Source of the DNA: a virus
Taxonomy: Duplodnaviria; Caudoviricetes
Virus record (IMG/VR): IMGVR_UViG_3300027985_000277
Location: 1 to 61,979 of that record
DNA length: 61,979 nucleotides
Reading direction: 5' to 3' (one strand)
Below the pieces are notes generated by a model. That model was not told where the DNA came from and searched no databases. It worked only from the letters and a program-made list of their open reading frames with translations. Shown one piece after another: positions 1 through 61,979 of the stretch (position 1 is the first letter of the stretch; each line of letters begins with the position of its first letter). Both the position numbers and the translations under genes were made by a program.

Positions 1-65
1 GTGTTCATCCTAGCGCACCCCCTCGCGGAGTTGCTTTTCGGGTAGGCCCTCGTTCTCCCCTATAT
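1..65. repeat. Terminal overlap identical to 61915-61979 (circular assembly)
   Basis: 65 bp exact match of window start and end. Confidence 0.97.
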
Positions 66-260
66 CTCTATATATACTATATATATAAATATATATTTAG
101 AGTAGATACCAAGGAGAGACACCCCCCGACAACTCAATAAGTGCAGTCCGGCTGAGATTGCTCTGAACCATAACTCGATTCTCAATAACCGCGTTCTTGA
201 GGTTTTCGCCCGGAAAACATTAAGGAGACTTTCACATGTTCCCGGCCCGAAAACCTTAAG
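61..260. other. AT-rich (TA)n tract plus three GAAAAC(A/C)T(T/C)AAG repeats; candidate origin or terminus element
   Basis: TATA-rich 61-98 in a GC-rich genome; 12-mers at 196-207 (inverted), 213-224 and 249-260. Confidence 0.45.
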
Positions 261-278
261 AACCCGCATCTCAAGGTC

Positions 279-307
279 TTGACATACAACCCGGACCCGG
301 CTAGGCT
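279..307 (+). promoter_or_regulatory. SigA-type promoter TTGACA-N17-TAGGCT
   Basis: Consensus -35, 17 bp spacer, TANNNT -10; AAGGAGG RBS before ATG 335. Confidence 0.8.
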
Positions 308-334
308 GGGCCTACAACCTGCTAAGGAGGCAGC

Positions 335-760
335 ATGTACGACGACAAATTGCGGGCCATCTTCCCGCCCAACACTGAGGTTCCCATGATCCTGCGCCAC
401 GTCTCCCGCTCGGGGATGCTGCGGGCAATCTCGATCCTAGACCCCGCCGACATGCGGGACGTGTCCTGGATGGTGGCCGATGCTCTCGGCCTGAAGATGC
501 ACCCGGCCGGCGGTGTCAAGGTGCACGGGTGCGGGATGGATATGGGTTTCCATCTGGCCTACACCCTGGCCCGCCATCTGTACGGGGGCGAGCAGGGCTA
601 CACCTGCAACGGTAGCCGTGGATACGGCCCGGCACCTGAATACGCCAACACCCCGGATGCCCCCCGCTGCCTGAGCAACGACCACGCCAACGGCGCGGGC
701 TACGTGGCAGGAACCCGCCACAGTGATCCCGGCTATGCGCTGGGTAGGCGGTGGCTGTGA
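335..760 (+). CDS. Hypothetical early phage protein
   Basis: Strong RBS; first ORF after promoter. Confidence 0.8.
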   Translation: MYDDKLRAIFPPNTEVPMILRHVSRSGMLRAISILDPADMRDVSWMVADALGLKMHPAGGVKVHGCGMDMGFHLAYTLARHLYGGEQGYTCNGSRGYGPAPEYANTPDAPRCLSNDHANGAGYVAGTRHSDPGYALGRRWL

Positions 761-1140
761 CCGTCTATGACCCGGTAGCCGCGTGCGATATCGCTGATCG
801 GTTGGGGGTGACGCGATCCACTGTGAGCAACTGGCAGACGCGATACACCGATTTCCCCCGGCCCGTTTTTACGGTGGCGCACGGAACCCGCATATGGGAT
901 TGGGCCGATGTGGTGGCGTGGGCGCAACCGCGAATGATGAACAGTATTGGCGTGTTTGGATCACCATTTGACACCGAACGCAGAACGTACGACATCCCAT
1001 CGTCTGCCCGGCAGGTGCTGAATGAGGTTGTGGCCGAATTGTGGCGCACGGCTGAAAACATGCCAAACCCGCGAACGTCGGACCATGCTGCCGACATCAC
1101 GCGTAGACTCGAAACACTGTGGGGGAATGGCAATGCATGA
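757..1140 (+). CDS. HTH DNA-binding protein (AlpA/excisionase-like)
   Basis: DIADRLGVTRSTVSNW...FPRP...RIWDWADV pattern; GTGA overlap with upstream stop. Confidence 0.7.
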   Translation: MTVYDPVAACDIADRLGVTRSTVSNWQTRYTDFPRPVFTVAHGTRIWDWADVVAWAQPRMMNSIGVFGSPFDTERRTYDIPSSARQVLNEVVAELWRTAENMPNPRTSDHAADITRRLETLWGNGNA

Positions 1141-1507
1141 TCGCAGTTACGCGGTGGAGATGACCACCCCTGACCCCCTGACCGACACGGACAAGCGCGC
1201 CGCCAACATGAGCGTGAGCGCTTTTGCGCACTGGCACAAGGCCAGCGACCGCGACCCCCTCACCCGTGAGAACTGCGGTGCCTGCGCCCTGGAGGGGTAC
1301 GGCGAACACCGCGACTCTGATCACGGCAAGCTTGCCCCGAACTATGCCGGATGGGCCGCGTTGTACGTGGACCAAGGGCGACGCATTCCGGAACGCTACC
1401 GGGCCGCGTTCATTGCTGAACTGAACGAGACCGACGCGGACGGCAACCTGACTCCCTACGCACAGCATATCGCGCGGGTTGTGGGTGCCTATGGGGTGTG
1501 GCTGTGA
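1133..1507 (+). CDS. Hypothetical protein
   Basis: Tightly packed in early operon. Confidence 0.65.
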   Translation: MHDRSYAVEMTTPDPLTDTDKRAANMSVSAFAHWHKASDRDPLTRENCGACALEGYGEHRDSDHGKLAPNYAGWAALYVDQGRRIPERYRAAFIAELNETDADGNLTPYAQHIARVVGAYGVWL

Positions 1508-1734
1508 TGCGTAGCGAGCACACGCAGCGGGTCCGCTACGCGGACGGTTCTGAGGGCCTACAGGCCATGATGCCCGCCTACCCGGGCAACGGACCCCGGG
1601 AGGTTTTCGGGATGACTGAGGCCACCGCCAAGCGGCACGCCGGAGCACTGCTGAATTGCACCCGGGTGGAATACCTGGGCCTGCGCCGTGACACCGAGGG
1701 CGAGTTGTGGTCTGCATGGCGGTGCAAGGCATGA
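1507..1734 (+). CDS. Hypothetical protein
   Basis: TGATG coupling. Confidence 0.6.
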   Translation: MRSEHTQRVRYADGSEGLQAMMPAYPGNGPREVFGMTEATAKRHAGALLNCTRVEYLGLRRDTEGELWSAWRCKA

Positions 1735-1973
1735 CCGGGGAATTTGTGGTCGTGGCGTTCCCGGTGGTCGAATACTCGGAGACGCGAAATTACACCGCCC
1801 CCACCGTGAGCATCTCCGATTGCGAAACGCTGGAGGATGCCCAAGAGAGCGCGTTCTACGCAAACCTTACGGAAACATTCGAGGGTGACCCGAAGCGCAC
1901 CTATGAAGCGATGAGCCGGGCGGAATTCAACGGCTTGGACTGGCCCGGGATCGAGTTGACCTACGATGCATGA
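1731..1973 (+). CDS. Hypothetical acidic protein
   Basis: ATGA overlap. Confidence 0.65.
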   Translation: MTGEFVVVAFPVVEYSETRNYTAPTVSISDCETLEDAQESAFYANLTETFEGDPKRTYEAMSRAEFNGLDWPGIELTYDA

Positions 1974-2205
1974 GGTTACCGTGCGCTTGCGGATGCTGCC
2001 CAGCGGCAAAATACAGGGACGTACCGGGCGCACCGTCCGGGCGGTACTGCCCTACGACCCCCACCGCAGCCTTGCGTTGAACCTGCAAGCGGCCAGTTGG
2101 GCCACCCTGCAACGCTGGGCTTGGCGCAATAACGTACCCCTTGAGCATGTAACCCGCCTGACCCCGGACACCTACACCCACATTTACAACGTAAAGGAGG
2201 CATGA
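1966..2205 (+). CDS. Hypothetical protein
   Basis: Overlapping operon ORF. Confidence 0.6.
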   Translation: MHEVTVRLRMLPSGKIQGRTGRTVRAVLPYDPHRSLALNLQAASWATLQRWAWRNNVPLEHVTRLTPDTYTHIYNVKEA

Positions 2206-2382
2206 TGGTGAGAGGAATTGAAATCAGCCGGAGTCAACTTGAGTCATGGGCAGGGCATGATCTGACCGATGACACACTAGAGCGATTGCGGATCGCAATT
2301 GAATACTCCAGCATTCCGGATGCGATTGCCGAAATCGTGTTCCAGATTCTCCCGCCCGAACCCGAAGAGGAGGTATAAAACC

Positions 2383-2802
2383 ATGCGTTTGCATGTGAGC
2401 AGGGGCATTACTGAGGAAACTGTGCGCCATGCGGCACAAAAGGCCGGGGCGACGCTGGAGCACCTGAGCGAGCACGGCAGCCGCAAAGCGGCGCACGCTT
2501 TTGAGGTGCACCTGACCGGGGCCAGCAACCACAGGCCCAATAGTGGCAACTACGGCGCGGGCGACGCCTACGCGGCGACCTGGGACCAATGGGGGGTGTT
2601 CCTGAGCGCCCTGTACGCGCTGGACCCGGACATGACCTGCTGGGCCTACAAGGACGTAGGGGACTTCAACTGGCAGACCGCCTACCGGTTCGCCTACGGT
2701 AGGCCCGACGACATGCACGGGGACCACCGCTGGCAGTCCCGAGTACCCTACGAGCAGGAGTGCACCAAGTGCAGCGCCGTGCGCAGGTTTGATAGCCGAT
2801 GA
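2383..2802 (+). CDS. Hypothetical protein
   Basis: GAGGAGG RBS before ATG 2383; high-GC3 codons. Confidence 0.75.
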   Translation: MRLHVSRGITEETVRHAAQKAGATLEHLSEHGSRKAAHAFEVHLTGASNHRPNSGNYGAGDAYAATWDQWGVFLSALYALDPDMTCWAYKDVGDFNWQTAYRFAYGRPDDMHGDHRWQSRVPYEQECTKCSAVRRFDSR

Positions 2803-3026
2803 AGCGCAAACGTTATGACGTGCGCCTGCTGGACGCTGACGGCACGGTGCTTGCCGAAGATGTGCGTTACGGTGGCAAGAGCGCCACTGACTCCGGGGTG
2901 GCCCTGGTGCGGGCCCACGCGAGGGCACAGGGCCAGCACTATGAACGCGAGTTCAGCGCCCCTTACGACTGGTACGGGTGCCGTACCGGTGAACATGTCC
3001 GGGTCGAAATAGTAGAGGAGGGCTGA
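2799..3026 (+). CDS. Hypothetical protein
   Basis: ATGA overlap. Confidence 0.65.
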   Translation: MKRKRYDVRLLDADGTVLAEDVRYGGKSATDSGVALVRAHARAQGQHYEREFSAPYDWYGCRTGEHVRVEIVEEG

Positions 3027-3332
3027 ACACTGTACGCGACACAGGAGCAGGCTGAGCGCGCACTGGATACGGTGTGCCGGGCCATCACCCGAGACGGGGC
3101 ATCGGAGCCCAGCGTGCTTGGGGGTACCGGACCTACGTATGGCGTGGTGGCAGGTCGGTGGGGTTCTTGACGGACCACACCACAACATGGTCCAATCGGG
3201 TGGGCGCTGAAAGCGTCTCCCGAGACACGTTCTACAAGAGAATGAGGAGGCAATACAGGTGAGGAACAACAGCAAGGCCCGCAGGGCACAGCGCAAGGCG
3301 GCAGCCGACGAGCGGCTGCGCAACAGCAAACC

Positions 3333-3671
3333 ATGTGTGTGCGGCAGCGTGCACATCGGCGGCCACAAGGGCGGTGCACGGTGAGCAATACGTGCCAAGT
3401 GTGGGTGTACCGGCGCGACAACCCCTGGGCCAAGGACCCGCGTTGCGGCAAGAAGTCCAAGGATGTGCCGGACAACCCGGAGGGGCTGTGCGGCATCCAC
3501 CTACGGCAGCGCAACGAGGAGGCCCGCAAGGAGAAGGCCCTGATCGATGAGTTCGCGGCCTATGGGGTGGACGTGTACCCCCAATACTGGAACGGCAAGT
3601 ACGACCTGACGAGCGTGACGGTGAGAACTGACGTGCTGCGCCGCCTGGTGCAGAAAGGAGAGCAGAAGTGA
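3333..3671 (+). CDS. Hypothetical protein (Cys/His-containing; start uncertain)
   Basis: Coding-like codon usage. Confidence 0.6.
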   Translation: MCVRQRAHRRPQGRCTVSNTCQVWVYRRDNPWAKDPRCGKKSKDVPDNPEGLCGIHLRQRNEEARKEKALIDEFAAYGVDVYPQYWNGKYDLTSVTVRTDVLRRLVQKGEQK

Positions 3672-3966
3672 GCAACGAACGTAAGTGGGACCGGCCCGAA
3701 TACACGCCCCGGCAGGTGCGTGCGATTGCCAGCGGAAGGCTGGACCCGCGCAAGCTGAACGCCCAGCTACAGGCTGCGGGCAAAGGGGTGTGGTACTGAA
3801 TGGCCGTTGCAAGCCGAAATATCACGGTGACCCTGAAACTGGATGAGGTTGAAGCCCGAGCCGTGCTGCGGGCGCTGCGCTGGTACGGTGGTCCCTCCGG
3901 CCCGGATGTGGGACCGCACAAGCAGGCGAAGGATGTACGAGAGACGTTGGAAGGAGTGCTGGAATA

Positions 3967-4311
3967 ATGCAAATGCAGGTACAGGCAAAAGACGCGAGGA
4001 AAGACGACGTGATCGACTTCGGCGGCCAGCCGTTCACGGTCGCTGAGACCGACCTGCACCCCTACCAGCACCTCTGCCGTGGACTGCTGTACCTACGCGG
4101 AAGCATCCATGGGCTGGGCTACACCTCATCGATCACCATCGACGTGGACACCCCCCTGAACGTTCAGCGCCCCGACCCTGACGCCGAGCTGATCGAGGTC
4201 ATGGCGAAGGCGATTGATAGGCGGGGATGGGATGAGAGTGCGGAGGTCTTCAACGAGATGGACGCCGCCCGTGCCGCCCTCGCTGCCGCCAGAGAGGCGG
4301 GCCTGCTGTGA
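3967..4311 (+). CDS. Hypothetical protein
   Basis: AAGGAG RBS; TAATG coupling. Confidence 0.7.
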   Translation: MQMQVQAKDARKDDVIDFGGQPFTVAETDLHPYQHLCRGLLYLRGSIHGLGYTSSITIDVDTPLNVQRPDPDAELIEVMAKAIDRRGWDESAEVFNEMDAARAALAAAREAGLL

Positions 4312-4550
4312 GCAAGCTGGAACTGATCCCGACGCGGACCAAGGCGCTGCCCCGCATGTGGGCCGAGACCGGGCTGAACCCGGACGGTACGTTCATGGTG
4401 GTGACCCACGATGAGCCCGGGTTCAAGGGAGCGCACCGGGACCGTGCCGCGAAGGCTTTGGGCGCCCACAAGCTGACCCGTGTGAGCGAGACCCATTACA
4501 CGAACAACCGGGGCGCACCCGTGGCCCTGACCACCTGGGGGCGTGGCTGA
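4308..4550 (+). CDS. Hypothetical protein
   Basis: GTGA overlap. Confidence 0.65.
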   Translation: MSKLELIPTRTKALPRMWAETGLNPDGTFMVVTHDEPGFKGAHRDRAAKALGAHKLTRVSETHYTNNRGAPVALTTWGRG

Positions 4551-5034
4551 TGCAAATAGTGACCAAGGGAGGAAACGTTTACGACACAGACAAAATCTGG
4601 GTGGATGTGATGGATGATTATGGCATCAAGATCCCGGTGCTGTTGTTCCGCGACAACCGAGAGGCCACGTTTTCTCGTACTTCGTTGCGCCAAGAGGAGG
4701 TGGCGGTGATCATCGAATGAGTGGAAAGAAAGCCACTTTCGGAACGCGCTGGACGTTGAACAGATGGCGTTACATCGAACGTCTAGGGTCTAAGACAGCG
4801 CGTCGAACCCACCCGTACGGGCACGTACACATTTCGGCGCAATGGGGGCCCTCTTTGTACGCATATTGGAGCGAGGGGTGACAGTACCCAACCATGCCGT
4901 ACTTGACAACCACAGGCCACCTGTGAGAGTATTGGCTTACGAGGGCAATGGGTTCTTCACGGTACTGCGCCGTGATGACTCCCGGGTGCTGGTGCACCGA
5001 AACCGATTGACGTTTGTAAAGGAGGGCAATAGGA

Positions 5035-5304
5035 ATGGCTGAAGCGAAGTTGAGCACCCGTGCGGTGCAGAAGTGGATGGACGAGAAGACCGTGGTGCTC
5101 ACTCTGAGCCCCGACGAGGCCCGAACCCTGTTGGGGGTATGCGGTCGGATCGGAGGACAGGGGGCGGACCGCAACAACATGGACGCGATTGCCTACGCGC
5201 TGGACCTGAACGGCATCGAGCAGCACTACTTCAATTTCACGGTGCCTGAGGGCCACATGAGCCCCCGCGAGAATACCGTCTACATCTACGGGAGGTTGCC
5301 CTGA
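5035..5304 (+). CDS. Hypothetical protein
   Basis: AAGGAGG RBS. Confidence 0.7.
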   Translation: MAEAKLSTRAVQKWMDEKTVVLTLSPDEARTLLGVCGRIGGQGADRNNMDAIAYALDLNGIEQHYFNFTVPEGHMSPRENTVYIYGRLP

Positions 5305-5543
5305 TGAAGGCGACGACGCAGACCCGTGAGGTGATGGTGCCCGGTACCGAAGAGGTTGTGGTTCTGGAGTTGAGCAAGGACGAAGCGCAAGCCCTGCGCG
5401 AAATGCTGGGGGCGCGCAGCATTGCTGACTCAGGTAAAAGTGATATTCTCCACAAGGTCTACCGGGCCCTCAGGGAGCACACGCATGGAGGTATCGGCTG
5501 CAAGAAGTTCCCGCTGTGGAGTGTGTACCCGGATGCTGATTGA
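5304..5543 (+). CDS. Hypothetical protein
   Basis: TGATG coupling; VVLELSxDEA motif shared with the preceding ORF (VVLTLSPDEA). Confidence 0.65.
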   Translation: MKATTQTREVMVPGTEEVVVLELSKDEAQALREMLGARSIADSGKSDILHKVYRALREHTHGGIGCKKFPLWSVYPDAD

Positions 5544-5718
5544 GATCAAGCATGAGACCCTGCCGCTGCATTACGTGGCGAAGCGGGTGGGACGTGGCTG
5601 GGTGCTGGGGGACAGCCCAGCACAGGTGCTGAACGCAGACCCTGCAAAGGCCGTACCGGCCAAAATCCTGAACGCCTACCGCGAGGTCGGCACGGGCCGG
5701 AGGCTGTGGTAATGTGCC

Positions 5719-6252
5719 GTGGAGCATACTGTGCTGGGTACTACCGTGGGCTGCGGCTTACGCCTGGGCGCTATGGAGGGTGAAGAGGCCCTAACTCTCC
5801 GCACGCTGGCTACCAAGTTGGCCCGCAAGAGGGTGCATCGTAGGGATGAAGACTTGGAGCAGGAAGCGTGGGTGGCGGGATGGAGGGTCAGAGGCCACCC
5901 GGAGGGGTATGTGGTGCGGAGCATCCAAAACCGGATCACCGACTACCTCTGGGGGGCTCGTCTGGGTCACTCCCGACCCAACCACAAGACGGTGACCAAT
6001 ACGTTGCCTCTCGTGGAACTGGACAAAGACGAGCCCCGTGTCCTAACTTACACTGATACCTACCCTTCCGTGGAACTGGGGTGGGTACCTGAACTGCCGC
6101 AACTCGACCGTGCCATTGTGAATGGGCTGGCGTCGGGGCTGACCATTGCGGAGGTAGCTCGTAGCCACGGACTGAACCCGCGTAATGTGCAAAGACACTG
6201 GCAGCGGCACACCCGCCCTGCATTACAGAGGGCGTGGCTGGACAATGCGTGA
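5719..6252 (+). CDS. Sigma70-like (region 2 + HTH region 4) DNA-binding protein
   Basis: EDLEQEAWV region-2-like motif; C-terminal GLTIAEVARSHGLNPRNVQRHW HTH; start may be 5773. Confidence 0.55.
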   Translation: MEHTVLGTTVGCGLRLGAMEGEEALTLRTLATKLARKRVHRRDEDLEQEAWVAGWRVRGHPEGYVVRSIQNRITDYLWGARLGHSRPNHKTVTNTLPLVELDKDEPRVLTYTDTYPSVELGWVPELPQLDRAIVNGLASGLTIAEVARSHGLNPRNVQRHWQRHTRPALQRAWLDNA

Positions 6253-6369
6253 GATTCCATTTACCATAGCAGTGATCTTGACCATTACGGCAGCATTGAC
6301 GAAAAGCTGGCCGACACCTGGTTGCCTTGGTTTTCTGGGCAGCCTTCTACTTGATTGAGAGGTTGATAC

Positions 6370-6801
6370 GTGAGCAAACTGAGGACTTTGCGGGACACAC
6401 AGAAGGCGCTGAAGAAGACCTTCGAGCAACAGAAGGCGCAGGAGTGGACGGAGATAACAGCGGAGATTGAAGCCCGCATCACCCACGAAATCAACCGCCT
6501 GTACCGCAACGGGTTGAAAATGTCTCAGATTATGCGCGAGTACGGAACCAGTGACTACCGCACGGTGCGCAGCCGTGTGCTGGACCACGTTGTGGTGCCT
6601 GTTGCCGATGCTTCCGGCTTGGTGTGGCACAACGTGAAGGACACCCTGTGGGAAGTCACGGACGGCACACACAAAGCCCGCGTGGTGATCCTGGAAGATG
6701 AGGGCGAGGCCGTGATGATGGACCACTTCGGGAATCCGGAGTTCGGTGCGCAGGTGAATGAGGGAGCGGGGTACGCCTTGTGGCTGGCGCGTGGAAACTG
6801 A
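6370..6801 (+). CDS. Hypothetical protein, possible HTH
   Basis: GAGAGG RBS; GLKMSQIMREYGTSDYRTV. Confidence 0.65.
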   Translation: MSKLRTLRDTQKALKKTFEQQKAQEWTEITAEIEARITHEINRLYRNGLKMSQIMREYGTSDYRTVRSRVLDHVVVPVADASGLVWHNVKDTLWEVTDGTHKARVVILEDEGEAVMMDHFGNPEFGAQVNEGAGYALWLARGN

Positions 6802-7016
6802 ACGGCCTGTGCAGTACCCACCCGGAGCGCTATACCCTGTGGTGGCCCACCTACGACACACCGCCCGATGAGATCCAGAGGGCCAAGGAGATTTGTGAAC
6901 AGTGCCCTGTGCGGGCCCGATGCAAGGAAGAAGGCAAGGGCAAGCGCGTGATTGGCGTATGGGGTGGCGTACTGATGGGCCTGGACCCGGGGGACTTCAT
7001 TGCTGACCCCGACTGA
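6780..7016 (+). CDS. whiB: WhiB-family transcription factor
   Basis: Four Cys (C...CxxC-x5-C) and GVWGG motif. Confidence 0.85.
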   Translation: MAGAWKLNGLCSTHPERYTLWWPTYDTPPDEIQRAKEICEQCPVRARCKEEGKGKRVIGVWGGVLMGLDPGDFIADPD

Positions 7017-8406
7017 GGAACAGGCGTGGGCCATAAATAGGATGGCCTGCGAGGAAACCCGGGCTGCCCTGAACGCCAGCGTGCTGGGAACTGGAAAGAC
7101 GCTCATGGCGGTGGAACTCGCCAAAACCTTGGGTGCAAAAACGGTACTTATCACTGCCCCACTGGGCACCCATAAAGGATGGAAAGCCACACTGGAGCGC
7201 CAGAAGTTCCCCCACCCGGTGAAATTCATCAACAGCACCAATGAAGAATTCATCAATTTGAAGGCTGGTGTTCCCGGTGCCTACTTGGTGGGGCGGGAGT
7301 TCTTCTACCTGTCCGCCACCAACAGCAAGCTTCGTGATGACGGAACCCGGGCTCGCACAGCACGGTGGTCATGGTCCAAAATACCCCATATCGACTTGCA
7401 TATTGTGGATGAGAGCCATTCGGCTCAGAACCAATTCGGAAAAATGTTCTCCACGCTGCGCAAGATGCACAATGTGGGGTACAAGCTGGCAATGTCCGGC
7501 ACACCGCAGGGCAGCAAGTTCGAGGGCATCTGGGCCACCACGAAGTGGTTGTGGCCTGATTTGGTGGACGGTTCCAAGGTACGCTGGGCTGCGCAGTGGT
7601 GCGAGCAGAAGCAGGTGGTGGTCGGATACGACAAGGATGCCGGTGAACTCAAGCGGGTGACTCAGGTTGTGGGGGAGAAGAGACCGGGAGCCTACCTCGC
7701 CAGCCTGCCGTGCGTGGTGCGGCTGGAACTGGAAACCAAGCCCTATGAGTTGTACGAGGCCCGGGTGGACTTGTGCCCTGTGCAGAGGCAGATGTGGGAC
7801 GAGATGGCCGCACATAGCATCGCGTGGTTGGCTGAACGCCCCACCGTGGCGAAACTGCCGCTGGAACAGCGCATCCGGCTACGCCAGATGGCGCTGGGCG
7901 AGGTCAGCTTCGATGACGAGGGGGCAGTAGCCTTCGCGCCGGATTGCCGCAGCACCAAAATAGATGCGGCCCTCAAAATCCAAGCGCGCCACCCCGGAGA
8001 GCCGATCCTGTTCCTGACCGATTCCGAGAGGTTCGCCCGCATCGCTGCGCCGAGGCTGGGAGCGGAACTCTTTACGGGGCGTGTGCCGAAGCGGGTGCGC
8101 AACGAACTGGTGGACCGGTTCGGGGTGGACGTGCCTTACCTGGTGGCGACCTATCAAGCCATCGCGGAGGGCACGGATGGGTTGCAGGCACACTGCCATA
8201 TCGAGGTGCTGTTCAACATCGCGGACAGCCCCGTGCTGAATGAGCAGGTTTCTGGTAGGCTCAACCGTACCGGACAGCGGGCCGACAAGATCGTTCGTTA
8301 CACGTTGGTGGCCCGCAATACCGCCGATGACGACCACTTCGACCGGGCCGTAGCCAACATGGATGCCCGCCGATCCGAGGTTGACAAGTTGCATGTGGAC
8401 CTGTAG
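7000..8406 (+). CDS. SF2 / SNF2-like DNA helicase
   Basis: GTGKT, DESH, SGTP and GRLNR motifs. Confidence 0.9.
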   Translation: MLTPTEEQAWAINRMACEETRAALNASVLGTGKTLMAVELAKTLGAKTVLITAPLGTHKGWKATLERQKFPHPVKFINSTNEEFINLKAGVPGAYLVGREFFYLSATNSKLRDDGTRARTARWSWSKIPHIDLHIVDESHSAQNQFGKMFSTLRKMHNVGYKLAMSGTPQGSKFEGIWATTKWLWPDLVDGSKVRWAAQWCEQKQVVVGYDKDAGELKRVTQVVGEKRPGAYLASLPCVVRLELETKPYELYEARVDLCPVQRQMWDEMAAHSIAWLAERPTVAKLPLEQRIRLRQMALGEVSFDDEGAVAFAPDCRSTKIDAALKIQARHPGEPILFLTDSERFARIAAPRLGAELFTGRVPKRVRNELVDRFGVDVPYLVATYQAIAEGTDGLQAHCHIEVLFNIADSPVLNEQVSGRLNRTGQRADKIVRYTLVARNTADDDHFDRAVANMDARRSEVDKLHVDL

Positions 8407-8409
8407 GCT
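8381..8409 (+). promoter_or_regulatory. SigA-type promoter TTGACA-N17-TAGGCT, -10 inside a palindrome
   Basis: Consensus spacing; CCTGTAGGC-T-GCCTACAGG at 8400-8418. Confidence 0.8.
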
Positions 8410-8438
8410 GCCTACAGGCTTAGAGGAAGGAGCAGTAA

Positions 8439-8666
8439 ATGCTGTACGTTGAGACCAAGAGCGGTGCTGCCTACGAGGTAGATGCTGAGACCATGCACAT
8501 CCGACGTGAGGGCCCTGTGGCTGAGACGGATGCGGACAAGCCTGATGGAGAGTGGCTGCCGGTGACGGACTTCGTGGGTCCCCTTGTTGGTCATAGCATG
8601 GTGTTCATGTTCCCAGACGGTCGGGTCCGCACAACCACCAACGTGACCAAGGTGGTGGCGAAGTGA
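8439..8666 (+). CDS. Hypothetical protein
   Basis: AAGGAG RBS after promoter. Confidence 0.75.
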   Translation: MLYVETKSGAAYEVDAETMHIRREGPVAETDADKPDGEWLPVTDFVGPLVGHSMVFMFPDGRVRTTTNVTKVVAK

Positions 8667-9043
8667 TCGACTTGGCCGACATCAGGCCCGGAGGCAAGGT
8701 ATCGGTCACTCTGGCCGATGGGACGAAGGTTATTGACAGCCCGGTGATTGAGGGGCGTAGCGGTGACTATGAAGGAACCATCCGGATCATCAACGGGTTC
8801 TTCATCCTGCGCAATGGGAGGAATTGGCCGGGAGGTACCGCTATTGTTAGCATCGACGCCTACACGCCCCCGAAGCCCGAGTGGGATCGGCCCGAGGTAT
8901 TTGCAGTGACGGACGTAGACGGGTTTGTATGGACTCGAACCAAGCGCGACGGAATGTGGCGAGCACGCGGAAACTCTGTCGGTGCCATAGTGGTGGAGCG
9001 CGACTACGGACCTTGTACCGTACTGGCGGTGTACGCCGGATGA
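8663..9043 (+). CDS. Hypothetical protein
   Basis: GTGA overlap. Confidence 0.7.
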   Translation: MIDLADIRPGGKVSVTLADGTKVIDSPVIEGRSGDYEGTIRIINGFFILRNGRNWPGGTAIVSIDAYTPPKPEWDRPEVFAVTDVDGFVWTRTKRDGMWRARGNSVGAIVVERDYGPCTVLAVYAG

Positions 9044-9424
9044 TCTCCTCAGAGAACACCACGCTCGAAAACTTCATCGCGGCGCAGTATTTCCGTGCGA
9101 CCACCCGAGTGCCCTACTGGCTCTACATGCAGGGGCACCACGGCAAGGGCTCGAACCGATGGCACAAGCCCTCCAAGCCGTTCCGCCGTTCGGCGGCAGT
9201 GCGCAAGGTCTACCGTGGGGACGTGTGGTGGCTGGACGCACAGTAGCTAACTTGACCCCTGACGATGCGGGGCGGCGTGTCCTGGTGAACAGTGCTGTGG
9301 TGGGCGTTCTTGAGTCCACCCCGCACCCCGCCGTGTACTCGCATTGGCTGCTCAAGGAGACCCACAGAAATAGCGGTTGGTCGTTCCAAGTGCTGTATCT
9401 CGATGACGTTGTGGAGGAGGTTCT

Positions 9425-9649
9425 GTGAATTTTCCTGGATTGCCGGAAGGCTATTTCTGGCGTGTGAAGAAGACGTGGGGCCTCGCAGGAAATGTTACTG
9501 TTCAATTGAGGAAATCATTTGGACCATTCTCCTATTGCATTTCCGACGCAATAGTGGAGCCCCGAGACGTAGTTTTGGGGGCGACAAATGCCAAACAGAA
9601 GTGGGACAATTCCAAACGCATCCCAGAGGTGTTGGGGGACTACCGATGA
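9425..9649 (+). CDS. Hypothetical protein
   Basis: GGAGG RBS; overlaps both neighbours. Confidence 0.6.
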   Translation: MNFPGLPEGYFWRVKKTWGLAGNVTVQLRKSFGPFSYCISDAIVEPRDVVLGATNAKQKWDNSKRIPEVLGDYR

Positions 9650-10914
9650 GCAACAAGTACGAGATTTTGGGTGAGCGTAACTACAGTCTCAAGGTTGTGA
9701 AGGTGCGGCAACTTGTTGAGTTGCCCGGGCTGGACAACCTGCGCGGTGTCCCCGTGGATGGCTACATGGCGCTGGTATCGAAGGATACCCCGCTTGGTGG
9801 GCTCATGGTGATGTTCCCGGCAGAGTGCCAGATCGCACCCGAGTTCGCGGCTATGAACAACCTGTACCGGGACGTGACGTTGAACGACGGCGATGCCGTG
9901 GGCTACTTGGAGAAGTCTGCCCGTATCCGGGCCATCAAGCTGCGCGGGCATGTATCAAGCGCGCTGCTGCTGCCCGCGTGGGAGCCAGACATGGCCGAGG
10001 GCCTTGAGTTCGATACGATCAACGGTAAGACGCTCTCGTGGAAGTACGTCCCGCCCATCCGGCGCGGGGCCAACCCGGCACAGGGGGCTGCTCAGCGTAA
10101 GGTGTGGAAGCGCGTGGACGCGAAGTACCTTCCCGAACACCCAGACACGGCTCAGTACCTGCGTGAGCAGGACAGCATCTCCGACGATGCCTGGTTCGTG
10201 GTGTCACAGAAGCTGCATGGCACCTCCGTCAGGTTTGGGCGGACTGTGGTGAAGCGCCAACTCAAGTGGTACGAACGGCTGTTGGTCAAACTCGGTGTGC
10301 CGGTGAGCGACCACGAGTACGACCTGATCGCAGGATCTCGGAAGGTCATCAAAGACCCCAAGAGCACCACGCAGAATCATTGGTACTCAACTGATCTGTG
10401 GACCAGTGAAGCGCTCAAGTACGCCGACCTGATCCCGAGCAACGTCGTGGTCTACGGCGAGTTGATCGGGTGGGTTCCGGGCACAAGCACCCCCATACAG
10501 AAGAACTACACCTACCAGGTTCCAGTGGGCGAGTGCCAACTGTGGGTCTATCGCGTGAGCATCGTGACTGAGGACGCCAAGCAGTACGACCTTGGGGACG
10601 CCGCCATGCGCGAGTTCTGCGGGGCCCGTGGCCTGAACGTGGTTCCGAAACTCTGGGAGGGGTACAAGCAAGGATTCGAGGTTGAGCGTTGGCTGGACCA
10701 ACGATTTGCCGACATGGTTTCGGAGCGATGGATGTGGGGCTCTCCTGTGCCGCTTGCCAAAGAAAGCCCTGTGGATGAGGGCGTGGTTGTCCGAATTGAG
10801 GGCATCCTCCCCCGATTTTTCAAAGCGAAAGGCCCCATTTTCTATGCGCATGAAACCGCGCAACTTGACGGTGGTGAGGCTGACCTTGAGACAGAGGGCA
10901 GCACTGAAGGCTGA
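9646..10914 (+). CDS. RNA ligase (Rnl2/DRB0094-like, N-terminal OB-type domain)
   Basis: Motifs SQKLHGTS (I), VYGELIG (III), DEGVVVR (IV), FKAK (V); N-terminal RIRAIKLRGHVS. Confidence 0.88.
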   Translation: MSNKYEILGERNYSLKVVKVRQLVELPGLDNLRGVPVDGYMALVSKDTPLGGLMVMFPAECQIAPEFAAMNNLYRDVTLNDGDAVGYLEKSARIRAIKLRGHVSSALLLPAWEPDMAEGLEFDTINGKTLSWKYVPPIRRGANPAQGAAQRKVWKRVDAKYLPEHPDTAQYLREQDSISDDAWFVVSQKLHGTSVRFGRTVVKRQLKWYERLLVKLGVPVSDHEYDLIAGSRKVIKDPKSTTQNHWYSTDLWTSEALKYADLIPSNVVVYGELIGWVPGTSTPIQKNYTYQVPVGECQLWVYRVSIVTEDAKQYDLGDAAMREFCGARGLNVVPKLWEGYKQGFEVERWLDQRFADMVSERWMWGSPVPLAKESPVDEGVVVRIEGILPRFFKAKGPIFYAHETAQLDGGEADLETEGSTEG

Positions 10915-11025
10915 ACTGGTGCAGGCTTGGAACGACTTGACCGTGGACGAGAAGTTGGCTATGCTCAAGTCAGTGCCAAACTTGTACTGGAGGTTGGCTT
11001 GGTTCATAGCGAGGGAGGGCAACAG

Positions 11026-11904
11026 GTGACACTGCACTTGATGAGGGGCATCAGCGGCAGCGGGAAGACCACGTACGCTAAGGCGCTGGATGCCGTGCGG
11101 ATCAGCCGTGACGACATCCGGGCTGAACTGACTGGGCGCAGTGACAAGTTTGCGGGCGACTTCAAGTTCGAGGCCAAGGTGACGCGCATTGAGCAGGAAC
11201 GCGTACGCAACCTGCTGGTGCAGCGCAAGGACGTGGTTGTGGACGACACCAACCTGGTGCTCAAGCACGCCCGAACTTGGGCCAACATGGCGAACGACTA
11301 CGGCCACGACTTCGAGGTGCACGACCTGAACGTGGGTGTGTCGGTGGCTGCGGCCCGCAATGCTGAGCGTGAAGACGGGGTGCCTGTAGAGGTGATCTAC
11401 AAGCAGGACTCCCGAGCTTGCTGGGACGCTATTGTGGCTGACGCCACGCACCCGTTCGTGGACTGGAGCCCGGTGGAGGTTGACTACAACCTAGAGGACA
11501 TCGTGACGTGCGATATTGACGGCACGCTGGCGATTTTGGCGGACGGTTTCAGCCCCTACGACCCCGCTCATTACCCGTACGATGGTCTCAACCGATCCGT
11601 GTTCGCTGCTGTGTGGGCCATGCAGGGCGCAGGGTACCCGCTCGTGTTCCTGTCGGGACGCGACGAGGGCGGGCGACAGGAGACGTACCGGTGGCTGATG
11701 GACACCCAGTTGGATGTGTCTGAACTGTTCATGCGCAAGGCCGGAGACACCCGCCGCGACGACGTGGTGAAGGTGGAGATGTTCAATGAACACATCCGGG
11801 GCAAGTACAACATCGTGATGCATTTCGATGATCGCCAACGTGTAGTCAATGCATTGCGGGCAATCGGGGTTACCGTGTTTCAGGTTGCTGAAGGAGATTT
11901 CTGA
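11026..11904 (+). CDS. pseT: Polynucleotide 5'-kinase / 3'-phosphatase (T4 PseT-like)
   Basis: GISGSGKT P-loop, SRDDIR, HAD motif DIDGT, FDDR. Confidence 0.9.
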   Translation: MTLHLMRGISGSGKTTYAKALDAVRISRDDIRAELTGRSDKFAGDFKFEAKVTRIEQERVRNLLVQRKDVVVDDTNLVLKHARTWANMANDYGHDFEVHDLNVGVSVAAARNAEREDGVPVEVIYKQDSRACWDAIVADATHPFVDWSPVEVDYNLEDIVTCDIDGTLAILADGFSPYDPAHYPYDGLNRSVFAAVWAMQGAGYPLVFLSGRDEGGRQETYRWLMDTQLDVSELFMRKAGDTRRDDVVKVEMFNEHIRGKYNIVMHFDDRQRVVNALRAIGVTVFQVAEGDF

Positions 11905-12636
11905 ATGCGTTACGTTGGGGGAAAGGTTCGCATCTCTAAATGGATCAAGGATCAATTGGAGCCGCTTGTCCCGAAGCATCTGAAGTACTTGGAGCCCTTT
12001 ATGGGTGGGGGTGCCGTTCTGTCAAAGATGGCTCCGTTGTTTCAAAAGGGTTGCATTTTTGCGGGGGACGCACATGAAGACTTAATTCTGATGTGGAAAG
12101 CTCTTCAACGTGGATGGATTCCCCCCGAACGGGTATCACGTCAAGAGTACGAAGAACTGCGAACAGCCCCGCCCTCTGCTCTTAGGGGATTTGTCGGGTT
12201 TGGGTCCAGTTTTTCAGGGAAATGGTTCGGAGGATATGTGGACCGGGCATACGATATTCATGCCGATTACATGATGCCGCCTTTTTCCGCTACTGCGCGC
12301 CGTGCTGTTTTGGCGGACGTGGAAAACTTTAGAGACGCAGAACTGCACTGTACTTCGTACTCAAATTGGAACCCTCACGAGGGAGTATTGGTCTATTGTG
12401 ATCCGCCTTATGCTGGATCTTTAGGCTATTCCGGAACGGATAAGTTCAACCACGACGAGTTTTGGGAGACGATGAGAAAGTGGTCTCGTCAGGGGGCTTC
12501 CGTGTTTGTTTCGGAGTATCGGGCTCCGTCCGATTTTGTGGTATTCGCAGAGCGAAGCAGGAAGGTAATGCTGCGGGCCACCAAAGGGGAAGAGCAAGAA
12601 ATTCGCACCGAAAGATTGTTCACCTTCAATGTTTAA
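11905..12636 (+). CDS. DNA adenine methyltransferase (Dam/D12 class)
   Basis: RYVGGK, EPFMGGG, YCDPPY, FVSEY. Confidence 0.9.
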   Translation: MRYVGGKVRISKWIKDQLEPLVPKHLKYLEPFMGGGAVLSKMAPLFQKGCIFAGDAHEDLILMWKALQRGWIPPERVSRQEYEELRTAPPSALRGFVGFGSSFSGKWFGGYVDRAYDIHADYMMPPFSATARRAVLADVENFRDAELHCTSYSNWNPHEGVLVYCDPPYAGSLGYSGTDKFNHDEFWETMRKWSRQGASVFVSEYRAPSDFVVFAERSRKVMLRATKGEEQEIRTERLFTFNV

Positions 12637-13363
12637 TCTCACTTCCTGGGGCATAGGTTTGCTGAAGACCCCCAGCGAGCGCGACCTGCAAACCCGTGTG
12701 GGGGCTTCGGATCTGAGCAATCAATGTACACGTTGCTTAGCGGACGCCCTGCTGGCACTCAAAAGTGACGCGATGCAGAGCGACTTCTGGCTGGCCCCAC
12801 GCATCGGCACAGGCATCCACTTGTTGATCGAGCAACGAGCCCCCGAGCATGGAGCCATCGGTGAGCATCGCGTTGTACTGGGGGAACTGCCCGGGTACGG
12901 CCCGGTGAAATCCACGCTGGACCTTTACATCACTGACGAGAACATGGTGGTGGACGCCAAGAGCACCACCCGCAAGAAGCTCGCTGCCTATAAGCGAGTG
13001 CTGTTGGAGGACGACCCCTCGGAGAGCCTGATTCCGCATCGGCTGACTGTGAACACCTACCTGAACCAGCTTATGCTGTATGGCAAGGGGGCACAGGACG
13101 AGGGCTACACCGTCGAAAGTGTGGGCATCCTGTTCATCTGCCGGGATGGCGCGGCGGACAATGATGTGTGGGGGTGGCCTGTACCGTTCGACCGCCAGAG
13201 GGCCGATGCCGTGTGGGCTCGTGCCGCGAACCTGTGGGCGTGGCTGGACTTGGGGCATGACCCGGACGAGTTGAACCGGGCTCCGGGGTGTTACACCTGC
13301 ACCCACTTGCGCCCGAAGGCCAGCCGTGGTAAGTTGTACCTGAACTTGGAGGAAGGAGCGTAA
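12629..13363 (+). CDS. Cas4-like PD-(D/E)xK exonuclease
   Basis: GASDL..QC, GTGIH, LD...VVDAK, QLMLY, C-terminal CxxC. Confidence 0.8.
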   Translation: MFNLTSWGIGLLKTPSERDLQTRVGASDLSNQCTRCLADALLALKSDAMQSDFWLAPRIGTGIHLLIEQRAPEHGAIGEHRVVLGELPGYGPVKSTLDLYITDENMVVDAKSTTRKKLAAYKRVLLEDDPSESLIPHRLTVNTYLNQLMLYGKGAQDEGYTVESVGILFICRDGAADNDVWGWPVPFDRQRADAVWARAANLWAWLDLGHDPDELNRAPGCYTCTHLRPKASRGKLYLNLEEGA

Positions 13364-13368
13364 TAAGC

Positions 13369-13704
13369 ATGGACTTTGAGGACACGGTTGCGGCCATCGC
13401 ACGAACCAAGGACCAGATTAAGGAACTGCAAGAGCACATGGAGGATCTGTACGCCACGCTGCCGCAGTCGCAGAAGGCCGGAGCTTACCCGGCAGGTCGG
13501 TACATTCTGAAGGTGCGTGACAACTACCGCTTTGATGCTGCTACGGCCATCAAAGTGCTGCCTACGATTGTGTTGCAATCCATCTTGGTGTCCAAGCCGG
13601 ATTCGGCACAGGCGCGCAAGGTGCTCAGCGGGGACGACTACGCGAAGTGCCAGAAGAAGATCGGCGTGGTTCGAGAAGTGGAGGAGGTTACCGATGAGGT
13701 TTAG
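13369..13704 (+). CDS. Hypothetical protein
   Basis: RBS; conserved-looking replication-region ORF. Confidence 0.75.
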   Translation: MDFEDTVAAIARTKDQIKELQEHMEDLYATLPQSQKAGAYPAGRYILKVRDNYRFDAATAIKVLPTIVLQSILVSKPDSAQARKVLSGDDYAKCQKKIGVVREVEEVTDEV

Positions 13705-13873
13705 CGTGTACGACAACAGCGGAGACGAAATCAGTCTGAGCCGTGAGGGCAATGTGGTGCAACTCGTTGCCACGGAGGGAAACCGCTCGGTCACGTTGGT
13801 ATTCGATGAGGATGGGTTCAAGCAGTTGCGCCGAGCCGTAGGGTACGTGTGGAATGAGCGTGACGGTGGCTAA
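13694..13873 (+). CDS. Hypothetical protein
   Basis: GGAGG RBS. Confidence 0.55.
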   Translation: MRFSVYDNSGDEISLSREGNVVQLVATEGNRSVTLVFDEDGFKQLRRAVGYVWNERDGG

Positions 13874-14093
13874 GTACAGGTTGAAGCTTGACCAGGACGA
13901 GGCTGACTTCCTGTTCAGCCTGTATCAGACGTTGAACGTGGGGGGCCCCGCTGAAAAAGCCCTGAGCGACTTCGCTGACGAGTTGCTCGACAAGGGTGGC
14001 CCTAAGGTCGAGTACGAGTTCTACCTCGGGGGCCACAAGGTGGAGCGGTTCGAACTGAACTGGGCTCCCGCTGAGAAAGCAAAGCAACGATGA
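13854..14093 (+). CDS. Hypothetical protein
   Basis: Operon packing. Confidence 0.6.
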   Translation: MSVTVAKYRLKLDQDEADFLFSLYQTLNVGGPAEKALSDFADELLDKGGPKVEYEFYLGGHKVERFELNWAPAEKAKQR

Positions 14094-14596
14094 TCACGAC
14101 CGCCGCCGAACTCGGGCGCACCGAGCCGACCGAGGATCAGGTGTTGACTATCCTTCGCACCCACGGAATCGAGTGCACTGGGTTGGGTGAAGTCACCTGC
14201 GTCGGGTGTCGTAGCGCTGGGTGGATGACGTGGGGTGAATACAGGCTCCATCTCGCCCGCGCCGTCCTCGCCCTGCTGCCCCAGCGGGTAGCGCCGAGCG
14301 TGGATGCCATCTTCCAGATGCTCGAAGCGCATCAGGACGCGGGCTCTGATCGGTGTGCCTGCGGGTACCGAGCGATGGACATCAGTGGGCATCGCGCGAG
14401 GTGGCTGTCCACCCTCTACGCCTCGCAGCCGACCGTGGCCGAGGTCAAGGCCACCGAGAAGAAGAGGGTCCTCGAAGCTATCCAGAAGCTCCCCACTACC
14501 CGCACCAAAGCGTGGGACAAGGGTTGGGATTCGGTCTCGCTCGCGGACGTGATCGCAGTTATCTTCACCGACCGGCAGGAGGCTGATCATGGCTGA
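14090..14596 (+). CDS. Hypothetical modular protein, partial paralog of 24455-24901
   Basis: Shares ARAVLALLPQRVAP and PTVAEVKA blocks. Confidence 0.7.
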   Translation: MITTAAELGRTEPTEDQVLTILRTHGIECTGLGEVTCVGCRSAGWMTWGEYRLHLARAVLALLPQRVAPSVDAIFQMLEAHQDAGSDRCACGYRAMDISGHRARWLSTLYASQPTVAEVKATEKKRVLEAIQKLPTTRTKAWDKGWDSVSLADVIAVIFTDRQEADHG

Positions 14597-14670
14597 GTGG
14601 TTTGATCCCGTGCTCCTTGCGAAGATCATCGTCGGATTCGTCGTACTCGCTGCCGTGGTGGTGATCCTTC

Positions 14671-14925
14671 ATGGCTGAGTGGACGACCGAGGATGTGCGG
14701 GAGGTTGTCATCCAATGGGGGGATGACCGTGGGACGGGCGCAATAGCGGAGGCCCTGCTCGACAGGTGGATGGACGCTCACGACGCCGAGGTGCGGGCGC
14801 AGGCGGTGTTGGACGCGGCGGACGCTCTTGGCGAGACCTTTGCGCAAGCGAGCGAAAGCCGACCCCGAGGAATCCTCCAGACGGTTGATTGGCTCCGCGC
14901 CCGCGCTGAGCGTGGGGAGGCGTGA
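14671..14925 (+). CDS. Hypothetical protein, paralog of 23436-23720
   Basis: Shares AEWTTEDVR, AHDAEVRAQA and RARAExGEA. Confidence 0.7.
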   Translation: MAEWTTEDVREVVIQWGDDRGTGAIAEALLDRWMDAHDAEVRAQAVLDAADALGETFAQASESRPRGILQTVDWLRARAERGEA

Positions 14926-15227
14926 TTGCTTTGGAGGTGATGTGTGTACCACCCGTTCACGCCTGCGGCAATGAGGACGCAGGGCACTACTGCGCTCGCA
15001 AGTACGGACACTTGGGGCAGCACACCTGTACGTGTTACCGTACCTGGGGGATTGACCGCGTTCTGGAGCGGGCCCGTATTCTGTACCGCATTTGGGCCAC
15101 TGTTCCGTATACTGAGGCTCCTGAAATACCCAGCCCCAAACTAGTGGACGCTGCGGTGTTGGCTCACGGGAGTCCATGGTGGAGGATGGCTGAAGAGATG
15201 GAGAAGTATGACAACGCTACTCGCTGA
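14922..15227 (+). CDS. Hypothetical Cys/His-rich protein
   Basis: GTGA overlap. Confidence 0.55.
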   Translation: MIALEVMCVPPVHACGNEDAGHYCARKYGHLGQHTCTCYRTWGIDRVLERARILYRIWATVPYTEAPEIPSPKLVDAAVLAHGSPWWRMAEEMEKYDNATR

Positions 15228-15432
15228 ACCGGGAGACTCTTGGCAGGAGCGATCCGAAGAACTATTGGCGACAATTGACCGAGTGACCGCTGCGATGGCC
15301 GACGAATACGGTCTTATGCTGCTCACCAACGACGGTGTGGGCTACCACAAGTTGCAGGCGCAGTTCAAGGAAGCGAACGACGAATTGAGCCGCATCTGGC
15401 GTGACCATCCTCCGGAGGCCGTGCTACCATGA
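15208..15432 (+). CDS. Hypothetical protein
   Basis: GGAG RBS. Confidence 0.6.
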   Translation: MTTLLAEPGDSWQERSEELLATIDRVTAAMADEYGLMLLTNDGVGYHKLQAQFKEANDELSRIWRDHPPEAVLP

Positions 15433-15599
15433 ACGTCTACCCTCAGCACGGCCCAGACCCCAAGGTGGTCGTGGAGATGTCCCCGGAGGAAGCTTATCGG
15501 TTATCGGACATTCTCTACGACTCTCCTGAGTCTAAGCAGTTTGATTGGTACTTGATTGATCGAATTGCACTGGAACTAATGGAAGGAAACAATGGCTGA
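15429..15599 (+). CDS. Hypothetical protein (56 aa, below ORF-track cutoff)
   Basis: ATGA overlap; MNVYPQHGPDPKVVVEMSPEEAYRL... Confidence 0.55.
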   Translation: MNVYPQHGPDPKVVVEMSPEEAYRLSDILYDSPESKQFDWYLIDRIALELMEGNNG

Positions 15600-16350
15600 A
15601 ACTAGCCCAGACGAGTTCGATTTGGACTCAGTGTTGTCCAAGTATGTGGTGAAGCCGGTGGCTTCGGCCAAGCCGGAACTGCTCATGTTCTATAGCCCTC
15701 CTGGTTCGGGCAAGACTTGGCTGGCAGCATCTGCCAGCGAACTGCCCGGGGTCAAGAAGGTGCTCTACCTTGACATCGAGGGCTCCACGGTCGGCACACT
15801 GGGGTCGTTCGACCCAAAGAAAATCGACATCATCGAGGTTTACAAGCACCCTGACCCGTTTGCATTCGCCAACACGGTCCTTACCAAACTCGGTGACCCC
15901 GCTGCCAAGCACAGCTACGATGTGGTGGTGATCGACACCTTCGACACCTTGCAGGATCTGTCGATCAAGGCGTTCGACTCCAGCGACGGTTGGGAAATGT
16001 GGCGGGACGTGAAGGACTGGTCAACCGATATCGCCAAGATGCTCAAGCGCATCGCCCCTCTCGGCATCCTTGTGGTGCACGACCGGGAGGAGAAGTCCGA
16101 ATCCGGTGCTGTGGTGGCGCGACTGCGGTTGGCCGGTGCTGCCAAGGACATCCTTCCGGGCATCCCGGACGTGGTGGCCTACCTTGAGCGCAAGATCGAC
16201 AAGGAGGACGGCGAGGTGCATACCTACGCCTACTTCGAGAACTCGAACAAGAAAGTGACGAAGAACAGGTTCGGCTTCCCGCCCATCGTGAAGGACGTGA
16301 CGCTGGTGAACCTGTGGAAGTACATCGACAAGAAGGGAGAAGGTAAGTAA
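15592..16350 (+). CDS. AAA_24 / Sak4-like ATPase (recombinase)
   Basis: YSPPGSGKT, YLDIEG, VVIDT, TKNRF. Confidence 0.85.
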   Translation: MAETSPDEFDLDSVLSKYVVKPVASAKPELLMFYSPPGSGKTWLAASASELPGVKKVLYLDIEGSTVGTLGSFDPKKIDIIEVYKHPDPFAFANTVLTKLGDPAAKHSYDVVVIDTFDTLQDLSIKAFDSSDGWEMWRDVKDWSTDIAKMLKRIAPLGILVVHDREEKSESGAVVARLRLAGAAKDILPGIPDVVAYLERKIDKEDGEVHTYAYFENSNKKVTKNRFGFPPIVKDVTLVNLWKYIDKKGEGK

Positions 16351-16961
16351 TGGCACGTAAGGCCGAAGTAACAGGTGAGGTTTCAACCGAGGTTGGAGGT
16401 GCCTTCAAGCCGCTCCCTGCGGGACGCTACGAGGTGACCATCTTCGGGGTGGAGGAAGGCAAGTACAAGAACGGAGCCAACAAGGGCCGTCCCAACATCA
16501 ACGTCCAATACCGGATCAGCGAGGGTCAGAAGGGCACCAACCGGCGCGTCTTCCAGTTGATCCCGCTGTTCACCAACTGGGGTGGACCCGACAAGAAAGA
16601 TGCGTTCAGCTTCTTCCAGTTCTTCTCTGTTGTGCAGGGCATGTCGGAGAAGGACTTCCGGATCGCAGTGAAAGAGGACGGCGCAGCCGACAACCTTCCT
16701 GACGACGACGACCTCCTGGGCATGGAGTTGACTATCACCCTCAAGGTGGAGGACGACGAATACCATTTCGAGGAAGCCAAGAAGAAGTGGGAAGCCGAAG
16801 GCAGCAAGGGTGAGCCCCCCGTACAGGCGGACTACCAGCGCAACAGCGTCCAGAGCGTAAGCCCTGCGGGCAACGGCAACATGGACAAGGACTCCGACGA
16901 TGAGCCCTCCAGTGGCGGTGGCAGCACCAAGCGCTCGAAGGCTACGGTTCTTGACCTGTAG
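16350..16961 (+). CDS. Single-stranded DNA-binding protein (DUF669-like)
   Basis: FKPLPAGRYEVTI N-terminus, acidic tail, follows Sak4-like gene. Confidence 0.7.
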   Translation: MARKAEVTGEVSTEVGGAFKPLPAGRYEVTIFGVEEGKYKNGANKGRPNINVQYRISEGQKGTNRRVFQLIPLFTNWGGPDKKDAFSFFQFFSVVQGMSEKDFRIAVKEDGAADNLPDDDDLLGMELTITLKVEDDEYHFEEAKKKWEAEGSKGEPPVQADYQRNSVQSVSPAGNGNMDKDSDDEPSSGGGSTKRSKATVLDL

Positions 16962-16979
16962 AACGTAGTGGTGTAAGGT
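16951..16979 (+). promoter_or_regulatory. SigA-type promoter TTGACC-N17-TAAGGT driving the ncRNA cluster
   Basis: Spacing fits; first RNA helix starts ~7 nt downstream. Confidence 0.65.
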
Positions 16980-16985
16980 AGTTCC

Positions 16986-17354
16986 TGTTGTAAGGGGCGA
17001 GCGCCACGGGCCCTTAGCCCTGACAACTTCATAGAGCAACACAGACCTGATCAGTCTGTGGAGGGTGGCTGAACATCGCGGGACTGCCAGTTCTGCGGCG
17101 AAAGGCGCAACTGGGGCTTAGCGGCCCTACCTTAGCGGGTGTAACAGTTGGCGGGCTCAAAAGGGGTACTCACTAGAGCGCACTGGCTTGGCCTTGGCGG
17201 TAAAACCCAATCCGCCCCCTCGCCCGACTCGGGCACTCCGTACAGGGGTCGTTCTAGTTCCGAGCAGCGCGGACAATGCGTGAGTCCGACGCAACAATAT
17301 ACGCGGTAAAGGTAGGGACCGCGCCCAAGCCCGCCTGACAGCCGGAAAGACGGC
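16986..17354 (+). ncRNA. Large structured ncRNA A (unassigned)
   Basis: No credible CDS; many helices and two loop-mediated long-range pairings. Confidence 0.6.
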
Positions 17355-17360
17355 GGTTCC

Positions 17361-17439
17361 GGGCCTTAATAGGTTTCGACGGTTGCTAACGCCCCACGAG
17401 GGACACAACCGGAAGCGAGTTCGATTCTCGCAAGGTCCA
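17361..17439 (+). ncRNA. tmRNA-like RNA consisting only of the tRNA-like domain
   Basis: GGGCCTT/AAGGTCC acceptor with G3-U70, GGTTTCGAC D-loop motif, GGTTG/CAACC P2, T-arm GCGAG-TTCGATT-CTCGC, discriminator A. Confidence 0.8.
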
Positions 17440-17444
17440 CGAGC

Positions 17445-17710
17445 AACTGTGAGTCGTGCTTGCGAGGTGGCACCTTCGAACTCTGACTCTCTGTGGGGTC
17501 TGGACCACACATCACCCAGACTGGCCGTAGACAGCTACTACGAGATGCTGTTAGCCACAGCAGGGTGTCCCCTAGTACCGGTGGGGCAGGCGCTTCGAGT
17601 GCGCAGCACCTACGATGGGCCCCTCTGGCGGAGGGTTTGGCGGTTCGGTTACGCCCATCTAAGCCCGGACACCCGGCCCGTCTGTGCCGCCAGCACCTGG
17701 GGCCGGGATT
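17445..17710 (+). ncRNA. Large structured ncRNA B (unassigned)
   Basis: GGGTGTCC/GGACACCC multibranch, 7-bp loop-loop complement, T-run at 3' end. Confidence 0.6.
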
Positions 17711-17713
17711 TTT

Positions 17714-17784
17714 GCCCCCTTACCACAGTGGCAGTGGACCCGACTTGTAATCGGTTTACATGTGTTCGATTCACATAGGGGGCT
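17714..17784 (+). tRNA. tRNA-Thr(TGT)
   Basis: GCCCCCT/AGGGGGC acceptor, CCAC/GTGG D-stem, loop CTTGTAA, T-arm ATGTG-TTCGATT-CACAT; no CCA. Confidence 0.9.
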
Positions 17785-17789
17785 CGTGG

Positions 17790-17966
17790 ATAGTGAGTTC
17801 TGCTGCATGAGGGACGACCACTGAAACGGTAAGCGATGCAGTGGTGAGAGTTGGTCTGCGTCCGGACAGCCCGCAACCTATTGCGGGGTAATAAACGGCG
17901 CGGGGTATGGGGCTCTCCGATCACAGCCCCGGTGGCGGGACGCCGCACGAGAGTACTAGTCTCTCG
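17790..17966 (+). ncRNA. Structured ncRNA C (unassigned)
   Basis: Series of hairpins; no credible CDS. Confidence 0.45.
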
Positions 17967-18021
17967 GCTGTGTGTTACGTTTTAGGCGTACATTGGAAGG
18001 GTTCGAGTCCTCAGCACAGCA
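17967..18021 (+). ncRNA. Truncated tRNA-like element
   Basis: GCTGTGT/GCACAGC stem, TTCGAGT T-loop, only one other arm. Confidence 0.4.
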
Positions 18022-18051
18022 CTCACAACCGTACGAGGAGAGGAGTTCGTT

Positions 18052-20190
18052 TTGCAGGAGTTCTTCTCCGCGATTTACGGCGATGCGTCAGGGTGGGTTG
18101 ATATTGTCAACCGGGACCAAGATACCGGAAAGATCGACTCTGAGATGTGGCGTGAATGGCCCCGTTCAGTAGCCTACCTCGCCAAGTATTGCGGGCTCCG
18201 ACAAGACGAAGACACTTACTGCTCCGTGGCGCTGTTCACCGATAAGCTGCGCACCAAGGACGACACAAAGGCCATTGCCAATGCTGTGTGGGCCGATGCC
18301 GACACCTGTGACCCCCAGAACTTCCGCGCCACTCCCTCCATCATCGTCAATACCTCCCCGGGGCGTTGGCACTGCTGGTGGGTGTTGGACGCCCCTGTGC
18401 CCGCCGCAGACGCTTCCCTCACTAGTCAGAAAATCGCCTACGCTCACCGTGAGCAAGGCTGTGATCTGGGGTGGGCTGTCAGCAAGATCCTGCGGGTGCC
18501 CGGCACAACCAACACCAAGGACGGCCAGAACTTCTTGGTCACCGCAGAGTACACAGGAGTGCTCTACACCCTTGAGGAACTGAACGCCCTCTACACTGAC
18601 GTAGAGGCTCAGGCCCCGGTAGCGCTGACCGATGCGATGCCTGAATTGCTGACGCTTTCAGAGCGCATCGCCTTGGAGAAGCGGGTCATCGAGAACAGCC
18701 CGTTTGAGAATCTGTATCTGACGCCCCCCGAAGCCGGAGCGGACTGGTCCCAGAAACTGTTCCGACTCCAGTTTGACCTGTTCCGGGATGGGTGTACTCC
18801 CCAAGAGGTTTTCACGCTTAGCAAGCATTCGGCCTGTAACAAGTTCGCCCGGGACAACCGACCAGACTCTGACCTCTGGAAGACCGTACAGAATGCATAT
18901 CATAAGTACGAATCGGAGGAAGCACCTATTGCTGTGCGGGTAGAGGCCCGCAAAACCTACACGATTCCTGAGTTTGTGACTGATGACGAACGAAAATCTG
19001 CAACCGGAGGGTTTCCCGACACCTACACCAAGTGGGTGGCACAGCGGTCGGACGCGGCACAGACCTACAACTACAGCCTCGCCTACATGCTGCTGTCGTG
19101 CGTGTTCGGAGATCGGGGCTACATCCCGGACAAGTTCGGAATGCGTCGATTGAACCTGTGGCTACTGCTGCTGGGGGACACCACCCGCACCCGTAAGTCC
19201 ACCGCCAAGTCACTGTTCCTGCGTGTACTGCACGGGTATGAGACGGCTGCTTTGAATGGCGGCAAGATCGACATCGGCTCTGATGTCACCAAGGAAGGCC
19301 TGGGCAAGGTGCTCGGAGAACGTGATGGGCTGGTGTCCCTGATGCAGACCGACGAAGTGAACGGCATGTTCCGGGAGATGTACGGCAAGAACTACCAGAT
19401 CGGAACGCTGTCCTACTTCACTGACCTGTACGAGGGATTTGTGCCGGTGGTGCTTCGGGCAGCCAAGGATGCCGGGCAGACCAATCGGGCTCGGACAACG
19501 TTCAACATGCTGGGCGTGGGCATTCGGGAGCATGTGGCCCAGACCCTGACCAAAGAGGATTTTGAGTCCGGCTTTCTGGTTCGCATGTTGTGGTCGGTGG
19601 CCGACCCCGGGCCACGTCAGAAGGGTTCGGACAATTGGATCGACGCGATGGAGGCAGCCTCGGATGAGGCGGACGTGGCCCGCATCGTTTTGGACCTCAA
19701 GCGCAGAGCGAACAAGTTCGTGCCCGAGGCACCCTCTGCAATCAAGATTTCGGACTCAGCCAAGATCCGCTACAACGAGTGGGCTGAACTGGTGCGCAAG
19801 CACAGTGAGGAGTACGGAGACTCCGCATTGGAGGCCAGCATTGATCGCTTCCAGCACAGCATTCGGAAAGCAGCAGCCCTGCTTGCCATGTACGATGGTG
19901 TAGAAGTGATCGAGTTGAAGCACCTGCTCCCTGCTCTGGTGCAAGCTGAGCGTTGGTATGGGGACATGCTTCGGATGTTGAACGAGGTATCTTCCTCGGA
20001 TTTCGAGCGGTTGCTGAATGAGGTGGAGGCTTTCATCTCTCAAGGCACAAATGGTGAACGACAGGACGCAGCGGTGAAGCGCAAGTTCGCTCGTCTCAAG
20101 CCACAGGAGATTGGAGATGCTTTGACATCATTGAAAGCGCAGGGACGCATTCGCAACAACGGACAGTCGATTTGGCAGGTGCTGGCGTGA
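18052..20190 (+). CDS. DNA primase-helicase (RepB-like primase N-term, DUF3987-like ATPase C-term)
   Basis: WADAD, TSPGRWHCWW, LRVPGTTNTK; GDTTRTRKST, TDE, SGFLVR; GAGGAG RBS before TTG. Confidence 0.85.
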   Translation: MQEFFSAIYGDASGWVDIVNRDQDTGKIDSEMWREWPRSVAYLAKYCGLRQDEDTYCSVALFTDKLRTKDDTKAIANAVWADADTCDPQNFRATPSIIVNTSPGRWHCWWVLDAPVPAADASLTSQKIAYAHREQGCDLGWAVSKILRVPGTTNTKDGQNFLVTAEYTGVLYTLEELNALYTDVEAQAPVALTDAMPELLTLSERIALEKRVIENSPFENLYLTPPEAGADWSQKLFRLQFDLFRDGCTPQEVFTLSKHSACNKFARDNRPDSDLWKTVQNAYHKYESEEAPIAVRVEARKTYTIPEFVTDDERKSATGGFPDTYTKWVAQRSDAAQTYNYSLAYMLLSCVFGDRGYIPDKFGMRRLNLWLLLLGDTTRTRKSTAKSLFLRVLHGYETAALNGGKIDIGSDVTKEGLGKVLGERDGLVSLMQTDEVNGMFREMYGKNYQIGTLSYFTDLYEGFVPVVLRAAKDAGQTNRARTTFNMLGVGIREHVAQTLTKEDFESGFLVRMLWSVADPGPRQKGSDNWIDAMEAASDEADVARIVLDLKRRANKFVPEAPSAIKISDSAKIRYNEWAELVRKHSEEYGDSALEASIDRFQHSIRKAAALLAMYDGVEVIELKHLLPALVQAERWYGDMLRMLNEVSSSDFERLLNEVEAFISQGTNGERQDAAVKRKFARLKPQEIGDALTSLKAQGRIRNNGQSIWQVLA

Positions 20191-20336
20191 AAATCCAACT
20201 GGCAATCGAAGTGTTTCGGAGGGTGTTTGTGTGGTCTACTCAATTCTCGATGGTGAAGCATCAAGAGCCGGAACTGGAGCCTGAAGAAGAGGAAGAAGTA
20301 GATGTTACTTCTATTCCATTAGGGTTTCATGGATGA
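20187..20336 (+). CDS. Small hypothetical protein (49 aa)
   Basis: GTGA and ATGA overlaps with both neighbours. Confidence 0.5.
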   Translation: MKIQLAIEVFRRVFVWSTQFSMVKHQEPELEPEEEEEVDVTSIPLGFHG

Positions 20337-23266
20337 TTCTCAAGTACGTCACCACCTCCGACCTGACGCCGGAATACACCGCTATGCTGAAGCAGGCGGT
20401 GCGTTCGGTGTTCCCGGATGGGGTGCAACTGAGGCCTACCGCCAGTGCGCTGCGGGCCCAGATCGTGCTCAGCCCAGAAAACGATACTTACGATGACCTT
20501 GTGGCTGTGTTCACCCATTTCGCCACCCTTGTGCCGTGGCCCGGCCATGATGCGGAGACGCTGTACTTTGACATCGAAACCCATGATGCCGACTTGCGAT
20601 GGAACATGCCTGTGGAAGAGTTCTTCCGACTGGGGCAGTATTCCTGGGGCATCAACGGAGAAGTGCACCTTACCACCGACCTCGAAGAGATGCGGGCTCT
20701 GATCCGCAAAGCCTACGGTGTGGTGGGGCACAACATCCACAGCTTTGACCTCAGTGTGCTGCTGGGGGACGAGGCATTGCTGCTGCCTCGGGTGTTCGAC
20801 ACAATGGTGCACGCAGCACTGGTGAACCCGGCACCCTACATGTTTACTACCCGAAACGGCCATACCTATTACGACGGCATGAAGCCGGAAAAAGCACTGG
20901 TGTGGCTCTCATTGGACAACCAATGTTTTGTTCTTGGAGTACCCGGAAAAATCGGTGACCTGAAAGCACTGGCAAAGAAATACGGTGGGTTCGGGAACAT
21001 CCCGATTGACGACAAAGAGTTTGAGGAATATGCAATTGGTGACATTAAGCCTGCACTTCAAGGGCTTACTATGGCGCTGCTGGAAAAGCGGCCTCTGGAA
21101 TCGTATGACTGGCGGGAACAGGTAAATGCGGCCATTGATGCTCAGAATACTCGCAATGGTTTTGTGGTGAACATTGAAAAGGCTAAAGCTCGTGTCCTAG
21201 AATTGCAGTCTGAAAAAGAGCGTCTGCTGGCAATGCTTGAATCCGATTACGGTTTCCCCACCAATGGAGTGCAGCCGTGGAAATCGAAGGCGGGCAAGGA
21301 AGCCATCTTCAAGATCCTTGCGGACAATGGCATCACGGCACAAACCAAGCCCGACTGGACGCGCACGGCCACGGGAAATTTGAGCCTTGGTGGCGAAGTG
21401 CTGATCGAACTCACTGAGGGTACCGCTGCCGAAGAACTGGGGCGCTCTCTTGCCACTCTGATGGGGCAACGTTCGCTTGCTCAGCTTGCATTAGACAGCG
21501 TGCAGAATGACGGCAAGGCACATCCCCAGATCACGGCCCTGCAACGTAGCGGCAGGAAGTGCGTACCAACGAGCCACCGGATTCTCACGCAACGAGGACT
21601 ACTTACTGTGGACCAAGTTCTCCCGGGGGATAAAACACTAGATGTGTACAACGAGTGGACAAGTGTTACTGGGGTGCATCGTTATGATGACCAACCCACC
21701 CTTGTCTGGAGGAATTCTCGCGAATCGTATGAAGCTACTGCCGAGCATCGTTGGGTGCAAACACCGCTTGAGGATTCTCGGTGGTCAGTAGAGCCCATCG
21801 CGCAGGGGTCTCGGAGGAGACTGAAACTCACACCGGAAACTTACTTCTTTGATCTTTCTAAGCATCGTCGTTACCCGTCAGATATGTCCCGGAGTGAAAA
21901 GTTTGCTGCATTCGTAGGTTTATTGGTAACGGATGGGAGATGTGCGATACGTTCGGACAGTGGGAGCATTGCTGCGCATGTCTATCAGACCACGCATAAG
22001 TTCTACAAAGAGATGCTGTCCGTTCTGCCAAAGCACCTAATTGTGTCTGACACGTATCGAACTGAAACCGATCATCATGATGTGCGGCTTTCAGCTTCGG
22101 GGGTAGTTCGTATGTTGTCCGATAACGGATTAAGGGTTGAAGGCAATCTTCGGAAATCTTCCTCTTTGCTCCCTTGGATTTTGGGGCTAACGCAACGAGA
22201 GTGCTTAGCATTTCTTTGTTCGGTGTGGTTGGCGGATGGGGCAACTTCCGCAGACAAAGGTGTACGTATTTCTTGCAAAAATGATGTTTTAGCAGAATGC
22301 GTAATGATTGCTGCTTACCGTTGTGGGTATCGTCCTGTTCATTCTTATTATGACAATCCAAACGGGGGACGTGCGGGAGTAATTAGTCTGCGCCTGGACA
22401 GAATGGCGGTGAAAAAACTGACTCCCGTGTCTTCTCGTTCGGACGTGTGGTGTGTAACCACAAGTAGTGGAACATGGACTGCGTGGAACGACAACGGTCC
22501 TTATCTTACGGGGAACAGCACAACCAAGCCTGGCTTAACGGTCTGGTCCGCCAAGGGCGATAAGGCGGTGGAGAAGTCCTACTTCATCGCCTCCCCGGGA
22601 CGTAAGCTGATCGAGTTCGACTTCAGTAACGCCGACTCTCGGGTGGTCGCTGCCTACAGCGGAGACGAAGCGTTCGCCAAACGGCTCGAACCGGGTGTGG
22701 ACGGCCACGACCTGACCGGGGAGATTTTCTTCGGCTACGATGCCTATCACGCCGACCGGGAGAACTTGCGTCCTCTCGCCAAGGTTGCCAACCATGCCCT
22801 TGCCTATCGAATCGGCAAGAAGAAGCTGGCTGCGAAGATGGGCAAGACCGAGGCCGAGGCACAAGGCTACATCTTCGCCTACCAGGATGCTTACCCCGAC
22901 GTGGCAGCATGGCAGGATCGTGTGACCCATGAGGGGGAGCGAGGGTACATCGTCAACCGGTGGGGGCGGCGCATGATCGTGGACCCCGACCGGTCGTTCA
23001 CCCAGTCTGCGGCTCTGCTAGGCCAGTCCGGCACACGGGAGGTTCTAGTGGACGGGTTGATCCGCCTACTGGAGCGTGATCCCAAGTACATCCGGTACCT
23101 TGTTGCGCAGGTGCATGACGCGATTGTGATGGATGTGCCGGAACAAGAGGTTGACGAAGTGATCGCTGTGGTACTAGAGTGTATGGAGACAACTTGGAAT
23201 GGTATCGAGTTCCCGATGGAGCACGGTACCCCTGCAAACGACTGGCAGGCTTGCAGTCACGGTTAG
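20333..23266 (+). CDS. polA: Family A DNA polymerase with 3'-5' exonuclease and an intein
   Basis: FDIET, GHNIHSFD; DFSNADSR (motif A), RPLAKVANHALAY (B), QVHDA (C). Confidence 0.93.
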   Translation: MILKYVTTSDLTPEYTAMLKQAVRSVFPDGVQLRPTASALRAQIVLSPENDTYDDLVAVFTHFATLVPWPGHDAETLYFDIETHDADLRWNMPVEEFFRLGQYSWGINGEVHLTTDLEEMRALIRKAYGVVGHNIHSFDLSVLLGDEALLLPRVFDTMVHAALVNPAPYMFTTRNGHTYYDGMKPEKALVWLSLDNQCFVLGVPGKIGDLKALAKKYGGFGNIPIDDKEFEEYAIGDIKPALQGLTMALLEKRPLESYDWREQVNAAIDAQNTRNGFVVNIEKAKARVLELQSEKERLLAMLESDYGFPTNGVQPWKSKAGKEAIFKILADNGITAQTKPDWTRTATGNLSLGGEVLIELTEGTAAEELGRSLATLMGQRSLAQLALDSVQNDGKAHPQITALQRSGRKCVPTSHRILTQRGLLTVDQVLPGDKTLDVYNEWTSVTGVHRYDDQPTLVWRNSRESYEATAEHRWVQTPLEDSRWSVEPIAQGSRRRLKLTPETYFFDLSKHRRYPSDMSRSEKFAAFVGLLVTDGRCAIRSDSGSIAAHVYQTTHKFYKEMLSVLPKHLIVSDTYRTETDHHDVRLSASGVVRMLSDNGLRVEGNLRKSSSLLPWILGLTQRECLAFLCSVWLADGATSADKGVRISCKNDVLAECVMIAAYRCGYRPVHSYYDNPNGGRAGVISLRLDRMAVKKLTPVSSRSDVWCVTTSSGTWTAWNDNGPYLTGNSTTKPGLTVWSAKGDKAVEKSYFIASPGRKLIEFDFSNADSRVVAAYSGDEAFAKRLEPGVDGHDLTGEIFFGYDAYHADRENLRPLAKVANHALAYRIGKKKLAAKMGKTEAEAQGYIFAYQDAYPDVAAWQDRVTHEGERGYIVNRWGRRMIVDPDRSFTQSAALLGQSGTREVLVDGLIRLLERDPKYIRYLVAQVHDAIVMDVPEQEVDEVIAVVLECMETTWNGIEFPMEHGTPANDWQACSHG
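21560..22516 (+). mobile_element. Intein with LAGLIDADG homing endonuclease (319 aa)
   Basis: SGRK|CVPTSHRILT ... DVWCVTT...YLTGN|STTKP; FVGLLVTDG and CSVWLADG; more AT-rich than the C-terminal extein. Confidence 0.92.
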
Positions 23267-23278
23267 AAGGAGGAGTGT

Positions 23279-23434
23279 ATGTCTTGGCAGAAGTGGGTTG
23301 CGATTGGGTTCATCGTCCTTTCGGTGTTGACCATGCTCACCAAGGTGGGCTCGACACAGAGGGTGACTGGCGGTGCAGCCGCACTGAGCGTTGCCCTGTG
23401 GTCCGGCGTGGTCTACTGCATCGTGGTTGGTTGA
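23279..23434 (+). CDS. Small membrane protein (51 aa)
   Basis: AGGAGG RBS; two hydrophobic segments. Confidence 0.6.
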   Translation: MSWQKWVAIGFIVLSVLTMLTKVGSTQRVTGGAAALSVALWSGVVYCIVVG

Positions 23435-23435
23435 C

Positions 23436-23720
23436 GTGGCTGAATGGACGACCGAGGACGTGCGGTGGATGGATCTTCTTCGCAAGGTCGGGTTGGGGCT
23501 CGGCCTCCACGAACCCTTGCGCACGACGATGATCGAGGAAGCGCTCCCGCACGTCCGAGCCGACCTTACCGCCCATGACGCCGAGGTACGGGCGCAGGCG
23601 CTGAGGGATGCGGCAGACATGGCCGACAGTGAAGGGCATCTATGGTCGGGAGCACCGGCACATCGGTTCTTTGCTCTCGCCGACGAATACCGTGCCCGTG
23701 CTGAGCATGGGGAGGCGTGA
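23436..23720 (+). CDS. Hypothetical protein, paralog of 14671-14925
   Basis: Shared N-terminal, middle and C-terminal blocks. Confidence 0.7.
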   Translation: MAEWTTEDVRWMDLLRKVGLGLGLHEPLRTTMIEEALPHVRADLTAHDAEVRAQALRDAADMADSEGHLWSGAPAHRFFALADEYRARAEHGEA

Positions 23721-23929
23721 TGACCGAACAAACCTACTTCCGTCCCGGAGTGGGGCTCGCTGTTAAGAAGGGGCTTGGGCTCGGTGCCTATTGGGAAGGG
23801 CGTCTTGAGTTCAGCGCAGGCGAACTCCGCGCCCTAGCCGACATCGTGGAAGCGTCGAACTACCGCGACATGGCGGCTCTGGAGTTGCGCGCGTTGTGCG
23901 ATCTGGTCAATGAACTGAACGGGCAGTGA
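23717..23929 (+). CDS. Hypothetical protein
   Basis: GTGA overlap. Confidence 0.6.
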   Translation: MMTEQTYFRPGVGLAVKKGLGLGAYWEGRLEFSAGELRALADIVEASNYRDMAALELRALCDLVNELNGQ

Positions 23930-24099
23930 TGGCTAGCGACGAACAGGTGATGTTCAATGAGGTGGAGTGCGTGTTGCGGCTCTGGAAGCAGGGCTTCTAC
24001 GATGACACCACTGCCATCGAAGTGGTGGAGGCCATGTACCTCGAACTCCGAGGCCCCAACGCACTAATGGATGAGCCGGAGGAACCCGACTGTGACTGA
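23929..24099 (+). CDS. Hypothetical acidic protein (56 aa)
   Basis: TGATG coupling. Confidence 0.55.
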   Translation: MASDEQVMFNEVECVLRLWKQGFYDDTTAIEVVEAMYLELRGPNALMDEPEEPDCD

Positions 24100-24271
24100 G
24101 ACGATGTTTGCAGTGTTGCTTCTTGTGGCTGCGACTGTATTCGCCCTGTGCGCTGCTTTCGTGCCGTTTCTGCCTGCTCAGACCGTCTTTGGGGCGTGGG
24201 CTTGCGTTTGCTTGGTGATGGGAATTTGGTATCTGTGGGGGTCATGGAAGGAGAGGAAGAATGTTCGATAA
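24071..24271 (+). CDS. Membrane protein
   Basis: Two hydrophobic helices. Confidence 0.55.
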   Translation: MSRRNPTVTETMFAVLLLVAATVFALCAAFVPFLPAQTVFGAWACVCLVMGIWYLWGSWKERKNVR

Positions 24272-24458
24272 CACTGACGGTCTTAGCATTGACGACGTGG
24301 AGTACGGCTTTGATGGTGGGTACTACGGCATCTACGACGGGATCATTGCCTGGAAGATGAAGGACGGTACGATCCGCAACCGCTGGACTGACGTGCCCGG
24401 CTGCGAATTCCGCGCTGAGGCTACGCAGAAACTGATCGATGAGGGGGTGCTACGATGA
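24261..24458 (+). CDS. Hypothetical protein
   Basis: GGAGAGG RBS. Confidence 0.65.
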   Translation: MFDNTDGLSIDDVEYGFDGGYYGIYDGIIAWKMKDGTIRNRWTDVPGCEFRAEATQKLIDEGVLR

Positions 24459-24901
24459 CCATGCCCGCACCGAGCCGACCCGAGGAGCAGATCAACGAGA
24501 TAGCCCGTGTGCTGAAAGCCGCTTGGGACAAAGCCGAGCCGGAACATGGGGTCACTCTGTACCCAGCGTCCTACATGGCTACTTTCGCGGATATGGCCCG
24601 AGCCGTCCTCGCTCTGCTGCCCCAGCGGGTAGCGCCGAATCGAGACGATCTGATCAAGGGGATCGATCAGGTCGTGGGTACCCGCCGATCCACGATTCAG
24701 CGGGGCGAAGGGCACCTACTGACCACGGTCCTGACTGATGACCTGGCTGATGCTGTTGACGCTCTCTACGCCAACGCCCCGACCGTGGCCGAGGTCAAGG
24801 CCGATGGATGGGATGAGGGTGCGGAATTCATGGACGCGGACACCTTCTGGCATGACGGCGGGCGGGAGTCTAACCCGTACCGAAAGGAGGAGGGCAAGTG
24901 A
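24455..24901 (+). CDS. Hypothetical modular protein, partial paralog of 14090-14596
   Basis: Shared DNA blocks; ends in WDEG...NPYR. Confidence 0.7.
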   Translation: MTMPAPSRPEEQINEIARVLKAAWDKAEPEHGVTLYPASYMATFADMARAVLALLPQRVAPNRDDLIKGIDQVVGTRRSTIQRGEGHLLTTVLTDDLADAVDALYANAPTVAEVKADGWDEGAEFMDADTFWHDGGRESNPYRKEEGK

Positions 24902-25130
24902 AGCCCCCCAATCACGGATGTCGGGTATGTGTCACAGACCTCGAAGAGTTCCCGTATAAAGGGTACTTGGCTTATTGTCCGACCGCACGCCAAGAAGGGG
25001 TGCAGGGGCTTTTCCTAATTGAGTCTGCTATCACCCCTACAATCCCGCTTGCAATCTGGACAACTGACCGCATCACACTTACTGACGAGGCGTACAATGG
25101 AAGTTCACCTCTAAACACGGAAGGTTCGCG

Positions 25131-25385
25131 TTGAACGTCACGTATTTCTCCACCAAGACCTGTATGCCATGCAAAACCCTGTACCCCCAGGTGGAACAGA
25201 TTTGCACCACCAAGGGTGTTCCATTGAAGCATGTGGACATTGAGGAGAACCTGAACCTAGCGCCCCAGTGGTTGACCTCTGTGCCGACAATGGTGGTTCG
25301 CCACAGTGACGGTTATGAGCAGGTGCTGGCGGGCCCCTTCGCCACTGCTGTCGGCCTTCGGAAGGCACTGCGCCGGGATGAGTGA
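25131..25385 (+). CDS. Thioredoxin/NrdH-like redoxin
   Basis: YFSTKTCMPCK, VDIE, SVPT. Confidence 0.8.
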   Translation: MNVTYFSTKTCMPCKTLYPQVEQICTTKGVPLKHVDIEENLNLAPQWLTSVPTMVVRHSDGYEQVLAGPFATAVGLRKALRRDE

Positions 25386-25806
25386 TGAACTGCTCTGCCC
25401 GCTGTGCGGTAACTACCGTGACACCCCGATGCACGACTGGGGTTGTCCCGCTGGGCAGTACTGGCAACAGGACGAAACCCTGTACCCTGAACTCTGGGAG
25501 GATGAGGACTATGACGACGACTACCCATACACAGTTTGACATGTACCCCTGTGATCGGGGATACAGCGATGGTAAAGGCCGAGGACTTCACCATTTTGTT
25601 GCTGCGCAATACGGCCCTGCTGTTTGCACCTATTGCGGCAAAGTTGTAGCATCGGGAGGATATGTAGAAGCCCCCCTCCCGGTTCCCTGCCCTTGGGGTC
25701 CATATACCCCCTACCGACCCTACAAGTTGGAGGAGATCACTGTGGGTGATCCCCCTTGGCCGAACGCTACTTGGACGTGCTCTGTGCACAAGATGGGCTT
25801 CCCCGC

Positions 25807-26040
25807 ATGACCATTGGCTACGGTACGTTCGTACCTCGTAAGGGGGCACACCGGCATATCTACGGCCCAGTGAAGCGCACAACTGTGTTCACTTTCCAGG
25901 CTCCGTTGTGTGGTACGGTAAAGTGGTCGCTGCAACGCCTGAACTGTTGGGATTCCTTTTATCTTGACTACGAAACGAAGCAGGAGGCGGCACAGACGGC
26001 CACCTGCCCCAAGTGCTTGAGGAAGGCCCAACAGTGCTGA
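25807..26040 (+). CDS. Hypothetical Zn-finger-like protein
   Basis: PLCG...TCPKC; ATGA overlap. Confidence 0.5.
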   Translation: MTIGYGTFVPRKGAHRHIYGPVKRTTVFTFQAPLCGTVKWSLQRLNCWDSFYLDYETKQEAAQTATCPKCLRKAQQC

Positions 26041-26525
26041 CCACCCTACTGGCTATCGACCCCGCAGCCGCCCGCCCTGTGTCCAGCACCGGGTGGGCCT
26101 TCTGCACATACTCCGACACTGAAGCTTTCGCTGTCGTGCAGTCTGGAGTGGTGAACGGAGGCTTCACTGGGTTCCGGGATGACCCCAACATCCACCGCCT
26201 CTTGAACGCTGCAAACACGGTTGTATGCGAGAAGTACGTTCCCTATAAGGCCGCTGACCCCAGCCCCATGATGATCGAGGGCATAGTCAGCTTCGTTCGT
26301 CCCGATACGGTTTTTCAGCCCGCCACAGGAAAGAACAACTTGGCTCCAGACGTTCTCCTTAAGGCGCTTGGCTTGTGGTCAACGTCGGGACACCACAGAG
26401 ACGAGTTGGAAGCCCGCCGACACGCCTTAGTGTATTTGCTGAAACAGGAGCACCTGCCCACTCTCGAATTGGTGCGGAAGGCGTACTCTACTACTGGACC
26501 TGCCGAGCGGCGAGCCACAAAGTAG
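26034..26525 (+). CDS. RuvC-like Holliday junction resolvase
   Basis: LAIDP...TGWA, VVCE, HHRDELEARRH. Confidence 0.7.
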   Translation: MLTTLLAIDPAAARPVSSTGWAFCTYSDTEAFAVVQSGVVNGGFTGFRDDPNIHRLLNAANTVVCEKYVPYKAADPSPMMIEGIVSFVRPDTVFQPATGKNNLAPDVLLKALGLWSTSGHHRDELEARRHALVYLLKQEHLPTLELVRKAYSTTGPAERRATK

Positions 26526-27540
26526 AGAAGTCACCTCGAAGGCTGGAGCCGGACGTTCCGATGTACACCATTAGAGAGAACTGATCCCCTGTGGTGCAGA
26601 ACTCCTCTGTGTAGGCGGAACAACTGACGTAGCCACTTGTTGTAACGTCGAATCGGGTCAACGACGTTCCTGTGCCGGGGGTGCCTCCGCCCTTTTCGAT
26701 AGCCATCATTCGACGTGTCGTGGATTCGGTTGCGAAAGTGACAGCCCCCGAAAAACACCACAGACCCGTACTCGGGATTGTGATGATGCCGGTGGTGTTG
26801 TCGATAATTCCGCTCGTACTTCCGGTGACGGGAGTCAATGTGTTCAGTCGCGTCCAGGTGGACGATGAAATCCCTGTCATTTGGGTGTTACGAGTAGACT
26901 TAGCAAATGGGAGTGCAGCCGGAGGGGTATAGGTGAAGGTAACCTGCCTCCATGCAGTCCACGCCGTCAAATCGTAATCGCGCACAAATACGCGAGGGAT
27001 GCTCTCAAGTGTGGTGTATTCTTGTGTTTTGTAACTGGCATTATAGGAAGTTACTTTCAAGAATCCCGGAACCAAGTCTGGGTAATTCAGCCCTGAACTG
27101 GGTGTGTCGCTCTGGAAGAAGTTACCGGACGAAGTGAACGTGTCCAAATCAGTCACAAGATCGATTGCACCCGTGATGGAGGATGCTGCACTGATATTGG
27201 TTCGAGATTGCGCTTGCTGTGCATCAGTCAGCGTCTGTGCTGAATAGAGCAGTGCTGCGGGGTTTGCCCCGATGGCTGTCCACGTAGATCCGTTGGTTGT
27301 AACCTCCAACTGCTGCCCTGAAGACGCATCAGCCCTCCAGGCGAACAACGGTGCGCTGGTTGTGGGCGGATATTCGGCTACCAGTGCAGCACGACCTGAG
27401 ACATTTGCGATGGGGTGGATCACAGCATTGTCGTCAAAGAAGGAATCCACACTTACTTGCATGTTCCCGAGAAGGGTATGCAGCGGAGCAATGTTCGTAG
27501 CAGCGTCGGGGTAGTAAAACCCGTGCGAAGTATTTGGCAC
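26491..27540 (-). CDS. Minor tail / receptor-binding fibre protein
   Basis: Last tail gene; QTLTDAQQAQSRTNI, knob-like GFLKV...TQEY...WTAWR, beta-rich C-terminus. Confidence 0.75.
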   Translation of the reverse strand: MPNTSHGFYYPDAATNIAPLHTLLGNMQVSVDSFFDDNAVIHPIANVSGRAALVAEYPPTTSAPLFAWRADASSGQQLEVTTNGSTWTAIGANPAALLYSAQTLTDAQQAQSRTNISAASSITGAIDLVTDLDTFTSSGNFFQSDTPSSGLNYPDLVPGFLKVTSYNASYKTQEYTTLESIPRVFVRDYDLTAWTAWRQVTFTYTPPAALPFAKSTRNTQMTGISSSTWTRLNTLTPVTGSTSGIIDNTTGIITIPSTGLWCFSGAVTFATESTTRRMMAIEKGGGTPGTGTSLTRFDVTTSGYVSCSAYTEEFCTTGDQFSLMVYIGTSGSSLRGDFSTLWLAARQVQ

Positions 27541-27541
27541 T

Positions 27542-28288
27542 TTACATTCCTACCTTGGAGATAGTGAGTCCGGTTCCTTGGAATTGAATGGTTGCATTAG
27601 AGGATAGCCCGGCTGTTGCTGCATAATAGCCCCGGCGTGTGCGGAATGTATACAGAGCACCCGGATGCAGGAATGACCACACATGTGCTTGGCCCGTACT
27701 CGCGATGGTGACCTGGCCGTCATTGGTGACTCCCCACTCTACAATGATCCCATCACCTCGCGTTGGATTCTTCACAGGGTCCCCGTCTTCGTCCAGAACC
27801 TCTACACCAATGAATCCGGAGGACAGAGAACTGTTTTCGGCCAGCACGGAAATGAACCCGCTAGCTTGCACCGAAACCTTCCCTGTTGAAGGAATATGGA
27901 TTTGTAGTTCCGTGTCTGCTGCTGGGTCGTACGGGAGCCATGTGAGGGGAATATCCTCAGTAAATGCGGTGAACGTAATTGTTGTGAAGTCGCTGGGGGC
28001 TGTTTCTCCCGACACTGTTTGATCCGCCAAGAATTGAACCTGGGTGTTCAACGATGATTGCATGGTTGCGAGCGCAGTCTGAGTGGTCGCAATCGTTTCC
28101 TGTGCGGACTGAATCAGTGCTTGAGTCTGGGCAATAGTGCTCTGGGCCGACAGAATTGCGTCTACGCGGTTATTGCTGCTGGTGATTAGGGCAGACAATT
28201 TCTTGTCGTTTGCCTCCAACGCTCGAAGTCGCTTTTCGACATCTCGACCCCACAATGCACTTTGCGGAGGAAGATTGGCTTTGACCAT
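27542..28288 (-). CDS. Minor tail protein
   Basis: Coiled-coil N-terminus; position in tail module. Confidence 0.75.
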   Translation of the reverse strand: MVKANLPPQSALWGRDVEKRLRALEANDKKLSALITSSNNRVDAILSAQSTIAQTQALIQSAQETIATTQTALATMQSSLNTQVQFLADQTVSGETAPSDFTTITFTAFTEDIPLTWLPYDPAADTELQIHIPSTGKVSVQASGFISVLAENSSLSSGFIGVEVLDEDGDPVKNPTRGDGIIVEWGVTNDGQVTIASTGQAHVWSFLHPGALYTFRTRRGYYAATAGLSSNATIQFQGTGLTISKVGM

Positions 28289-29731
28289 TTATGCCGTCCT
28301 TGTTGGTAATGTAGCAAATACCCCACAGGTTTGACCTGCCCAAAGGGTATTGAAGTCGGTAATTGTCTTTCCGGACCAAGCAGTGTTGAACTCAGAGACC
28401 AGTGTATCAGCCGTACCACTCAGGGAGTACCCTGTAGGGGACATGGTTACAGAAGAGATACGGAAGATGGCTCCTTCGCCCGTATGACGTGACCCCAGCA
28501 AGTCAGAGAACGCATTGTTTTGGATTGCTTCTGCTGAGACAGAATGGGTGGGCCCAGCAAATGCTTGGGCGGCACGGACACCAACAGTCCAAAGTCGCTC
28601 TGTCGTGTCTACGAAAGGGTTCTCCACTGTTGTAGCATTCTCTTCCTTGCTCACTGTGCCCTCCACTCCGGTCACGAACGTTTGTGTGGTCTTCACATAC
28701 CGGACACCGTACCCAGTAATGTGCAGAGAGTTATAGAATGCATTTTCGTCTACCGCTGTTGCAGCAATAGAATACGGAGCGAGTGTGGTTCCTCCGCTCG
28801 TATTCGGAAGACTTTCTACGTCGGGCGCAGTTATAGTAACGTGAAGAACTGAAGGATCATCCGAAATTTCTACCCGGATGCTTCCCCCCTGATCCACCCA
28901 TTGAGCAGCGACAATCGGAAGTCCATCATTTCCTGCAACACAATAAGCACCTGTATCTGTGCGTTCTTCTGGTCCAACGAGATCCATCGGCACAGGCTGA
29001 TTAACAGCGGATAGCCACCCGTTGCATTTGATGTCGTACTGAACTACTTCTCCTGCATCTACGGTAAGGATTTGAGGGTCGTCCACAGAAAATGGAGCGA
29101 ACTCCAAATACCCCGAACTCGGAATGGTGTATTCATACATATTCGCACTTACACTTTGCGCAGAAGTCTGGTCGTTCACGCTGTAAGTTCGAGACGAGAA
29201 TTTGGGGCTTGCAGGTTGTGTTCGAATGGTGCGAAATTTGATTACGTCTGGAGTTCCACTGTCCACGTAATATTCGTAGTCGTAGACCGTGCAAAAATGC
29301 TTGAGGTAGTCGAGTATTACCCCGCGCCATCCCGGGAACACCACTGTACCAGTGGTCGGGAGACCGGAACTGGACATCCCCGCAAGAGATAGAACTTGGT
29401 CCATTGCGTCCGTCAATGACAGTCCGTACGACGGGTAAATTGTGGCCTCAATATTGAGTCGTTGCAGCATAGTCTCCGCTGTGAATTCTACAGCGTTCTT
29501 GCTCCCCCAAGAGACCTGACTAATGCGTCCTGCGGCGGAACCGAATTGCGTATCTGTGAGAACGAATTGACGGTTTCGATTGACCTGGGGATATGTGAGT
29601 GGGCCTGTGGTGAACTTGATTGATCCCGTGCCGCCGTCAAGATCAGCCGGGTTCAAGGAAGGCACAGCGGCTTCAGCGCTGTATTGGGTGATGTTTGAGC
29701 CGATACCAGCAATGTCGGTCTTTACAGCCAT
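28289..29731 (-). CDS. Minor tail protein (baseplate hub-like)
   Basis: Second gene after tape measure. Confidence 0.75.
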   Translation of the reverse strand: MAVKTDIAGIGSNITQYSAEAAVPSLNPADLDGGTGSIKFTTGPLTYPQVNRNRQFVLTDTQFGSAAGRISQVSWGSKNAVEFTAETMLQRLNIEATIYPSYGLSLTDAMDQVLSLAGMSSSGLPTTGTVVFPGWRGVILDYLKHFCTVYDYEYYVDSGTPDVIKFRTIRTQPASPKFSSRTYSVNDQTSAQSVSANMYEYTIPSSGYLEFAPFSVDDPQILTVDAGEVVQYDIKCNGWLSAVNQPVPMDLVGPEERTDTGAYCVAGNDGLPIVAAQWVDQGGSIRVEISDDPSVLHVTITAPDVESLPNTSGGTTLAPYSIAATAVDENAFYNSLHITGYGVRYVKTTQTFVTGVEGTVSKEENATTVENPFVDTTERLWTVGVRAAQAFAGPTHSVSAEAIQNNAFSDLLGSRHTGEGAIFRISSVTMSPTGYSLSGTADTLVSEFNTAWSGKTITDFNTLWAGQTCGVFATLPTRTA

Positions 29732-30534
29732 GCTCCCACCTCTTGGAAGTTAGCACTCACAGCTTGGCGGTCTAGTCCTCCGGCTGAGTACCCCGTGATC
29801 TGTGGGTCGTCTTTGAGCATAAGGCCGGTGAACCCTTCACCCTTGATGAAACTTCCGGTAGGGGCGGTTGTTCCGAAACTCATGTGCAGTCCGTATGCGG
29901 TGAGAGTTCCCGTCCCATCCACGCTGACCACAATCCATCCACCCGTGGACGGAGCCGTATACGTGAAATTGGTCAGGGTCGAAGTGGTCACGGCCAACGG
30001 CGTAATGGCTGTACCATTGATGCGCAGTGCAGCAGTTCCGGTCACTGATCCGTGAAAGCCTACATATGCTGTGGTGCTTGGGGGGACAGGAAATCGCCAC
30101 GATACCGAACTAGCGCCTGAAACTGCGTACTGTGCTCCGTATGTGGGGTAGTTATAGGTGTTCGCAGGAGTAGTCACCTGTGTCGGTGTCGTAGTACCGT
30201 ACAGTGGTGGAGCGTCGTCTGTAGCCAAGTACGGCACAGCCAACCACTGGGGGAACACGTTTACGTTCTCGGCAAAGGGGTCGCTGTAGTAGAACGGGCC
30301 TGGGCCGTAAGTCCCCTCGAAGTAGGTTGTAAGTTGCCGCACCTCCGCACCTGTCATTGTGGGCCAGGTAAGGTTGTGTTGGCGAGAGCCACTGGCACTG
30401 CTGCGGCCCCACTGTCCGCCATTAAGGAACTGTCCTCCGACACGCCAGCGAGTCAGACTGCGGTCCACTCCTGGGATCGGAGCAGGCACCCACGACATCT
30501 TATTCAGCGTGCCGAACCAAACCTGTTTCCCCAT
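29722..30534 (-). CDS. Minor tail protein (distal tail-like)
   Basis: Directly after tape measure. Confidence 0.75.
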   Translation of the reverse strand: MGKQVWFGTLNKMSWVPAPIPGVDRSLTRWRVGGQFLNGGQWGRSSASGSRQHNLTWPTMTGAEVRQLTTYFEGTYGPGPFYYSDPFAENVNVFPQWLAVPYLATDDAPPLYGTTTPTQVTTPANTYNYPTYGAQYAVSGASSVSWRFPVPPSTTAYVGFHGSVTGTAALRINGTAITPLAVTTSTLTNFTYTAPSTGGWIVVSVDGTGTLTAYGLHMSFGTTAPTGSFIKGEGFTGLMLKDDPQITGYSAGGLDRQAVSANFQEVGAWL

Positions 30535-33500
30535 TAGGAGTTCCCCCTAATACTAGAGTTGTGGTTGGACGTGTTTACCGATGCAGCGATCTGCTTTCCG
30601 TCGAGTTGGACGATCAAGTCGCCTCCCGTTGCGGCCAGCAGAGCCCGATCTGTAGGACTCAGTTCAACCATGATAACAGAAGGCATCCGAGCGATATTGT
30701 TTGTGGTGTTCTGGTTCTGCACCCGCTCCATGAGATATGGAAGACCTGTGTTCTGGTTAACGTCCTTCTTCGGAAAGACATACTCGCCCTTGTGGACGAT
30801 ACCGGCTTCGTCGTACTTGTTTCCTCGACCGGTGAAACCACCCGTCCACAGAGACTTCAGAGCTTGCCGCTGCCAGTAGGTCCACTTCTTGGAGTAATCT
30901 GTCAGGGCTGCCATGTTGGAGGTACCCATGATGAGTTTGGCGTATTTGTCCATCATGTCTTCGGCGTGCTGGCGTGCACTGGACTTTTCTCCCTTGTACG
31001 CAACATCGACAGGCACATCGATACCTCCCGAAGCGCCCTTCCCTCCGGTATTCTTCGCCAAGAACTCCTTGATGGCTCGGGTGGCGGGGTCAGTATCAGC
31101 ATCCACGCTGACATTGACATTCTTGGGAACCTTAGCGATGATCTTGATCATGCCATCAAACGCGGCTCCGTATTTGTCAATTTCTGCTTGGGACAAGCCC
31201 ATCTGCTTTGCGAGGGCTTCAACGGCTGCTCGACCGTCCGCAATTGCCTGGTTGATCTCCTTCTGGCTGGCCCCCGATTCGGCCAACTTGAGGATGTAGT
31301 TCTGCCACGAATCGTAGAGCGCGCGAACGGCGTCGTCGGCATCGTTCACCGTAGAAGCAGTTGTCGCTGCGAAAGCATTGAACAAATCAGCATAAGTGGT
31401 GAGTTCGTTGGCTGCGAACCCCATCGATTCGGCTTGCGCCAAGAAGTCTTCCTTGGCCTGCGCTACTGCCGACGCGATGTCCTCGTTGCTAGCCCCACTC
31501 TCAGCCAACTGTTTGATGTAGTCGGAGTATACTCCCAAAAGATCCTGAACGGTCTTGCGATTGGCGATAGCCTGCTTCGAGGTTCCCGTCAGGCTCTTGT
31601 CTTGTGCGTCGTAGGCATCAGCCAAATCACGTTGTGCGTCGGCCAAGTCTTTCGTCGCAGAGGCTTCCTTGGCGTCTAGTTCTGTCAGTTTGGCCCGAAT
31701 ACTAGCAGCCCGAAGGTCGTCTCCGTACATGACCGCAACATTGAGCCCATACTGGAGATTGGTGCGATCAGACCCGATTTCCGCAAGACTGGCAGTGGCT
31801 TCCTTGATCTTGTTCGTAGCATCTACTACGTCACTCGCAGCCTGCTGCGCTGCGTCTTGCATGTCGTAGAACATGGACGCAAGACTGTCCTTGTAGTCTT
31901 GGTAGGAGAAGAACTTGGTGTACGCACCTTCAATGTCGTACACTGTTTCGACCAAGACCTTGGCAGCATCCTGCTGCGCTTTCTGCACAGCCTTCCAAGC
32001 ATCTTCGAGACCCCAGCGGAAATTATCAGCGGCATCCATGACCTGCTGAAGGTCGTCCACCCAATCGCTGAGGGTACGCTTTTGCTTCTGCGCCGCAGAC
32101 GTGTTTTTTCGGGTCGCCCCGGTGTTCTTGTTGAGGGCCGCAGTTCCCTGCTGAATTCCCGCGTTGAGGGACTTCTGGGCTGCTGCTGAAGCCGCCATCG
32201 CAGCGGTACGAAGTGCTTGCAGTGCCTGCAAAGCATTCTCAGCCGCCACCCTCTTAGCGAGCGCAGCATTCATGGCTTGCTGTGCCGCTACGTCCCCCGC
32301 CATTGCAGCAGTCTGTGCACTAGCGATAGCTGTATTCTGAAGGCTGATAATGGCCTGCTGGGCGGCAATTGCGGAGTTGATCACGCCCAAGATATTCGTT
32401 TGGGCCTCAGCAGAATTGAAGTCCAAATTGTAAGTTCCGCCGAGAGTATCTTGGAGAATGTTCCCCAATACTCGCATGGATTTACCTGAGACAACACCCT
32501 GCTTTTGCAGAGCCACCATCGCCCCGAGAATGTTTTCGCCAAACTTGTTGGTGTCATTTCCAGATGCTTTCTGCACCTGATCAATAACATCCAACACTTT
32601 ACTCATGTTGGTGCGAGCCTTTTCCCCGAGGCCATCGAATTGTTGCCCATTTTCGACCAAGGATTTACCAAGATCCTCCCACGAGGCTGCGAGGTCATAA
32701 GGAGCTTCCAACTTGGTTTTCAGCGATGACCAAACATCAGCCAATGTCTTGCCTTCATCAGCAGTAGTTCCTGCGGAGTCAGCCAAGTTGCGCATACCGT
32801 CAGCCGCTTGCGCAGTCGCTTGGGTCGTTTGTCCAGAGGCAGCCCCCAGCAAATCCTGGGCCAAAGTCAATTCTTCAACCCGAGTCTTGGTGCTTTCAGA
32901 TGCCCCGGAGAGAACCTTGTAGACCGATATCTCAGCTTCGATTTGAGCAATACGCGCGTTCGCAGCGTCCTTCTGCGCCTGTGTGGCAGTGGTGCTTCCT
33001 GGCACAAGGGCCAAACGATATGCTTCGGCTTGCAGGTCTTCAATACGCTTCTGTACGTATGCTACACCGCTGTCCGCGTCCTGCTTCAGGTGGGAAAAGA
33101 AGTCCGGAAGACTAAAATCTGTCCCCTTGAGTTCAGCGGAATACTTAGCCCAAACATCTTTCAGGTCTGGGAGATTGGCAACATCATTGGCAAGTTGTTG
33201 CGTTAGATTGTCTCCAATAGCCAACGTTTGAGACTTGATCTCGTCCGTAGCGCCCTTGGCAGAGTCGCGTAGAGCGTCCTGACCCTTGGCAGCCACCTGG
33301 AGTTGCTTGCCCCACTCGGGCATAGTGTCGGAAGAGTTGCCCACCTCGGTCTGGAAGGTTCGAATGGCCTTGCCGGTCTTCTGGTATTCGGCTGTATCCT
33401 GCTTCAACGCTTCTATCAGCGCAGAGTTGTCCTCGCCAAACATCTTGTGGGCGCGGTCGGAAGCAGTCTCCGTGAACTTCTCATAGATAGCTTGCGCTCC

Positions 33501-35663
33501 CCACAGAGCGGCAGTAATAGCCAGCAGGACAGCATTGAATTTGACGAAGCTCCCCACCGTGGATACTACGGTGGCTCCCAGTGTTTTAGTGACAGCCACA
33601 CCCCGAGCGGCTGCTGCGGCTTCCCCTGTGAGCGCAGTAGATGCCTGTGCCGCTGCGGCAGCGTCTTGCTGAAGCATGGTGCGGAATGACTGGCCGCTCA
33701 GCGACCCCTTGAGAAAAGCTGCCGAAGTAGAAAGCAGTTGCTTGGTAAGAGTGCCGAGGCTGATACTGAGCGTACCAGAGATGTTACGCACGCCAGTGGC
33801 TGCGGTGACCATGCCGTACATGGTGCCTTGGAATTTAGCCGCGATAGCGACCTGGATAGCCATAGCCGCACCAAGAGCGATCATGGAACCGGCAATCATG
33901 GTCAGATACTGCACACCCGGAATGCGGGTAAAGCCCAGCCACACCTGTGCCAGTGAGTTGAACGCCTTGAGTGAGGAGTTCAAGGCTCCGTCTGAATCTC
34001 CGAGAGCCGCAATCAAGGCGCTGAGGGTATTCATCAGCACTTGGAAATTGTTGGCTACATTGTCGGTCTGCTTAGCGTATCCCTCAGCGAGAGCAGTAGC
34101 GTCCGAATAAGCAGATGCAGAGTTCTCTAGCGCTTGGGAGTAAACGTCAGTGTTATTGGCGAGAACCTGCAACAGCCGTTGATCTCGAACAGCGTGAATG
34201 CCCATGCTTGCCAAGAAGTTGGTTGTGTTCTCCCCAGCGGCCTGCATCTTCTGGAGACCCTGCACAAAGGCAGAGAACACCTGCTGGGAGCCAGCATCTC
34301 CTTGCTTCCAGAGCGCCTTCAATTGATCCAGCGTCATTCCAGTGGCATCAGCCAGCTTCTGTGTAGCATCGGTGCTGGAGGTAGCTCCGTTTTCGATGAT
34401 GTTGAAGATACGCTGCAACGAACCGCGAGCGGCTTCTGGCTGCACGCCCAACGAGGCGAGAGCGCCAGCCAACGCGATGATCTGAGTGTTGGAGAGCCCA
34501 GCAAGGTCACCGGCAGTGGCGATCTGACTGCCCATATCTAGAATCTCGGACTCCGTGGCGACCGAGGTGACGCCCACTTGATAGATGGCAGAGCCGAGGT
34601 TTTCGTACTCGCTGGCGGCGGTACCCGTCAACTGGGCCAGCCGACCGATATTGGTGGCAGCTTCTTCGACACCTACGTTAGTGGTGGCAGAGAACTTAGC
34701 AACCACTTGAGTGAAGTTGGCAACCGACTCAGCCGGAATATCCAACTGCCCAGCCAGCGTACCGATCTGGGACAAGTCCGCAAAGGTGGCCGGAATAGTG
34801 GTCGAAAGGTCTTCAAACTGCTGACGCAGGTGTTCGGCAGCGTCCCCGGTGAGGTTCACCGTACGCGCCACGCTGGCGAAGTTGGCTTCGAATTTAGCCG
34901 CAGCGATTGTCGGTACAACCACCGCAGCACTTAGCGCGATGCCCACAATGGAGGCTGTACGGCTGATATCGTACAACGCATATCGAGTGTTGCTCAGTTG
35001 CCCGAGATACTTTGACTCCGCAGCCAGTGCAGCCTTGCGGGCCCGTTCCGCAGCCGCAGCTTGGGCCACCTGGGCCTTGGTGATCATCTCAGCTTCGGTG
35101 ATGGCTTCTCGCGCTGCCTCACGAGCCGCCTGCTCCTGCGCTGCCGCCGATGCTTTAGACGATGCAGCCCTCTTGGCATCTTCCTTGGCGAGAAACGCCG
35201 ACGCCTCAGCAGCCAGTTTCTCTTGCCTGCGTACCGCTTCCCTTTGGATACGCGCAGCCTCAGCGTCCGCGATCTTCTGGGCGTCCATCAGCGCCTTCTG
35301 TTCCGCAGCGGCTCGCTTGGCGGCATCGCTGGTTACAGACTTTGGCGTGGCGGTAGTGGGTGTTGTCGTTGTTCCTGCCGTGGTGGTCGGCGTGGTGATA
35401 GTCCCCTGTGCCGCCTTCTTCAACGCCAGTTGCGAGCGCGTAGCTTTATCCAGAGCAGCCGCATAGGACCGGTATGCACTGACCGCGTTGCGAACGATCT
35501 TGGCGTCATTAGCAATGCTCTGGCTGAGCAGATTGACCGTCTTAGCGGTACTGAGCGCAATGTTGTCTACCTGCTCCAGCAGGACGCTCAGGCTTTCAAG
35601 CTTTTTGAGCCCGTCGCCGGTTACGTCAAACCGAAATTCGCCACTAACTTGGTCGTCGGCCAC
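30534..35663 (-). CDS. Tape measure protein
   Basis: 1709 aa, Ala-rich helical, TP901-type core, C-terminal GGFTG...AGIVHKGEYV. Confidence 0.95.
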   Translation of the reverse strand: MADDQVSGEFRFDVTGDGLKKLESLSVLLEQVDNIALSTAKTVNLLSQSIANDAKIVRNAVSAYRSYAAALDKATRSQLALKKAAQGTITTPTTTAGTTTTPTTATPKSVTSDAAKRAAAEQKALMDAQKIADAEAARIQREAVRRQEKLAAEASAFLAKEDAKRAASSKASAAAQEQAAREAAREAITEAEMITKAQVAQAAAAERARKAALAAESKYLGQLSNTRYALYDISRTASIVGIALSAAVVVPTIAAAKFEANFASVARTVNLTGDAAEHLRQQFEDLSTTIPATFADLSQIGTLAGQLDIPAESVANFTQVVAKFSATTNVGVEEAATNIGRLAQLTGTAASEYENLGSAIYQVGVTSVATESEILDMGSQIATAGDLAGLSNTQIIALAGALASLGVQPEAARGSLQRIFNIIENGATSSTDATQKLADATGMTLDQLKALWKQGDAGSQQVFSAFVQGLQKMQAAGENTTNFLASMGIHAVRDQRLLQVLANNTDVYSQALENSASAYSDATALAEGYAKQTDNVANNFQVLMNTLSALIAALGDSDGALNSSLKAFNSLAQVWLGFTRIPGVQYLTMIAGSMIALGAAMAIQVAIAAKFQGTMYGMVTAATGVRNISGTLSISLGTLTKQLLSTSAAFLKGSLSGQSFRTMLQQDAAAAAQASTALTGEAAAAARGVAVTKTLGATVVSTVGSFVKFNAVLLAITAALWGAQAIYEKFTETASDRAHKMFGEDNSALIEALKQDTAEYQKTGKAIRTFQTEVGNSSDTMPEWGKQLQVAAKGQDALRDSAKGATDEIKSQTLAIGDNLTQQLANDVANLPDLKDVWAKYSAELKGTDFSLPDFFSHLKQDADSGVAYVQKRIEDLQAEAYRLALVPGSTTATQAQKDAANARIAQIEAEISVYKVLSGASESTKTRVEELTLAQDLLGAASGQTTQATAQAADGMRNLADSAGTTADEGKTLADVWSSLKTKLEAPYDLAASWEDLGKSLVENGQQFDGLGEKARTNMSKVLDVIDQVQKASGNDTNKFGENILGAMVALQKQGVVSGKSMRVLGNILQDTLGGTYNLDFNSAEAQTNILGVINSAIAAQQAIISLQNTAIASAQTAAMAGDVAAQQAMNAALAKRVAAENALQALQALRTAAMAASAAAQKSLNAGIQQGTAALNKNTGATRKNTSAAQKQKRTLSDWVDDLQQVMDAADNFRWGLEDAWKAVQKAQQDAAKVLVETVYDIEGAYTKFFSYQDYKDSLASMFYDMQDAAQQAASDVVDATNKIKEATASLAEIGSDRTNLQYGLNVAVMYGDDLRAASIRAKLTELDAKEASATKDLADAQRDLADAYDAQDKSLTGTSKQAIANRKTVQDLLGVYSDYIKQLAESGASNEDIASAVAQAKEDFLAQAESMGFAANELTTYADLFNAFAATTASTVNDADDAVRALYDSWQNYILKLAESGASQKEINQAIADGRAAVEALAKQMGLSQAEIDKYGAAFDGMIKIIAKVPKNVNVSVDADTDPATRAIKEFLAKNTGGKGASGGIDVPVDVAYKGEKSSARQHAEDMMDKYAKLIMGTSNMAALTDYSKKWTYWQRQALKSLWTGGFTGRGNKYDEAGIVHKGEYVFPKKDVNQNTGLPYLMERVQNQNTTNNIARMPSVIMVELSPTDRALLAATGGDLIVQLDGKQIAASVNTSNHNSSIRGNS

Positions 35664-35702
35664 CGGTTACCCCTTGCGTACGGAACATTACGTTCTATTC
35701 TA

Positions 35703-36140
35703 TCAAACGGGCTTTTTAGACTCCTCCTCGAAGTATTCCTTTCGAGTCGGCATTTTCGCACCCGCTTCGGCCTCAATGGGGAGCAATCCAACCTCCGTGT
35801 AGTAAGAAGTGCCCCAGTCCTTGGCGTCTTCCTTCGACGCACGATCTTTAGCCTTTTTCTTGCCGTCCTTGTAACGCTCTAGTGCTCGTGTTGCTTGGCA
35901 AGTAGTTTGCTTCACTTTGAAGTGGATAACGTTACTGTTGGATCGGCACAGCCAAATCGGATGTCCGCACTGGGGGCAGAGTTCGTCCTGCATTGTTTGA
36001 TAGGCCTCGATCAGGGCGAAGTCGAATTCCTCCCACGGATCGGTTGGTTGGGCCCGGAACAACAAGGCACATGGGCGGATGCCTGCGGTGATAGATGCCT
36101 TGATTTTGTGGACGAGGTATGAGTTTTCCGGCTTACTCAA
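35703..36140 (-). CDS. Tail assembly chaperone, frameshifted extension (gpT-like)
   Basis: Reached by -1 shift at CCCAAATTTC. Confidence 0.8.
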   Translation of the reverse strand: MSKPENSYLVHKIKASITAGIRPCALLFRAQPTDPWEEFDFALIEAYQTMQDELCPQCGHPIWLCRSNSNVIHFKVKQTTCQATRALERYKDGKKKAKDRASKEDAKDWGTSYYTEVGLLPIEAEAGAKMPTRKEYFEEESKKPV

Positions 36141-36145
36141 TACCT

Positions 36146-36667
36146 CTATGAGAAATTTGGGTCGGTAACGATGTTCTCGTACCGAAGGCTCTCGAAGTTC
36201 ACTGCCGAGGATGCCATGAGCAGTGTCTGAGATGCTTCCTGCCCCAACTTACTCCACAGTGCGGCGATCGCTTCCTCCGTCAGCGGGGCAGACTGCCCAG
36301 CGTGATTGGTGATCTTAGCGATATTTCGAGTCAGGATTTCTCGATTGATGATGTCGGCGCGCTCGTCCTGATCCTTGGTGGTGGCTTCAGCCTTCTTGGT
36401 GATCGCCTTGATCACGGATCGCGGCACACCCACCAATTCGATGTTCAAAACCGAATTGAGAATCTTTTCCCGGAGCACCCTTTGCTCAGCCAAGATTTCG
36501 TTGTTGCGTTCAGTGTCGTTCTCTCCGAGTAGCGCGGCCTCTTCCTCCAACGCATTGAAATCGGAGACTGCCTTCGAGTTCAGGTAAAGTTGCACACTCT
36601 TGGTGGGGTATGTCGTGCCTTCCAAAGCGCCAACAAGATCGAACTCTTCTGGGGTAACGTCAGTCAT
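36146..36667 (-). CDS. Tail assembly chaperone (gpG-like)
   Basis: Between major tail and tape measure; slippery site near 3' end. Confidence 0.85.
   Translation of the reverse strand: MTDVTPEEFDLVGALEGTTYPTKSVQLYLNSKAVSDFNALEEEAALLGENDTERNNEILAEQRVLREKILNSVLNIELVGVPRSVIKAITKKAEATTKDQDERADIINREILTRNIAKITNHAGQSAPLTEEAIAALWSKLGQEASQTLLMASSAVNFESLRYENIVTDPNFS
36152..36161 (-). other. -1 programmed frameshift site C CCA AAT TTC
   Basis: X XXY YYZ heptamers; -1 frame reads PKFLIEVLSKPENS into the next ORF. Confidence 0.8.
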
Positions 36668-36709
36668 TAAACACTCCTTCTCGATATCGCCTCCATGTTA
36701 GCACACAGC

Positions 36710-36740
36710 AAAACCCCCGGCCTTTTGAGCCGAGGGTTTT
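36710..36740. terminator. Intrinsic terminator after major tail genes
   Basis: AAAACCCCCGGC/GCCGAGGGTTTT hairpin. Confidence 0.75.
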
Positions 36741-36759
36741 ACCTACCACCTCCCTTCTA

Positions 36760-37542
36760 CTAGGAGACAGTGACCGCCTGTGCCGTGCTCACGGTACCGG
36801 CAGCGTGTGTTGCCGTGATATTGGCCGTACCCGTCGCCACCGCTGTGACCACACCGTTCGGGGACACTGTAGCAACTGCAAGGTTGCTGGAGTGCCAATC
36901 CACCTGGTTCGTCACGCGCTTGCCGTTCAGGGTGGCCCGCAGAGCCCGCTTCTGACCCGCTGCTGTTGGCAGTCCGTTCGGAGCCGTCACGGTGATGGCG
37001 TTCTTGGACGCTGCCACGACCTGGGTGTAAGGCCACACACCACCCTGGGGGAGGAAGTTGATCGCGTACTTGTAGGAGTCCTCACCTTCGGTGTCCGCCG
37101 CGAAGGCGTCAGTGCCGAGCTTGAAGACGGAGACCGTATCGCCCTCAACGAAGGGCTGAATCGCGCTCGGGCTTGTCTGAAGCACACGGGTCACGATATA
37201 GACCGGGATACGAGTGGCGGTGTCCTTGAAGAACTGGTATGCCTTGCCGTAATCCGAAACCGTGTCCGTCAAGTCCTTCGGGTAGAACAGGTTCAGAGTG
37301 GCCTCGTACTGCGCGTAACCACGAGTGGTCGCGTTACCGGCATCCTTGATGGAGCGGTCATCGGTGTCATTGGAGTCGGTGTTGTTCGGCCACGTTGTGC
37401 CGTCCCACGCAATCGCATTCGACACGTTGATGCCGTTGCTGTTCAGTTCTGTGACCAGCGGGGCTGTGGGGTCGGTAAGCTGATTCTGCCGAATCACTAC
37501 CACATCCACGTAGCCGTCAGCGAAGACCTTTTCGTTAGCCAT
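36760..37542 (-). CDS. Major tail protein paralog 2 with C-terminal Ig-like (Big_2) domain
   Basis: Similar to upstream gene; WHSSNLAVATVSPNGVVTAVATGTANITAT. Confidence 0.85.
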   Translation of the reverse strand: MANEKVFADGYVDVVVIRQNQLTDPTAPLVTELNSNGINVSNAIAWDGTTWPNNTDSNDTDDRSIKDAGNATTRGYAQYEATLNLFYPKDLTDTVSDYGKAYQFFKDTATRIPVYIVTRVLQTSPSAIQPFVEGDTVSVFKLGTDAFAADTEGEDSYKYAINFLPQGGVWPYTQVVAASKNAITVTAPNGLPTAAGQKRALRATLNGKRVTNQVDWHSSNLAVATVSPNGVVTAVATGTANITATHAAGTVSTAQAVTVS

Positions 37543-38084
37543 TATGCAGCCACCTCGTAGTTAACAACCATCTTGCCGTTCGGCTTGAAGCGGGCACCGT
37601 GCTTGATGAGTTCGCCGGAATCAACGCCGTCCTGCGGATAGTCGGTGTCCACACCGAACACCGAGACGTGATCACCAATTGCGAAGGCGACATCGTTCTT
37701 GACGCCGATACGCTTGATGATGTAAAGCGGACGATCAGCCGCACGGGTGAGTTCCGCAGCGAGATTGTAAACACCCTGATCGGTAAGACTCTTGTCCCGC
37801 AGGAAGTCCAGCGAAGCCTCGTAGTTCATGAACGTCGCGTTCGACACTTCGCCTTCATCCACGATGGTTCGTGTGTCGTCAGTGTCACTGTCCGTCTGGT
37901 TCAAAGTGTAGTCGTCCAGAACCGCACCAGAAATGTTGAACACCATGTTCGCCTGGGAGGCTGTCGGGGACCATGCGAACTGTGCATTCAGTTCCGCAGC
38001 AGTGGGGGCCAGCGGGTCACTGAACGCCTCGGGATAGGCGAGCATAATCGTGACGTTCGCTGGAAGCAGCTTTTCGTTAGCCAT
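37542..38084 (-). CDS. Major tail protein paralog 1
   Basis: DPLAPTAAELN, DSDTDDTRTI, NYEASLDF. Confidence 0.85.
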   Translation of the reverse strand: MANEKLLPANVTIMLAYPEAFSDPLAPTAAELNAQFAWSPTASQANMVFNISGAVLDDYTLNQTDSDTDDTRTIVDEGEVSNATFMNYEASLDFLRDKSLTDQGVYNLAAELTRAADRPLYIIKRIGVKNDVAFAIGDHVSVFGVDTDYPQDGVDSGELIKHGARFKPNGKMVVNYEVAA

Positions 38085-38263
38085 TAACTCTTCCTCTTTG
38101 TCGTTGTGGCCTCAACTGTTGTGTCCGCCTCAGGCTGGGGCTCCTCAACCGTAGGCTCCTCGGTAAAAGCCAGAACAAGGTCGGGGTCCATCCCCAGATG
38201 AGTCTCTGGGTACGAACCGATCAGCCCTGTACTCAGGCTTTTGAGCGGAACCGTATTAACCAT
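38084..38263 (-). CDS. Small hypothetical protein (59 aa)
   Basis: TAAAAT-N6-ATG; TAATG coupling to major tail gene. Confidence 0.6.
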   Translation of the reverse strand: MVNTVPLKSLSTGLIGSYPETHLGMDPDLVLAFTEEPTVEEPQPEADTTVEATTTKRKS

Positions 38264-38275
38264 GCGTCCATTTTA

Positions 38276-38698
38276 TCACGAAACAAGGTTGTGCACGAAG
38301 GAAAAGCGCACTGCACTCACGTAGCGAACAGGCTTGACATTGCTGTTCTTCGTGTCTTGAGAATACCCTCCGTCTGCTGTCATACGACCAGAATTCGGAG
38401 GGTAATGATCCTCCAGTGCACTGAATACCATTTGCTTGATTCGATCTGAGGTCATTGCATTCGACGATACGCACTGGACAGTACACCACATCAGGTTCGG
38501 ATTATTCGCGCTCTCCGTGATGCCCTTGTCCAAAGGGTATTTCAGAGGCCCACCGAACGTGAGAATTACGTAGGATTTCAGGATTCCTGTCGGCCCCACC
38601 GTCACGTCATCATGGGTTTGTACGATGTCGCAATCCGGCACAGCCGCAGCAACTGTGTCCTTGATGTCCTGCAATGCAGGCATGTAGTCAACCATCAT
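38276..38698 (-). CDS. Tail terminator
   Basis: Size and synteny. Confidence 0.65.
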   Translation of the reverse strand: MMVDYMPALQDIKDTVAAAVPDCDIVQTHDDVTVGPTGILKSYVILTFGGPLKYPLDKGITESANNPNLMWCTVQCVSSNAMTSDRIKQMVFSALEDHYPPNSGRMTADGGYSQDTKNSNVKPVRYVSAVRFSFVHNLVS

Positions 38699-39192
38699 TT
38701 ACCCCAAGATCGCTTAGTGAGAGCCCTGATTCCTGCCTTGAAGTACATCTTTGCAGCGTAGTAAGCAGGTTCGTAGGCGTTCATGGGCAACGTATATCCA
38801 GCAGGCCCGCCGTCTGCGGACTCAACGTATTTGTTGACGTTGTTGAAGCCCTCATTCTGGTAGCCGAAGTAATCCTCGTACCGCTTGATCCAGCCAAACC
38901 GGGCAGAACGGCTTACACGACCGCTGAGCCTCGACGCTCCACGGGTCGCGCTTCGTTCGTAATCCACACTATTAAGCATGTTCCCGGAGTCAACACGGCC
39001 TCCTGTGGGGCCCAGTCGCCCATCGTATCCTGTACCGCTGGTTTCGATGATATGCTGCATGGTTTCAGCGCCGACCTTGGCGGACTCCACTACAAGGTGC
39101 GCACCGAGGTTCGACAGCGTTTCGGAGTACGCTGTAGCCTTGCCGGTGAAGTTCTTACCACCCGTCATGCGCCATCGTGCCTTGGATGCCAT
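38695..39192 (-). CDS. Neck / HK97 gp10-like protein
   Basis: GRVDSGNMLNSV, YFGYQNEG; synteny. Confidence 0.65.
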   Translation of the reverse strand: MASKARWRMTGGKNFTGKATAYSETLSNLGAHLVVESAKVGAETMQHIIETSGTGYDGRLGPTGGRVDSGNMLNSVDYERSATRGASRLSGRVSRSARFGWIKRYEDYFGYQNEGFNNVNKYVESADGGPAGYTLPMNAYEPAYYAAKMYFKAGIRALTKRSWGK

Positions 39193-39193
39193 G

Positions 39194-39622
39194 TTACGCC
39201 TCCAGTTCGGCTGTCAGGGTCCGCTCAATCGCGTTGGCTGCGTCCACCACGCCCTTGGTTGTGCCGATCCAACCCACAGCGGCGGGCAAGAAGGCGTCGG
39301 TGATCGAAACCACCATGTCGGATGTGAAGTCAATACTTAGCACTTCATCGGTCATCGGCAACTGGAACTGGATGGTGGTGATCTGTTCCTGAGAGCCGGT
39401 GGCGTCTCGACTCAACGTGGTGCGAAGTGGCTGCATCCGTGCAGGCCCCGCGTAGGCAATGGACTTGCTATTCTCCACCGGCTGTGTGGTACCGTTGTCC
39501 ACAATCTGACGGGTGTAAATTTCTATGGTGCAGTTGTTCACCTTGGTTCCTCTCGGCACAAGCCCCGCCCGCCAACGACCAGTGAACAGCGCACGGTTCC
39601 TTACCAGGCCCACGGCGCACAC
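39194..39622 (-). CDS. Head-to-tail stopper (start uncertain)
   Basis: YAGPARMQP; synteny. Confidence 0.65.
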   Translation of the reverse strand: MCAVGLVRNRALFTGRWRAGLVPRGTKVNNCTIEIYTRQIVDNGTTQPVENSKSIAYAGPARMQPLRTTLSRDATGSQEQITTIQFQLPMTDEVLSIDFTSDMVVSITDAFLPAAVGWIGTTKGVVDAANAIERTLTAELEA

Positions 39623-39966
39623 GCTTCAGGATATGTCGGAGTTGAGTCCTCTACGAACACTAGACTGAACGAGCTATCGGTATCGGCAGCAGCGTCAGCC
39701 CGATCCTGATCTGAGCGAAGCGTCTTGGCTCGAACCAGCAGCACTTGTGCCGCCCCGGTGACACCGTTCACCGACAGGTCGTCAGTGGTGACGATCTTGT
39801 AGAGCAGACTCTCGTCCACGGCAATGGTTTCCAGCGCCATCGCAGCCGCGAGGAATACCTTTCCTCCCGCAAGAGTCAAAAAAAGCTCAATGCTGCTATC
39901 CTCGAAGATTTGATCCGAGGAGTCCATGTCGGGAATCAGCAAACGCACACTGTCTAGGTCAGCCAT
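39601..39966 (-). CDS. Head-to-tail adaptor
   Basis: VRLLIPD...FED..I..FL, AAAMALETIA, TDDLSVNG. Confidence 0.75.
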   Translation of the reverse strand: MADLDSVRLLIPDMDSSDQIFEDSSIELFLTLAGGKVFLAAAMALETIAVDESLLYKIVTTDDLSVNGVTGAAQVLLVRAKTLRSDQDRADAAADTDSSFSLVFVEDSTPTYPEACAPWAW

Positions 39967-40058
39967 GAACCTATCATATCAGCCGAGAACCAAGTCAGGC
40001 GCGTTTCCGGAAGGCGACCGCACCGATGACCACTCCGCGACGACGAGTAGCCCCCAGA

Positions 40059-40105
40059 ACGCATCAAAGCGCCCCGTCCACTGCGGACGGGGCGCTTTGA
40101 TGCGT
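40059..40105. terminator. 21-bp perfect inverted repeat / terminator
   Basis: ACGCATCAAAGCGCCCCGTCC-actgc-GGACGGGGCGCTTTGATGCGT. Confidence 0.75.
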
Positions 40106-40145
40106 CTGGTGATGGGTCAGGTGTCCCTATACCGGGACGAAAGGG

Positions 40146-41057
40146 TCAGGCGGGGAAGATCGTGCCGCCGACCGTGCGCGTGTATGCGGACTGTTCGCCG
40201 GTGTAGGCGGTGTAGTTGGGCTCGATCACGAGGCCCGCTATCGCCATGTCTGCAATGTCGGTGTTGTCGCAGTAGACCCTGCCGCCGTTATTGGCGCCGC
40301 CGAGGTTGTTGTGCATGTAGACGCCACGCCCCACGTTGGTGATCTTGATGGCCCAGTTGTCGGTGACGTGAGCGGTCAGGATGTAGTTGTGCGTCGCATA
40401 CACCTTTCCGGACGAGAGGATTCCGTTTGCCCCGTTCGCCTCAATCCAGTTGCCCCGGATCTTCACTGGAGAGAGGACCGCCGCATCCACGGAGATGCCG
40501 TTTCCGGTGTTGTTCTGGATAGTGGAGTCGAGCACGCTCATGCCGGACGAGTAGCCTGTCGAGCCGGGCTCCACATGCACGCCATCCCCCGTGTTCAGTT
40601 CGCTCAGCGAGTCCCGCACGATGGTGGCGTTGCACGACAGCGCACGGATTCCGTGCCCGCCGCAGTATCGCGCGGTGAGTCCGTCCAGTCGGGCAGCTTG
40701 GCATCCGTCGAGGTAGAACCCGTCACCCGTGGCGCCGGATACCCACACGTTGTCGAAGGAGACGCCCGGGGTGTTGAGGTGGGAGCCGTAGAATCCGCGC
40801 GCGGCGACACCGGCACAGTCGATGCGCAGGTTCGCGAGCCGCAGGACGGCCGTGTTCGACGCCGCCACGAGCGGCTTCCCGGCCAGCCCGGGGCCAGCCT
40901 TGATGGTGGCCCCGGAGAAGTCATAGAAGCCGCTGGCGAGGGTGATCGTGTCGTTGACTAGATAGGTCGCGCCGGAGGCCGTGACGATACCGCCAGAGGT
41001 GAGGGATGCTCGAAGTTCGGCAGTATCGTCCACTACCCCGTTGCCGATTGCGGTCAT
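40146..41057 (-). CDS. Right-handed beta-helix (pectate lyase-like) protein, possible depolymerase
   Basis: GNGVVDDTAEL start; repeated NxGxGI strands. Confidence 0.8.
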   Translation of the reverse strand: MTAIGNGVVDDTAELRASLTSGGIVTASGATYLVNDTITLASGFYDFSGATIKAGPGLAGKPLVAASNTAVLRLANLRIDCAGVAARGFYGSHLNTPGVSFDNVWVSGATGDGFYLDGCQAARLDGLTARYCGGHGIRALSCNATIVRDSLSELNTGDGVHVEPGSTGYSSGMSVLDSTIQNNTGNGISVDAAVLSPVKIRGNWIEANGANGILSSGKVYATHNYILTAHVTDNWAIKITNVGRGVYMHNNLGGANNGGRVYCDNTDIADMAIAGLVIEPNYTAYTGEQSAYTRTVGGTIFPA

Positions 41058-41752
41058 GCCGCCGAGCCGGGGAGGGTAGTGGGCCACGCCTCGGGGGTTG
41101 ACCAGGACACTGCGAAAGTCACCACATCATTTGCGGCCCAGTTGCCTGCCATACCTCGCGTTTCGAGGCTCGCCAAAGACGACATATTGCCGAGCACGCC
41201 AACAGATCCAGCGGTGGAGCAGTAGCACGCCCCCCGGACGACGTATCGCTCCGGCTTGAACCCGGTAGTGGTCGCGTAGACCGTGAGTGGGGCCACGCGG
41301 ATGCCGGAGGTTGCGGCACGGAGGATCTTTCCCCGCATCTCTACCACGCCATTCACGCGCCGCAGCTCCAAGTACTCGGTTCCACCGATCGTCCAGTCCG
41401 ATCCGACGCTTGCCGCGATGTTGCGCCAGCCGGTGTCACCGTCGAGTACCTTCCAGTTCGCGCTCGTGGTGCCAGTGCTGATCCACAGGCGGGCGCCGAG
41501 GGTCTGCGCCGTGTCTGCGTAGACCTGCCCTAGAGCCGTGGGGGTGACGACCCCGACCGGTGAACCCGATCCGCGGCGGTGGTTGGACAGTGCTGCATAG
41601 GTGGACGAAAGGGCCGCCGAAGTGGCACTGTTGGGATCAGTAACAATTGATGCAACCCCGGCATCGGACGCGTCCCCCCGGTAAGGCTGATTCGTATCGG
41701 GGTCGATGAGAACAACCCCACCCAAGATGCCTGCGCCGAAATTTCCAGCCAT
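41054..41752 (-). CDS. Virion fibre/decoration-like protein
   Basis: GSGSPVGVVT, GDTGWR, LRRVNGVVE and GFKP fibre-type motifs. Confidence 0.65.
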   Translation of the reverse strand: MAGNFGAGILGGVVLIDPDTNQPYRGDASDAGVASIVTDPNSATSAALSSTYAALSNHRRGSGSPVGVVTPTALGQVYADTAQTLGARLWISTGTTSANWKVLDGDTGWRNIAASVGSDWTIGGTEYLELRRVNGVVEMRGKILRAATSGIRVAPLTVYATTTGFKPERYVVRGACYCSTAGSVGVLGNMSSLASLETRGMAGNWAANDVVTFAVSWSTPEAWPTTLPGSAA

Positions 41753-41754
41753 GT

Positions 41755-41916
41755 TCAACCGATCTTGTAGAAGTCTTTAGTATCAGGATCAATTAGAACA
41801 ACACCCCCAAGAATTCCGGGGCCGTTGTTTTCCAGCGCATCAAGTGCGTCATGTAGAGCCGAATAAGGCTGCCCTGTAGCAGGGTCTATGAGCACAACTG
41901 CACCGACGATATCCAT
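41755..41916 (-). CDS. Small protein (53 aa) with two VVLIDPxT..Y motifs
   Basis: MDIVGAVVLIDPATGQPY...GILGGVVLIDPDTKDFYKIG; TAAAAT-N7-ATG. Confidence 0.7.
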   Translation of the reverse strand: MDIVGAVVLIDPATGQPYSALHDALDALENNGPGILGGVVLIDPDTKDFYKIG

Positions 41917-41938
41917 GACTACCATTTTACAGCAACAA

Positions 41939-42002
41939 GAAACCCCGGGCGACCATGCCCGGGGTTCTCGGGAAACAGGGGGAAGGAGGCAACCCCGTTT
42001 CC
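41939..42002 (-). terminator. Tandem hairpins / terminator ending the tRNA cluster
   Basis: AACCCCGGGC/GCCCGGGGTT and GGAAAC-GGGG/CCCCGTTTCC stems. Confidence 0.7.
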
Positions 42003-42040
42003 TGCAACTACGTCTCAGTTTAGCAGATTTTCACTCTGCG

Positions 42041-42124
42041 TGCGCCGGATGAGATTCGAACTCATACGCCCTCTCGGGCAACCGATTTTGAGTCGGTCGC
42101 GTCTACCAATTTCGCCACAAGCGC
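42041..42124 (-). tRNA. tRNA-Leu(CAA)
   Basis: ACCGA-CTCAAAA-TCGGT, long variable arm, ATGAG-TTCGAAT-CTCAT. Confidence 0.92.
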
Positions 42125-42128
42125 CCGG

Positions 42129-42203
42129 CCCGCCAAGTCCACTTGGACTATTGCCACGAGTGCACTCAATGTGGACAATAGCAGGGGGATCGAACCCCAC
42201 GGG
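42129..42203 (-). ncRNA. Circularly permuted tRNA-like RNA (T-arm, closed acceptor-like stem, D-arm)
   Basis: GGGG-TTCGATC-CCCC, long stem-loop, TA-GTC-CAAGTGGACTT-GGC, closed by CCCG/CGGG. Confidence 0.5.
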
Positions 42204-42210
42204 AAAACTA

Positions 42211-42291
42211 CGAAGCCAGACCCCTTGAGTGGGAACCAGACGGGGGCCCACCCGTTGCTCACGCCGTCCCCCGAGAGAGGGTAAGGCTTCG
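42211..42291 (-). ncRNA. Small structured, possibly pseudoknotted RNA
   Basis: CGAAGCC/GGCTTCG closing stem with crossing internal complements. Confidence 0.4.
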
Positions 42292-42293
42292 CG

Positions 42294-42364
42294 TAGCTCG
42301 ACCGGGACTCGAACCCGGAGCGCAGGGTTATGAGCCCAGCATGTTTCCGTTACACCATCCAGCT
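42294..42364 (-). tRNA. tRNA-Met(CAT), initiator-like anticodon stem
   Basis: GGG-CTCATAA-CCC; CCGGG-TTCGAGT-CCCGG; one acceptor mismatch. Confidence 0.85.
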
Positions 42365-42371
42365 AAAACAG

Positions 42372-42455
42372 GAGCGGGGGTTGGACTCGAACCAACGACT
42401 ATTGCTCTCCGGTTTGAAGGGTGCCCGCACGCTCTGCCCGCTGAGCTACCCCGCT
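42372..42455 (-). tRNA. tRNA-like RNA with non-canonical anticodon arm
   Basis: Perfect acceptor, D- and T-arms; anticodon region enlarged and containing CTTCAAA. Confidence 0.6.
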
Positions 42456-42461
42456 CCTGCG

Positions 42462-42534
42462 TCCGGATGGAGAGATTCGAACTCCCGACTCCTTGGCCCC
42501 AAACCAAGTCGCATAGCCGCTTGCGTACATCCAG
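42462..42534 (-). tRNA. tRNA-Pro(TGG)
   Basis: CTTGG-TTTGGGG-CCAAG; GGGAG-TTCGAAT-CTCTC. Confidence 0.9.
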
Positions 42535-42592
42535 TGTCTCATACCGGCGCATTACCGGGCCTGTGCCGTGCAGTTCGTTTGAGGTTGCTACA

Positions 42593-42630
42593 AGCATAGC
42601 AAAGCCCCCGAGAACTTGTCAAGGGGGCTT
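42593..42630 (-). promoter_or_regulatory. Capsid-gene terminator overlapping promoter TTGACA-N18-TATGCT for the tRNA cluster
   Basis: AAGCCCCC/GGGGGCTTT hairpin contains the -35 (42617-42622); -10 at 42593-42598. Confidence 0.7.
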
Positions 42631-42649
42631 CACCAACTAGAAGGGAGGC

Positions 42650-43786
42650 TTACGAACCAGCGCCCGAAGAGTTGACGATGTTCACGCCGCCGTCGTAGAC
42701 GAGGCCACCGCCGAACTGGCGAAGCTTGAGGGTGATGCTGTCGTTGGCGAAGGAGCCCTCGAACGGGGACGCCTGCCCACCACCGACGTAGTTACCGGTC
42801 AGGTTCTCAACGAACAACTGCGGTGTCTGGTAGCCGCGAAGCTCCAGCCGGTTCACAGTCGGACGCCGTGTGGCACCCGGCTTCGGCAGCAGCTTCCACG
42901 CCGCACCCGAAATCCAATCGGTCTCAATCGGAGTGATGTTCGCCAGCGGGTTGTACCCGTTACCGATCACGTACGACCACTTGGGATCGGAACTCTTATC
43001 GAAACCAACCAGGGTCTGGTTCAGGATGAAGTTGGCGTACATGCCCTGACCCGGAGCCACCAGCAGGTTGTACCCACCATTGACCATGACCTTGCGACCA
43101 TTCACGGTGCGCTCGGAGAGTTCGATCTGTGCCCTGATCAGCGCGTCACGACTCAGCGGAGCATTGGCCGGAATCGTAGCACCGGTCGGCACAGAGCCAC
43201 CAGCCAGAGCAATACCAGCCGCCATGAGCGGAGTCATAACCTCGGACTCCTCAGTGTCCAGAGCCGCTTCCTGCATCATGCGGGGAAGCTGATCGATGAC
43301 ACCCATGCCGTCGTTGATCCGAGACTCCAGCGTCCAGTCGGTCTTGAAACCCTTCTTCGTGACCTTACCGCTCTGATCGCTCAGCGCAGTGACGTACACG
43401 TACGGGTAGTTACTACCCTCGGGGATAACCGGGGCCTCGCCGTGGACGCCCAGCACATTGGACTTGCCGTGGCCGTCTGTATTGTCCCACACGAGGTCGT
43501 ACCAGATGGCAGGCTTGAAGTCAGACACCTGGGCCGTACCGGCAATCTGCGTCCAGACACGGGGAGCCTCATCATACTGGGGCAGGAAGTTCATCGTGGT
43601 CAGATGAGCAAGGCTGAAGATCGCATCGGAAGTGGTCAGCGCCTCTTCCAACTTAGCCGTAGCAACCTTGTTGCCGCTCAGGTGAGCGTCCATCAGTTCC
43701 TTGACAGCCTTCAGCTTCCCGGGAGTAACCGAGGGATGAACCTTCAGCCGACCGTCAGCGGTGATCGGGTTCTTGTAGGTCTTCAT
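42650..43786 (-). CDS. Major capsid protein
   Basis: 378 aa, strongly biased codons, follows protease/scaffold; IPEGSNYP, EGSFANDSITLKLR. Confidence 0.9.
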   Translation of the reverse strand: MKTYKNPITADGRLKVHPSVTPGKLKAVKELMDAHLSGNKVATAKLEEALTTSDAIFSLAHLTTMNFLPQYDEAPRVWTQIAGTAQVSDFKPAIWYDLVWDNTDGHGKSNVLGVHGEAPVIPEGSNYPYVYVTALSDQSGKVTKKGFKTDWTLESRINDGMGVIDQLPRMMQEAALDTEESEVMTPLMAAGIALAGGSVPTGATIPANAPLSRDALIRAQIELSERTVNGRKVMVNGGYNLLVAPGQGMYANFILNQTLVGFDKSSDPKWSYVIGNGYNPLANITPIETDWISGAAWKLLPKPGATRRPTVNRLELRGYQTPQLFVENLTGNYVGGGQASPFEGSFANDSITLKLRQFGGGLVYDGGVNIVNSSGAGS

Positions 43787-43792
43787 TGTGCG

Positions 43793-44203
43793 TTAGGCTC
43801 CAATCCGAACAGCCGCACGACCGGCTTCCTTGCGGTAATCCCGAGGGTAGTCTGTGTACCCGTAGTGGGTGTTGTCTGTGGAAGTCAGGGTCAACGCGCC
43901 ACCAGAGGTGATGAAAACCTCAACGCCATTTCCTGTTCCGGTCGTAGCCCCAGTAACAGCGAACTCGAAGGTTCCATCGAATGCCACAGTGGCCTTACCA
44001 GCCGCATTACCGACGCCGCCGATGGTGTAGGTGATGACCGTGCCATCGGAGAGTGTCTTGGTGGCGGTAGCTGTGGGCTCTGCTGTCAGAGTCACAGCGG
44101 GCCTGCCGTCCGCAATCAGCGGCACACCCGAACCAGTGCCAGCAGTAACCGTGGCTTCGCGGTTCTTGCTCTGGGTCTCAGCGAAAATCTTGTTGGTCGC
44201 CAT
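43793..44203 (-). CDS. Capsid decoration/cement protein (DUF2190-like)
   Basis: ATVAFDGTFEFAV; between scaffold and capsid. Confidence 0.7.
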   Translation of the reverse strand: MATNKIFAETQSKNREATVTAGTGSGVPLIADGRPAVTLTAEPTATATKTLSDGTVITYTIGGVGNAAGKATVAFDGTFEFAVTGATTGTGNGVEVFITSGGALTLTSTDNTHYGYTDYPRDYRKEAGRAAVRIGA

Positions 44204-44205
44204 GA

Positions 44206-45135
44206 TTAGTTACCCCATCCACCGACCACGTAGGCATCGCCCTTGAGGTCGTCCTCTGTGATCTTGCCCTTGGGGGCATCTTCCTGCGTCTTGATGGACT
44301 CTGTGATGTCCTTAATGTAGGTCTGCTCCGCAGCGATGGCGTCCTCAACCTTGGCTCCACCCTTGACCGACTCCATGACCTTGGCCCGAGCGGTCTTCGG
44401 AAGCTTCGCCTCAACAACGGCCTCAACAACGGCAGCCATGTCGGGCTCCGCCTTCTCCGGCTCTGTCGCAGGCTTAGGAGCGAGGGCTTCCTTAAGCTCT
44501 GTGAACGAAGGTGCAATGGCCTTAGCCAGGGCCTCCGCGAGAGCCTGAATTTCCTCCGGCGTCATGCCGTTGTCCTTTCCGTGTTCATTACTGGAATCCA
44601 TTTTATCACGAACAATGCCTTTGTAGGATTCTTGAAGGGCCATTAGTTTTCCGCCAGCCCCCGCAACCGTCACGACATCCACTGTGTTAAGTGGGTCCGG
44701 GATGAATCCTTCGATAATGGGGAGTCCTGCTTCAGTAAGTTGATCCCCCCAACCGTAAGCGTTGATACTCATGCCGAGGATTTCGTGAAACTGCTCTACG
44801 AAAGGAGACCACTGAGTTCCGAACTCGACATCGGCTTCCAGCCCAGCCGGGATCGACTCTGTGGCAGCAACGAACTCCGGCTCAGTGACGATGGCCCCCA
44901 TGAGAGTCGTGATCGATCCAGACGGGTGCTCGAAGGATGCGTCAAAGCCCTGATGATCCGCGTTGATCTTCGTGCCAACTGGAAAAGCAGCAGGGCCTGT
45001 GTCTCGAAGCGCTGCTTCCGTATAGAAGCCACTCGACCCCGCACCGACCTGCACAATGCGAGCACGCCAACGGTTTTTACCAGTTACCTTGCCGAGAGAG
45101 AAACCCGATTCTCGAAGAGAGCGCTTTGTAGGCAT
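44206..45135 (-). CDS. Capsid maturation protease / scaffold fusion
   Basis: GSSGFY, NADH, GMSI, TVDVVTVAGAGG; helical charged C-terminus. Confidence 0.8.
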   Translation of the reverse strand: MPTKRSLRESGFSLGKVTGKNRWRARIVQVGAGSSGFYTEAALRDTGPAAFPVGTKINADHQGFDASFEHPSGSITTLMGAIVTEPEFVAATESIPAGLEADVEFGTQWSPFVEQFHEILGMSINAYGWGDQLTEAGLPIIEGFIPDPLNTVDVVTVAGAGGKLMALQESYKGIVRDKMDSSNEHGKDNGMTPEEIQALAEALAKAIAPSFTELKEALAPKPATEPEKAEPDMAAVVEAVVEAKLPKTARAKVMESVKGGAKVEDAIAAEQTYIKDITESIKTQEDAPKGKITEDDLKGDAYVVGGWGN

Positions 45136-45149
45136 GGTCCTATTCTACC

Positions 45150-46562
45150 TTAATTCCCGTTATCGCCACTGTGGTCTGTTGTGCCCTGATTTGTCCCCCC
45201 GGGCACAGCCCCGCTGTTACCTTGACGAGCCATCGGGTCCGCTGTGGTTGCTGTCGTATTGGGGTCAGTCCAAGTGTTGAACCCGTCTGGTTCTGGGAGC
45301 CCCGCCTTGCTCTTGGTGACATCTGCGATATCAAGAATAGCGTTGCGCATTTCTTCTCGATGTAGCGCTCCCAGTTGATATGCCTGCAAAATGCTGGCGA
45401 TTTGCCGATAAGCAGGGTCAGTTTGGAGCGCGGGAAACTCGACGTATCCGTCCTTGACTCCAACATCGTTGAGGATTTCGTTATAGAACACCGCCCACAT
45501 GTCCTGCAAACTGCTCATCGTCTTGAAAGTGGGCTCATCCAGTGTGCTGGCCGCACCATAGGAGCCTCCTGTGGCTCCAGGACTGGACAGCAGCGCGATC
45601 ACCGGCACACCGAAGCTTGTCGCCACCGCAGCAATCAGCGGCTGGCCGTTGTTCATGTTCACCTGAGCCGAAGGAACCCCTACGCCCTGCAACTGCGTAC
45701 CGGCCAGCATAGCTGCTGTGCCGCCAACGCCAGTTCCACTGTCGCGTACTGTCGCCGCAGCGGCTCCTGCACCGCTCGTAGTGGCGCTCGTGATCTTCCA
45801 GGCGATCAGAGAGAGAGCTTTCACCAGTTTGGCGTTGTCGCGCAAATAGGCAGCGTAGGCTTCGGTGTACACCATTGCAGCAAGACTGTCCGGCACACCC
45901 CAGGTCCAGCCCGTCTGTCGGTGACTGGCTTGGTGATAGATCACCGCATCCTGTGAAACAGATACGCCGTTGATCTCCTTACGGATCTTGCCCTTGACGC
46001 GCTTCTTGTAGCGGGAAATCGGGTACCAGCGAACCTGTTCTGCGCCATCAGCCACCCAACGGCGTTGGATATACCAGATCGTTCCCGCATCGTCTGGGTC
46101 GGTGGACACCGCCGTCACCTGACGAATGGGCACTTGCGTGAACAAGTTGGTAGATGTGTTCCGGATAACGAAATAGTTACCGTCCGTGAACAGAGCCAAG
46201 TTCGCAGCCTCATATGCCTGACTGGAGAACATGACTGCTACGTTGTGGGCATCTTCCAGCACTGCTTTATAGCGCGGTTGGGTGACATTGACAAAGCGTA
46301 AACCCCGACCAAACACATAACCGTGCCGCAACTGAGCACCACGAGAATGCCAAGGATTGCTCGCGGCAAGTTCTCGAAGCTTATCGGACAAACCCTTGAG
46401 GTCGGAAAGCTTGGGGCCGTCTTCTTCGCCCTCAAACCACCCATTGATGAGGAACCAATTGGCTTCATCCAGATCACGAAGTCGGGTCGAGAGGGTTTCT
46501 CGAAGGTCATGCACCTCAATCTGAAGGGCAGCAAGTTCAAGTTCTTCGGCGGTCTGGGTCAT
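45150..46562 (-). CDS. Portal protein
   Basis: 470 aa directly after terminase; LFTDGNYF. Confidence 0.88.
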   Translation of the reverse strand: MTQTAEELELAALQIEVHDLRETLSTRLRDLDEANWFLINGWFEGEEDGPKLSDLKGLSDKLRELAASNPWHSRGAQLRHGYVFGRGLRFVNVTQPRYKAVLEDAHNVAVMFSSQAYEAANLALFTDGNYFVIRNTSTNLFTQVPIRQVTAVSTDPDDAGTIWYIQRRWVADGAEQVRWYPISRYKKRVKGKIRKEINGVSVSQDAVIYHQASHRQTGWTWGVPDSLAAMVYTEAYAAYLRDNAKLVKALSLIAWKITSATTSGAGAAAATVRDSGTGVGGTAAMLAGTQLQGVGVPSAQVNMNNGQPLIAAVATSFGVPVIALLSSPGATGGSYGAASTLDEPTFKTMSSLQDMWAVFYNEILNDVGVKDGYVEFPALQTDPAYRQIASILQAYQLGALHREEMRNAILDIADVTKSKAGLPEPDGFNTWTDPNTTATTADPMARQGNSGAVPGGTNQGTTDHSGDNGN

Positions 46563-46572
46563 ATCTGGTAGT

Positions 46573-48102
46573 TTACACCATCAATGTGAGGTAATCCTCT
46601 GTTTCGTCCCCCAAAATGTCGTTTGCGTCCTCAAAAACCTGTTGTTTTCGGTTCTTTTGCGGATTAAGGGCCTCGTCCAGATCAACACTCGCATAAACTG
46701 CTGCGTCTGCGAAGTCGGGGGATTTCCTGCCCTTCTTCTTCATCTCGTCCTTGGACTCGATCATCAAACCACCCAAAGGACTGAACTTGTACTCCACGCT
46801 CATTGCTTCGTCAGCCAAGCGTTCATCGTTGGGGTCAACGTCCAATTCTTTTGAACGTAGCATCCTTCTGAACATGTCCCACCACCAAGCACGGGCATTG
46901 CCCCACTGATGCTTATCTGGACTGGGGTTGCTGCCAATCATCCCGATCATTCGGTACGGACGCGGTTCGTGCTGCATCAGCAATTCCTCAAACCCTTGAC
47001 CGACACCTTGGTAGTCGTACCGGACTTCGTGCACGCCATTCTCTACCGCTGCCATGTGCACAGCAGCCGCCAGTTCAACAAGAGAGTTTTGATCAAATGA
47101 CTTGTAGAGGCGAAGTCTCCCGCCTTCATTCAAGTAGATACAGGACAAGTCCTTACCATAGCGAGCAATGTCAACTCCCAGAGTGATGACGCTGGCGCTG
47201 TCTGGCTCAATTTCGGTATCATAGGCCACGGCGAAGTCTTCTGGCTTGATGAGAGTGTCGCCCAAATCCCAAGCAAACTCTCCCAGCACACGGGCTTTGT
47301 ATCGCGCACTCTCCAGCCCATACTCGGCTTCCTTTTCCTTGACATAGGAATGACCCACCAGCTTGTTCAGTGCTTCCTTGTTCAAGCCGTCAGGGTTTCC
47401 AGTGAAGTTCGGACTGTCGAAAACCGAAATGGTGTGAAACACCCAGGTCGATACCTTGTTCTTGAACAATTGACCGACATAGGATGCTGGATTGGTTGGG
47501 TTGCAGATGAGGATACGTCGAGAGGCTTCGTTGGAAGTGATGTTGCCCAGCGAGTCGATCAGTTCTTTGGTAAGACCGACCGCTTCGTCTCCTACCGCCA
47601 GCACAGCCGCATCGTGGATGCCTTGGAAGGAGTCATCTTCCTTGTTCTCGGGGGGCTTGCGGCCAAACCCGAGCAGTACACCGCCTTCTTCCTTCCACTG
47701 ATTGTCCGCCGTGATGTATCCCGGCAGTACGTGGTCCACTTCTCCGGCCTTGTGGCGTTGGTCCACCAATGTCTTTAATTGTCGGACATAGCGCCAAACG
47801 ATGGCCGAAATCTGGGCCTGTGAGGGAGCAGTGGAGGCTACGAAGACGTTGGGGTATCGGGTATCGATCCACCAGCAGATCAAGATAGCCACCAACCAGG
47901 ACTTGCCCGTGCCATGAGCAGCTTTCACTGCTACGTTACGATTGTGCACCACGTCGTTTGCGATATTTCGCTGCTTGGACCACAATTTGATCCCGAGCAT
48001 GTACTCTGACCACGCAGCCGGATCATTCAGGTATCGTTCGCTGTCGGACTTGCGCTGCACCTCCCGCTGCGCCGTACGGGTAGCGTTGAGGAGTACGCCC
48101 AT
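46573..48102 (-). CDS. terL: Terminase large subunit
   Basis: AAHGTGKS, GDEA, CNP, LGVDIAR, SPDFADA. Confidence 0.93.
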   Translation of the reverse strand: MGVLLNATRTAQREVQRKSDSERYLNDPAAWSEYMLGIKLWSKQRNIANDVVHNRNVAVKAAHGTGKSWLVAILICWWIDTRYPNVFVASTAPSQAQISAIVWRYVRQLKTLVDQRHKAGEVDHVLPGYITADNQWKEEGGVLLGFGRKPPENKEDDSFQGIHDAAVLAVGDEAVGLTKELIDSLGNITSNEASRRILICNPTNPASYVGQLFKNKVSTWVFHTISVFDSPNFTGNPDGLNKEALNKLVGHSYVKEKEAEYGLESARYKARVLGEFAWDLGDTLIKPEDFAVAYDTEIEPDSASVITLGVDIARYGKDLSCIYLNEGGRLRLYKSFDQNSLVELAAAVHMAAVENGVHEVRYDYQGVGQGFEELLMQHEPRPYRMIGMIGSNPSPDKHQWGNARAWWWDMFRRMLRSKELDVDPNDERLADEAMSVEYKFSPLGGLMIESKDEMKKKGRKSPDFADAAVYASVDLDEALNPQKNRKQQVFEDANDILGDETEDYLTLMV

Positions 48103-48611
48103 TACTGCTCCTGTGCCGCCTCGATTTCGAGGGCTGCTTGATCCATACCCTCGTTGAAAGCTCCGTCAATTACCAACAGGTCCACTTCGGGATACTGTTC
48201 AGCAAGAGCCTGTCGAGCCCGGTAGTACCCCAGATTGATGATAGTAACCATCTTACGAGCGTGAGCATCCGAGATTCTGAGCAAGTCTTCTTCATTCAAC
48301 TGGCTGCGCGATTCCAGCCGTTGGCCCAGCAACTCCAAAGTCTTGCGATAAGACTCCAGCAATTTCGGATCTCCGAGAATGGCTTCGATATTGTCTTCGA
48401 GCTTTTCCTTGAGTTCATAAATCGAATGCAAGAGCAAGTTCTCTCGCTCCATTGCATCCCACACATTGCGAGATCCGATCAATTCTTTGACTCGCAGAAT
48501 GACTTTCTCGGCAGGGATTCCTGTCTGCTCTGCGATCTCTTCTGCTGATTTCCCGTTGGCCGCAAGCGTAAGCACCTTGCGGTCCTGAAGAGTCATGTCC
48601 GACTTAGACAT
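48102..48611 (-). CDS. Probable terminase small subunit (HTH)
   Basis: GKSAEEIAEQTGI HTH; directly upstream of terL. Confidence 0.6.
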   Translation of the reverse strand: MSKSDMTLQDRKVLTLAANGKSAEEIAEQTGIPAEKVILRVKELIGSRNVWDAMERENLLLHSIYELKEKLEDNIEAILGDPKLLESYRKTLELLGQRLESRSQLNEEDLLRISDAHARKMVTIINLGYYRARQALAEQYPEVDLLVIDGAFNEGMDQAALEIEAAQEQ

Positions 48612-48739
48612 TTGTGCACCTCATGCAGGTCGTTGAGAATCTCATCGGCAACGGTTTGCTCTGTATAGTCCTCGGATGTATCTCTAACATCCCGCCACTT
48701 GTCGAGTAGTTCTTGTACGTATTCGAGTGCTGTCGCCAC
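48593..48739 (-). CDS. Small hypothetical protein (48 aa)
   Basis: TACGCT-N6-GTG; overlaps the next gene. Confidence 0.5.
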   Translation of the reverse strand: MATALEYVQELLDKWRDVRDTSEDYTEQTVADEILNDLHEVHKCLSRT

Positions 48740-48760
48740 GAAAGTAGCGTAGCACAAACG

Positions 48761-48798
48761 AAAACCGCTGCACTCTCAGACAGTGCAGCGGTCTTTTG
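48761..48798. terminator. Intrinsic terminator after holin
   Basis: ACCGCTGCACT/AGTGCAGCGGT stem with A/T flanks. Confidence 0.75.
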
Positions 48799-48807
48799 AA
48801 GGATTGG

Positions 48808-49047
48808 TCAGAGGTCTCCGGACTCGGTTTCAGGAGTTAGTGTCGTCGGGTCGCTCAGATTGGCCCGCGACAGAAGGGACAGAAGGGCTGTAATGGCACC
48901 TGTCGCTCGTGTAGCCACAACGATCCATTCCTGCCCCACATTAAGAGCGGTCATTACGTCCGGAAGAACGGTCGCCACCACCATGCCAATGATGATACCT
49001 GCGATGTACAGCCATCCTCGTACGTTCAACGAAATCGGGTTCTTCAT
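48808..49047 (-). CDS. Holin
   Basis: 79 aa, two TM segments, VRGWLYIAG; next to lysin. Confidence 0.75.
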   Translation of the reverse strand: MKNPISLNVRGWLYIAGIIIGMVVATVLPDVMTALNVGQEWIVVATRATGAITALLSLLSRANLSDPTTLTPETESGDL

Positions 49048-49185
49048 GTCCCCATGTTAGCACGCCACTCGTACAACTTGTCTCCGTAGTAAGCAGTGTG
49101 CGTTCCCGGATGATTGGGTGACGCGGAGCACAGCACTTCCTGCAATCCGCTCGTGCCGCTCAACCATATTCGGCTCAAGCACTGA

Positions 49186-50508
49186 TCACACACATTGGAT
49201 CGGGATGTTGACGGCGGTGATGACCAGCGCGTGATCGGAGCCGCTGGACGGCTTCACGTTGTAGCCGCGCCAGTCGACCGGGGTCAGGCTGTCCGAGTGG
49301 ATGCGGTCGGTGATCGCCTTGCCCTGGTAGGTCTTGGCGTCGCGGGTGCCGCTGTTCGCTGCCTTCTCGCGTGCGTCGTCCCAGCCGGGCAGCCAAGCGT
49401 TGTCGTTCACGCCGTCGCCACCAAGGATGCGCGGACCCTGACCGAACTTCCGGATCGCTGCGATCATCTGCGACATCTGCGAACGCTGCTGGGCGTCCGT
49501 GCTGCGGCTGTTCGGCGTCAGGTGGTAGGAGCCGAACACGACCTGCTGGCCGGTGCTCTTGTCCTTCAGCACGCAAATCTGACCGCCCTGGTAACTGATG
49601 CCCTTGAAGTTCACCTCGGTCTCAGCGGTCTCGGTGAGCCGGTCGGAGTCCCACATGATCGCCTGTGCACCACGGGGACGGACCAGCCAGCGAGAGGCAC
49701 CGCCCGGCATGGCGGCGCGCAGCGGGTCGCGGATCACCTCAGGGCATTCGTTGAGCAGGTAAACGTCAGCCTTCGCCTTCACAGCCGTCTTGCCGAGCGC
49801 GGCGGCACGGGAGGCGGTCAGCGGCTTCGAGCCGGTCAGTGCGGGGTCCATCGTGTTGAAGGTGGCGACCCGCAGAGCGAGCACGGTGGCAGGCGTGGGG
49901 GTGGGGTCGGGGGTCGGCTCGGACCACTCGGCAATCTTCGCCAGCACGTCGGCCCGCACGCTGCCCATGTCGTCACCGGGGTCTCCCGGCTTGCGTCGGG
50001 TCAGTTCCTTGTGGGCAATCACCCGTGCACCGTTCGTCCAACCCTCGGCAATGTGCAAAGCGGCACAAACCTCCACTACATGCTTGCGAACAATGGGGGT
50101 CCATTTCCCTGTGCCGTCTGCCTCGATACCCCACCCGTGTCGGTTCCCCGACCACGAGCCATCACTTGCCGGAGGTTTGACTTCCGATGTCAGTTTGCCT
50201 TCCTTAGCGAGACGCCAATTGTCGTATCCGCCGTAACCAACATCATTCGTGTACCCGTCCGCCATCACGTAGATGTTTCCAGACTGCCCCACCAAAATGT
50301 TGGCGAGTGGGCCGGGAAGATTGCTTCGCCCACTGCGAATTACTCGCAGTGGGGTGGATACGTCTCCCGTGTGATGAACGTAGCATACTTCCGGAACAAG
50401 GGGGGTTCGCGATGCTTCTCGCCCCTGCCAACCGCTGTCCATGATAACGTGCGTGCCGTGAGATTCGAGGATCGCGACAGCCTTCTTCAGGACTTCGGAG
50501 TTAGTCAT
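49186..50508 (-). CDS. Endolysin: amidase_2 domain + PT linker + EEP-family domain
   Basis: VHHTG, GIEA, IAHKE...KPGDP; VATFN, LLNE, YHL, GGD, SDHALV. Confidence 0.85.
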   Translation of the reverse strand: MTNSEVLKKAVAILESHGTHVIMDSGWQGREASRTPLVPEVCYVHHTGDVSTPLRVIRSGRSNLPGPLANILVGQSGNIYVMADGYTNDVGYGGYDNWRLAKEGKLTSEVKPPASDGSWSGNRHGWGIEADGTGKWTPIVRKHVVEVCAALHIAEGWTNGARVIAHKELTRRKPGDPGDDMGSVRADVLAKIAEWSEPTPDPTPTPATVLALRVATFNTMDPALTGSKPLTASRAAALGKTAVKAKADVYLLNECPEVIRDPLRAAMPGGASRWLVRPRGAQAIMWDSDRLTETAETEVNFKGISYQGGQICVLKDKSTGQQVVFGSYHLTPNSRSTDAQQRSQMSQMIAAIRKFGQGPRILGGDGVNDNAWLPGWDDAREKAANSGTRDAKTYQGKAITDRIHSDSLTPVDWRGYNVKPSSGSDHALVITAVNIPIQCV

Positions 50509-51014
50509 TGAGTATTCTCCCTCAAGTCATTGATGTCGGTACGGTTCTGGTGAACCACCTCCGCCAGTGTACCAACAGTGGTGCTCAACGTCACCACGAG
50601 CCCGTGGATCACGCTAACTTCGGCTCTTACAGTCTCGATGGCTTCCTTGGCTCCCGCAATCTCTCGACTCAACTTGTCGTGAGCGCTGCTGCCGTGATTC
50701 GGTGTGACCTCTGCTTTGATTTCTTGTAGTGTTCCCTCGACGCTCTCCAGTCTCCCGTCCATCGCGGAGACGGCTGTTTCCATCTTCTTGGTTCGGACTA
50801 ACAGGCTGGGCCGGGCTTCGACCCCCTCACGTTCCTTCTCTCCCATGATGTCGTCGTAAATGTTCTGAACCTTTTGGGCGATGGGGTGCACTTTCAAGAC
50901 TATCCTGATCGTTCCCCAGACCAACAGAACCACCAACAGAACCCCCAGAAGGGCAACAAGAATCCATCCGAAGGGGAGACTGTCCAGCCAATCTGGGGCG
51001 GGGGTGTCAATCAT
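50505..51014 (-). CDS. Membrane protein of the lysis cassette
   Basis: One TM segment, coiled coil, PNHGSS motif. Confidence 0.7.
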   Translation of the reverse strand: MIDTPAPDWLDSLPFGWILVALLGVLLVVLLVWGTIRIVLKVHPIAQKVQNIYDDIMGEKEREGVEARPSLLVRTKKMETAVSAMDGRLESVEGTLQEIKAEVTPNHGSSAHDKLSREIAGAKEAIETVRAEVSVIHGLVVTLSTTVGTLAEVVHQNRTDINDLRENTQ

Positions 51015-51049
51015 GGGCGAGAGCGGCTTTCACAAATTAGGTACAGGCC

Positions 51050-51778
51050 CTATTTTACCAAATCTCCCTTGAACCATGTTTTGCAATCCTGGCACTGCAA
51101 GCGATGGTAAGTACGTACATTGGTGTATTGCTTACCGCGCTTCTGAATATGCGTACTTCCGCAGTTGGGGCACCCTCCAGTGCGGTCCACCAAGCCCACA
51201 TTGATCGCGTTGGCTCCGCTGAGCAAGGGTTTGTAAAGTTCGTACAGCGGGGGTAGCAGGGCCGTGTCGTGCTTGCAGTACCGCTTCATGGTTTGCCACG
51301 CTGAGCGCTTTGCTTCAGAGTCCACCCACGGGGCAATACAGTCCACCCACATCTGGAATCCTTGGTGGGGGAGTTTGCGCTCATTGAGGTACCGATTCAC
51401 CTGGTACTGGAGCTTGCCGGAGATGTGCTTCATCTTTCGCTGCACTTGGAACAAGTCGATATGGCGCACATCGGGCGGAAGGTCGATGCCCTCCAACATG
51501 CACTCGGCCACCAGCCACGGCAAGTCGAAGGACTTCCCGTTGTAGGTGAGGATGGCATCAGCCTCAGCCACAAGGTCTCGCAGCCGGGTGAGCATGGAGA
51601 TGCGTCCGTCCTCATACTCGGAGGCGAACATTACCTTCTTGCTGCCCACCCACTGAGCGGACCAGCAAATCATGCGGTCAGCTTCTACGATATGGTCAGG
51701 GCCGATGAAGGGTTTGAAGAGGGAGAAACTGTAGACTAATGCAGGCGCTGTCTCGATATCAAATGCAAGAAGCTTCAC
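51050..51778 (-). CDS. DnaQ/RNase_H_2-like exonuclease with C-terminal Zn ribbon
   Basis: FDIET, TYNGKSFD, YCKHD, CPNCGS...CQDC. Confidence 0.85.
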   Translation of the reverse strand: MKLLAFDIETAPALVYSFSLFKPFIGPDHIVEADRMICWSAQWVGSKKVMFASEYEDGRISMLTRLRDLVAEADAILTYNGKSFDLPWLVAECMLEGIDLPPDVRHIDLFQVQRKMKHISGKLQYQVNRYLNERKLPHQGFQMWVDCIAPWVDSEAKRSAWQTMKRYCKHDTALLPPLYELYKPLLSGANAINVGLVDRTGGCPNCGSTHIQKRGKQYTNVRTYHRLQCQDCKTWFKGDLVK

Positions 51779-52500
51779 TTACTACTCCATTTGTTAAGGT
51801 AAGAAACCATTTTCCGAAGAAGATCAATGGATTCCCCCACCGACCCCAATACTTGATTACATCGCTGGCACAGCAGGCCACGAACACATTCTCCACAAGA
51901 GAGTCTACTGGGGCAACACTTGTGGTCATGATCTACTGCCAGTCTCTTATGCTCGTCTTGTCCTCCACAGATCGCACACACCCCCTCCTGTTCGGCCAAA
52001 GTGGCTCCGTACCACTCCGGGGGCACGCCGTAAGTCCGAGAGATTTTGGTGCCGTGAGACTGAACAGAGGCTTTTCGTCTTTCCTCTGCTCGACAACTTT
52101 TACACTCTGTTCGTAGCCCGTCAACTGCTCTTTGGCTGGACCCGAAGAACTCCTCTGTCTTCCATTCTCGGCAACGTACACATCGTTTGCGCCCCTGATC
52201 GTCTCTTCGGGTATAAGAATAACGCTCTGCTTGAGATCCGTACAGTGGTTGTAATGTACGACCTTGCTTCTGCTGCCAACGGTGGGCAGAGCAAAGCCCA
52301 TAACTTACAGAGTAATTGCGACACCCCTCGAAATTACAGGGGGTTTCTCCCGCTCTGATTGTGGCTCTCCGAGCGGGGCGAAAAGGCTCACCACGTCTGA
52401 ATTGTAGATAGTGCGCGTTGCAGAGTAGTCGTGTTTGGTTGATTGCCTTCCGACCGCATGGAACGCCGTCGAACACGAGGTGACACTGAGGAAGATCCAT
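51775..52500 (-). CDS. Endonuclease VII-family homing endonuclease
   Basis: CAICG, LAVDHDH, VRGLLCQRCN; N-terminal Cys/His repeats. Confidence 0.85.
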   Translation of the reverse strand: MDLPQCHLVFDGVPCGRKAINQTRLLCNAHYLQFRRGEPFRPARRATIRAGETPCNFEGCRNYSVSYGLCSAHRWQQKQGRTLQPLYGSQAERYSYTRRDDQGRKRCVRCREWKTEEFFGSSQRAVDGLRTECKSCRAEERRKASVQSHGTKISRTYGVPPEWYGATLAEQEGVCAICGGQDEHKRLAVDHDHKCCPSRLSCGECVRGLLCQRCNQVLGSVGESIDLLRKMVSYLNKWSSK

Positions 52501-53203
52501 AAGTCTAGTGGGTTATACTCGGTGCGGTTTCGATGTCGAACGCCAGCAGTTTCAAGGGTGTGCCTCTCTGAGCAGATGAACTTGTACTACCTTACCACGG
52601 GGGTTCACCCTCGCGGTTTACCCGCCACAGACGGAACTTGGGAAGACCTAGACGGAACGTACTGCCCCGTTCGAGCACCGCGAACGACGTACCCGCCCTC
52701 AGCAGAAGAGATCCTCCCGAATGCCTTTGGTCGCTGCTCACGAACCGTCTCCGTCGTCAGCCATGAGCGGTCTGGGGGTGGCTTAGGCTCCCACTTAACC
52801 TCCGGGGTGCTGTTCACCAAGCCCCACTCGGCCAGCCTTCGCAGCAAGTAAGCGGCGCCGAGTAGGGCCAACCCGCAACATACCGAACGTCGAAGCGCGT
52901 CAGCGTTCATGGCTGAACCATGCTTTGCCACACCGGCACACATGCAGCCTCGATTGCAGGTATAGGCCCTCTACAGCCATGCTCTCGATGCTGTGCCGCA
53001 ACACCCTCGAATGCCACCAATACCTCACCACTTCGTTACCTCCTCGTACTTCTGCTTGTTCAACGGAACCACACGGTACGCACTGTAAGGCTCGCGTTTA
53101 GCCCAAACAGGCCCGAACCCGTACGCCTCTTCGATAGTGGGGAATGCGTACTGGGGCACCCACTTCTCTCCGTTCCAGAGGTCCACTCGATAGCCGCTAT
53201 ACA

Positions 53204-53404
53204 TCAGTCCTTCTCCAGCCAAGCAAAGCGGAAAGAGCGCCAAAGGTTTCGAATTACCAACACTGCACCGGCCACAGGCCAGACTGGGGCCATCCAAAGC
53301 CAACGAGCCCTCTTTCGAGGGTCATCGATGTAAAGCGACCCAACGACCCACCAAGCCATCGGGATAAACCACACTGGTATCAGCATCGGCCAGTATTCAG
53401 CCAT
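53204..53404 (-). CDS. Membrane protein
   Basis: Two Trp-rich hydrophobic segments. Confidence 0.6.
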   Translation of the reverse strand: MAEYWPMLIPVWFIPMAWWVVGSLYIDDPRKRARWLWMAPVWPVAGAVLVIRNLWRSFRFAWLEKD

Positions 53405-53696
53405 TCTTCGCCGCCCTTACTGCTGCCAACCGCTTACCGGCTGCCGCACGGGCCTCAGGGCTCATGTTTCTGGTGCGCTTGGCCCCTTGTGCCGGATTCC
53501 ACTTGTCCGCAGCAATCCGGACGTGCAGGTAACCGTCTGCTTCGTCCACCACCTCGAAAGCCGGGTTGGCCTTCAACTTAGTGATGTACTTCCGCTGGTA
53601 GGTGTGGATATGCACCCAATCGGAAGCATCGCTGGTGTTTACCGTGGTCTCGCGTTCCTCTGCGTCATACTGCACGGTACGCCTCCAGACTTGCAA
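53397..53696 (-). CDS. Hypothetical protein
   Basis: ERETTV...HTYQRKYITKL...MSPEARAAAGKRL. Confidence 0.7.
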   Translation of the reverse strand: MQVWRRTVQYDAEERETTVNTSDASDWVHIHTYQRKYITKLKANPAFEVVDEADGYLHVRIAADKWNPAQGAKRTRNMSPEARAAAGKRLAAVRAAKNG

Positions 53697-53898
53697 TCAG
53701 CGACTCACGGAACTCCCGGGCTGTGCAATCCTCCCATTTGTCCCAACCGTGCTGAACGTACTGCTTCGGCTTTTGCAGAGGCTGTCGATCAATCAGGTCA
53801 CGGATTTCAACCAGAACCGTCTGCCGCTCGATTCGGCGTGCTTCTTGGATGAGGTCAGCCCCCACTACAACCGCAGTGGGTCGTGTTCTCGGCATCAC
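53665..53898 (-). CDS. Hypothetical protein
   Basis: RBS and packing. Confidence 0.55.
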   Translation of the reverse strand: MMPRTRPTAVVVGADLIQEARRIERQTVLVEIRDLIDRQPLQKPKQYVQHGWDKWEDCTAREFRESLIASLEAYRAV

Positions 53899-53986
53899 TT
53901 CTTTTCCTTCAGTCGGGCTCGAAGGTCCATGATCTCAGCGTACATGTCCTCAACAGTCCACTGAAGCCTCGTCAGTTCGTCCATTT

Positions 53987-54178
53987 TCAATCCTCCCTTA
54001 CAAACTCGATTTTGTCGTTTTCGTCCAACTTCAGCAGTACGTCATTATCGTCCAGGACGTACCACGTAATGTCCGGCACCAGTACACCTCGCAGCGGGGC
54101 CCCACCAGTATGCACGATCACCTCAGTGCCCTTGTCGGTGGCGTACAGCGCAGCCAACCCGTGCAAGTGGCGTCTCAT
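53987..54178 (-). CDS. Hypothetical protein
   Basis: ATGA overlap. Confidence 0.55.
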   Translation of the reverse strand: MRRHLHGLAALYATDKGTEVIVHTGGAPLRGVLVPDITWYVLDDNDVLLKLDENDKIEFVRED

Positions 54179-54346
54179 CGGTGCTCCAGTACGCCATTGA
54201 TCAGGTCATAACGCGGTGCCAGGCCCATGTCCTCCATCTGCTCATACAGTGCCAGCAGTTCGGCGTCGTGGTCCAGCATGGTGGTGTCCAGCAGCAGGCT
54301 CATCAGCTTCTCCGCAGTCATGCGGTCCATCCCGATATTCAGCATC

Positions 54347-54592
54347 TCAAACACGCTCCACATACCCGCAAGCGTTCGGGTAGTCCGTATTCGGGACATA
54401 TTGCCCATCAGGGCATTTCACTCCGGCTTTCTCCAACGCATAGTAAGTACTGCGCAGCACGTCCCCTACGCCCTGATCCCACCAGAGCCCGAAGTTTACT
54501 GCCGCCATCAGGTCTTCGGCTTGCGTACCGGTCATGGTCAGCGTCACCTCAACCTCGCTCTTCGTCATCGTTGCCTTCATCAGCCCCTGCAC
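54347..54592 (-). CDS. Hypothetical protein (start uncertain)
   Basis: Operon packing. Confidence 0.55.
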   Translation of the reverse strand: MQGLMKATMTKSEVEVTLTMTGTQAEDLMAAVNFGLWWDQGVGDVLRSTYYALEKAGVKCPDGQYVPNTDYPNACGYVERV

Positions 54593-54867
54593 TCCTTTGC
54601 GTAGTTGTTGTATGCATCCACATCCACGGTCTCCAGCAGTTGCTGGGCCGCGTCGAACTCCCGGGTCGCCGTGGCGTAGTCACCCTCCAGCGCATCTGTG
54701 GCCCCTTGTGCTGTCAGTGCTCCGGCCTGCGCCATCGCCGCTTGGTTCGTATCAGCTACATCCAGTGCAGCCACACAAGCCTGATGCTGCGTATCTGATA
54801 CAAAGCTGGTGCACCCACCAAGCCCCAGTGCCAACAGGGCAACCCCTGTTGCAACCACTTTCCTCAT
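54580..54867 (-). CDS. Lipoprotein
   Basis: MRK + hydrophobic stretch + LGGC lipobox; AAGGAGG RBS. Confidence 0.75.
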   Translation of the reverse strand: MRKVVATGVALLALGLGGCTSFVSDTQHQACVAALDVADTNQAAMAQAGALTAQGATDALEGDYATATREFDAAQQLLETVDVDAYNNYAKECRG

Positions 54868-54912
54868 CTCGATACCTCCTTAAGTAGTCTACGTTTTTCG
54901 ACGTAACCCACG

Positions 54913-55278
54913 CTACCCTACCTTCCGGGTACGGGTCAAGTCACATTGAGCACATCTTGTACCTTGTTTACGTGGGTGGCCATTGCGGCACAACAGGCGG
55001 TACTTGCGACTCTCGTTCTCCTGTCGGGTCACTGGCTCCAGGTGGTCGGGGTTCACACGCCACCGGTTCTTGCAGCGGTGGTCCAGTTCCAAGCTAGTGT
55101 CAAAGCCATGCAGGGCGTGGTATCCGTACCGGTGGGCCTGCCAGACTCTTCCTTCCGCTTTGATCTGACCGTAGCCGTCGCGGTCCCGGTAGCCCAGCCA
55201 CAACAGGCATCCGGTGGGCAGCAACAGGGTTTTGGCCCACCACCTATCGAGCGTGGTTGCGGGCATGTCGAAATGCAT
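54913..55278 (-). CDS. HNH endonuclease
   Basis: CLLWLG...DGYG, AHR, LDHRC..VNPDHLEPVT..EN. Confidence 0.85.
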   Translation of the reverse strand: MHFDMPATTLDRWWAKTLLLPTGCLLWLGYRDRDGYGQIKAEGRVWQAHRYGYHALHGFDTSLELDHRCKNRWRVNPDHLEPVTRQENESRKYRLLCRNGHPRKQGTRCAQCDLTRTRKVG

Positions 55279-55513
55279 AGTCCACGGCCTGCCGCCAGAA
55301 CCAGAATGATCCCAGCCACTCGCCCTCCGGGTCGTTCACCACCCAGAGCCCATAGTTGCCGTGGGGTCGGCGCACCGTGTACTTGTTCGGTGTCCACTCG
55401 ATCACTCCAGCACTACAGGACTTCGGGAACCGGCAGCACTTCGGGTCGTACTCACCGCTGAAACAGCCGGACCACTGGGCCACGCATTCAGGGTCGCGCT
55501 TGTCGATCAGCAC
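55244..55513 (-). CDS. Hypothetical protein
   Basis: CCRFPKSCS motif; packing. Confidence 0.6.
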   Translation of the reverse strand: MLIDKRDPECVAQWSGCFSGEYDPKCCRFPKSCSAGVIEWTPNKYTVRRPHGNYGLWVVNDPEGEWLGSFWFWRQAVDYAFRHARNHAR

Positions 55514-56070
55514 TAGCAGCCCCCTTCACAGGTCGTGTATCGGTCCAGGATTGCCCGTAAAGCCTCAGCGTTACCCATCGCGTCATCCACAGGGTTGTGG
55601 GTGTGTGGGGTCTGTCGCCAACGTTTCCAGCTTGTGGTGTCCTTCCACTTGCCGGAGAACCCGGCGTACAAGTCGCCGATACGCCGTGCCGTGTGCCCGA
55701 AGGGGTTCTCCACACCATTGCCATCGAGCCCTGCTGCCATCCACATGTAGTCGTAGGCAGGGTTGTCGCTCACCATACGGTAAGGTCCATCCCACTGCTC
55801 CAGCCACTGGAACAACGCCTCGTACACCCGCTTTTCCGGAACCGAGGTGTTCTCCCACCCAAGACCCGCAGCCTCCAAAAGCTTGTAGTGCGGATTGAAC
55901 ACCGCAGTGGCTGGGTCCGGGCACGCCGGGTTACCCACAGACGGCTTGGCGTCGTAGATCGTCCCGTGGAACCACGCCCGGCTCTCGAACTCGACTACTC
56001 CGAACTCGGTCATCTGTCCCGACACAGGGCTCGGGCCCCACGCCTCAACATCTACCAGGAAATACCTCAT
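55513..56070 (-). CDS. DEDDh 3'-5' exoribonuclease (Rv2179c-like)
   Basis: VDVEAWGPSP, SDNPAYD, NPFGH, THNPVDDA. Confidence 0.8.
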   Translation of the reverse strand: MRYFLVDVEAWGPSPVSGQMTEFGVVEFESRAWFHGTIYDAKPSVGNPACPDPATAVFNPHYKLLEAAGLGWENTSVPEKRVYEALFQWLEQWDGPYRMVSDNPAYDYMWMAAGLDGNGVENPFGHTARRIGDLYAGFSGKWKDTTSWKRWRQTPHTHNPVDDAMGNAEALRAILDRYTTCEGGC

Positions 56071-56224
56071 CGCTTCGCTAGCTTCCGAAGAGAGGTTGCA
56101 ATGTCGAATAGCAGCACAGCCTGTGTTGCCCGGAGGCTGGTGTTAGCGGCATCCCACTTACCCAGTTCAGCCTGCTTACCGGCCCTGTCGAACGCTTCCT
56201 TTGCGGTCTCTATCAGGTCGGCCA

Positions 56225-57007
56225 TCACACCATCCGGCTCTCGTAGCAGCCGATGGGCTCTCCGTCATCGGTGAACCCCACCAGCATCGGGCCGGTGTGC
56301 CCGTAACCAGCAAGGAACACCTGACATCTCTCATGCACCAGGTAGTCCCCGCCCTTGTAGCCGTGCATGGTGGTGCCCAACCGTCCCCGGATCATCGCAG
56401 CCAGTTGGTTGCCTGTCGTGTGGCCTTCGTCCTCCATCGCCACGTGCTCGTAGTACCCTCGGTAGCTGTCCAGCCATGGTTCGAGCCCGAACACCTTATC
56501 GGGATTGTTCTTCGCCTCTTCCAGCAATCGTCCAAGCGTGTACGGCGTATAAACCTTCACCATTTGCCTCCTTCGTCGTTGCTCTGGAGCGAGTCTACGC
56601 CCTTTAGAGAGGTGTTTTGCAGCGTACTCCAGAACTCGTTCTGGTTCCTCTTCCCGCCACTGGGCCCAGCTTTCGTCGGTCAGTATGTGCTCAACCCACT
56701 TGGGGTGTTCGGGCTTCAGGGGGCAGGGGTCTTCGCCATTCAAGCAGCGTTTACATACTGCTTCGTTACCTTCATCGCTGTCCCCAGAGTGGTCCTTACC
56801 ACAACCGCAGTCTTCGTCGTGGTCCTCGGGGTAGTCGTAGTACAGGTGATCCCCGCAAAAGAACCTGCCGCAGCCGTCCAGCCCGCCACAGGCATAGGCC
56901 AGCCCCCGGTTGATTTCTTCAACACACCCCGGCTCCTCACAGTATGAGGGCACCCCATAACCTCTCCAGCGTCCGGTGTTCGCATCCCAACCGACAGCCC
57001 ACCCCAT
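56225..57007 (-). CDS. Hypothetical protein, probably two in-frame genes (second start ~56560)
   Basis: Cys-rich N-half; internal AAGGAGG + ATG/GTG. Confidence 0.65.
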   Translation of the reverse strand: MGWAVGWDANTGRWRGYGVPSYCEEPGCVEEINRGLAYACGGLDGCGRFFCGDHLYYDYPEDHDEDCGCGKDHSGDSDEGNEAVCKRCLNGEDPCPLKPEHPKWVEHILTDESWAQWREEEPERVLEYAAKHLSKGRRLAPEQRRRRQMVKVYTPYTLGRLLEEAKNNPDKVFGLEPWLDSYRGYYEHVAMEDEGHTTGNQLAAMIRGRLGTTMHGYKGGDYLVHERCQVFLAGYGHTGPMLVGFTDDGEPIGCYESRMV

Positions 57008-57345
57008 CAGAACCGCTCCTCGGTGAACGGGTACACCTCAGCCTTGGTGAACACCACGTTCAGCGGGCCTTGTCGGTAAAAGTCGTTGTCACCCCACAAC
57101 TTGCCCACCAATTCACCAATCGTCACGTCCGGGCCCACATCCAGGGCGAACGTGTGCACCTCGCCGTGGTCGCCATAGTTCTGCTCACGGGTCACCAGAG
57201 CACCGATGCAGGTGGTGGTGTGCCCCACCCCATTACAGGTACTGCATACCTGCCAGTTGGGCTCTTGGTCCCGGTAGTACCGGTTGGTGTTGACCTTGCC
57301 GTCCTCACAGCCGACATTCGCACACTTGTGCTTGAGTTCAATCAT
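57007..57345 (-). CDS. Hypothetical Zn-finger-like protein
   Basis: C..GC.DG...CSTCNGVG. Confidence 0.55.
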   Translation of the reverse strand: MIELKHKCANVGCEDGKVNTNRYYRDQEPNWQVCSTCNGVGHTTTCIGALVTREQNYGDHGEVHTFALDVGPDVTIGELVGKLWGDNDFYRQGPLNVVFTKAEVYPFTEERF

Positions 57346-57784
57346 TCCATGTACCCCTTTCAAACCATTTCTGTCGTAATGTCGCCGCACTTCTTGCAGT
57401 GGGTGGTCAGCGTTTCTGTATCGTACCAACCGTTGTAACCGTACCGGATTCCACCGAATTTGGCAAACTTCCCGCACCCCGGACAATGCAAGTTGTAAGG
57501 ATGTAATCGCCGCGATTCAGGTTTGTAATCGATATCAATCTGCATGAACCCCATCGTGTTCCCTCTTCATCTGAGTCCACAGGGCCTCAATAGCACCACA
57601 ATCGCATAGAAAGGCTCCTTTTGTCACCGCATAGGAACATGCCGGGTCGTGTTCGCACTTCGGACTCAGGGCCCATGCGGTAGGAAAGTCAAGGTAGTCC
57701 ATCATGCGTCCCTTTTCAGATGTGGAAATCGATGTGGACAACGGCACCTTCAAAACAACCTCCTTCAGTAGTAGTTACAAGGCA

Positions 57785-57814
57785 AGCCTACAGGGCGCGG
57801 TGGGTCCGCGTCAA
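57785..57814 (-). promoter_or_regulatory. SigA-type promoter TTGACG-N18-TAGGCT
   Basis: Same -10 as the other early promoters; RBS downstream. Confidence 0.7.
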
Positions 57815-57952
57815 GGGCTTGCAGCGGAAAATTTTCCGGGTTTCCGTGTGCAAAACGCTACCTAGTGGGTAGTATCCTGCTTTTCACAACCTCCCGGACA
57901 CAATCTTCCCAACTAGCCGCAGTGGTCCGGTAGAGCACCTGTGCCGCCGCAA

Positions 57953-58174
57953 TCAGTCATCGAAGTACCTCCGTCCGAACAGCGCCTCGAATGTGTAATG
58001 CTCCGGGTGGGCGAGCCTCTTCAACAACGTGTCGCCCTCCAAGAACATCACCTTGTCCTTGCCCTGGTGCCAGACGGTGTACCCGGGCCTCCACTGGCGC
58101 AACCGTGCCGGGCGGTAACCGTCGCGCCACACCTCAATCATCACTCGCAACATCATTCCCCTCCAACGCTTCAA
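57953..58174 (-). CDS. Hypothetical protein
   Basis: Packing. Confidence 0.5.
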   Translation of the reverse strand: MKRWRGMMLRVMIEVWRDGYRPARLRQWRPGYTVWHQGKDKVMFLEGDTLLKRLAHPEHYTFEALFGRRYFDD

Positions 58175-58667
58175 GGATCACCACGGACAGCGCCCGGTAG
58201 TCGGTTGCCTCAAGGTCATCAGCCACCTTGCGGACTCGGGCGATGGCAGCCTCTGCTGCGGTGGCCCGGTTCAACCAGGGGTCCTGGTGAATGGTGCACG
58301 GAATCTCGTGCACATCAACCAAGTCCGGTCCGTGGTGGTCGCTTGGGCAACATTCGCAACAGCGGAACTTATTAGGCTGTGCGCTGGCTCTGATTGCGTT
58401 GATCTCAGCAAAGCTTCGCTCGACCTCAGCCTCTGCCGCCTTCACTCGCCCGATCAACTCTGCGATCCATGTGGGGGCGTTGGCGATCAGGTAGGCGTCC
58501 GACTCTCCCTCGTCCTTGCCTTGGTGAATGTCTTTGCAGATATAGACCACCCCCGGACCGGGGTCCGGCCTAACGACTGCGCAGTCCCAATCATCAATGT
58601 CGGTCTCCCACGGTCCCGGTGTTGCCGCCTTCAGTGCGGCCTCGATCACGGCCAGGTCAGTAGCCAT
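58134..58667 (-). CDS. Ead/Ea22-like protein
   Basis: AATPGPW...DAYLIANAPTWIAELI. Confidence 0.6.
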   Translation of the reverse strand: MATDLAVIEAALKAATPGPWETDIDDWDCAVVRPDPGPGVVYICKDIHQGKDEGESDAYLIANAPTWIAELIGRVKAAEAEVERSFAEINAIRASAQPNKFRCCECCPSDHHGPDLVDVHEIPCTIHQDPWLNRATAAEAAIARVRKVADDLEATDYRALSVVILEALEGNDVASDD

Positions 58668-58854
58668 TACCGGGCTTCCTCGATCTCTACTACAGAGCCG
58701 TCAATTACCTCGGACGAAGTGGGCTCGTAATCAGACCACTTCTCCGCTGCTTCTTCGGCGGTTTCCGCCTCAACGACGTACGTCTCCTTCACACGGCCCT
58801 CATACGTTACATGGAACAACATTGCACTCCTCCTTCTACTTGGCACTACACCAT

Positions 58855-58883
58855 AGCCTACAGCAGGGTGGGGTCGGGGTCAA
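58855..58883 (-). promoter_or_regulatory. SigA-type promoter TTGACC-N17-TAGGCT
   Basis: Consensus spacing; AAGGAGG RBS downstream. Confidence 0.75.
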
Positions 58884-59306
58884 GGGGCGGAACGTAACAA
58901 AAATTGTGACGTTGGGCAATGCTGAACAGCCCTCTGCGAAAACGGGGGTTTGCCCGTAGGGGAGGGGCTATTGAATTGAGTATGCGATGGGGCCCCACCC
59001 CCTCCTGGGTCCTGGGCCGGTGGTGCCATAAATCCGGATCTTTCACCCCGACCCTGAAACATCCCCGTCATTGACCCCACGTTGCCCGCTGCGCGCCTGC
59101 CAGCCGGGCACCGGTACCGACACGCCTACCCACCCGTACCCCTTTCCTATCCCCCACTGCACACTGAAGTCCGGTTCCCCCCTATGGGCGCGCGTGGGGC
59201 GTTGGGTGGGAGAGCGCACCCTTTAGCGTGAGTTGGGGCTTGCACCCACCCTTGCGCAGGGCGTACCTTGTGGGTGAGGGGCAGATTGCCCCCGGGAAAG
59301 GGCATC

Positions 59307-59438
59307 ATGTTCGAAGTCTTCAACTACCGAACCGGTCAGACGGTCACAACTGTTCCGTTCGCTTGGCTCGCCCGCATCGTGGTCCGTCTGTATGGCCGTG
59401 GGCATGACTACGCTGCACAGGGCGAAGGGTGGGTATGA
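59307..59438 (+). CDS. Small hypothetical early protein (43 aa)
   Basis: GAAAGG RBS; ATGA overlap with the next gene. Confidence 0.55.
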   Translation: MFEVFNYRTGQTVTTVPFAWLARIVVRLYGRGHDYAAQGEGWV

Positions 59439-59785
59439 ACATGTCCCCGCTTGTCTGCCTTGACAGCGAACCTGAGAACATGACCCCCGCCCTTGCCTTG
59501 CGCTGCCATGCGCTGGCCGGTACGTGGAACGGATGGATTGCCCCTCTCGCCACCGCTGAAGCCTTTGCGACGTTCATTGATGCATGGCGGCGCAACGATC
59601 CTAACGGCGATTGGGGCTGGGTTTTCGAGCACACGAACCGCCACACCGGTGCCACTCGGCTGGTGCTGGAGGACGCCGAGGGGGCCGTTACTGACACCTT
59701 CGACGCCTACGGCACAGACGCCGAAGGGCGCACCCTGTACAACCTTTCCGGCTGGCGCTGGGTGGCCTGCCCCGCCAACAACTGA
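59435..59785 (+). CDS. Hypothetical protein
   Basis: WNGWIAP motif; coupled start. Confidence 0.65.
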   Translation: MNMSPLVCLDSEPENMTPALALRCHALAGTWNGWIAPLATAEAFATFIDAWRRNDPNGDWGWVFEHTNRHTGATRLVLEDAEGAVTDTFDAYGTDAEGRTLYNLSGWRWVACPANN

Positions 59786-59893
59786 AGCAACTGTCGAAAC
59801 CCGCTGTTGCGTAGGTTAGATCCCTACACCATGCGGGTCTGTAAGGGATGGCTACCCTTGCACCGATGAGACAAGCCACAGGAGGAAGACACC

Positions 59894-60214
59894 ATGACCA
59901 CGCTCTACGCACACCCCTACGCAAACACCTATTACGGTGGTTTGTGCGCCCCGCGAGACTTTCGGACCCGTGCCGAACTTACGGCCAAGGAAGGGCTCTA
60001 CGCCACACCGCGAGCCAAGACCCGCAAGGGCGTGCTTGTGTGCGCCTACTGTGGACAGGAGTTGCTCACCACTACGGGCCTGTTCCATGTTGTGGCGTGG
60101 CGCGGTGACAACGGTTACACCGATGCGGACGTGCTTTTCAGCTACTCCCGGCGATCTGTTGCTGAGGCCAAGGCCTACGCTCTTGGCCCTGACTACGTTG
60201 TGCGGGCGTGGTGA
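59894..60214 (+). CDS. Hypothetical protein
   Basis: AGGAGG RBS. Confidence 0.7.
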   Translation: MTTLYAHPYANTYYGGLCAPRDFRTRAELTAKEGLYATPRAKTRKGVLVCAYCGQELLTTTGLFHVVAWRGDNGYTDADVLFSYSRRSVAEAKAYALGPDYVVRAW

Positions 60215-60220
60215 GTAGCC

Positions 60221-60613
60221 ATGCGTTACACCTGTACCGGTACCCTGCTGGGCGCTTCGTGCCCTTGGCGCAGCACGGTCATGCCGTGCCCTGTACACAC
60301 CGCCGACGCTACCGCCACTATTGACGGTGTGCGCCTGTCGGTGCACCGCTTGCCCCACCCCGACACTGAAGGACGTACCCTTTACCGTTGGGCCGTGGGC
60401 GACACGGCACAGGGCGAAGACTTGCGCACCGGGGTGCGGTTGGACCACGGCCCGCAAGCCATGCTGGGCACGCTGGCGTCATTCTTGAGCGCTTGCGGTG
60501 AGTCTTACCCTGACGGGGAAAACGCAGACTTGTTCCCGCCTGCTGTCGCTCAGTGGGCCGCTGAGCACGCCGACGACCTCACCATGTTGTCTTATGAACT
60601 GGAGGGGGAGTGA
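60221..60613 (+). CDS. Hypothetical protein
   Basis: FLSACGES...GENADLFP. Confidence 0.7.
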   Translation: MRYTCTGTLLGASCPWRSTVMPCPVHTADATATIDGVRLSVHRLPHPDTEGRTLYRWAVGDTAQGEDLRTGVRLDHGPQAMLGTLASFLSACGESYPDGENADLFPPAVAQWAAEHADDLTMLSYELEGE

Positions 60614-60616
60614 GTC

Positions 60617-60895
60617 ATGGGAAGACTAATACTGGCGGCACACCTGCCTAGCATTCGGGCCATTGTGGCCCCGCTCGACACCCCCGAGCGGCGGGAACGT
60701 TACCGGCGCGGCGACTTTCCCCGATCCGACGCAGTTAAGGACCTCGACAAGCGTTACCGCTGGGACCTGTGGTATGCGGCAGGGGTGAACTCTGTTGCCT
60801 ATTACGCCTATCTGTGCGAGCAGGAACTGGCGTTCACCTCAGACTCTCAACTCGACAGCGCCCTACGGGCAGTTGTCCCCCCGCTGGAGGGTTGA
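60617..60895 (+). CDS. Hypothetical protein
   Basis: KDLDKRYRWD...LDSALR; RBS. Confidence 0.7.
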   Translation: MGRLILAAHLPSIRAIVAPLDTPERRERYRRGDFPRSDAVKDLDKRYRWDLWYAAGVNSVAYYAYLCEQELAFTSDSQLDSALRAVVPPLEG

Positions 60896-61126
60896 ACCAA
60901 TGCGCTATACCGTGACCGCTTCGGTCAACCGCGCCGAACCTAACGGGTGGCAATCCGCCCGGCAGGTGCCCACCTTCGGCCTGCCCGACCTGGGCAATAG
61001 CCTACCCACTACGGCGAGCATTGCCCGGGACGTAATAGACCCCTACCATGCCTTAACCGTGCACGTAGCGATCTGGGACACCCTGACCAATACCGGCCAT
61101 ACGGCCACTTTCGAGAGGACAGGACA

Positions 61127-61339
61127 ATGAGTGCAGAAGCGCTAGACGTTTGGTTGCGGTTCAATGACCCGGCCGACGAGATGGCAACCTACGAAGCCAA
61201 TACTTACCGGGCCGACAGGGGTTATCGGGTGGAATGGTATCACAATGCCGTAGGGCAGGTGTCGTCTATGTGGTTCCCCACCTATAGAGCGGCATGTGCT
61301 TGGTTGACTGCTCAAGGGTTCGAAAACTACACGGCTTAG
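61127..61339 (+). CDS. Hypothetical protein
   Basis: RBS; ATGA overlap. Confidence 0.65.
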   Translation: MSAEALDVWLRFNDPADEMATYEANTYRADRGYRVEWYHNAVGQVSSMWFPTYRAACAWLTAQGFENYTA

Positions 61340-61914
61340 TTAGCGCTCGGGGTACTTGGGCACCCTACCCCTACCCAAGTACCCCCTACGGTGGTTAAGC
61401 TGCCAAAATCCACACTACTTAGGAGGTAGTTATGCAATACCCAACGCGCAAAGCCACGTCCGAAGGACGGGCCCAGACCCTGGCCCGGCGTGCTCAGCGC
61501 AACCTCAAGCACGGCGCGGTATTGGTGAACCGTTCCGGCCACGTCTCGAATAGGACGGTGCAGGCATGAACACTGACGCGGTGAACCGTAAGGTTGTGCA
61601 TATGGCTATGGACCCGTCCGGCAAGGTCTGGTGCGGTGTGGTGAACCACCCTTACACCACGCTTGACCCGCACCGGGTGACGTGCCGAGACTGCCGCCGC
61701 CGTGGTCAAGGGGTGTGGGCATGAACCTGCCATGTTGTCACGGGCTGAACGGCCATACAATGGGGTGTCCTTTACGGAACCGACGTCCTACTTCGCCGTC
61801 ACCCCTTGACCGTGCCCTAGCCTACCCCGGCCCCCCGGGACCCCGTAGGGCAATACGAGCATGACGCAGCGGGAGTTTCTGGAGGCTGTCGCGGTGGGGT
61901 GCTTGTGCGTGCTC

Positions 61915-61979
61915 GTGTTCATCCTAGCGCACCCCCTCGCGGAGTTGCTTTTCGGGTAGGCCCTCGTTCTCCCCTATAT
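61915..61979. repeat. Terminal overlap identical to 1-65
   Basis: 65 bp exact match. Confidence 0.97.

Follow-up and report, generated by a model that had tools for sequence, protein, structure and literature searches.

The window analysed here (61,979 nucleotides) is the complete 62 kb genome of the phage IMGVR_UViG_3300027985_000277. Within a rightward block of replication and recombination genes there is a gene-free stretch of 1.09 kb (16962-18051), preceded by a Sak4-like gene and a DUF669/SSB-like gene and followed by a primase gene. On the left it is bounded by the DUF669 stop codon (16959-16961), and on the right it includes the primase 5' leader (18022-18051), with the purine-rich ribosome-binding region GAGGAGAGGAG, ahead of the primase ORF at 18052-20190 (Pfam DUF3987 and RepB_primase); all features described here are on the + strand. 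By its primase, the closest isolate is a Stenotrophomonas phage (38.9% identity); other primase homologues reach 60-79% identity. The original prediction had described the stretch as a dedicated operon of about 1 kb lacking a credible coding sequence, in which three large structured RNAs (A, B and C) are each followed by a tRNA-shaped unit, namely a mini-tmRNA, a tRNA-Thr and a truncated tRNA-like element. Its non-coding character was confirmed, as the five ORFs tested in 16962-18051 gave no match in Pfam or PHROG and overlap RNA genes.

The position is a recurrent tRNA-island site among related phages. Loci of relatives were gathered via an alignment of 32 primase homologues; a single primase query retrieved none. 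Same-strand tRNAs were found within 1.5 kb upstream of the primase in 28 of 80 IMG/VR primase loci, and in 22 of the 80 a tRNA ended 25-60 nt before the primase. Relatives hold from 0 to 4 intact tRNAs at this site, and Stenotrophomonas phage Jojan60 has four tRNAs and a tmRNA match at the equivalent position. A recurrent site that abuts the primase start, with no significant terminator on either side in a terminator scan, does not agree with the idea of a dedicated operon. When the island was compared with approximately 180 related loci (nhmmer, and blastn at word size 7) the matches were the mini-tmRNA and the tRNA-Thr alone, and a blastn search of 50,697 phage records gave no match.

At the left end, a promoter-like motif (16951-16979) runs across the last bases of the DUF669 gene, with TTGACC at 16951-16956 and TAAGGT at 16974-16979, separated by 17 bases. 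A relative, locus L114, has identical hexamers with identical spacing in the homologous place (its positions 1816-1844), although the sequence between the hexamers is not the same and the stop codon lies at a shifted position relative to the window. The proposed promoter thus has a conserved counterpart, but a generic sigma-70 scan returned no promoter-like site across 16000-19000, and judged from the sequence the motif may function as a promoter. Downstream, the leader or spacer at 16962-17040 was assigned no element, with no Rfam match at E≤10 and no homologue. A 9-mer, CGTTTTAGG, that the window shares with L114 is not enriched.

The predicted tRNA-Thr was found by ARAGORN at 17714-17785 with the anticodon UGU. 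It forms a canonical cloverleaf and passes the gathering score of the Rfam tRNA family RF00005 (60.2 bits, 17714-17784). A scanner for tRNA-like units identified two further elements, neither of which gave a tRNA match in Rfam at E≤10; in a whole shuffled window, both strands counted, it would be expected to report 0.8 truncated tRNA-like units by chance. The first is a degenerate unit at 17543-17611, where an acceptor stem with one mismatch (6 of 7 pairs) is followed by ACGA and the T arm, GCGC-UUCGAGU-GCGC, has a stem of 4 bp. The second, at 17967-18021, is the truncated element of the original prediction. It has a complete acceptor stem (7/7), a single hairpin where the D and anticodon arms would be, a weak T stem of three pairs, a UUCGAGU T loop and a discriminator A, and it ends 31 nt ahead of the primase start. 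The 3' halves of the two units repeat each other in 14 of 16 bases (repeat family D3).

That the truncated unit is real was further supported by comparison with relatives. Its homologue in L114 (2203-2263) has an identical acceptor stem and T loop, and in about 12 relatives comparable short units, with fully paired acceptor stems, stand immediately upstream of the primase. A survey of 147 distinct loci for units consisting of a T arm and an acceptor stem counted 108 in the orientation of the primase and a single one in the opposite orientation. In its architecture, which keeps a T arm stacked with the acceptor stem and has lost the remaining arms, the unit resembles the t-elements of plant mitochondria. 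Forner et al. 2007 (PMC1920247) describe them as non-canonical tRNA-like structures retaining the T arm and acceptor stem, which adjoin mRNA ends and signal cleavage by RNase P and RNase Z. The setting here differs in being that of a phage, with a predicted cleavage signal and with units that belong to a tRNA island rather than being dispersed. Since the degenerate unit splits RNA B, the island holds four tRNA-shaped units and not three. The predicted layout of non-coding RNA on the gene strand, punctuated by tRNA-shaped units, is therefore seen, but not in the predicted number and not with an uninterrupted RNA B.

The mini-tmRNA (17361-17442), called with models R1 and R2 and by covariation in its family, consists of a tRNA-like domain alone. 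It has an acceptor stem with a G3:U70 pair (G17363 with U17436), the loop GGUUUCGAC as a D-loop analogue without a D stem, a P2 helix of 6 bp, a small CCC-CACGA-GGG hairpin, a T arm with a GUUCGAnUC loop, a discriminator A and CGA, so that its 3' end reads ACGA and not ACCA. Only 20 nt separate the two P2 strands, and the mRNA-like domain with resume codon, tag frame and pseudoknots is absent. Because this is also the case in mycobacteriophage DS6A, the molecule was classed as a tRNA-like-domain-only (TLD-only) variant and not as a working tmRNA. The first model was built from the window copy alone and used to search genomes by cmsearch. The resulting family of 14 distinct sequences comes from phages of Proteobacteria, Streptomyces and Mycobacterium, and all of its 294 helix cells are paired (294/294). 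Fifteen of 21 pairs changed on both sides, including four of the five T-stem pairs, whereas G1-C, G2-C and G3.U, the last being the alanine identity pair, are invariant in 14/14 members. In the controls, slid alignments paired 33-49% of cells and none of 500 shuffles reached the observed values. Judging by these sequence comparisons, the family is under clear structural selection.

The window copy gave no match to the Rfam tmRNA family RF00023 at E≤10, and two homologues, in L002 (61.8 bits) and L114 (52.4 bits), scored above its gathering score of 47 bits. The published TLD-only tmRNA of DS6A reached 72.2 bits with model R2 although it was outside the training set. The mini-tmRNA is taken to be real. 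Exact pattern searches of IMG/VR with the mini-tmRNA retrieved 12 stretches, none resembling it. Jojan60, Streptomyces phage LuckySocke and GiJojo carry an unannotated mini-tmRNA, which in Jojan60 and GiJojo is overlapped by hypothetical CDSs; a literature search found no description of the molecule in these three phages or of the breadth of the family (14 sequences). An RNA ligase (PF09414 or RtcB) is encoded in 5/7 mini-tmRNA genomes versus 1/12 whole-scanned genomes without a mini-tmRNA, which is only a hint of a link, as the genomes are related and hand-picked.

The DS6A molecule is listed as "TLD only" on the tmRNA Website and in Hudson et al. 2014 (PMC4131195), citing Mao et al. 2009. 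It shares with the window copy a length of ~82 nt, a GGG start with G3:U70, the D-loop analogue, a P2 of 5-6 bp, a T arm, GUUCGAUUC, and the lack of a tag frame. The inner hairpin of DS6A, CCG-CACG-CGG, is that of L114, L115, L095 and LuckySocke, in contrast to CCC-CACGA-GGG in the window. The window copy also differs from it in its ACGA end, in phage lineage and host group, and in position, as the DS6A copy immediately precedes a DNA polymerase III gene and is not in a tRNA island adjoining a primase. A DS6A-like molecule in E. coli is reported to inhibit tmRNA strongly (PMC4131195, PMC11915505). Together with the G3:U70 pair, the report of such a molecule (PMC4131195) leads us to infer by analogy that the window mini-tmRNA would be charged with alanine and bound by SmpB. 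No SmpB gene was found in this phage genome.

Most of RNA A turned out to belong to a known family. At 17041-17226 we found a match over the full length (model positions 1-192) of the manA RNA, Rfam RF01745, with 48.4 bits and E 5e-11 (E 5.3e-13 in a search over the whole genome). The score is below the RF01745 gathering cut-off of 55.2 bits, and the RNA lacks the hairpin at model positions ~102-115. The conserved blocks CUGAA and GGUA...AAUCC are present. Its closest homologue, in the relative L369, shares the deletion and scores above the cut-off (61.6 bits), and it was the sole locus retrieved by a pattern search for this subfamily. Between the window and L369, 13 pairs are altered on both sides and still paired, distributed over the pseudoknot (3/5), P3 (4/6), P3a (1/3), P3b (2/6), P4 (2/7) and P5 (1/5). 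Additional compensatory changes at 17109/17149 and 17198/17214 were seen in a variant from run X20. This run gave the sole RNA-library evidence for the island, a single 232-nt contig from a relative that spans 17074-17294, and libraries of this kind can contain DNA. The inner P2 and P4a helices gained no support from either comparison. On this comparative sequence evidence we assign RNA A largely to the manA family, as a subfamily without one hairpin.

The manA motif was described by Weinberg et al. 2010 (PMC2864571), who proposed it as a candidate 5'-UTR riboswitch. The genome here is that of a phage with 60% G+C and not of a T4-like cyanophage. In the window the RNA does not have a 5'-UTR placement before a protein-coding gene, as it is followed by the mini-tmRNA and further RNA units, with the primase start 825 nt later. 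Since RNA genes rather than a protein-coding gene come next, the arrangement departs from the proposed riboswitch role. In both L369 and a further locus, L211, manA RNAs lie at the head of, or within, tRNA clusters with tRNAs downstream. The full manA RNA of L211 (121.4 bits) begins 2 nt downstream of a tRNA-Thr, with 11 nt separating its end from a tRNA-Ala, and this bracketing makes it plausible, as far as gene order can tell, that a large structured RNA is excised by tRNA-processing enzymes. A loose manA pattern yielded at least 118 stretches, mostly chance, of which 15 loci had a stricter head motif and 11 appeared manA-like by eye; the Rfam comparison covered L211, which matched. An expression-platform terminator after the manA RNA was also considered and rejected, being weak in the window and uncalled in L369.

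The remaining sequence consists of spacers. Between the manA RNA and the mini-tmRNA (17227-17360) the predicted fold is close to shuffle level (z -0.69), four variants from run X3 leave the pairing of the MFE fold unaffected or turn a pair into a wobble, and a weak terminator-like hairpin at 17235-17249 comes from a scan that gave 2 sites where shuffles predict 2.1. RNA B, now divided into 17443-17542 and 17612-17713, is no more stable than shuffled sequence (z +0.21, with 112/200 shuffles folding as well). One of its two variants breaks a predicted pair (17581 G>A, MFE partner 17613), and a close relative in run X3 is nearly unchanged here (7 differences in 558 nt, too few for testing). RNA C (17786-17966), with several hairpins and no Rfam match, reached, together with the truncated unit, a marginal z of -2.24 (4/200 shuffles fold as well); since it surpasses 196 of 200 shuffles, a structured RNA is possible there. 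No homologue of RNA B or RNA C was found in the ~180 related loci or the 50,697 phage records, an exact 18-mer pattern scan of IMG/VR for RNA C returned no stretch, and the few natural variants seen gave no support to either. Contigs of runs X3, X5, X8 and X20 do not cover 17720-18035, which says nothing on absence. Both RNAs most likely represent spacer sequence that varies freely or the decayed remains of tRNAs.

GOLLD and ROOL are large non-coding RNAs that are sometimes located near phage tRNAs. The unassigned spacers of this island measure 80-180 nt only, and within 16800-18150 neither family gave an Rfam match at E≤10. The Rfam comparison called for at the outset yielded manA for RNA A and nothing of the GOLLD or ROOL kind, and covariation was seen in manA and in the mini-tmRNA family.

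We considered whether everything besides the tRNA-Thr could be the non-functional remains of a larger tRNA cluster, with no role in processing or host interference. The varying number of intact tRNAs in relatives, the imperfect acceptor stem and 4-bp T stem of the degenerate unit, the three T-stem pairs of the truncated one and the unconserved spacers would all be expected of a decaying array. Nevertheless, we regard this as doubtful, because structural selection is clear in the mini-tmRNA, whose G3:U70 pair does not vary among 14 sequences from phages of three host groups, because compensatory change is seen in the manA RNA, and because truncated units with perfect acceptor stems recur before primases in ~12 relatives, with 1 of 109 on the opposite strand.

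An even harder reading to sustain is the original one, in which RNase P and RNase Z free three large novel RNAs by cutting at the tRNA-like punctuation, and these RNAs jointly make up an undescribed multi-RNA system. In its favour, spacers and tRNA-shaped units are indeed laid out as described, the promoter-like motif is conserved in L114, the manA RNA of L211 is exactly bracketed by tRNAs, and RNA C folds somewhat better than expected. However, RNA A is a manA RNA, RNA B is unremarkable in stability and interrupted by a fourth unit, one of its two variants breaks a predicted pair, and neither B nor C has a homologue in the loci, records and patterns searched. Three large structured RNAs are therefore not supported. 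Close relatives also swap parts of the island, with loose ends after 16990 and before 18036 (17720-18035 being uncovered). With manA known and a mini-tmRNA of the DS6A kind already published, the proposal of an undescribed system falls away and we consider it improbable. That the stretch is instead an origin of replication, as its 1.09 kb without genes between a single-strand-binding-like gene and a primase inside a replication module might suggest, is very improbable, given the lack of iteron-like direct repeats in the island (its repeat families are of 10-20 nt in 2-3 copies), a G+C of 0.597 similar to the flanks, a content explained by RNA genes on one strand, and the tRNAs that fill the site in relatives.

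The island is made of known kinds of element: one real tRNA, a DS6A-type mini-tmRNA, a manA RNA and two broken tRNA look-alikes. Our preferred explanation, to which we give a probability of about 70%, is that of a phage tRNA island in which processing at the tRNA-shaped units frees the tRNA-Thr, an alanine-accepting SmpB decoy and the manA RNA. The island would probably be transcribed with the neighbouring replication genes, and the TTGACC-N17-TAAGGT motif might serve it as an additional promoter. Cuts at the four tRNA-shaped units by host RNase P and by a nuclease that processes tRNA 3' ends, for example RNase Z, would then give four products. From the 5' end, the first would be a manA-family RNA of ~190 nt, which might act in cis as a sensor for read-through into the island or as a free stable RNA. 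The second would be the ~80-nt mini-tmRNA, with a tRNA-like domain only, G3:U70 and no tag reading frame, whose most likely partner is host SmpB, with AlaRS and EF-Tu as possible further ones, so that it would compete with host tmRNA; such an effect was reported for the DS6A-like molecule in E. coli (PMC4131195). Alternatively, TLD-only tmRNA might rescue ribosomes without tagging instead of inhibiting rescue. The third product would be tRNA-Thr(UGU) and the fourth the primase mRNA, with a 5' end that the last truncated unit would define in the manner of a t-element.

The tRNA gene cluster of phage T4 includes two extra small stable RNAs, and the island may be similar to it as a tRNA operon that also gives non-tRNA stable RNAs via the tRNA-processing pathway. 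A wider and speculative proposal, which we think unlikely to hold in full, is that manA RNAs are not (only) riboswitches but free stable RNAs of phage tRNA operons, excised through RNase P and RNase Z cleavage, a view suggested by the exact tRNA bracketing in L211. In this phage clade they would then belong to a single cassette, together with the alanine-accepting TLD-only tmRNA and the t-element-like units, directed at host translation and ribosome rescue. The repair genes of the phage for RNA ligase and polynucleotide kinase would assist it in countering host defences that cleave tRNA or mRNA, and RNA C could be a further member.

As the stretch can be annotated from known kinds of element, there is no need to treat it as a new system. 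The truncated tRNA-like units recurring before primase genes suggest that phages have a t-element-like mode of mRNA end formation. Since its description in 2010 manA has remained an orphan riboswitch candidate, and its tRNA-cluster context narrows what it could sense or do. Finally, the TLD-only tmRNA of the DS6A type is no isolated case but represents a conserved and mostly unannotated family across three phage host groups, and the reason for phages to interfere with ribosome rescue, or to supply it, thereby becomes testable in cultivable systems.

The 1,090-nt gap between the genes for a DUF669/SSB-like protein (16350-16961) and a DUF3987/RepB-type primase (18052-20190) belongs to a virus record of 61,979 bp that is complete and carries direct terminal repeats. 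Both genes run rightward, as do those for a Sak4-like AAA_24 protein (15592-16350) and a family A DNA polymerase (20333-23266). The isolate with the closest primase was Stenotrophomonas phage Jojan60 (38.9% identity; 103 records matched), and protein searches gave closer, uncultured relatives with identities up to 79%. The ORFs of the gap (131, 85, 117, 99 and 53 aa) overlap RNA genes and had no Pfam or PHROG match, and its direct repeats are so few and short that no iteron-like pattern was seen. The original prediction read the gap as an operon from which tRNA-shaped units release three large structured RNAs (RNA A, RNA B and RNA C); our results confirm the observation in part and support the interpretation in part.

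In the gap, tRNA-Thr(UGU) (17714-17785) was the sole call by ARAGORN and by Rfam at curated cut-offs. Among 80 IMG/VR loci encoding a relative of the primase, 28 have same-strand tRNAs within 1.5 kb upstream of it, and in 22 a tRNA ends 25-60 nt before it (Trp 11, Asn 9, Thr 1, Leu 1); Jojan60 carries four tRNAs at the homologous site. The gap site is a recurrent tRNA island. A scanner requiring a T loop, a T stem and a 7-bp acceptor stem found 108 units on the primase strand vs one on the other in 147 distinct loci, with 47 units not called by ARAGORN. On both strands of the window the strict scanner found seven units, three in the gap, three in a second tRNA cluster (42.3-42.5 kb) and one elsewhere; shuffled windows gave 0.8, and a relaxed scanner added a fourth gap unit at 17543-17611. 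Outside the gap and this cluster, a 41-nt T-arm and acceptor match within a coding region (27872-27912, minus strand) is probably due to chance, given the 0.8 expected per window.

The second cluster (42040-42534, minus strand) holds tRNAs for Leu(CAA), Met(CAT), Gly(ACC) and Pro(TGG). Its 85-nt tRNA-Gly call has 26 nt in the anticodon arm where the Rfam model expects 15, and therefore appears to be an odd or interrupted tRNA. The four tRNAs of Jojan60 are annotated on the strand opposite to the Rfam matches in that locus. A tRNA-like unit of 101-108 nt, for which ARAGORN gave no call, recurs upstream of tRNAs in related phages (loci L016-L019, L028, L029, L042, L044, L057, L145, L151, L166, L171 and L173; e.g. 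L016 1037-1144), with the acceptor stem GUCCUGA or GUCYUGG / UCGGGRC or CCGGGGC and a perfect T arm. By eye, the islands of genome G001 (L015 2250-2410) and Jojan60 (L002 4690-4830) share about 150 nt ending in CUUAAGAACGAGGCGUCGC.ACACGCCUACUCC, with no Rfam match in L002, where this was searched, and no counterpart in the window. The G001 island also appears by eye to contain an inserted HNH-like ORF (L015, about 2540-2920).

The predicted mini-tmRNA lies at 17361-17442. It has an acceptor stem GGGCCUU / AAGGUCC with a G3.U70 pair, the loop AAUAGGUUUCGA, a 6-bp helix, a 3-bp hairpin (CCC-CACGA-GGG), a T arm GCGAG-UUCGAUU-CUCGC and a discriminator A followed by CGA. Even with E values up to 10 allowed, Rfam matched no tmRNA in the window; syntenic units in Jojan60 (L002 4874-4956, 61.8 bits) and in the relative L114 (1944-2025, 52.4 bits) scored above the 47-bit cut-off. 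Using a covariance model built from the window copy (R1) and a family model (R2), we searched loci L002, L015-L095 and L114-L193 (L096-L113 left out), 15 whole related genomes and two named phages, and all searches together gave 14 distinct members. These include Streptomyces phage LuckySocke, where the element is unannotated within a tRNA array, and mycobacteriophage DS6A (28478-28560, 72.2 bits), which was outside the training set. In the alignment all 294 cells are paired, double-sided changes occur at 15 of 21 pairs, and the first three pairs (G-C, G-C, G.U) are invariant. None of 500 shuffles attained any observed value, and slid partners paired in only 33-49% of cells. Fitting the alignment to the model biases it toward pairing, but the slid controls and the members outside the training set speak for a real signal. 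PMC4131195 lists the DS6A molecule as "TLD only" (tRNA-like domain only); it has no tag frame. The call of a mini-tmRNA was thus right, and the element joins an already known kind. PMC4131195 and PMC11915505 describe strong inhibition of tmRNA in E. coli by a similar molecule, chargeable or not, perhaps via SmpB titration. The phage lacks an SmpB gene. Hypothetical CDSs are annotated over the element in Jojan60 (L002 4762-4902) and Streptomyces phage GiJojo (PP725410.1 17034-17104), and in DS6A (L314 28478-28560) it lies about 120 nt upstream of a DNA polymerase III gene.

RNA A belongs to the known manA family (RF01745). The Rfam match covers the whole model (17041-17226; 48.4 bits, E 5e-11 in a permissive search; cut-off 55.2); over the window genome the E-value was 5.3e-13, and none of 14 control genomes matched. 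A pattern from the last hairpin of the window manA picked out one IMG/VR contig, L369, whose manA RNA (313-500, minus strand) is above the cut-off (61.6 bits) and lacks the same hairpin as the window copy. Between the two, both partners differ in 13 consensus pairs that nevertheless remain paired, including 3/5 in the pseudoknot and 4/6 in P3; two variable helices had no support. A 232-nt relative contig from the RNA library X20, over 17074-17294, has nine substitutions and one insertion. Of the substitutions, four make up two compensatory pairs (17109/17149 to G-C and 17198/17214 to U-A), two change to or from wobble, two lie in loops and one (17180) breaks a weak pair; as the library may include DNA, the contig is no proof of transcription. 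tRNA-Ala and tRNA-Met lie downstream of the manA RNA in L369, and in locus L211 a classical manA RNA (121.4 bits) takes up nearly every base separating tRNA-Thr from tRNA-Ala. None of 10 other manA-like loci, judged by eye, had a tRNA in the fetched stretch, so the link is occasional rather than general, and manA is absent from the related complete genomes of Jojan60 and G001. It was proposed as a candidate 5'-UTR riboswitch of marine bacteria and cyanophages (PMC2864571), and our literature searches turned up no later study of what it does.

No positive evidence for a structured RNA was seen in RNA B (17443-17713). Its stability is no better than that of shuffles (z +0.21), and it is split by the degenerate unit 17543-17611, whose 3' half repeats that of the last unit (17967-18021). 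Only two natural variants fall within it; one turns a pair into a wobble, and the other disrupts a pair. RNA C with the last unit gave z -2.24, and there may be a structured RNA within RNA C. Neither RNA had an Rfam match, or a homologue in phage records, related loci or a pattern scan. Contigs from close relatives end abruptly at 16990 and before 18036, which points to a mosaic island.

The truncated last unit, whose end is 31 nt from the primase start, combines a fully paired 7-bp acceptor stem with a single hairpin and a weak T arm. A homologue in L114 shares its acceptor stem and T loop, and in about a dozen relatives other short units of 38-69 nt closely precede the primase. The closest analogy is to plant mitochondrial t-elements, which direct RNase P and RNase Z cuts forming mRNA ends (PMC1920247). 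The 9-mer CGUUUUAGG lies in a hairpin loop in the window (17978-17986) and in L114 (2779-2787) on differing stems; it occurs nowhere else in the compared loci, and two occurrences are not above chance expectation. D-armless tRNA-like units ending in ACGA precede the primase start by about 40 nt in L043 (3890-3961) and L024 (3887-3958) and by about 440 nt in L053 (3488-3561). By eye, a purine-rich stretch just downstream (GGAGAAGAAGAA) is complementary to the long pyrimidine-rich loop of these units (CUUCUUCUCC), and the two could engage in anti-Shine-Dalgarno pairing.

The hexamers of the predicted promoter are where they had been placed, but a generic scan returned no promoter-like site in 16000-19000, as TAAGGT agrees with TATAAT at just three of six positions. 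L114, whose primase is 57% identical, has the same TTGACS-N17-TAAGGT at the homologous place with a different stop codon and spacer sequence, and on the basis of these two genomes a promoter is plausible.

Side by side on the plus strand (9292-11904), the window also encodes an RNA ligase (phrog_968, E 4e-83; Pfam RNA_ligase) and a polynucleotide kinase (phrog_505, E 6e-76), which resemble the T4-type tRNA repair pair. An RNA ligase was found in 5/7 genomes with the mini-tmRNA vs 1/12 without, in a sample so biased and related that the co-occurrence is a lead only. DS6A encodes an RtcB-like RNA ligase (L314 49300-50502).

The best reading, which goes beyond sequence, structure and distribution, is a tRNA island that would be co-transcribed with the replication genes and whose transcript would be cut at the tRNA-shaped units. 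Such processing would yield tRNA-Thr and a manA RNA, together with an SmpB decoy of the alanine type and a primase mRNA that has been trimmed.

What the first reader, a model, noticed from the sequence alone, without database searches (positions are those of the whole stretch)
17361..17439. Mini-tmRNA: tRNA-like domain only, with no mRNA/tag domain
Seen: GGGCCTT-AATAGGTTTCGAC-GGTTG-(20 nt)-CAACC-GGAA-GCGAG-TTCGATT-CTCGC-AAGGTCC-A. Established tmRNA hallmarks present: G3-U70 alanine identity pair, A discriminator, stemless D-loop ending GG..TCGAC, P2 helix, short linker and T-arm. The usual several-hundred-nt pseudoknot and tag region is replaced by a 20 nt loop. Inference: an alanylatable SmpB-binding RNA that either sequesters SmpB to block trans-translation and tagging of phage proteins, rescues ribosomes without tagging, or decoys tmRNA/tRNA-cutting toxins. 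It might also work in trans with neighbouring RNA B.
Basis: partly seen in the sequence, partly recalled or inferred. Interest (0 to 1): 0.92.

Follow-up and report, generated by a model that had tools for sequence, protein, structure and literature searches.

The report
Tag-less mini-tmRNA carried by phages
This phage carries an intact 79-base copy of only the tRNA-like end of tmRNA, the bacterial ribosome-rescue RNA; one such phage RNA (in phage DS6A) was already reported, but it turns out to belong to a large, mostly unannotated family that probably interferes with the host's rescue-and-tagging system.

Summary
Window 17361-17439 (+) is a 79-nt tmRNA tRNA-like domain (TLD). It has a 7-bp acceptor stem with G3:U70, an A discriminator, a stemless GGUUUCGAC D-loop, a 5-bp P2 helix capped by a 20-nt loop with a 3-bp inner hairpin, and a T-arm. 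It has no tag frame and no pseudoknots.

It is not a one-off or a decaying deletion. Four strict patterns found minis in more than 150 viral contigs. All 105 unique sequences keep G3:U70 and A73, which were not part of the patterns, and the stems covary strongly. A covariance model built without the window copy scores it at 63.3 bits (E 3e-14). The same model scores the published "TLD only" tmRNA of Mycobacterium phage DS6A at 58.1 bits, so they are one family.

Two papers cite Mao 2009 that the DS6A form inhibits E. coli tmRNA. The kind is therefore known; its breadth appears undescribed, and GenBank phage records leave it unannotated.

The likeliest mechanism is an alanyl-chargeable SmpB ligand that competes with host tmRNA. 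Tag-less rescue is the main rival. No dedicated protein or RNA partner was found. Verdict: new member of a known kind, moderate interest.

The parts
17361..17439 (+). Whole mini-tmRNA (TLD-only) gene, 79 nt up to the discriminator. CCA is not encoded; CGA follows.
   Evidence: Sequence, fold, family model R1 at 63.3 bits, E 2.7e-14.
17361..17367 (+). Acceptor stem, 5' strand GGGCCUU. G3 forms the G3:U70 wobble.
   Evidence: Pairs with 17432-17438. G3:U70 is present in 105 of 105 unique family members.
17368..17380 (+). Stemless D-loop AAUAGGUUUCGAC, the tmRNA-type GGUUUCGAC motif.
   Evidence: The motif was part of the search patterns, so its conservation across the family is by ascertainment.
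17381..17385 (+). P2 helix, 5' strand GGUUG. C17380 also pairs with G17411 in the model.
   Evidence: The P2 pairs covary across the family.
17386..17405 (+). 20-nt cap replacing the pseudoknots and tag region: CUAACG, inner hairpin CCC-CACGA-GGG, then ACA.
   Evidence: The inner hairpin is 87% paired, with double changes at all 3 pairs. An identical CCC-CACGA-GGG occurs in L054 and L086.
17406..17410 (+). P2 helix, 3' strand CAACC.
17411..17414 (+). Linker GGAA, a minority variant of the usual GGAC.
   Evidence: Twelve viral contigs carry the GGAA variant, and all 12 score 53-85 bits with R1.
17415..17431 (+). T-arm GCGAG-UUCGAUU-CUCGC.
   Evidence: T-stem pairs are 100% paired, with covariation at 4 of 5.
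17432..17439 (+). Acceptor stem 3' strand AAGGUCC (U70 at 17436) plus the discriminator A.
   Evidence: A73 is present in 105 of 105. The 3' junction (discriminator, then CG) matches 4 of the phage's 5 tRNA genes; none of them encodes CCA.
17714..17785 (+). Context: tRNA-Thr(UGU) on the same strand, 275 nt downstream, in the same 1.09-kb non-coding island between the SSB-like gene (16350-16961) and the primase gene (18052-20190).
   Evidence: A distant relative (L028/L240) has tRNA-Thr(UGU), a mini and tRNA-Asn between SSB and primase.

Best explanation
Identity (about 0.95 sure): this is an intact member of a phage-borne family of tag-less, TLD-only tmRNA homologues, the same family as the 'TLD only' tmRNA of Mycobacterium phage DS6A. 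Mechanism (about 0.5 sure; every step is inferred for this copy): it is transcribed with the replication-module genes and the neighbouring tRNA-Thr. Host enzymes process it like a tRNA: RNase P at the 5' end, then 3' trimming and CCA addition. Host AlaRS charges it with alanine through G3:U70 and A73. It binds host SmpB through the tmRNA-type D-loop/T-loop elbow and the P2 helix. Because it has no mRNA-like domain it cannot supply a resume codon or a tag. It therefore acts as a dominant-negative competitor of host tmRNA for SmpB, and probably also for EF-Tu and the empty A site. The expected result is less ssrA tagging, less proteolysis and less non-stop mRNA decay during infection, which would protect phage products made from cleaved or truncated messages.
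For: The anatomy is intact and the family model scores it at 63.3 bits. The DS6A element scores 58.1 bits with the same model. Family-wide selection is clear: 105 unique sequences from 141 of 152 sources all have G3:U70 and A73, 104 start GG, and 100 of 105 have a central segment of 26-32 nt. On the 49-sequence alignment 92.1% of cells are paired against 69% in shuffles, with 281 double-change cells against 79, and slid controls give 34-51%. The phage has no SmpB gene and no full-length tmRNA. None of 50 mini-bearing viral records holds a full-length tmRNA; every RF00023 match over the cut-off is 70-98 nt long. No recurrent neighbouring protein exists: the largest neighbour cluster occurs in 13 of 106 loci and consists of ordinary phage genes. 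In the literature (passages read), Hudson et al. 2014 list 'DS6A (TLD only)' and say a similar molecule strongly inhibits tmRNA, perhaps by titrating SmpB (PMC4131195). The 2025 tmRNA database paper says the DS6A form inhibits endogenous tmRNA in E. coli (PMC11915505). Strain variants in two activated-sludge runs of one study carry 4 substitutions at 17325-17355 and none in 17361-17439.
Against: There is no expression, processing, charging or SmpB-binding evidence for this copy or any natural host. The laid contigs cannot show RNA ends, and the one metatranscriptome contig stops at 17294. I could not read Mao 2009, so the inhibition result is second-hand and comes from over-expression in a heterologous host. 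By Hudson's summary, inhibition did not need alanine charging, yet the alanine identity set is invariant in 105 of 105. That suggests the natural function needs charging and so goes beyond simple SmpB titration. The element is accessory: of 30 loci with a related primase only 2 (identical sequence) carry it, and a close relative lacks the cassette. The conservation of the D-loop, GGAC and T-loop is imposed by my search patterns. Rfam's tmRNA model does not score this copy.
Confidence: 0.5

Rival explanations
1. Tag-less ribosome rescue. Ala-mini-tmRNA with SmpB and EF-Tu enters stalled non-stop ribosomes and accepts the nascent chain, adding one Ala. The chain is then released by drop-off and Pth, by ArfB, or by a release factor. 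Ribosomes are freed without marking phage proteins for degradation. Repeated rounds could add short Ala tails.
For: The AlaRS identity set is invariant (G3:U70 and A73 in 105 of 105, G1-G2 in 104 of 105) while acceptor pairs 4-6 covary freely. Mere SmpB titration would not need this, according to Hudson's summary of Mao 2009. There is a precedent: CDS-less tmRNAs are the only tmRNA in jakobid and oomycete mitochondria and in some plastids, and they co-occur with SmpB (PMC11915505).
Against: No release partner (Pth, ArfB, RF-like or SmpB) recurs next to the minis, and the window has no SmpB. After transfer, the ribosome would again be a substrate for host tmRNA. The only experimental report for a family member is inhibition, not rescue. 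A stop triplet that could serve as a zero-length tag is absent from the central segment in 21 of 105.
Confidence: 0.25
2. Decoy or spare substrate for host defence nucleases, or other defence proteins, that target tRNA or tmRNA. It would work alongside the phage's tRNA genes and RNA-repair enzymes.
For: The phage encodes an RNA ligase (9292-10914) and a PNKP (10927-11904). In Streptomyces phage LuckySocke the mini lies in a tRNA array about 1.6 kb upstream of an RNA ligase gene. In 31 of 140 loci a tRNA lies within 500 nt, and all 186 tRNAs within 2 kb are on the same strand.
Against: No anticodon loop exists to act as a decoy for anticodon nucleases. In 104 of 140 loci no tRNA lies within the fetched flanks. 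The conserved features are those for AlaRS and SmpB, not a nuclease site. I did not test co-occurrence with repair genes against a background rate.
Confidence: 0.08
3. The tRNA-like half of a two-piece system that works in trans with a separately encoded mRNA-like RNA nearby.
For: Only at relaxed thresholds does ARAGORN propose permuted-tmRNA candidates in the gap, including a frame reading AVKVGTAPKPA* just upstream of the mini. A weak tRNA-like element lies at 17543-17613.
Against: P2 is closed by its own hairpin, so no strand is free to pair with a partner. ARAGORN makes no such call at default thresholds. The stretch 17440-17713 folds no better than shuffles, z +0.39. Only the mini, not its flanks, matches other loci. 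The corresponding downstream element in L240 aligns with the 3' end of a tRNA-Thr gene.
Confidence: 0.03
4. Non-functional remnant: a decaying internal deletion of a captured host tmRNA, or an attP fragment of an ssrA-integrating phage.
For: Phages do capture tmRNA genes, and some use ssrA as an integration site (general knowledge; PMC9004378 passages).
Against: There are more than 100 unique sequences of nearly uniform length, with compensatory changes in all four helices. Both TLD halves are present. The window has no tyrosine integrase (PF00589), and the genome has direct terminal repeats. Five bacterial genomes that carry a mini also keep a full-length tmRNA whose TLD differs from the mini.
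Confidence: 0.03

Closest known systems
Mycobacterium phage DS6A 'TLD only' tmRNA (tmRNA Website; Hudson, Lau & Williams 2014; Mao et al. 2009)
   Same: Same family by covariance model: DS6A 58.1 bits, window 63.3 bits. Same architecture: acceptor stem with G3:U70 and A73, stemless D-loop, P2 capped by an A-rich loop plus a CCG-CACG-CGG type hairpin, and a T-arm. Both are about 80 nt, phage-encoded and without a tag frame.
   Different: The sequences differ. DS6A has the D-loop GGUGGUCGAC and the linker GGCA. The phages are unrelated, and in DS6A the element lies between gp33 and a DNA polymerase processivity factor. The window copy has had no experimental test.
Standard one-piece tmRNA (ssrA, Rfam RF00023), including full-length phage copies such as Mycobacterium phage Bxz1 and Bacillus phage G
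   Same: Homologous TLD: alanine identity elements, the GGUUUCGAC D-loop, GGAC/GGAA followed by the T-arm, and the start of P2. Rfam RF00023 scores 48 of 50 mini-bearing viral records above its cut-off.
   Different: About 80 nt rather than 300-400. There is no PK1-PK4, no resume codon and no tag ORF. This copy does not reach any Rfam threshold.
Mitochondrial tmRNA of jakobids and oomycetes (Rfam RF02544) and the CDS-less plastid forms
   Same: Natural tmRNAs reduced to the tRNA-like domain with no tag frame (PMC11915505 passages).
   Different: Those are the organelle's only tmRNA and work with an imported SmpB. This one is an extra, virus-borne copy that meets a host with its own full tmRNA. 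There is no RF02544 match at E<=10.
Phage-encoded tRNA genes and tRNA arrays
   Same: Same strand, same islands and the same kind of 3' junction as the phage's tRNA genes; CCA is not encoded. It sits on a gain/loss cassette beside tRNA-Thr.
   Different: There is no anticodon arm and no D-stem, and neither ARAGORN nor the Rfam tRNA model calls it a tRNA.

Membership tests
tmRNA (ssrA, RF00023) | tRNA-like domain: 7-bp acceptor stem with G3:U70, A73, stemless D-loop with GGNUUCGAC, and a T-arm | tested here: met
tmRNA (ssrA, RF00023) | mRNA-like domain with a resume codon, tag ORF and stop | tested here: not met
   Only 20 nt lie between the P2 strands. ARAGORN finds no tmRNA. Across the family, 21 of 105 have no stop triplet in the central segment.
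tmRNA (ssrA, RF00023) | Pseudoknots PK1-PK4 (or their replacements) | tested here: not met
   There is no room for them; the fold shows one 3-bp hairpin.
tmRNA (ssrA, RF00023) | Rfam gathering score of 47 bits | tested here: not met
   No match for this copy. It is met by 48 of 50 related viral records.
tmRNA (ssrA, RF00023) | Alanylation by AlaRS and binding of SmpB and EF-Tu | not testable with these tools
   Inferred only, from the invariant G3:U70 and A73.
Phage TLD-only (CDS-less) tmRNA, DS6A type | TLD of about 75-82 nt with P2 closed by a short cap, and no tag frame | tested here: met
   79 nt. Family lengths run 67-95 with the mode at 78-80.
Phage TLD-only (CDS-less) tmRNA, DS6A type | Scores with a family covariance model built without it, as does DS6A | tested here: met
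   63.3 bits, E 2.7e-14. DS6A scores 58.1 bits.
Phage TLD-only (CDS-less) tmRNA, DS6A type | Encoded by a virus that has no SmpB and no full-length tmRNA of its own | tested here: met
   No full-length tmRNA in 50 mini-bearing records.
Phage TLD-only (CDS-less) tmRNA, DS6A type | Inhibits host tmRNA function | not testable with these tools
   Reported for DS6A in E. coli by citing papers. The primary paper is not held.
Mitochondrial tmRNA (RF02544) | Match to the Rfam model | tested here: not met
   No match at E<=10 in 16900-18100.
tRNA (RF00005), tRNA-Ala | Cloverleaf with D-stem and anticodon arm | tested here: not met
   No ARAGORN or Rfam tRNA call at this place. The fold lacks both arms.

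The most novel reading that the evidence does not exclude
The mini-tmRNA is not just an SmpB sponge. It is a charged, catalytically cycling factor that rewires trans-translation during infection. Ala-mini with SmpB enters stalled ribosomes and transfers a single Ala, or short Ala tails over repeated rounds, without the ssrA degron. Ribosomes are recycled while phage proteins escape tagging. The absolute conservation of the AlaRS identity set in more than 100 diverged sequences from phages of several bacterial phyla would then reflect this activity. The family would also offer tractable models for what tag-less tmRNAs do in mitochondria and plastids.
Probability: 0.25. Interest if true: 0.8.

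Novelty: new member of a known kind. Interest (0 to 1): 0.5.

Why it matters
Trans-translation is the main ribosome-rescue and quality-control pathway of bacteria, and it is an antibiotic target. A natural, widespread, virus-encoded RNA that keeps exactly the parts of tmRNA needed for charging and SmpB binding, and drops the parts needed for tagging, points to a recurrent phage strategy for controlling that pathway.

The kind has been in print since 2009-2014 for one phage (DS6A). First, it is a large family: more than 150 viral contigs from four strict patterns, at least 7 named phages of Streptomyces, Stenotrophomonas and Mycobacterium, and a few bacterial genomes from four or more phyla. 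Second, selection acts on the alanine identity element. Third, the gene is accessory, lies on a gain/loss cassette in tRNA islands, and has no protein partner.

There is also a practical point for annotation. ARAGORN misses these genes, or mis-extends them into bogus tmRNAs of about 330 nt. In the seven named phages examined, GenBank records leave them unannotated or place a hypothetical protein over them.

Tried and rejected
- **Standard detectors.** ARAGORN at default settings and Rfam (gathering and E<=10) gave nothing at the site. Relaxed ARAGORN (-ps80/-ps70) gave only poor tRNA and permuted-tmRNA candidates with mismatched stems, which I rejected.
- **DNA similarity.** BLAST of the 1.2-kb gap against GenBank phages found no match.
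- **Primase relatives.** A search with the single primase protein found nothing. It worked only after the protein was aligned with its L028 homologue.
- **First alignment.** The MAFFT alignment of 101 minis mis-registered the 5' acceptor strand. I replaced it with a 49-sequence subset that shares the shortest D-loop register in that alignment.
- **Other phage hits.** Tunturiibacter phage Tunturi_5 and Xanthomonas phage Xoo-sp13 matched only the T-arm and acceptor. They score 17-24 bits with R1, so I do not count them as minis.
- **False pattern hits.** Six of the 23 first pattern hits (L003, L004, L017, L018, L020, L021) lack an acceptor stem and were dropped. L063 also failed. L119 is cut by a contig end but scores 65 bits.
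- **Neighbour genes.** Clustering the genes around the minis found no partner.
- **Sequencing runs.** Only contigs were available. No RNA ends or expression of the mini could be shown, and the one true RNA-library contig covers 17074-17294 only.
- **Promoters and terminators.** The scan gave no promoter-like site and two weak terminator-like sites.
- **Zero-length-tag idea.** Rejected, because no stop triplet is conserved.
- **Literature.** Five full-text searches found no paper describing a family of phage TLD-only tmRNAs beyond DS6A. Mao 2009 is not held, and supplements were closed. The tmRNA database supplements may list more viral CDS-less forms than the text mentions.

Full report
**What is there.** The window is a complete 61,979-bp virus record with direct terminal repeats.
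- acceptor strand GGGCCUU
- a 13-nt stemless D-loop ending GGUUUCGAC
- P2 strand GGUUG
- 20 nt
- P2 strand CAACC
- linker GGAA
- T-arm GCGAG-UUCGAUU-CUCGC
- acceptor strand AAGGUCC
- discriminator A

G3 pairs with U70. CCA is not encoded. The minimum-free-energy fold reproduces this and adds a 3-bp hairpin (CCC-CACGA-GGG) inside the 20-nt cap (-27.4 kcal/mol, z -2.0). The core pattern occurs once in the window and in none of 100 shuffles.

ARAGORN does not call it. Rfam gives no tmRNA, mt-tmRNA or tRNA match there, even at E<=10.

**Setting.** The element lies in a 1.09-kb non-coding island between an SSB-like gene (16350-16961) and a primase gene (18052-20190), on the same strand. The island also holds a manA-like RNA at 17041-17226 (48.4 bits, under Rfam's 55.2 cut-off, local E 4e-11) and tRNA-Thr(UGU) at 17714-17785.

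The phage has no SmpB, no tyrosine integrase and no full-length tmRNA. It does encode an RNA ligase and a polynucleotide kinase-phosphatase. None of its five tRNA genes encodes CCA. Four of them, like the mini, have CG directly after the discriminator. That fits a shared processing route.

**It belongs to a large family.**
- A pattern made only of the D-loop core and the T-loop, with a short gap, found 23 viral contigs, 17 of which are complete minis.
- A script that asked only for a T-stem and at least 6 of 7 acceptor pairs found a mini in 141 of 152 sources, giving 105 unique sequences.

Three features were not in the patterns. All 105 have G3:U70, all 105 have an A discriminator, and 104 start GG. 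Lengths run 67-95 nt with the mode at 78-80. Thirty-two of the 105 encode CCA. The central segment is 26-32 nt in 100 of 105.

On a 49-sequence alignment that excludes the window, the four-helix structure is 92.1% paired against 69.1% in shuffles. It has 281 double-change cells against 79 (0 of 500 shuffles reach it), and slid controls give 34-51%.

The D-loop, GGAC and T-loop motifs were part of the patterns, so their invariance is ascertainment and not a finding.

**Membership.**
- The covariance model R1, built from that alignment, scores the window copy at 63.3 bits, E 2.7e-14. The next best place in the genome scores 13.3 bits.
- It scores the element of Mycobacterium phage DS6A at 58.1 bits.
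- All 12 GGAA-linker contigs score 53-85 bits.
- Rfam's tmRNA model, spanning its whole length with a huge deletion, scores 48 of 50 mini-bearing viral records above its cut-off. Every such match is 70-98 nt long, and no record has a full-length tmRNA. DS6A reaches only 43.2 bits, and the L022 record and this window get no match.

**Named phages and annotation.** The minis occur in Streptomyces phages LuckySocke, GiJojo, pSt2308, BRock and Alone3, in Stenotrophomonas virus Jojan60, and in DS6A. Each is either unannotated or lies under a 'hypothetical protein'.

ARAGORN leaves 135 of 140 minis uncalled. It extends the other 5 into tmRNAs of about 330 nt with an implausible 5' domain and 'Tag not identified'.

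**Not a decaying host gene.** In 185,579 species genomes the same pattern gave 63 loci, of which 7 score at least 57 bits. These are a Streptomyces, a Sinomicrobium, an Acidimicrobiales, two Christensenella, a Saccharibacteria and a Bacillota genome.

Five of these genomes each also hold a normal tmRNA of 367-398 nt, and its TLD differs from the mini in the same genome. For example, one host has the D-loop CAGAUUCGAU and the T-loop GUGCAAGUC, while its mini has GGUUUCGAC and GUUCAAAUC. The pattern bias applies here too, but the minis are clearly extra genes and not recent deletions of the resident ssrA.

**Accessory and cassette-borne.**
- No protein family recurs beside the minis. The largest neighbour cluster is in 13 of 106 loci, and the top clusters are capsid, protease, portal, helicase, primase and endonuclease VII.
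- In 31 of 140 loci a tRNA lies within 500 nt, and all 186 tRNAs within 2 kb are on the same strand.
- A distant relative of this phage (L028/L240; primase 37% identical) has Sak4, SSB, tRNA-Thr(UGU), a mini, tRNA-Asn and primase in that order.
- Of 30 loci with a related primase, only two (identical sequence) carry a mini.
- Their close relative L241 lacks a segment of about 360 nt that holds the mini. The tRNA-like element downstream of the mini in L240 aligns with the 3' end of L241's tRNA-Thr. The mini therefore travels on a cassette gained or lost at a tRNA gene.
The stretch 17440-17713 folds no better than shuffles.

**Reads.** Only assembled contigs were available. Near-identical strains occur in two activated-sludge runs of one study. 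They carry four substitutions at 17325-17355 and none in the mini. This is a weak hint of constraint. A metatranscriptome contig covers 17074-17294, the manA-like RNA, and not the mini. Expression of the mini is not shown.

**What is known.**
- Hudson, Lau and Williams 2014 (passages read) list 'Mycobacterium phage DS6A (TLD only)'. [quoted passage not shown] 2009.
- The 2025 tmRNA database paper (passages read) says the DS6A form inhibits endogenous tmRNA when expressed in E. coli. It sets this beside the CDS-less mitochondrial and plastid tmRNAs.
- Mao 2009 is not held.
- Five full-text searches found no description of a wider phage family. Supplements were closed and may list more.

**Mechanism.** The best reading, with every step inferred for this copy, is this. 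A tRNA-like transcript is matured by host enzymes, charged by AlaRS and bound by SmpB. It competes with host tmRNA and so blocks tagging of phage products.

The strongest point against a pure sponge model is that the alanine identity set never varies, although charging was reportedly dispensable for inhibition. That leaves real room for tag-less rescue, or Ala-only transfer, on the ribosome. I rate these at about 0.5 and 0.25. A nuclease decoy, a trans partner and a dead remnant are each under 0.1.

**Verdict.** The identity call is right. The kind is already known from one phage, so this is a new member of a known but barely studied kind. The breadth and the selection pattern of the family are the useful new information.

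Noticed in passing
window 17041-17226 (+): A manA-like structured RNA: Rfam RF01745, 48.4 bits, below the 55.2 cut-off, local E 4.4e-11, full model length. A 232-nt contig from a metatranscriptome run covers 17074-17294 with 9 substitutions and 1 insertion. No manA match reached the gathering score in 14 other mini-bearing loci.
   Followed up: partly
window 9292-10914 and 10927-11904 (+): Adjacent genes for an RNA ligase (PHROG 968, PF09414) and a polynucleotide kinase-phosphatase (PF25109 plus a kinase domain), that is, a tRNA/RNA repair pair. Streptomyces phage LuckySocke also has an RNA ligase gene about 1.6 kb downstream of its mini.
   Followed up: no
window 17543-17613 (+); L240:3220-3330: A weak tRNA-like element, with the T-arm-like hairpin GCGC-UUCGAGU-GCGC and 6 of 7 acceptor pairs, called by ARAGORN only at relaxed thresholds. 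In L240 the element at the matching place aligns with the 3' end of the tRNA-Thr gene of L241, a close relative that lacks the cassette of about 360 nt holding the mini. It looks like a recombination scar at a tRNA gene.
   Followed up: partly
window 42371-42455 (-): An odd 85-nt tRNA in the second tRNA cluster. ARAGORN calls it tRNA-Gly with anticodon ACC. The Rfam alignment shows 26 nt where the model has a 15-nt anticodon region.
   Followed up: no
L073, L134, L137, L138, L149: ARAGORN extends five minis into tmRNAs of 324-343 nt, using an upstream pseudo-5' domain without the tmRNA D-loop, and reports 'Tag not identified' (3 of the 5 inspected). This is a likely source of wrong tmRNA annotations in phage genomes.
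   Followed up: yes
L050 and L068 (one 135,953-bp viral contig; record positions 109671-109753 and 42520-42602): Two mini-tmRNA copies in one phage genome. They are nearly identical except in the inner hairpin (CCG-CAUGU-CGG against CCA-CACGU-UGG), including a compensatory pair change.
   Followed up: no
L161, L179, L186, L187, L189, L194, L200, L205, L206, L210 and others: About ten Synechococcus, Cyanobium and other cyanobacterial genome contigs, including a complete Synechococcus chromosome, give full-length but weak R1 matches of 31-37 bits and 72-76 nt. I did not determine what they are.
   Followed up: no
L024 (LuckySocke 17977-18054), L025 (DS6A 28478-28557), and hits H62-H67: The minis in seven named GenBank phages have no RNA annotation. 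In GiJojo and Jojan60 a 'hypothetical protein' CDS is annotated over them.
   Followed up: yes

Follow-up and report, generated by a model that had tools for sequence, protein, structure and literature searches.

What does the stretch from 17445 to 17710 of this phage genome encode, and is it the single 266-nt multibranch RNA that had been predicted from its letters? The window, by which we mean the whole stretch of DNA that was analysed, is a complete virus genome of 61,979 bp with direct terminal repeats. The sequence in question, here called ncRNA B, lies in a gene-free island of 1.09 kb (16962-18051), bordered on the 5' side by a DUF669 gene (16350-16961, + strand) and on the 3' side by a DUF3987/RepB-type primase gene (18052-20190, + strand). 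Two more + strand genes are an AAA_24 gene upstream of the island and, downstream of it, one for a family A DNA polymerase. Within the island follow, in order, a manA-like RNA, a mini-tmRNA, the ncRNA B stretch, a tRNA-Thr(UGU) and then 266 nt with a terminal tRNA-like element. The tRNA-Thr (17714-17785, + strand, anticodon tgt) was called by ARAGORN and scores 60.2 bits with the Rfam tRNA model, and its CCA is not encoded. Both flanks named in the original prediction, the mini-tmRNA and the tRNA-Thr, are real and share the strand of the genes. Phages of this primase family often carry tRNAs in the slot ahead of it, a hot spot with tRNAs in 25 of the 60 related viral loci scanned.

All 16 sequence motifs of the prediction occur exactly where it had placed them, on the + strand. 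They comprise the strands of a proposed 8-bp enclosing helix, GGGTGTCC (17563-70) and GGACACCC (17667-74); GATGGGC at 17614 with GCCCATC at 17653; CCCTC at 17621 with GAGGG at 17631; the loop words CTGGCGG at 17625 and CCGCCAG at 17687; CCGGCCC at 17673 with GGGCCGG at 17700; and three upstream hairpins, GAGTC at 17451 with GACTC at 17485, GTCTGG at 17498 with CCAGAC at 17516, and TGCTGT at 17546 with ACAGCA at 17557. On single-sequence statistics, however, these motifs are at chance level. Exact inverted repeats of k=7 number 6 in 17445-17710, whereas 1000 dinucleotide shuffles have 3.3 +/- 2.4 and a fraction of 0.16 of them reach 6 or more; those of k=8 number 2 versus 0.9 (fraction 0.23). 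The fold of 269 nt has an MFE z of -0.09 on the + strand, where 89 of 200 shuffles are as good, and of -0.65 on the - strand. By part, z is +1.17 for 17445-17611, which folds worse than its shuffles, and -0.46 for 17612-17713. The MFE structure of the 3' 102 nt nonetheless reproduces the helices P1 and P2 and the 3' arm as they had been drawn.

Support beyond chance exists for the 3' 100 nt only, and it comes from a single comparison. The only homolog found lies in L161, a contig from a distant phage that shares 35% primase identity with the window. An nhmmer search aligned window positions 17615-17711 with L161 2663-2762 (E 1.2e-7), and a covariance model of the module, R1, scores 120.8 bits in the window and 117.3 bits at L161 2660-2762. 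Of 99 aligned bases, 72 are identical between the copies and 27 are substituted; there are also indels of 1 and 3 nt. Since the rest of the two islands is unalignable, the module is selectively conserved. Taking the nhmmer match, model R1 and the compensatory pairs together, we place this conserved structured module at 17612-17712 on the + strand, which is also that of the genes on either side. Only when read on this strand does the module contain G.U pairs (U17645.G17668 in the window, U2727.G2750 in L161). The MFE z of the module is unremarkable in both phages, being -1.92 in L161.

The fold is compact. P1 (7 bp, 17614-20 / 17653-59; L161 2663-68 / 2701-06), which is recovered by MFE, encloses P2 together with a conserved unpaired stretch at 17636-52 (GUUUGGCGGUUCGGUUAC); in L161, six of its pairs are invariant and one is changed on both sides. 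P1 stacks directly on P2 (4-5 bp), a CCCTC/GAGGG hairpin with the loop UGGCG (17621-25 / 17631-35; L161 2669-73 / 2679-83), the second pair of which has undergone a C-G to G-C double change. The P3 arm (17672-17707) is a GC-rich interrupted hairpin in the MFE structure. Its outer stem, CCCGGCCC/GGGCCGGG (17672-79 / 17700-07; L161 2720-27 / 2750-57), has 8 bp, all G/C, and is kept in L161 with a 1-nt slip of the alignment register that accounts for three unpaired cells, the only ones in the comparison. The inner stem GTG/CAC (17684-86 / 17694-96; L161 2734-36 / 2744-46) shows a G-C to C-G double change. P1, P2 and the 3' arm of the original prediction are therefore all retained in L161. A further helix, P4, GUUCGG/CCGGAC (17643-48 / 17665-70), forms 6 of 6 pairs in both sequences, with a U.G to U-A change in L161, and would cross P1 as a pseudoknot or an alternative conformer; because it was defined only once both sequences were known, we treat it as tentative. 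Outside the helices, the 17-nt stretch at 17636-52 and a 12-nt linker (17660-71) are strongly conserved and unpaired. One base past P3, a U-run TTTTT (17709-17713, within A-TTTTT at 17708-13) abuts the tRNA-Thr, and its counterpart in L161 is TCTTTT (2758-63). All these elements are on the + strand.

A lack of conservation of the loop-loop complement had been named as one result that would refute the original prediction, and on this point the comparison favours the prediction. The words CTGGCGG (17625-31, + strand) and CCGCCAG (17687-93), with counterparts at L161 2673-79 and 2737-43, both lie at hairpin tips in the MFE structure. The first takes in the closing C-G pair of P2. Five bases of the P2 apical loop can pair with that of P3, a number that rises to seven if the two closing C-G pairs open. 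In L161, CUGGCGG/CCGCCAG has become CUAGCGG/CCGCUAG, so that one pair has changed from G-C to A-U and all 7 can still form, albeit in one relative only. The native duplexes have calculated energies of -12.5 and -10.5 kcal/mol, respectively. Crossing the loops gives -6.0 kcal/mol for L161 loop A with window loop B, and -10.2 kcal/mol, with a G.U pair, for window loop A with L161 loop B.

Across the 29 pairs counted, four have both partners substituted; P1, P2, the loop-loop helix and inner P3 each contain one of them. All six slide controls gave none. When 27 substitutions were placed at random, the probability of at least four compensatory changes was 0.0017 and that of no broken pair among the 20 tested was 1.1e-4, or about 2e-5 for both criteria jointly. 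For the loop-loop helix alone, the probability that all seven pairs are kept is 0.049, and that they are kept with at least one compensatory change 0.017. In a control of 500 shuffles, the observed covariation was reached in 32. P1, P2 and the loop complement had been predicted from the window before L161 was known, and inner P3 and P4 were defined afterwards. These numbers come from two independent module sequences, and covariation of this kind is blind to whether pairing is intramolecular or intermolecular.

The comparison does not extend to the rest of the prediction. It gives no support to a single multibranch RNA of 266 nt, and its reach ends with the 3' 100 nt. While the covariation bears out the helices and loop-loop words of the 3' module, it does not do so for the 8-bp enclosing helix, which lacks a counterpart in L161, where the best upstream window pairs at 7 of 10 positions. 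The 3' strand of that helix, GGACACCC, overlaps both P4 and P3; as it shares 17673-74 with CCGGCCC (17673-79), both helices cannot fully form, and the enclosing helix also competes with the conserved alternative GUUCGG (17643-48) / CCGGAC (17665-70). The 5' part (17440-17611, + strand), which holds the 5' strand of the enclosing helix and the three upstream hairpins, is without support: these 170 nt have no nhmmer match among 160 loci and fold worse than random. Near-identical environmental contigs carry two changes here (17532 C>T and 17581 G>A). In all probability this 5' part is spacer, or else lineage-specific sequence. The observation that opened this study is thus partly confirmed, and its interpretation is partly supported.

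As for what kind of sequence the module is, a protein-coding role was considered and rejected. The 1-nt and 3-nt indels relative to L161 break the frame, and four overlapping ORFs have no Pfam or PHROG match, which together indicate that the stretch is non-coding. It was likewise rejected as the coding piece of a tmRNA, given that ARAGORN finds no tmRNA in the window, no tmRNA-clan model matches within 17445-17710, and the adjoining tRNA-like domain is closed on itself. An Rfam scan had been proposed as a check, and it returned no family over 17445-17710. At gathering thresholds, Rfam 15 finds five tRNAs only in the window, and at E<=10 across 16900-18100 the only match near ncRNA B is a 9.3-bit noise match to MIAT_exon5_3 touching 17370-17544. 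None of the GOLLD, ROOL and manA covariance models matches over ncRNA B, the manA match being confined to 17041-17226. On L161, Rfam gives nothing at E<=1, hence neither a tRNA-like domain nor manA.

The 5' neighbour (17361-17439, + strand), found by nhmmer and RNAalifold comparison, consists of the tRNA-like domain (TLD) of a tmRNA only. It has an acceptor GGGCCTT/AAGGTCC with a G3:U70 pair, a T-arm GCGAG-TTCGATT-CTCGC and a discriminator A; CCA is not encoded, and CGA comes next. It matches L083 (E 2.7e-6) and L082 (E 5.6e-4) by nhmmer. The Rfam tmRNA model RF00023 scores the copies in L009 and L082 at 61.4 and 52.4 bits (gathering 47), with the whole mRNA-like part deleted in both, and the window copy itself is called by neither Rfam nor ARAGORN. 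RNAalifold of four TLD sequences yields the acceptor, a P2 of their own and the T-arm, with 19 pairs, 9 of them with compensatory change. The mini-tmRNA is genuine, judging from its alignment with tRNA-like domains of three other phage loci, of which two exceed the Rfam threshold. These four copies (window 17361-17439, L009 2519-2599, L082 1817-1898 and L083 about 2063-2141) form a phage family with a TLD and a capped P2 that is without a tag reading frame, and none of them encodes CCA. In L082, ARAGORN also calls a 432-nt tmRNA (1465-1896, tag AEQDQQRAGGG*) that overruns an upstream protein gene; this looks like an artefact, as Rfam detects there only the 82-nt tRNA-like domain at 1817-1898. 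A TLD-only tmRNA has been described in mycobacteriophage DS6A, with the suggestion that a molecule of this kind could inhibit tmRNA through SmpB titration (PMC4131195). In our window it is the mini-tmRNA, not ncRNA B, that is reduced to the tRNA-like domain in this way, and it is a gene apart from the module. The two co-occur in one of the two module loci: L161 has the module without a detectable TLD, and L009, L082 and L083 have the TLD without the module. A tie between module and mini-tmRNA is therefore not suggested by their occurrence in these sequences.

The remainder of the island also holds RNA-like elements. The manA-like RNA (17041-17226) matches RF01745 with 48.4 bits (E 4.4e-11), which is under the gathering score of 55.2. 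Its host phage has 58-60% G+C and comes from vent and sludge samples, not from the marine cyanophage setting described for manA. The one true RNA library, X20, yielded a single contig of 232 nt spanning the manA-like region at 17074-17294 with 9 differences and one insertion; lying outside ncRNA B, it is uninformative on ncRNA B expression. A contig in another run, X8, shares just the 33-nt manA-like core (17113-17145), embedded in other sequence. Near the 3' end of the island, a tRNA-like element lacking a D-arm is conserved between the window (17967-18023) and L082 (2076-2133), with an acceptor GCTGTG/CACAGC and a T-arm GGG-TTCGAGT-CC; it is called by neither ARAGORN nor Rfam. Its window copy carries a 4-bp stem with the loop TTTTAGG at the position of the anticodon arm. 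L082 further has, in an island of like kind, a weak match to YrlA, a Y RNA-like RNA (2530-2589, 24.3 bits, E 0.31). Elsewhere in the window, a second tRNA cluster with tRNA-Pro, Met and Leu includes an 85-nt tRNA (42371-42455, - strand, Rfam 43.1 bits) typed Gly(ACC) by ARAGORN, whose length and anticodon are odd for tRNA-Gly.

Another sequence lies just ahead of the mini-tmRNA. Motif A (17335-17354, + strand, CTGACAGCCGGAAAGACGGC) contains a 19-nt word, TGACAGCCGGAAAGACGGC, with a hairpin GCCG-GAAAGA-CGGC after UGACA. It occurs upstream of the module in both module loci (L161 2494-2513 and 2418-2433) and in none of 165 other loci. The motif is nonetheless widespread in phages: viral contigs contain its exact 18-mer at least 113 times, it also occurs in phages of Vibrio, Xanthomonas and Oceanospirillum, and it is intergenic in both cases inspected. 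Among the matches listed, the flanks fall into 94 different contexts and show neither conservation nor pairing beyond the word, and the motif stands 4-10 nt ahead of a tRNA in 4 of 113 loci. It has no Rfam match, and its sequence was not found in the literature searched. We considered and dropped the idea that motif A and the module delimit one general RNA unit: terminator-like sites are not enriched downstream (6 of 92) versus upstream (4 of 89) of the motif, and the module was present in no motif-A locus examined. Motif A may merit separate study.

How widely does the module occur? Scoring of 7999 candidates gave 169 primase homologs at E<=0.001, and 80 viral and 80 metagenome loci were compared; the closest of these 160 have primases 57%, 52% and 48% identical to that of the window. 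When the island was searched by nhmmer, both whole and as five segments, first in 80 and then in 160 loci, ncRNA B matched L161 alone, and an HMM of the two sequences found nothing further. Model R1 found no copy in the 159 other primase loci, in the closest relatives of L161 (L166 and L167) or in 119 further loci, that is, in 280 other loci overall. The one match in the last set (12.2 bits, E 0.64, in L271) was disregarded, and the next best match in the window, 17.6 bits at 8237-8321, is within an ORF. A blastn search of 16900-18100 against the phage GenBank collection gave no match, and a single-protein locus search of viral contigs no further module copy. Three pattern scans of the viral contigs returned 0, 4 and 0 matches, the four being chance by inspection, and a pattern scan of species-representative genomes returned none; in the latter collection a primase alignment matched 17 stretches, none of them a relative. 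Among the public sequencing runs listed, 20 of 24 hold part of the island, with near-identical copies in sludge and wastewater metagenomes. Four runs were compared with the island. In the DNA contigs, X3 (17133-17690) and X5 (17515-17720), the module is unchanged and two changes fall in the 5' part; being near-identical to the window, these contigs add no covariation.

The module is missing from L166 and L167, although their primases are 72% identical to that of L161, and protein genes occupy the slot. It is missing as well from L082 and L083, whose primases are 57% and 52% identical to the window's. Kept between very distant phages and missing from nearer ones, the module behaves, as far as these genomes can tell, as an accessory and horizontally exchanged RNA domain and not as a core replication signal.

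We put at about an even chance the explanation we prefer, namely that 17612-17712 is an autonomous, conserved and compact RNA domain of the accessory island, which would serve as a stable small RNA acting in trans. The island would be transcribed together with the replication genes; no sigma-70-like promoter was found in 16500-18500. Processing of the tRNA type would then free the pieces, with one cut just 3' of 17439, the discriminator of the mini-tmRNA, and another by RNase P at 17713|17714. Whether generated by RNase P or by termination at the U-run, the 3' end would be identical, a hairpin followed by U5 as is usual for stable bacterial small RNAs. It is this 3' end, present in both phages and the same by either route, that favours a stable small RNA domain. 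In L161 no tRNA follows the module, so RNase P could not generate the end there; in the window, efficient termination at the U-run would mean that the tRNA-Thr, one base downstream, needs read-through. The loop-loop helix would lock the fold, joining both halves of the module within one molecule or between copies. Rough geometry suggests that the 12-nt linker would barely reach along P1, P2, the kissing helix and P3 if these were stacked straight, at about 29 bp, so that the intramolecular form is not assured. Once freed, the domain may act in trans through its conserved unpaired segments (17636-52 and 17660-71), which could bind a host or phage factor, and its role would be that of an accessory RNA like the adjoining tRNAs, mini-tmRNA and manA-like RNA.

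The same 3' hairpin can be read in another way. P3 and the U-run could form an intrinsic terminator ahead of the tRNA-Thr and the primase and polymerase genes, and hence a cis-acting attenuator, in which P1, P2 and the unpaired bases would sense a ligand or protein and docking of the loop onto the terminator loop would tune read-through. The arm does have the makings of a terminator, being a GC-rich hairpin with an 8-bp outer and a 3-4 bp inner stem (MFE) and a U-run 3' of the stem; in both phages the module precedes the primase gene and shares its strand, its unpaired segments are near-invariant, the alternative pairing of P4 versus P1 would suit a switch, and kissing loops between aptamer and expression platform are known in cobalamin riboswitches. 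Yet P3 is not among the sites of a consensus terminator scan (uninterrupted stem, loop 3-8 nt) because its stem is interrupted by a 4x3 internal loop, and no Rfam riboswitch matches at E<=10. Moreover, the terminator stem could form whether or not the loops pair, which leaves no evident on/off logic, and the absence of the module from L166, L167, L082 and L083 argues against a core regulator of the primase gene. We therefore consider attenuation unlikely. Proximity to the primase and DNA polymerase A genes could also point to an element that works as DNA, an origin or priming signal with hairpins in the single-stranded + strand, where stem covariation would also be expected. However, close primase relatives lack it, it sits among co-oriented RNA genes, and neither the U-run nor the loop-loop complement has an evident role in DNA, all of which makes this highly improbable.

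There are two further explanations. The stretch might have no function, being a spacer between RNA genes with chance hairpins, and the match in L161 a remnant of a horizontally moved segment. This would fit the chance-level statistics of the single sequence, the restriction to two lineages, and the failure to find another copy among 280 further loci or by four scans of sequence collections. But 27 substitutions in 99 columns have left 20 of 20 tested pairs intact, four of them compensated (p ~2e-5), and the conservation is selective for the module between flanks that do not align; we regard a functionless spacer as very unlikely. The loops might, on the other hand, pair between molecules and build dimers, rings or larger assemblies like those of phi29 pRNA or of ROOL, GOLLD and manA. 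The loop words covary and, on a single strand, complement each other exactly, and the 12-nt linker seems short for an intramolecular coaxial stack. A manA-like RNA lies in the same island, and manA forms multimers (10.64898/2026.07.01.735769); the kissing loop of ROOL is quaternary, and ROOL and GOLLD occur near tRNA islands (10.1101/2024.12.08.627333). Nevertheless, covariation cannot tell the two modes of pairing apart, and the module, besides being small, is unrelated in sequence to the cage RNA families, so self-assembly strikes us as distinctly unlikely.

If we return to the stable small RNA domain, or more generally to a conserved module whatever its mode of action, the comparison supports a new candidate motif of 100 nt, pseudoknotted or with a kissing loop, that belongs to no known family and has one distant homolog. 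Because it is known from two lineages only, its present weight is modest. More and more structured RNAs are coming to light in phage tRNA islands, ROOL, GOLLD and manA having lately been found to form cages, and the island described here is unusually rich, the module standing beside a manA-like RNA and a TLD-only tmRNA. A compact domain of 100 nt would be a tractable system in which to ask how such an RNA benefits the phage and whether its loops pair within or between molecules. It would be a long shot, but the module could assemble hand in hand and be one of several RNA-only devices of a single island, together with the manA-like cage RNA, the TLD-only mini-tmRNA and the tRNA-like element without a D-arm, deployed against host translation or RNA quality control.

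Several known systems resemble the module in part. RNA C and RNA D of phage T4 are small RNAs of unknown function beside tRNA genes; they lie in a tRNA cluster and are made by tRNA-type processing. The likeness is one of description; in the present case conservation is limited to 100 nt, which include a loop-loop complement. In phi29 pRNA, two mutually complementary loops pair between copies, but the module has no Rfam pRNA match and is not near packaging genes; compared with both the T4 RNAs and pRNA, it is known from its sequence alone. RNA I and RNA II of ColE1 form kissing hairpins with fully complementary 7-nt loops, yet these partners are antisense transcripts of one locus, whereas the loops of the module are on the same strand, 62 nt apart. 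In the L5-L13 interaction of the cobalamin riboswitch, the loop of a sensor hairpin docks on that of a downstream regulatory hairpin; the module has no Rfam match to it, and its candidate sensor would be tiny.

The closest parallels in setting are ROOL, GOLLD and manA, which two preprints describe as phage-borne structured RNAs, often near tRNA islands and built with kissing loops (10.1101/2024.12.08.627333; 10.64898/2026.07.01.735769). All three assemble through contacts of the kissing-loop type, and manA RNAs form cages as 8-, 10- and 60-mers (bioRxiv 10.64898/2026.07.01.735769); ROOL and GOLLD lie near phage tRNA islands, and a covarying kissing loop of ROOL that was first read as tertiary proved to be quaternary (10.1101/2024.12.08.627333). 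At 100 nt versus about 190 to over 800, and without an Rfam match, the module is far smaller than any of them. Nevertheless, ncRNA B shares their situation in a phage near tRNA genes, with the tRNA-Thr and the mini-tmRNA as its flanks, and it has in common with GOLLD a conserved 3' region joined to a variable 5' region.
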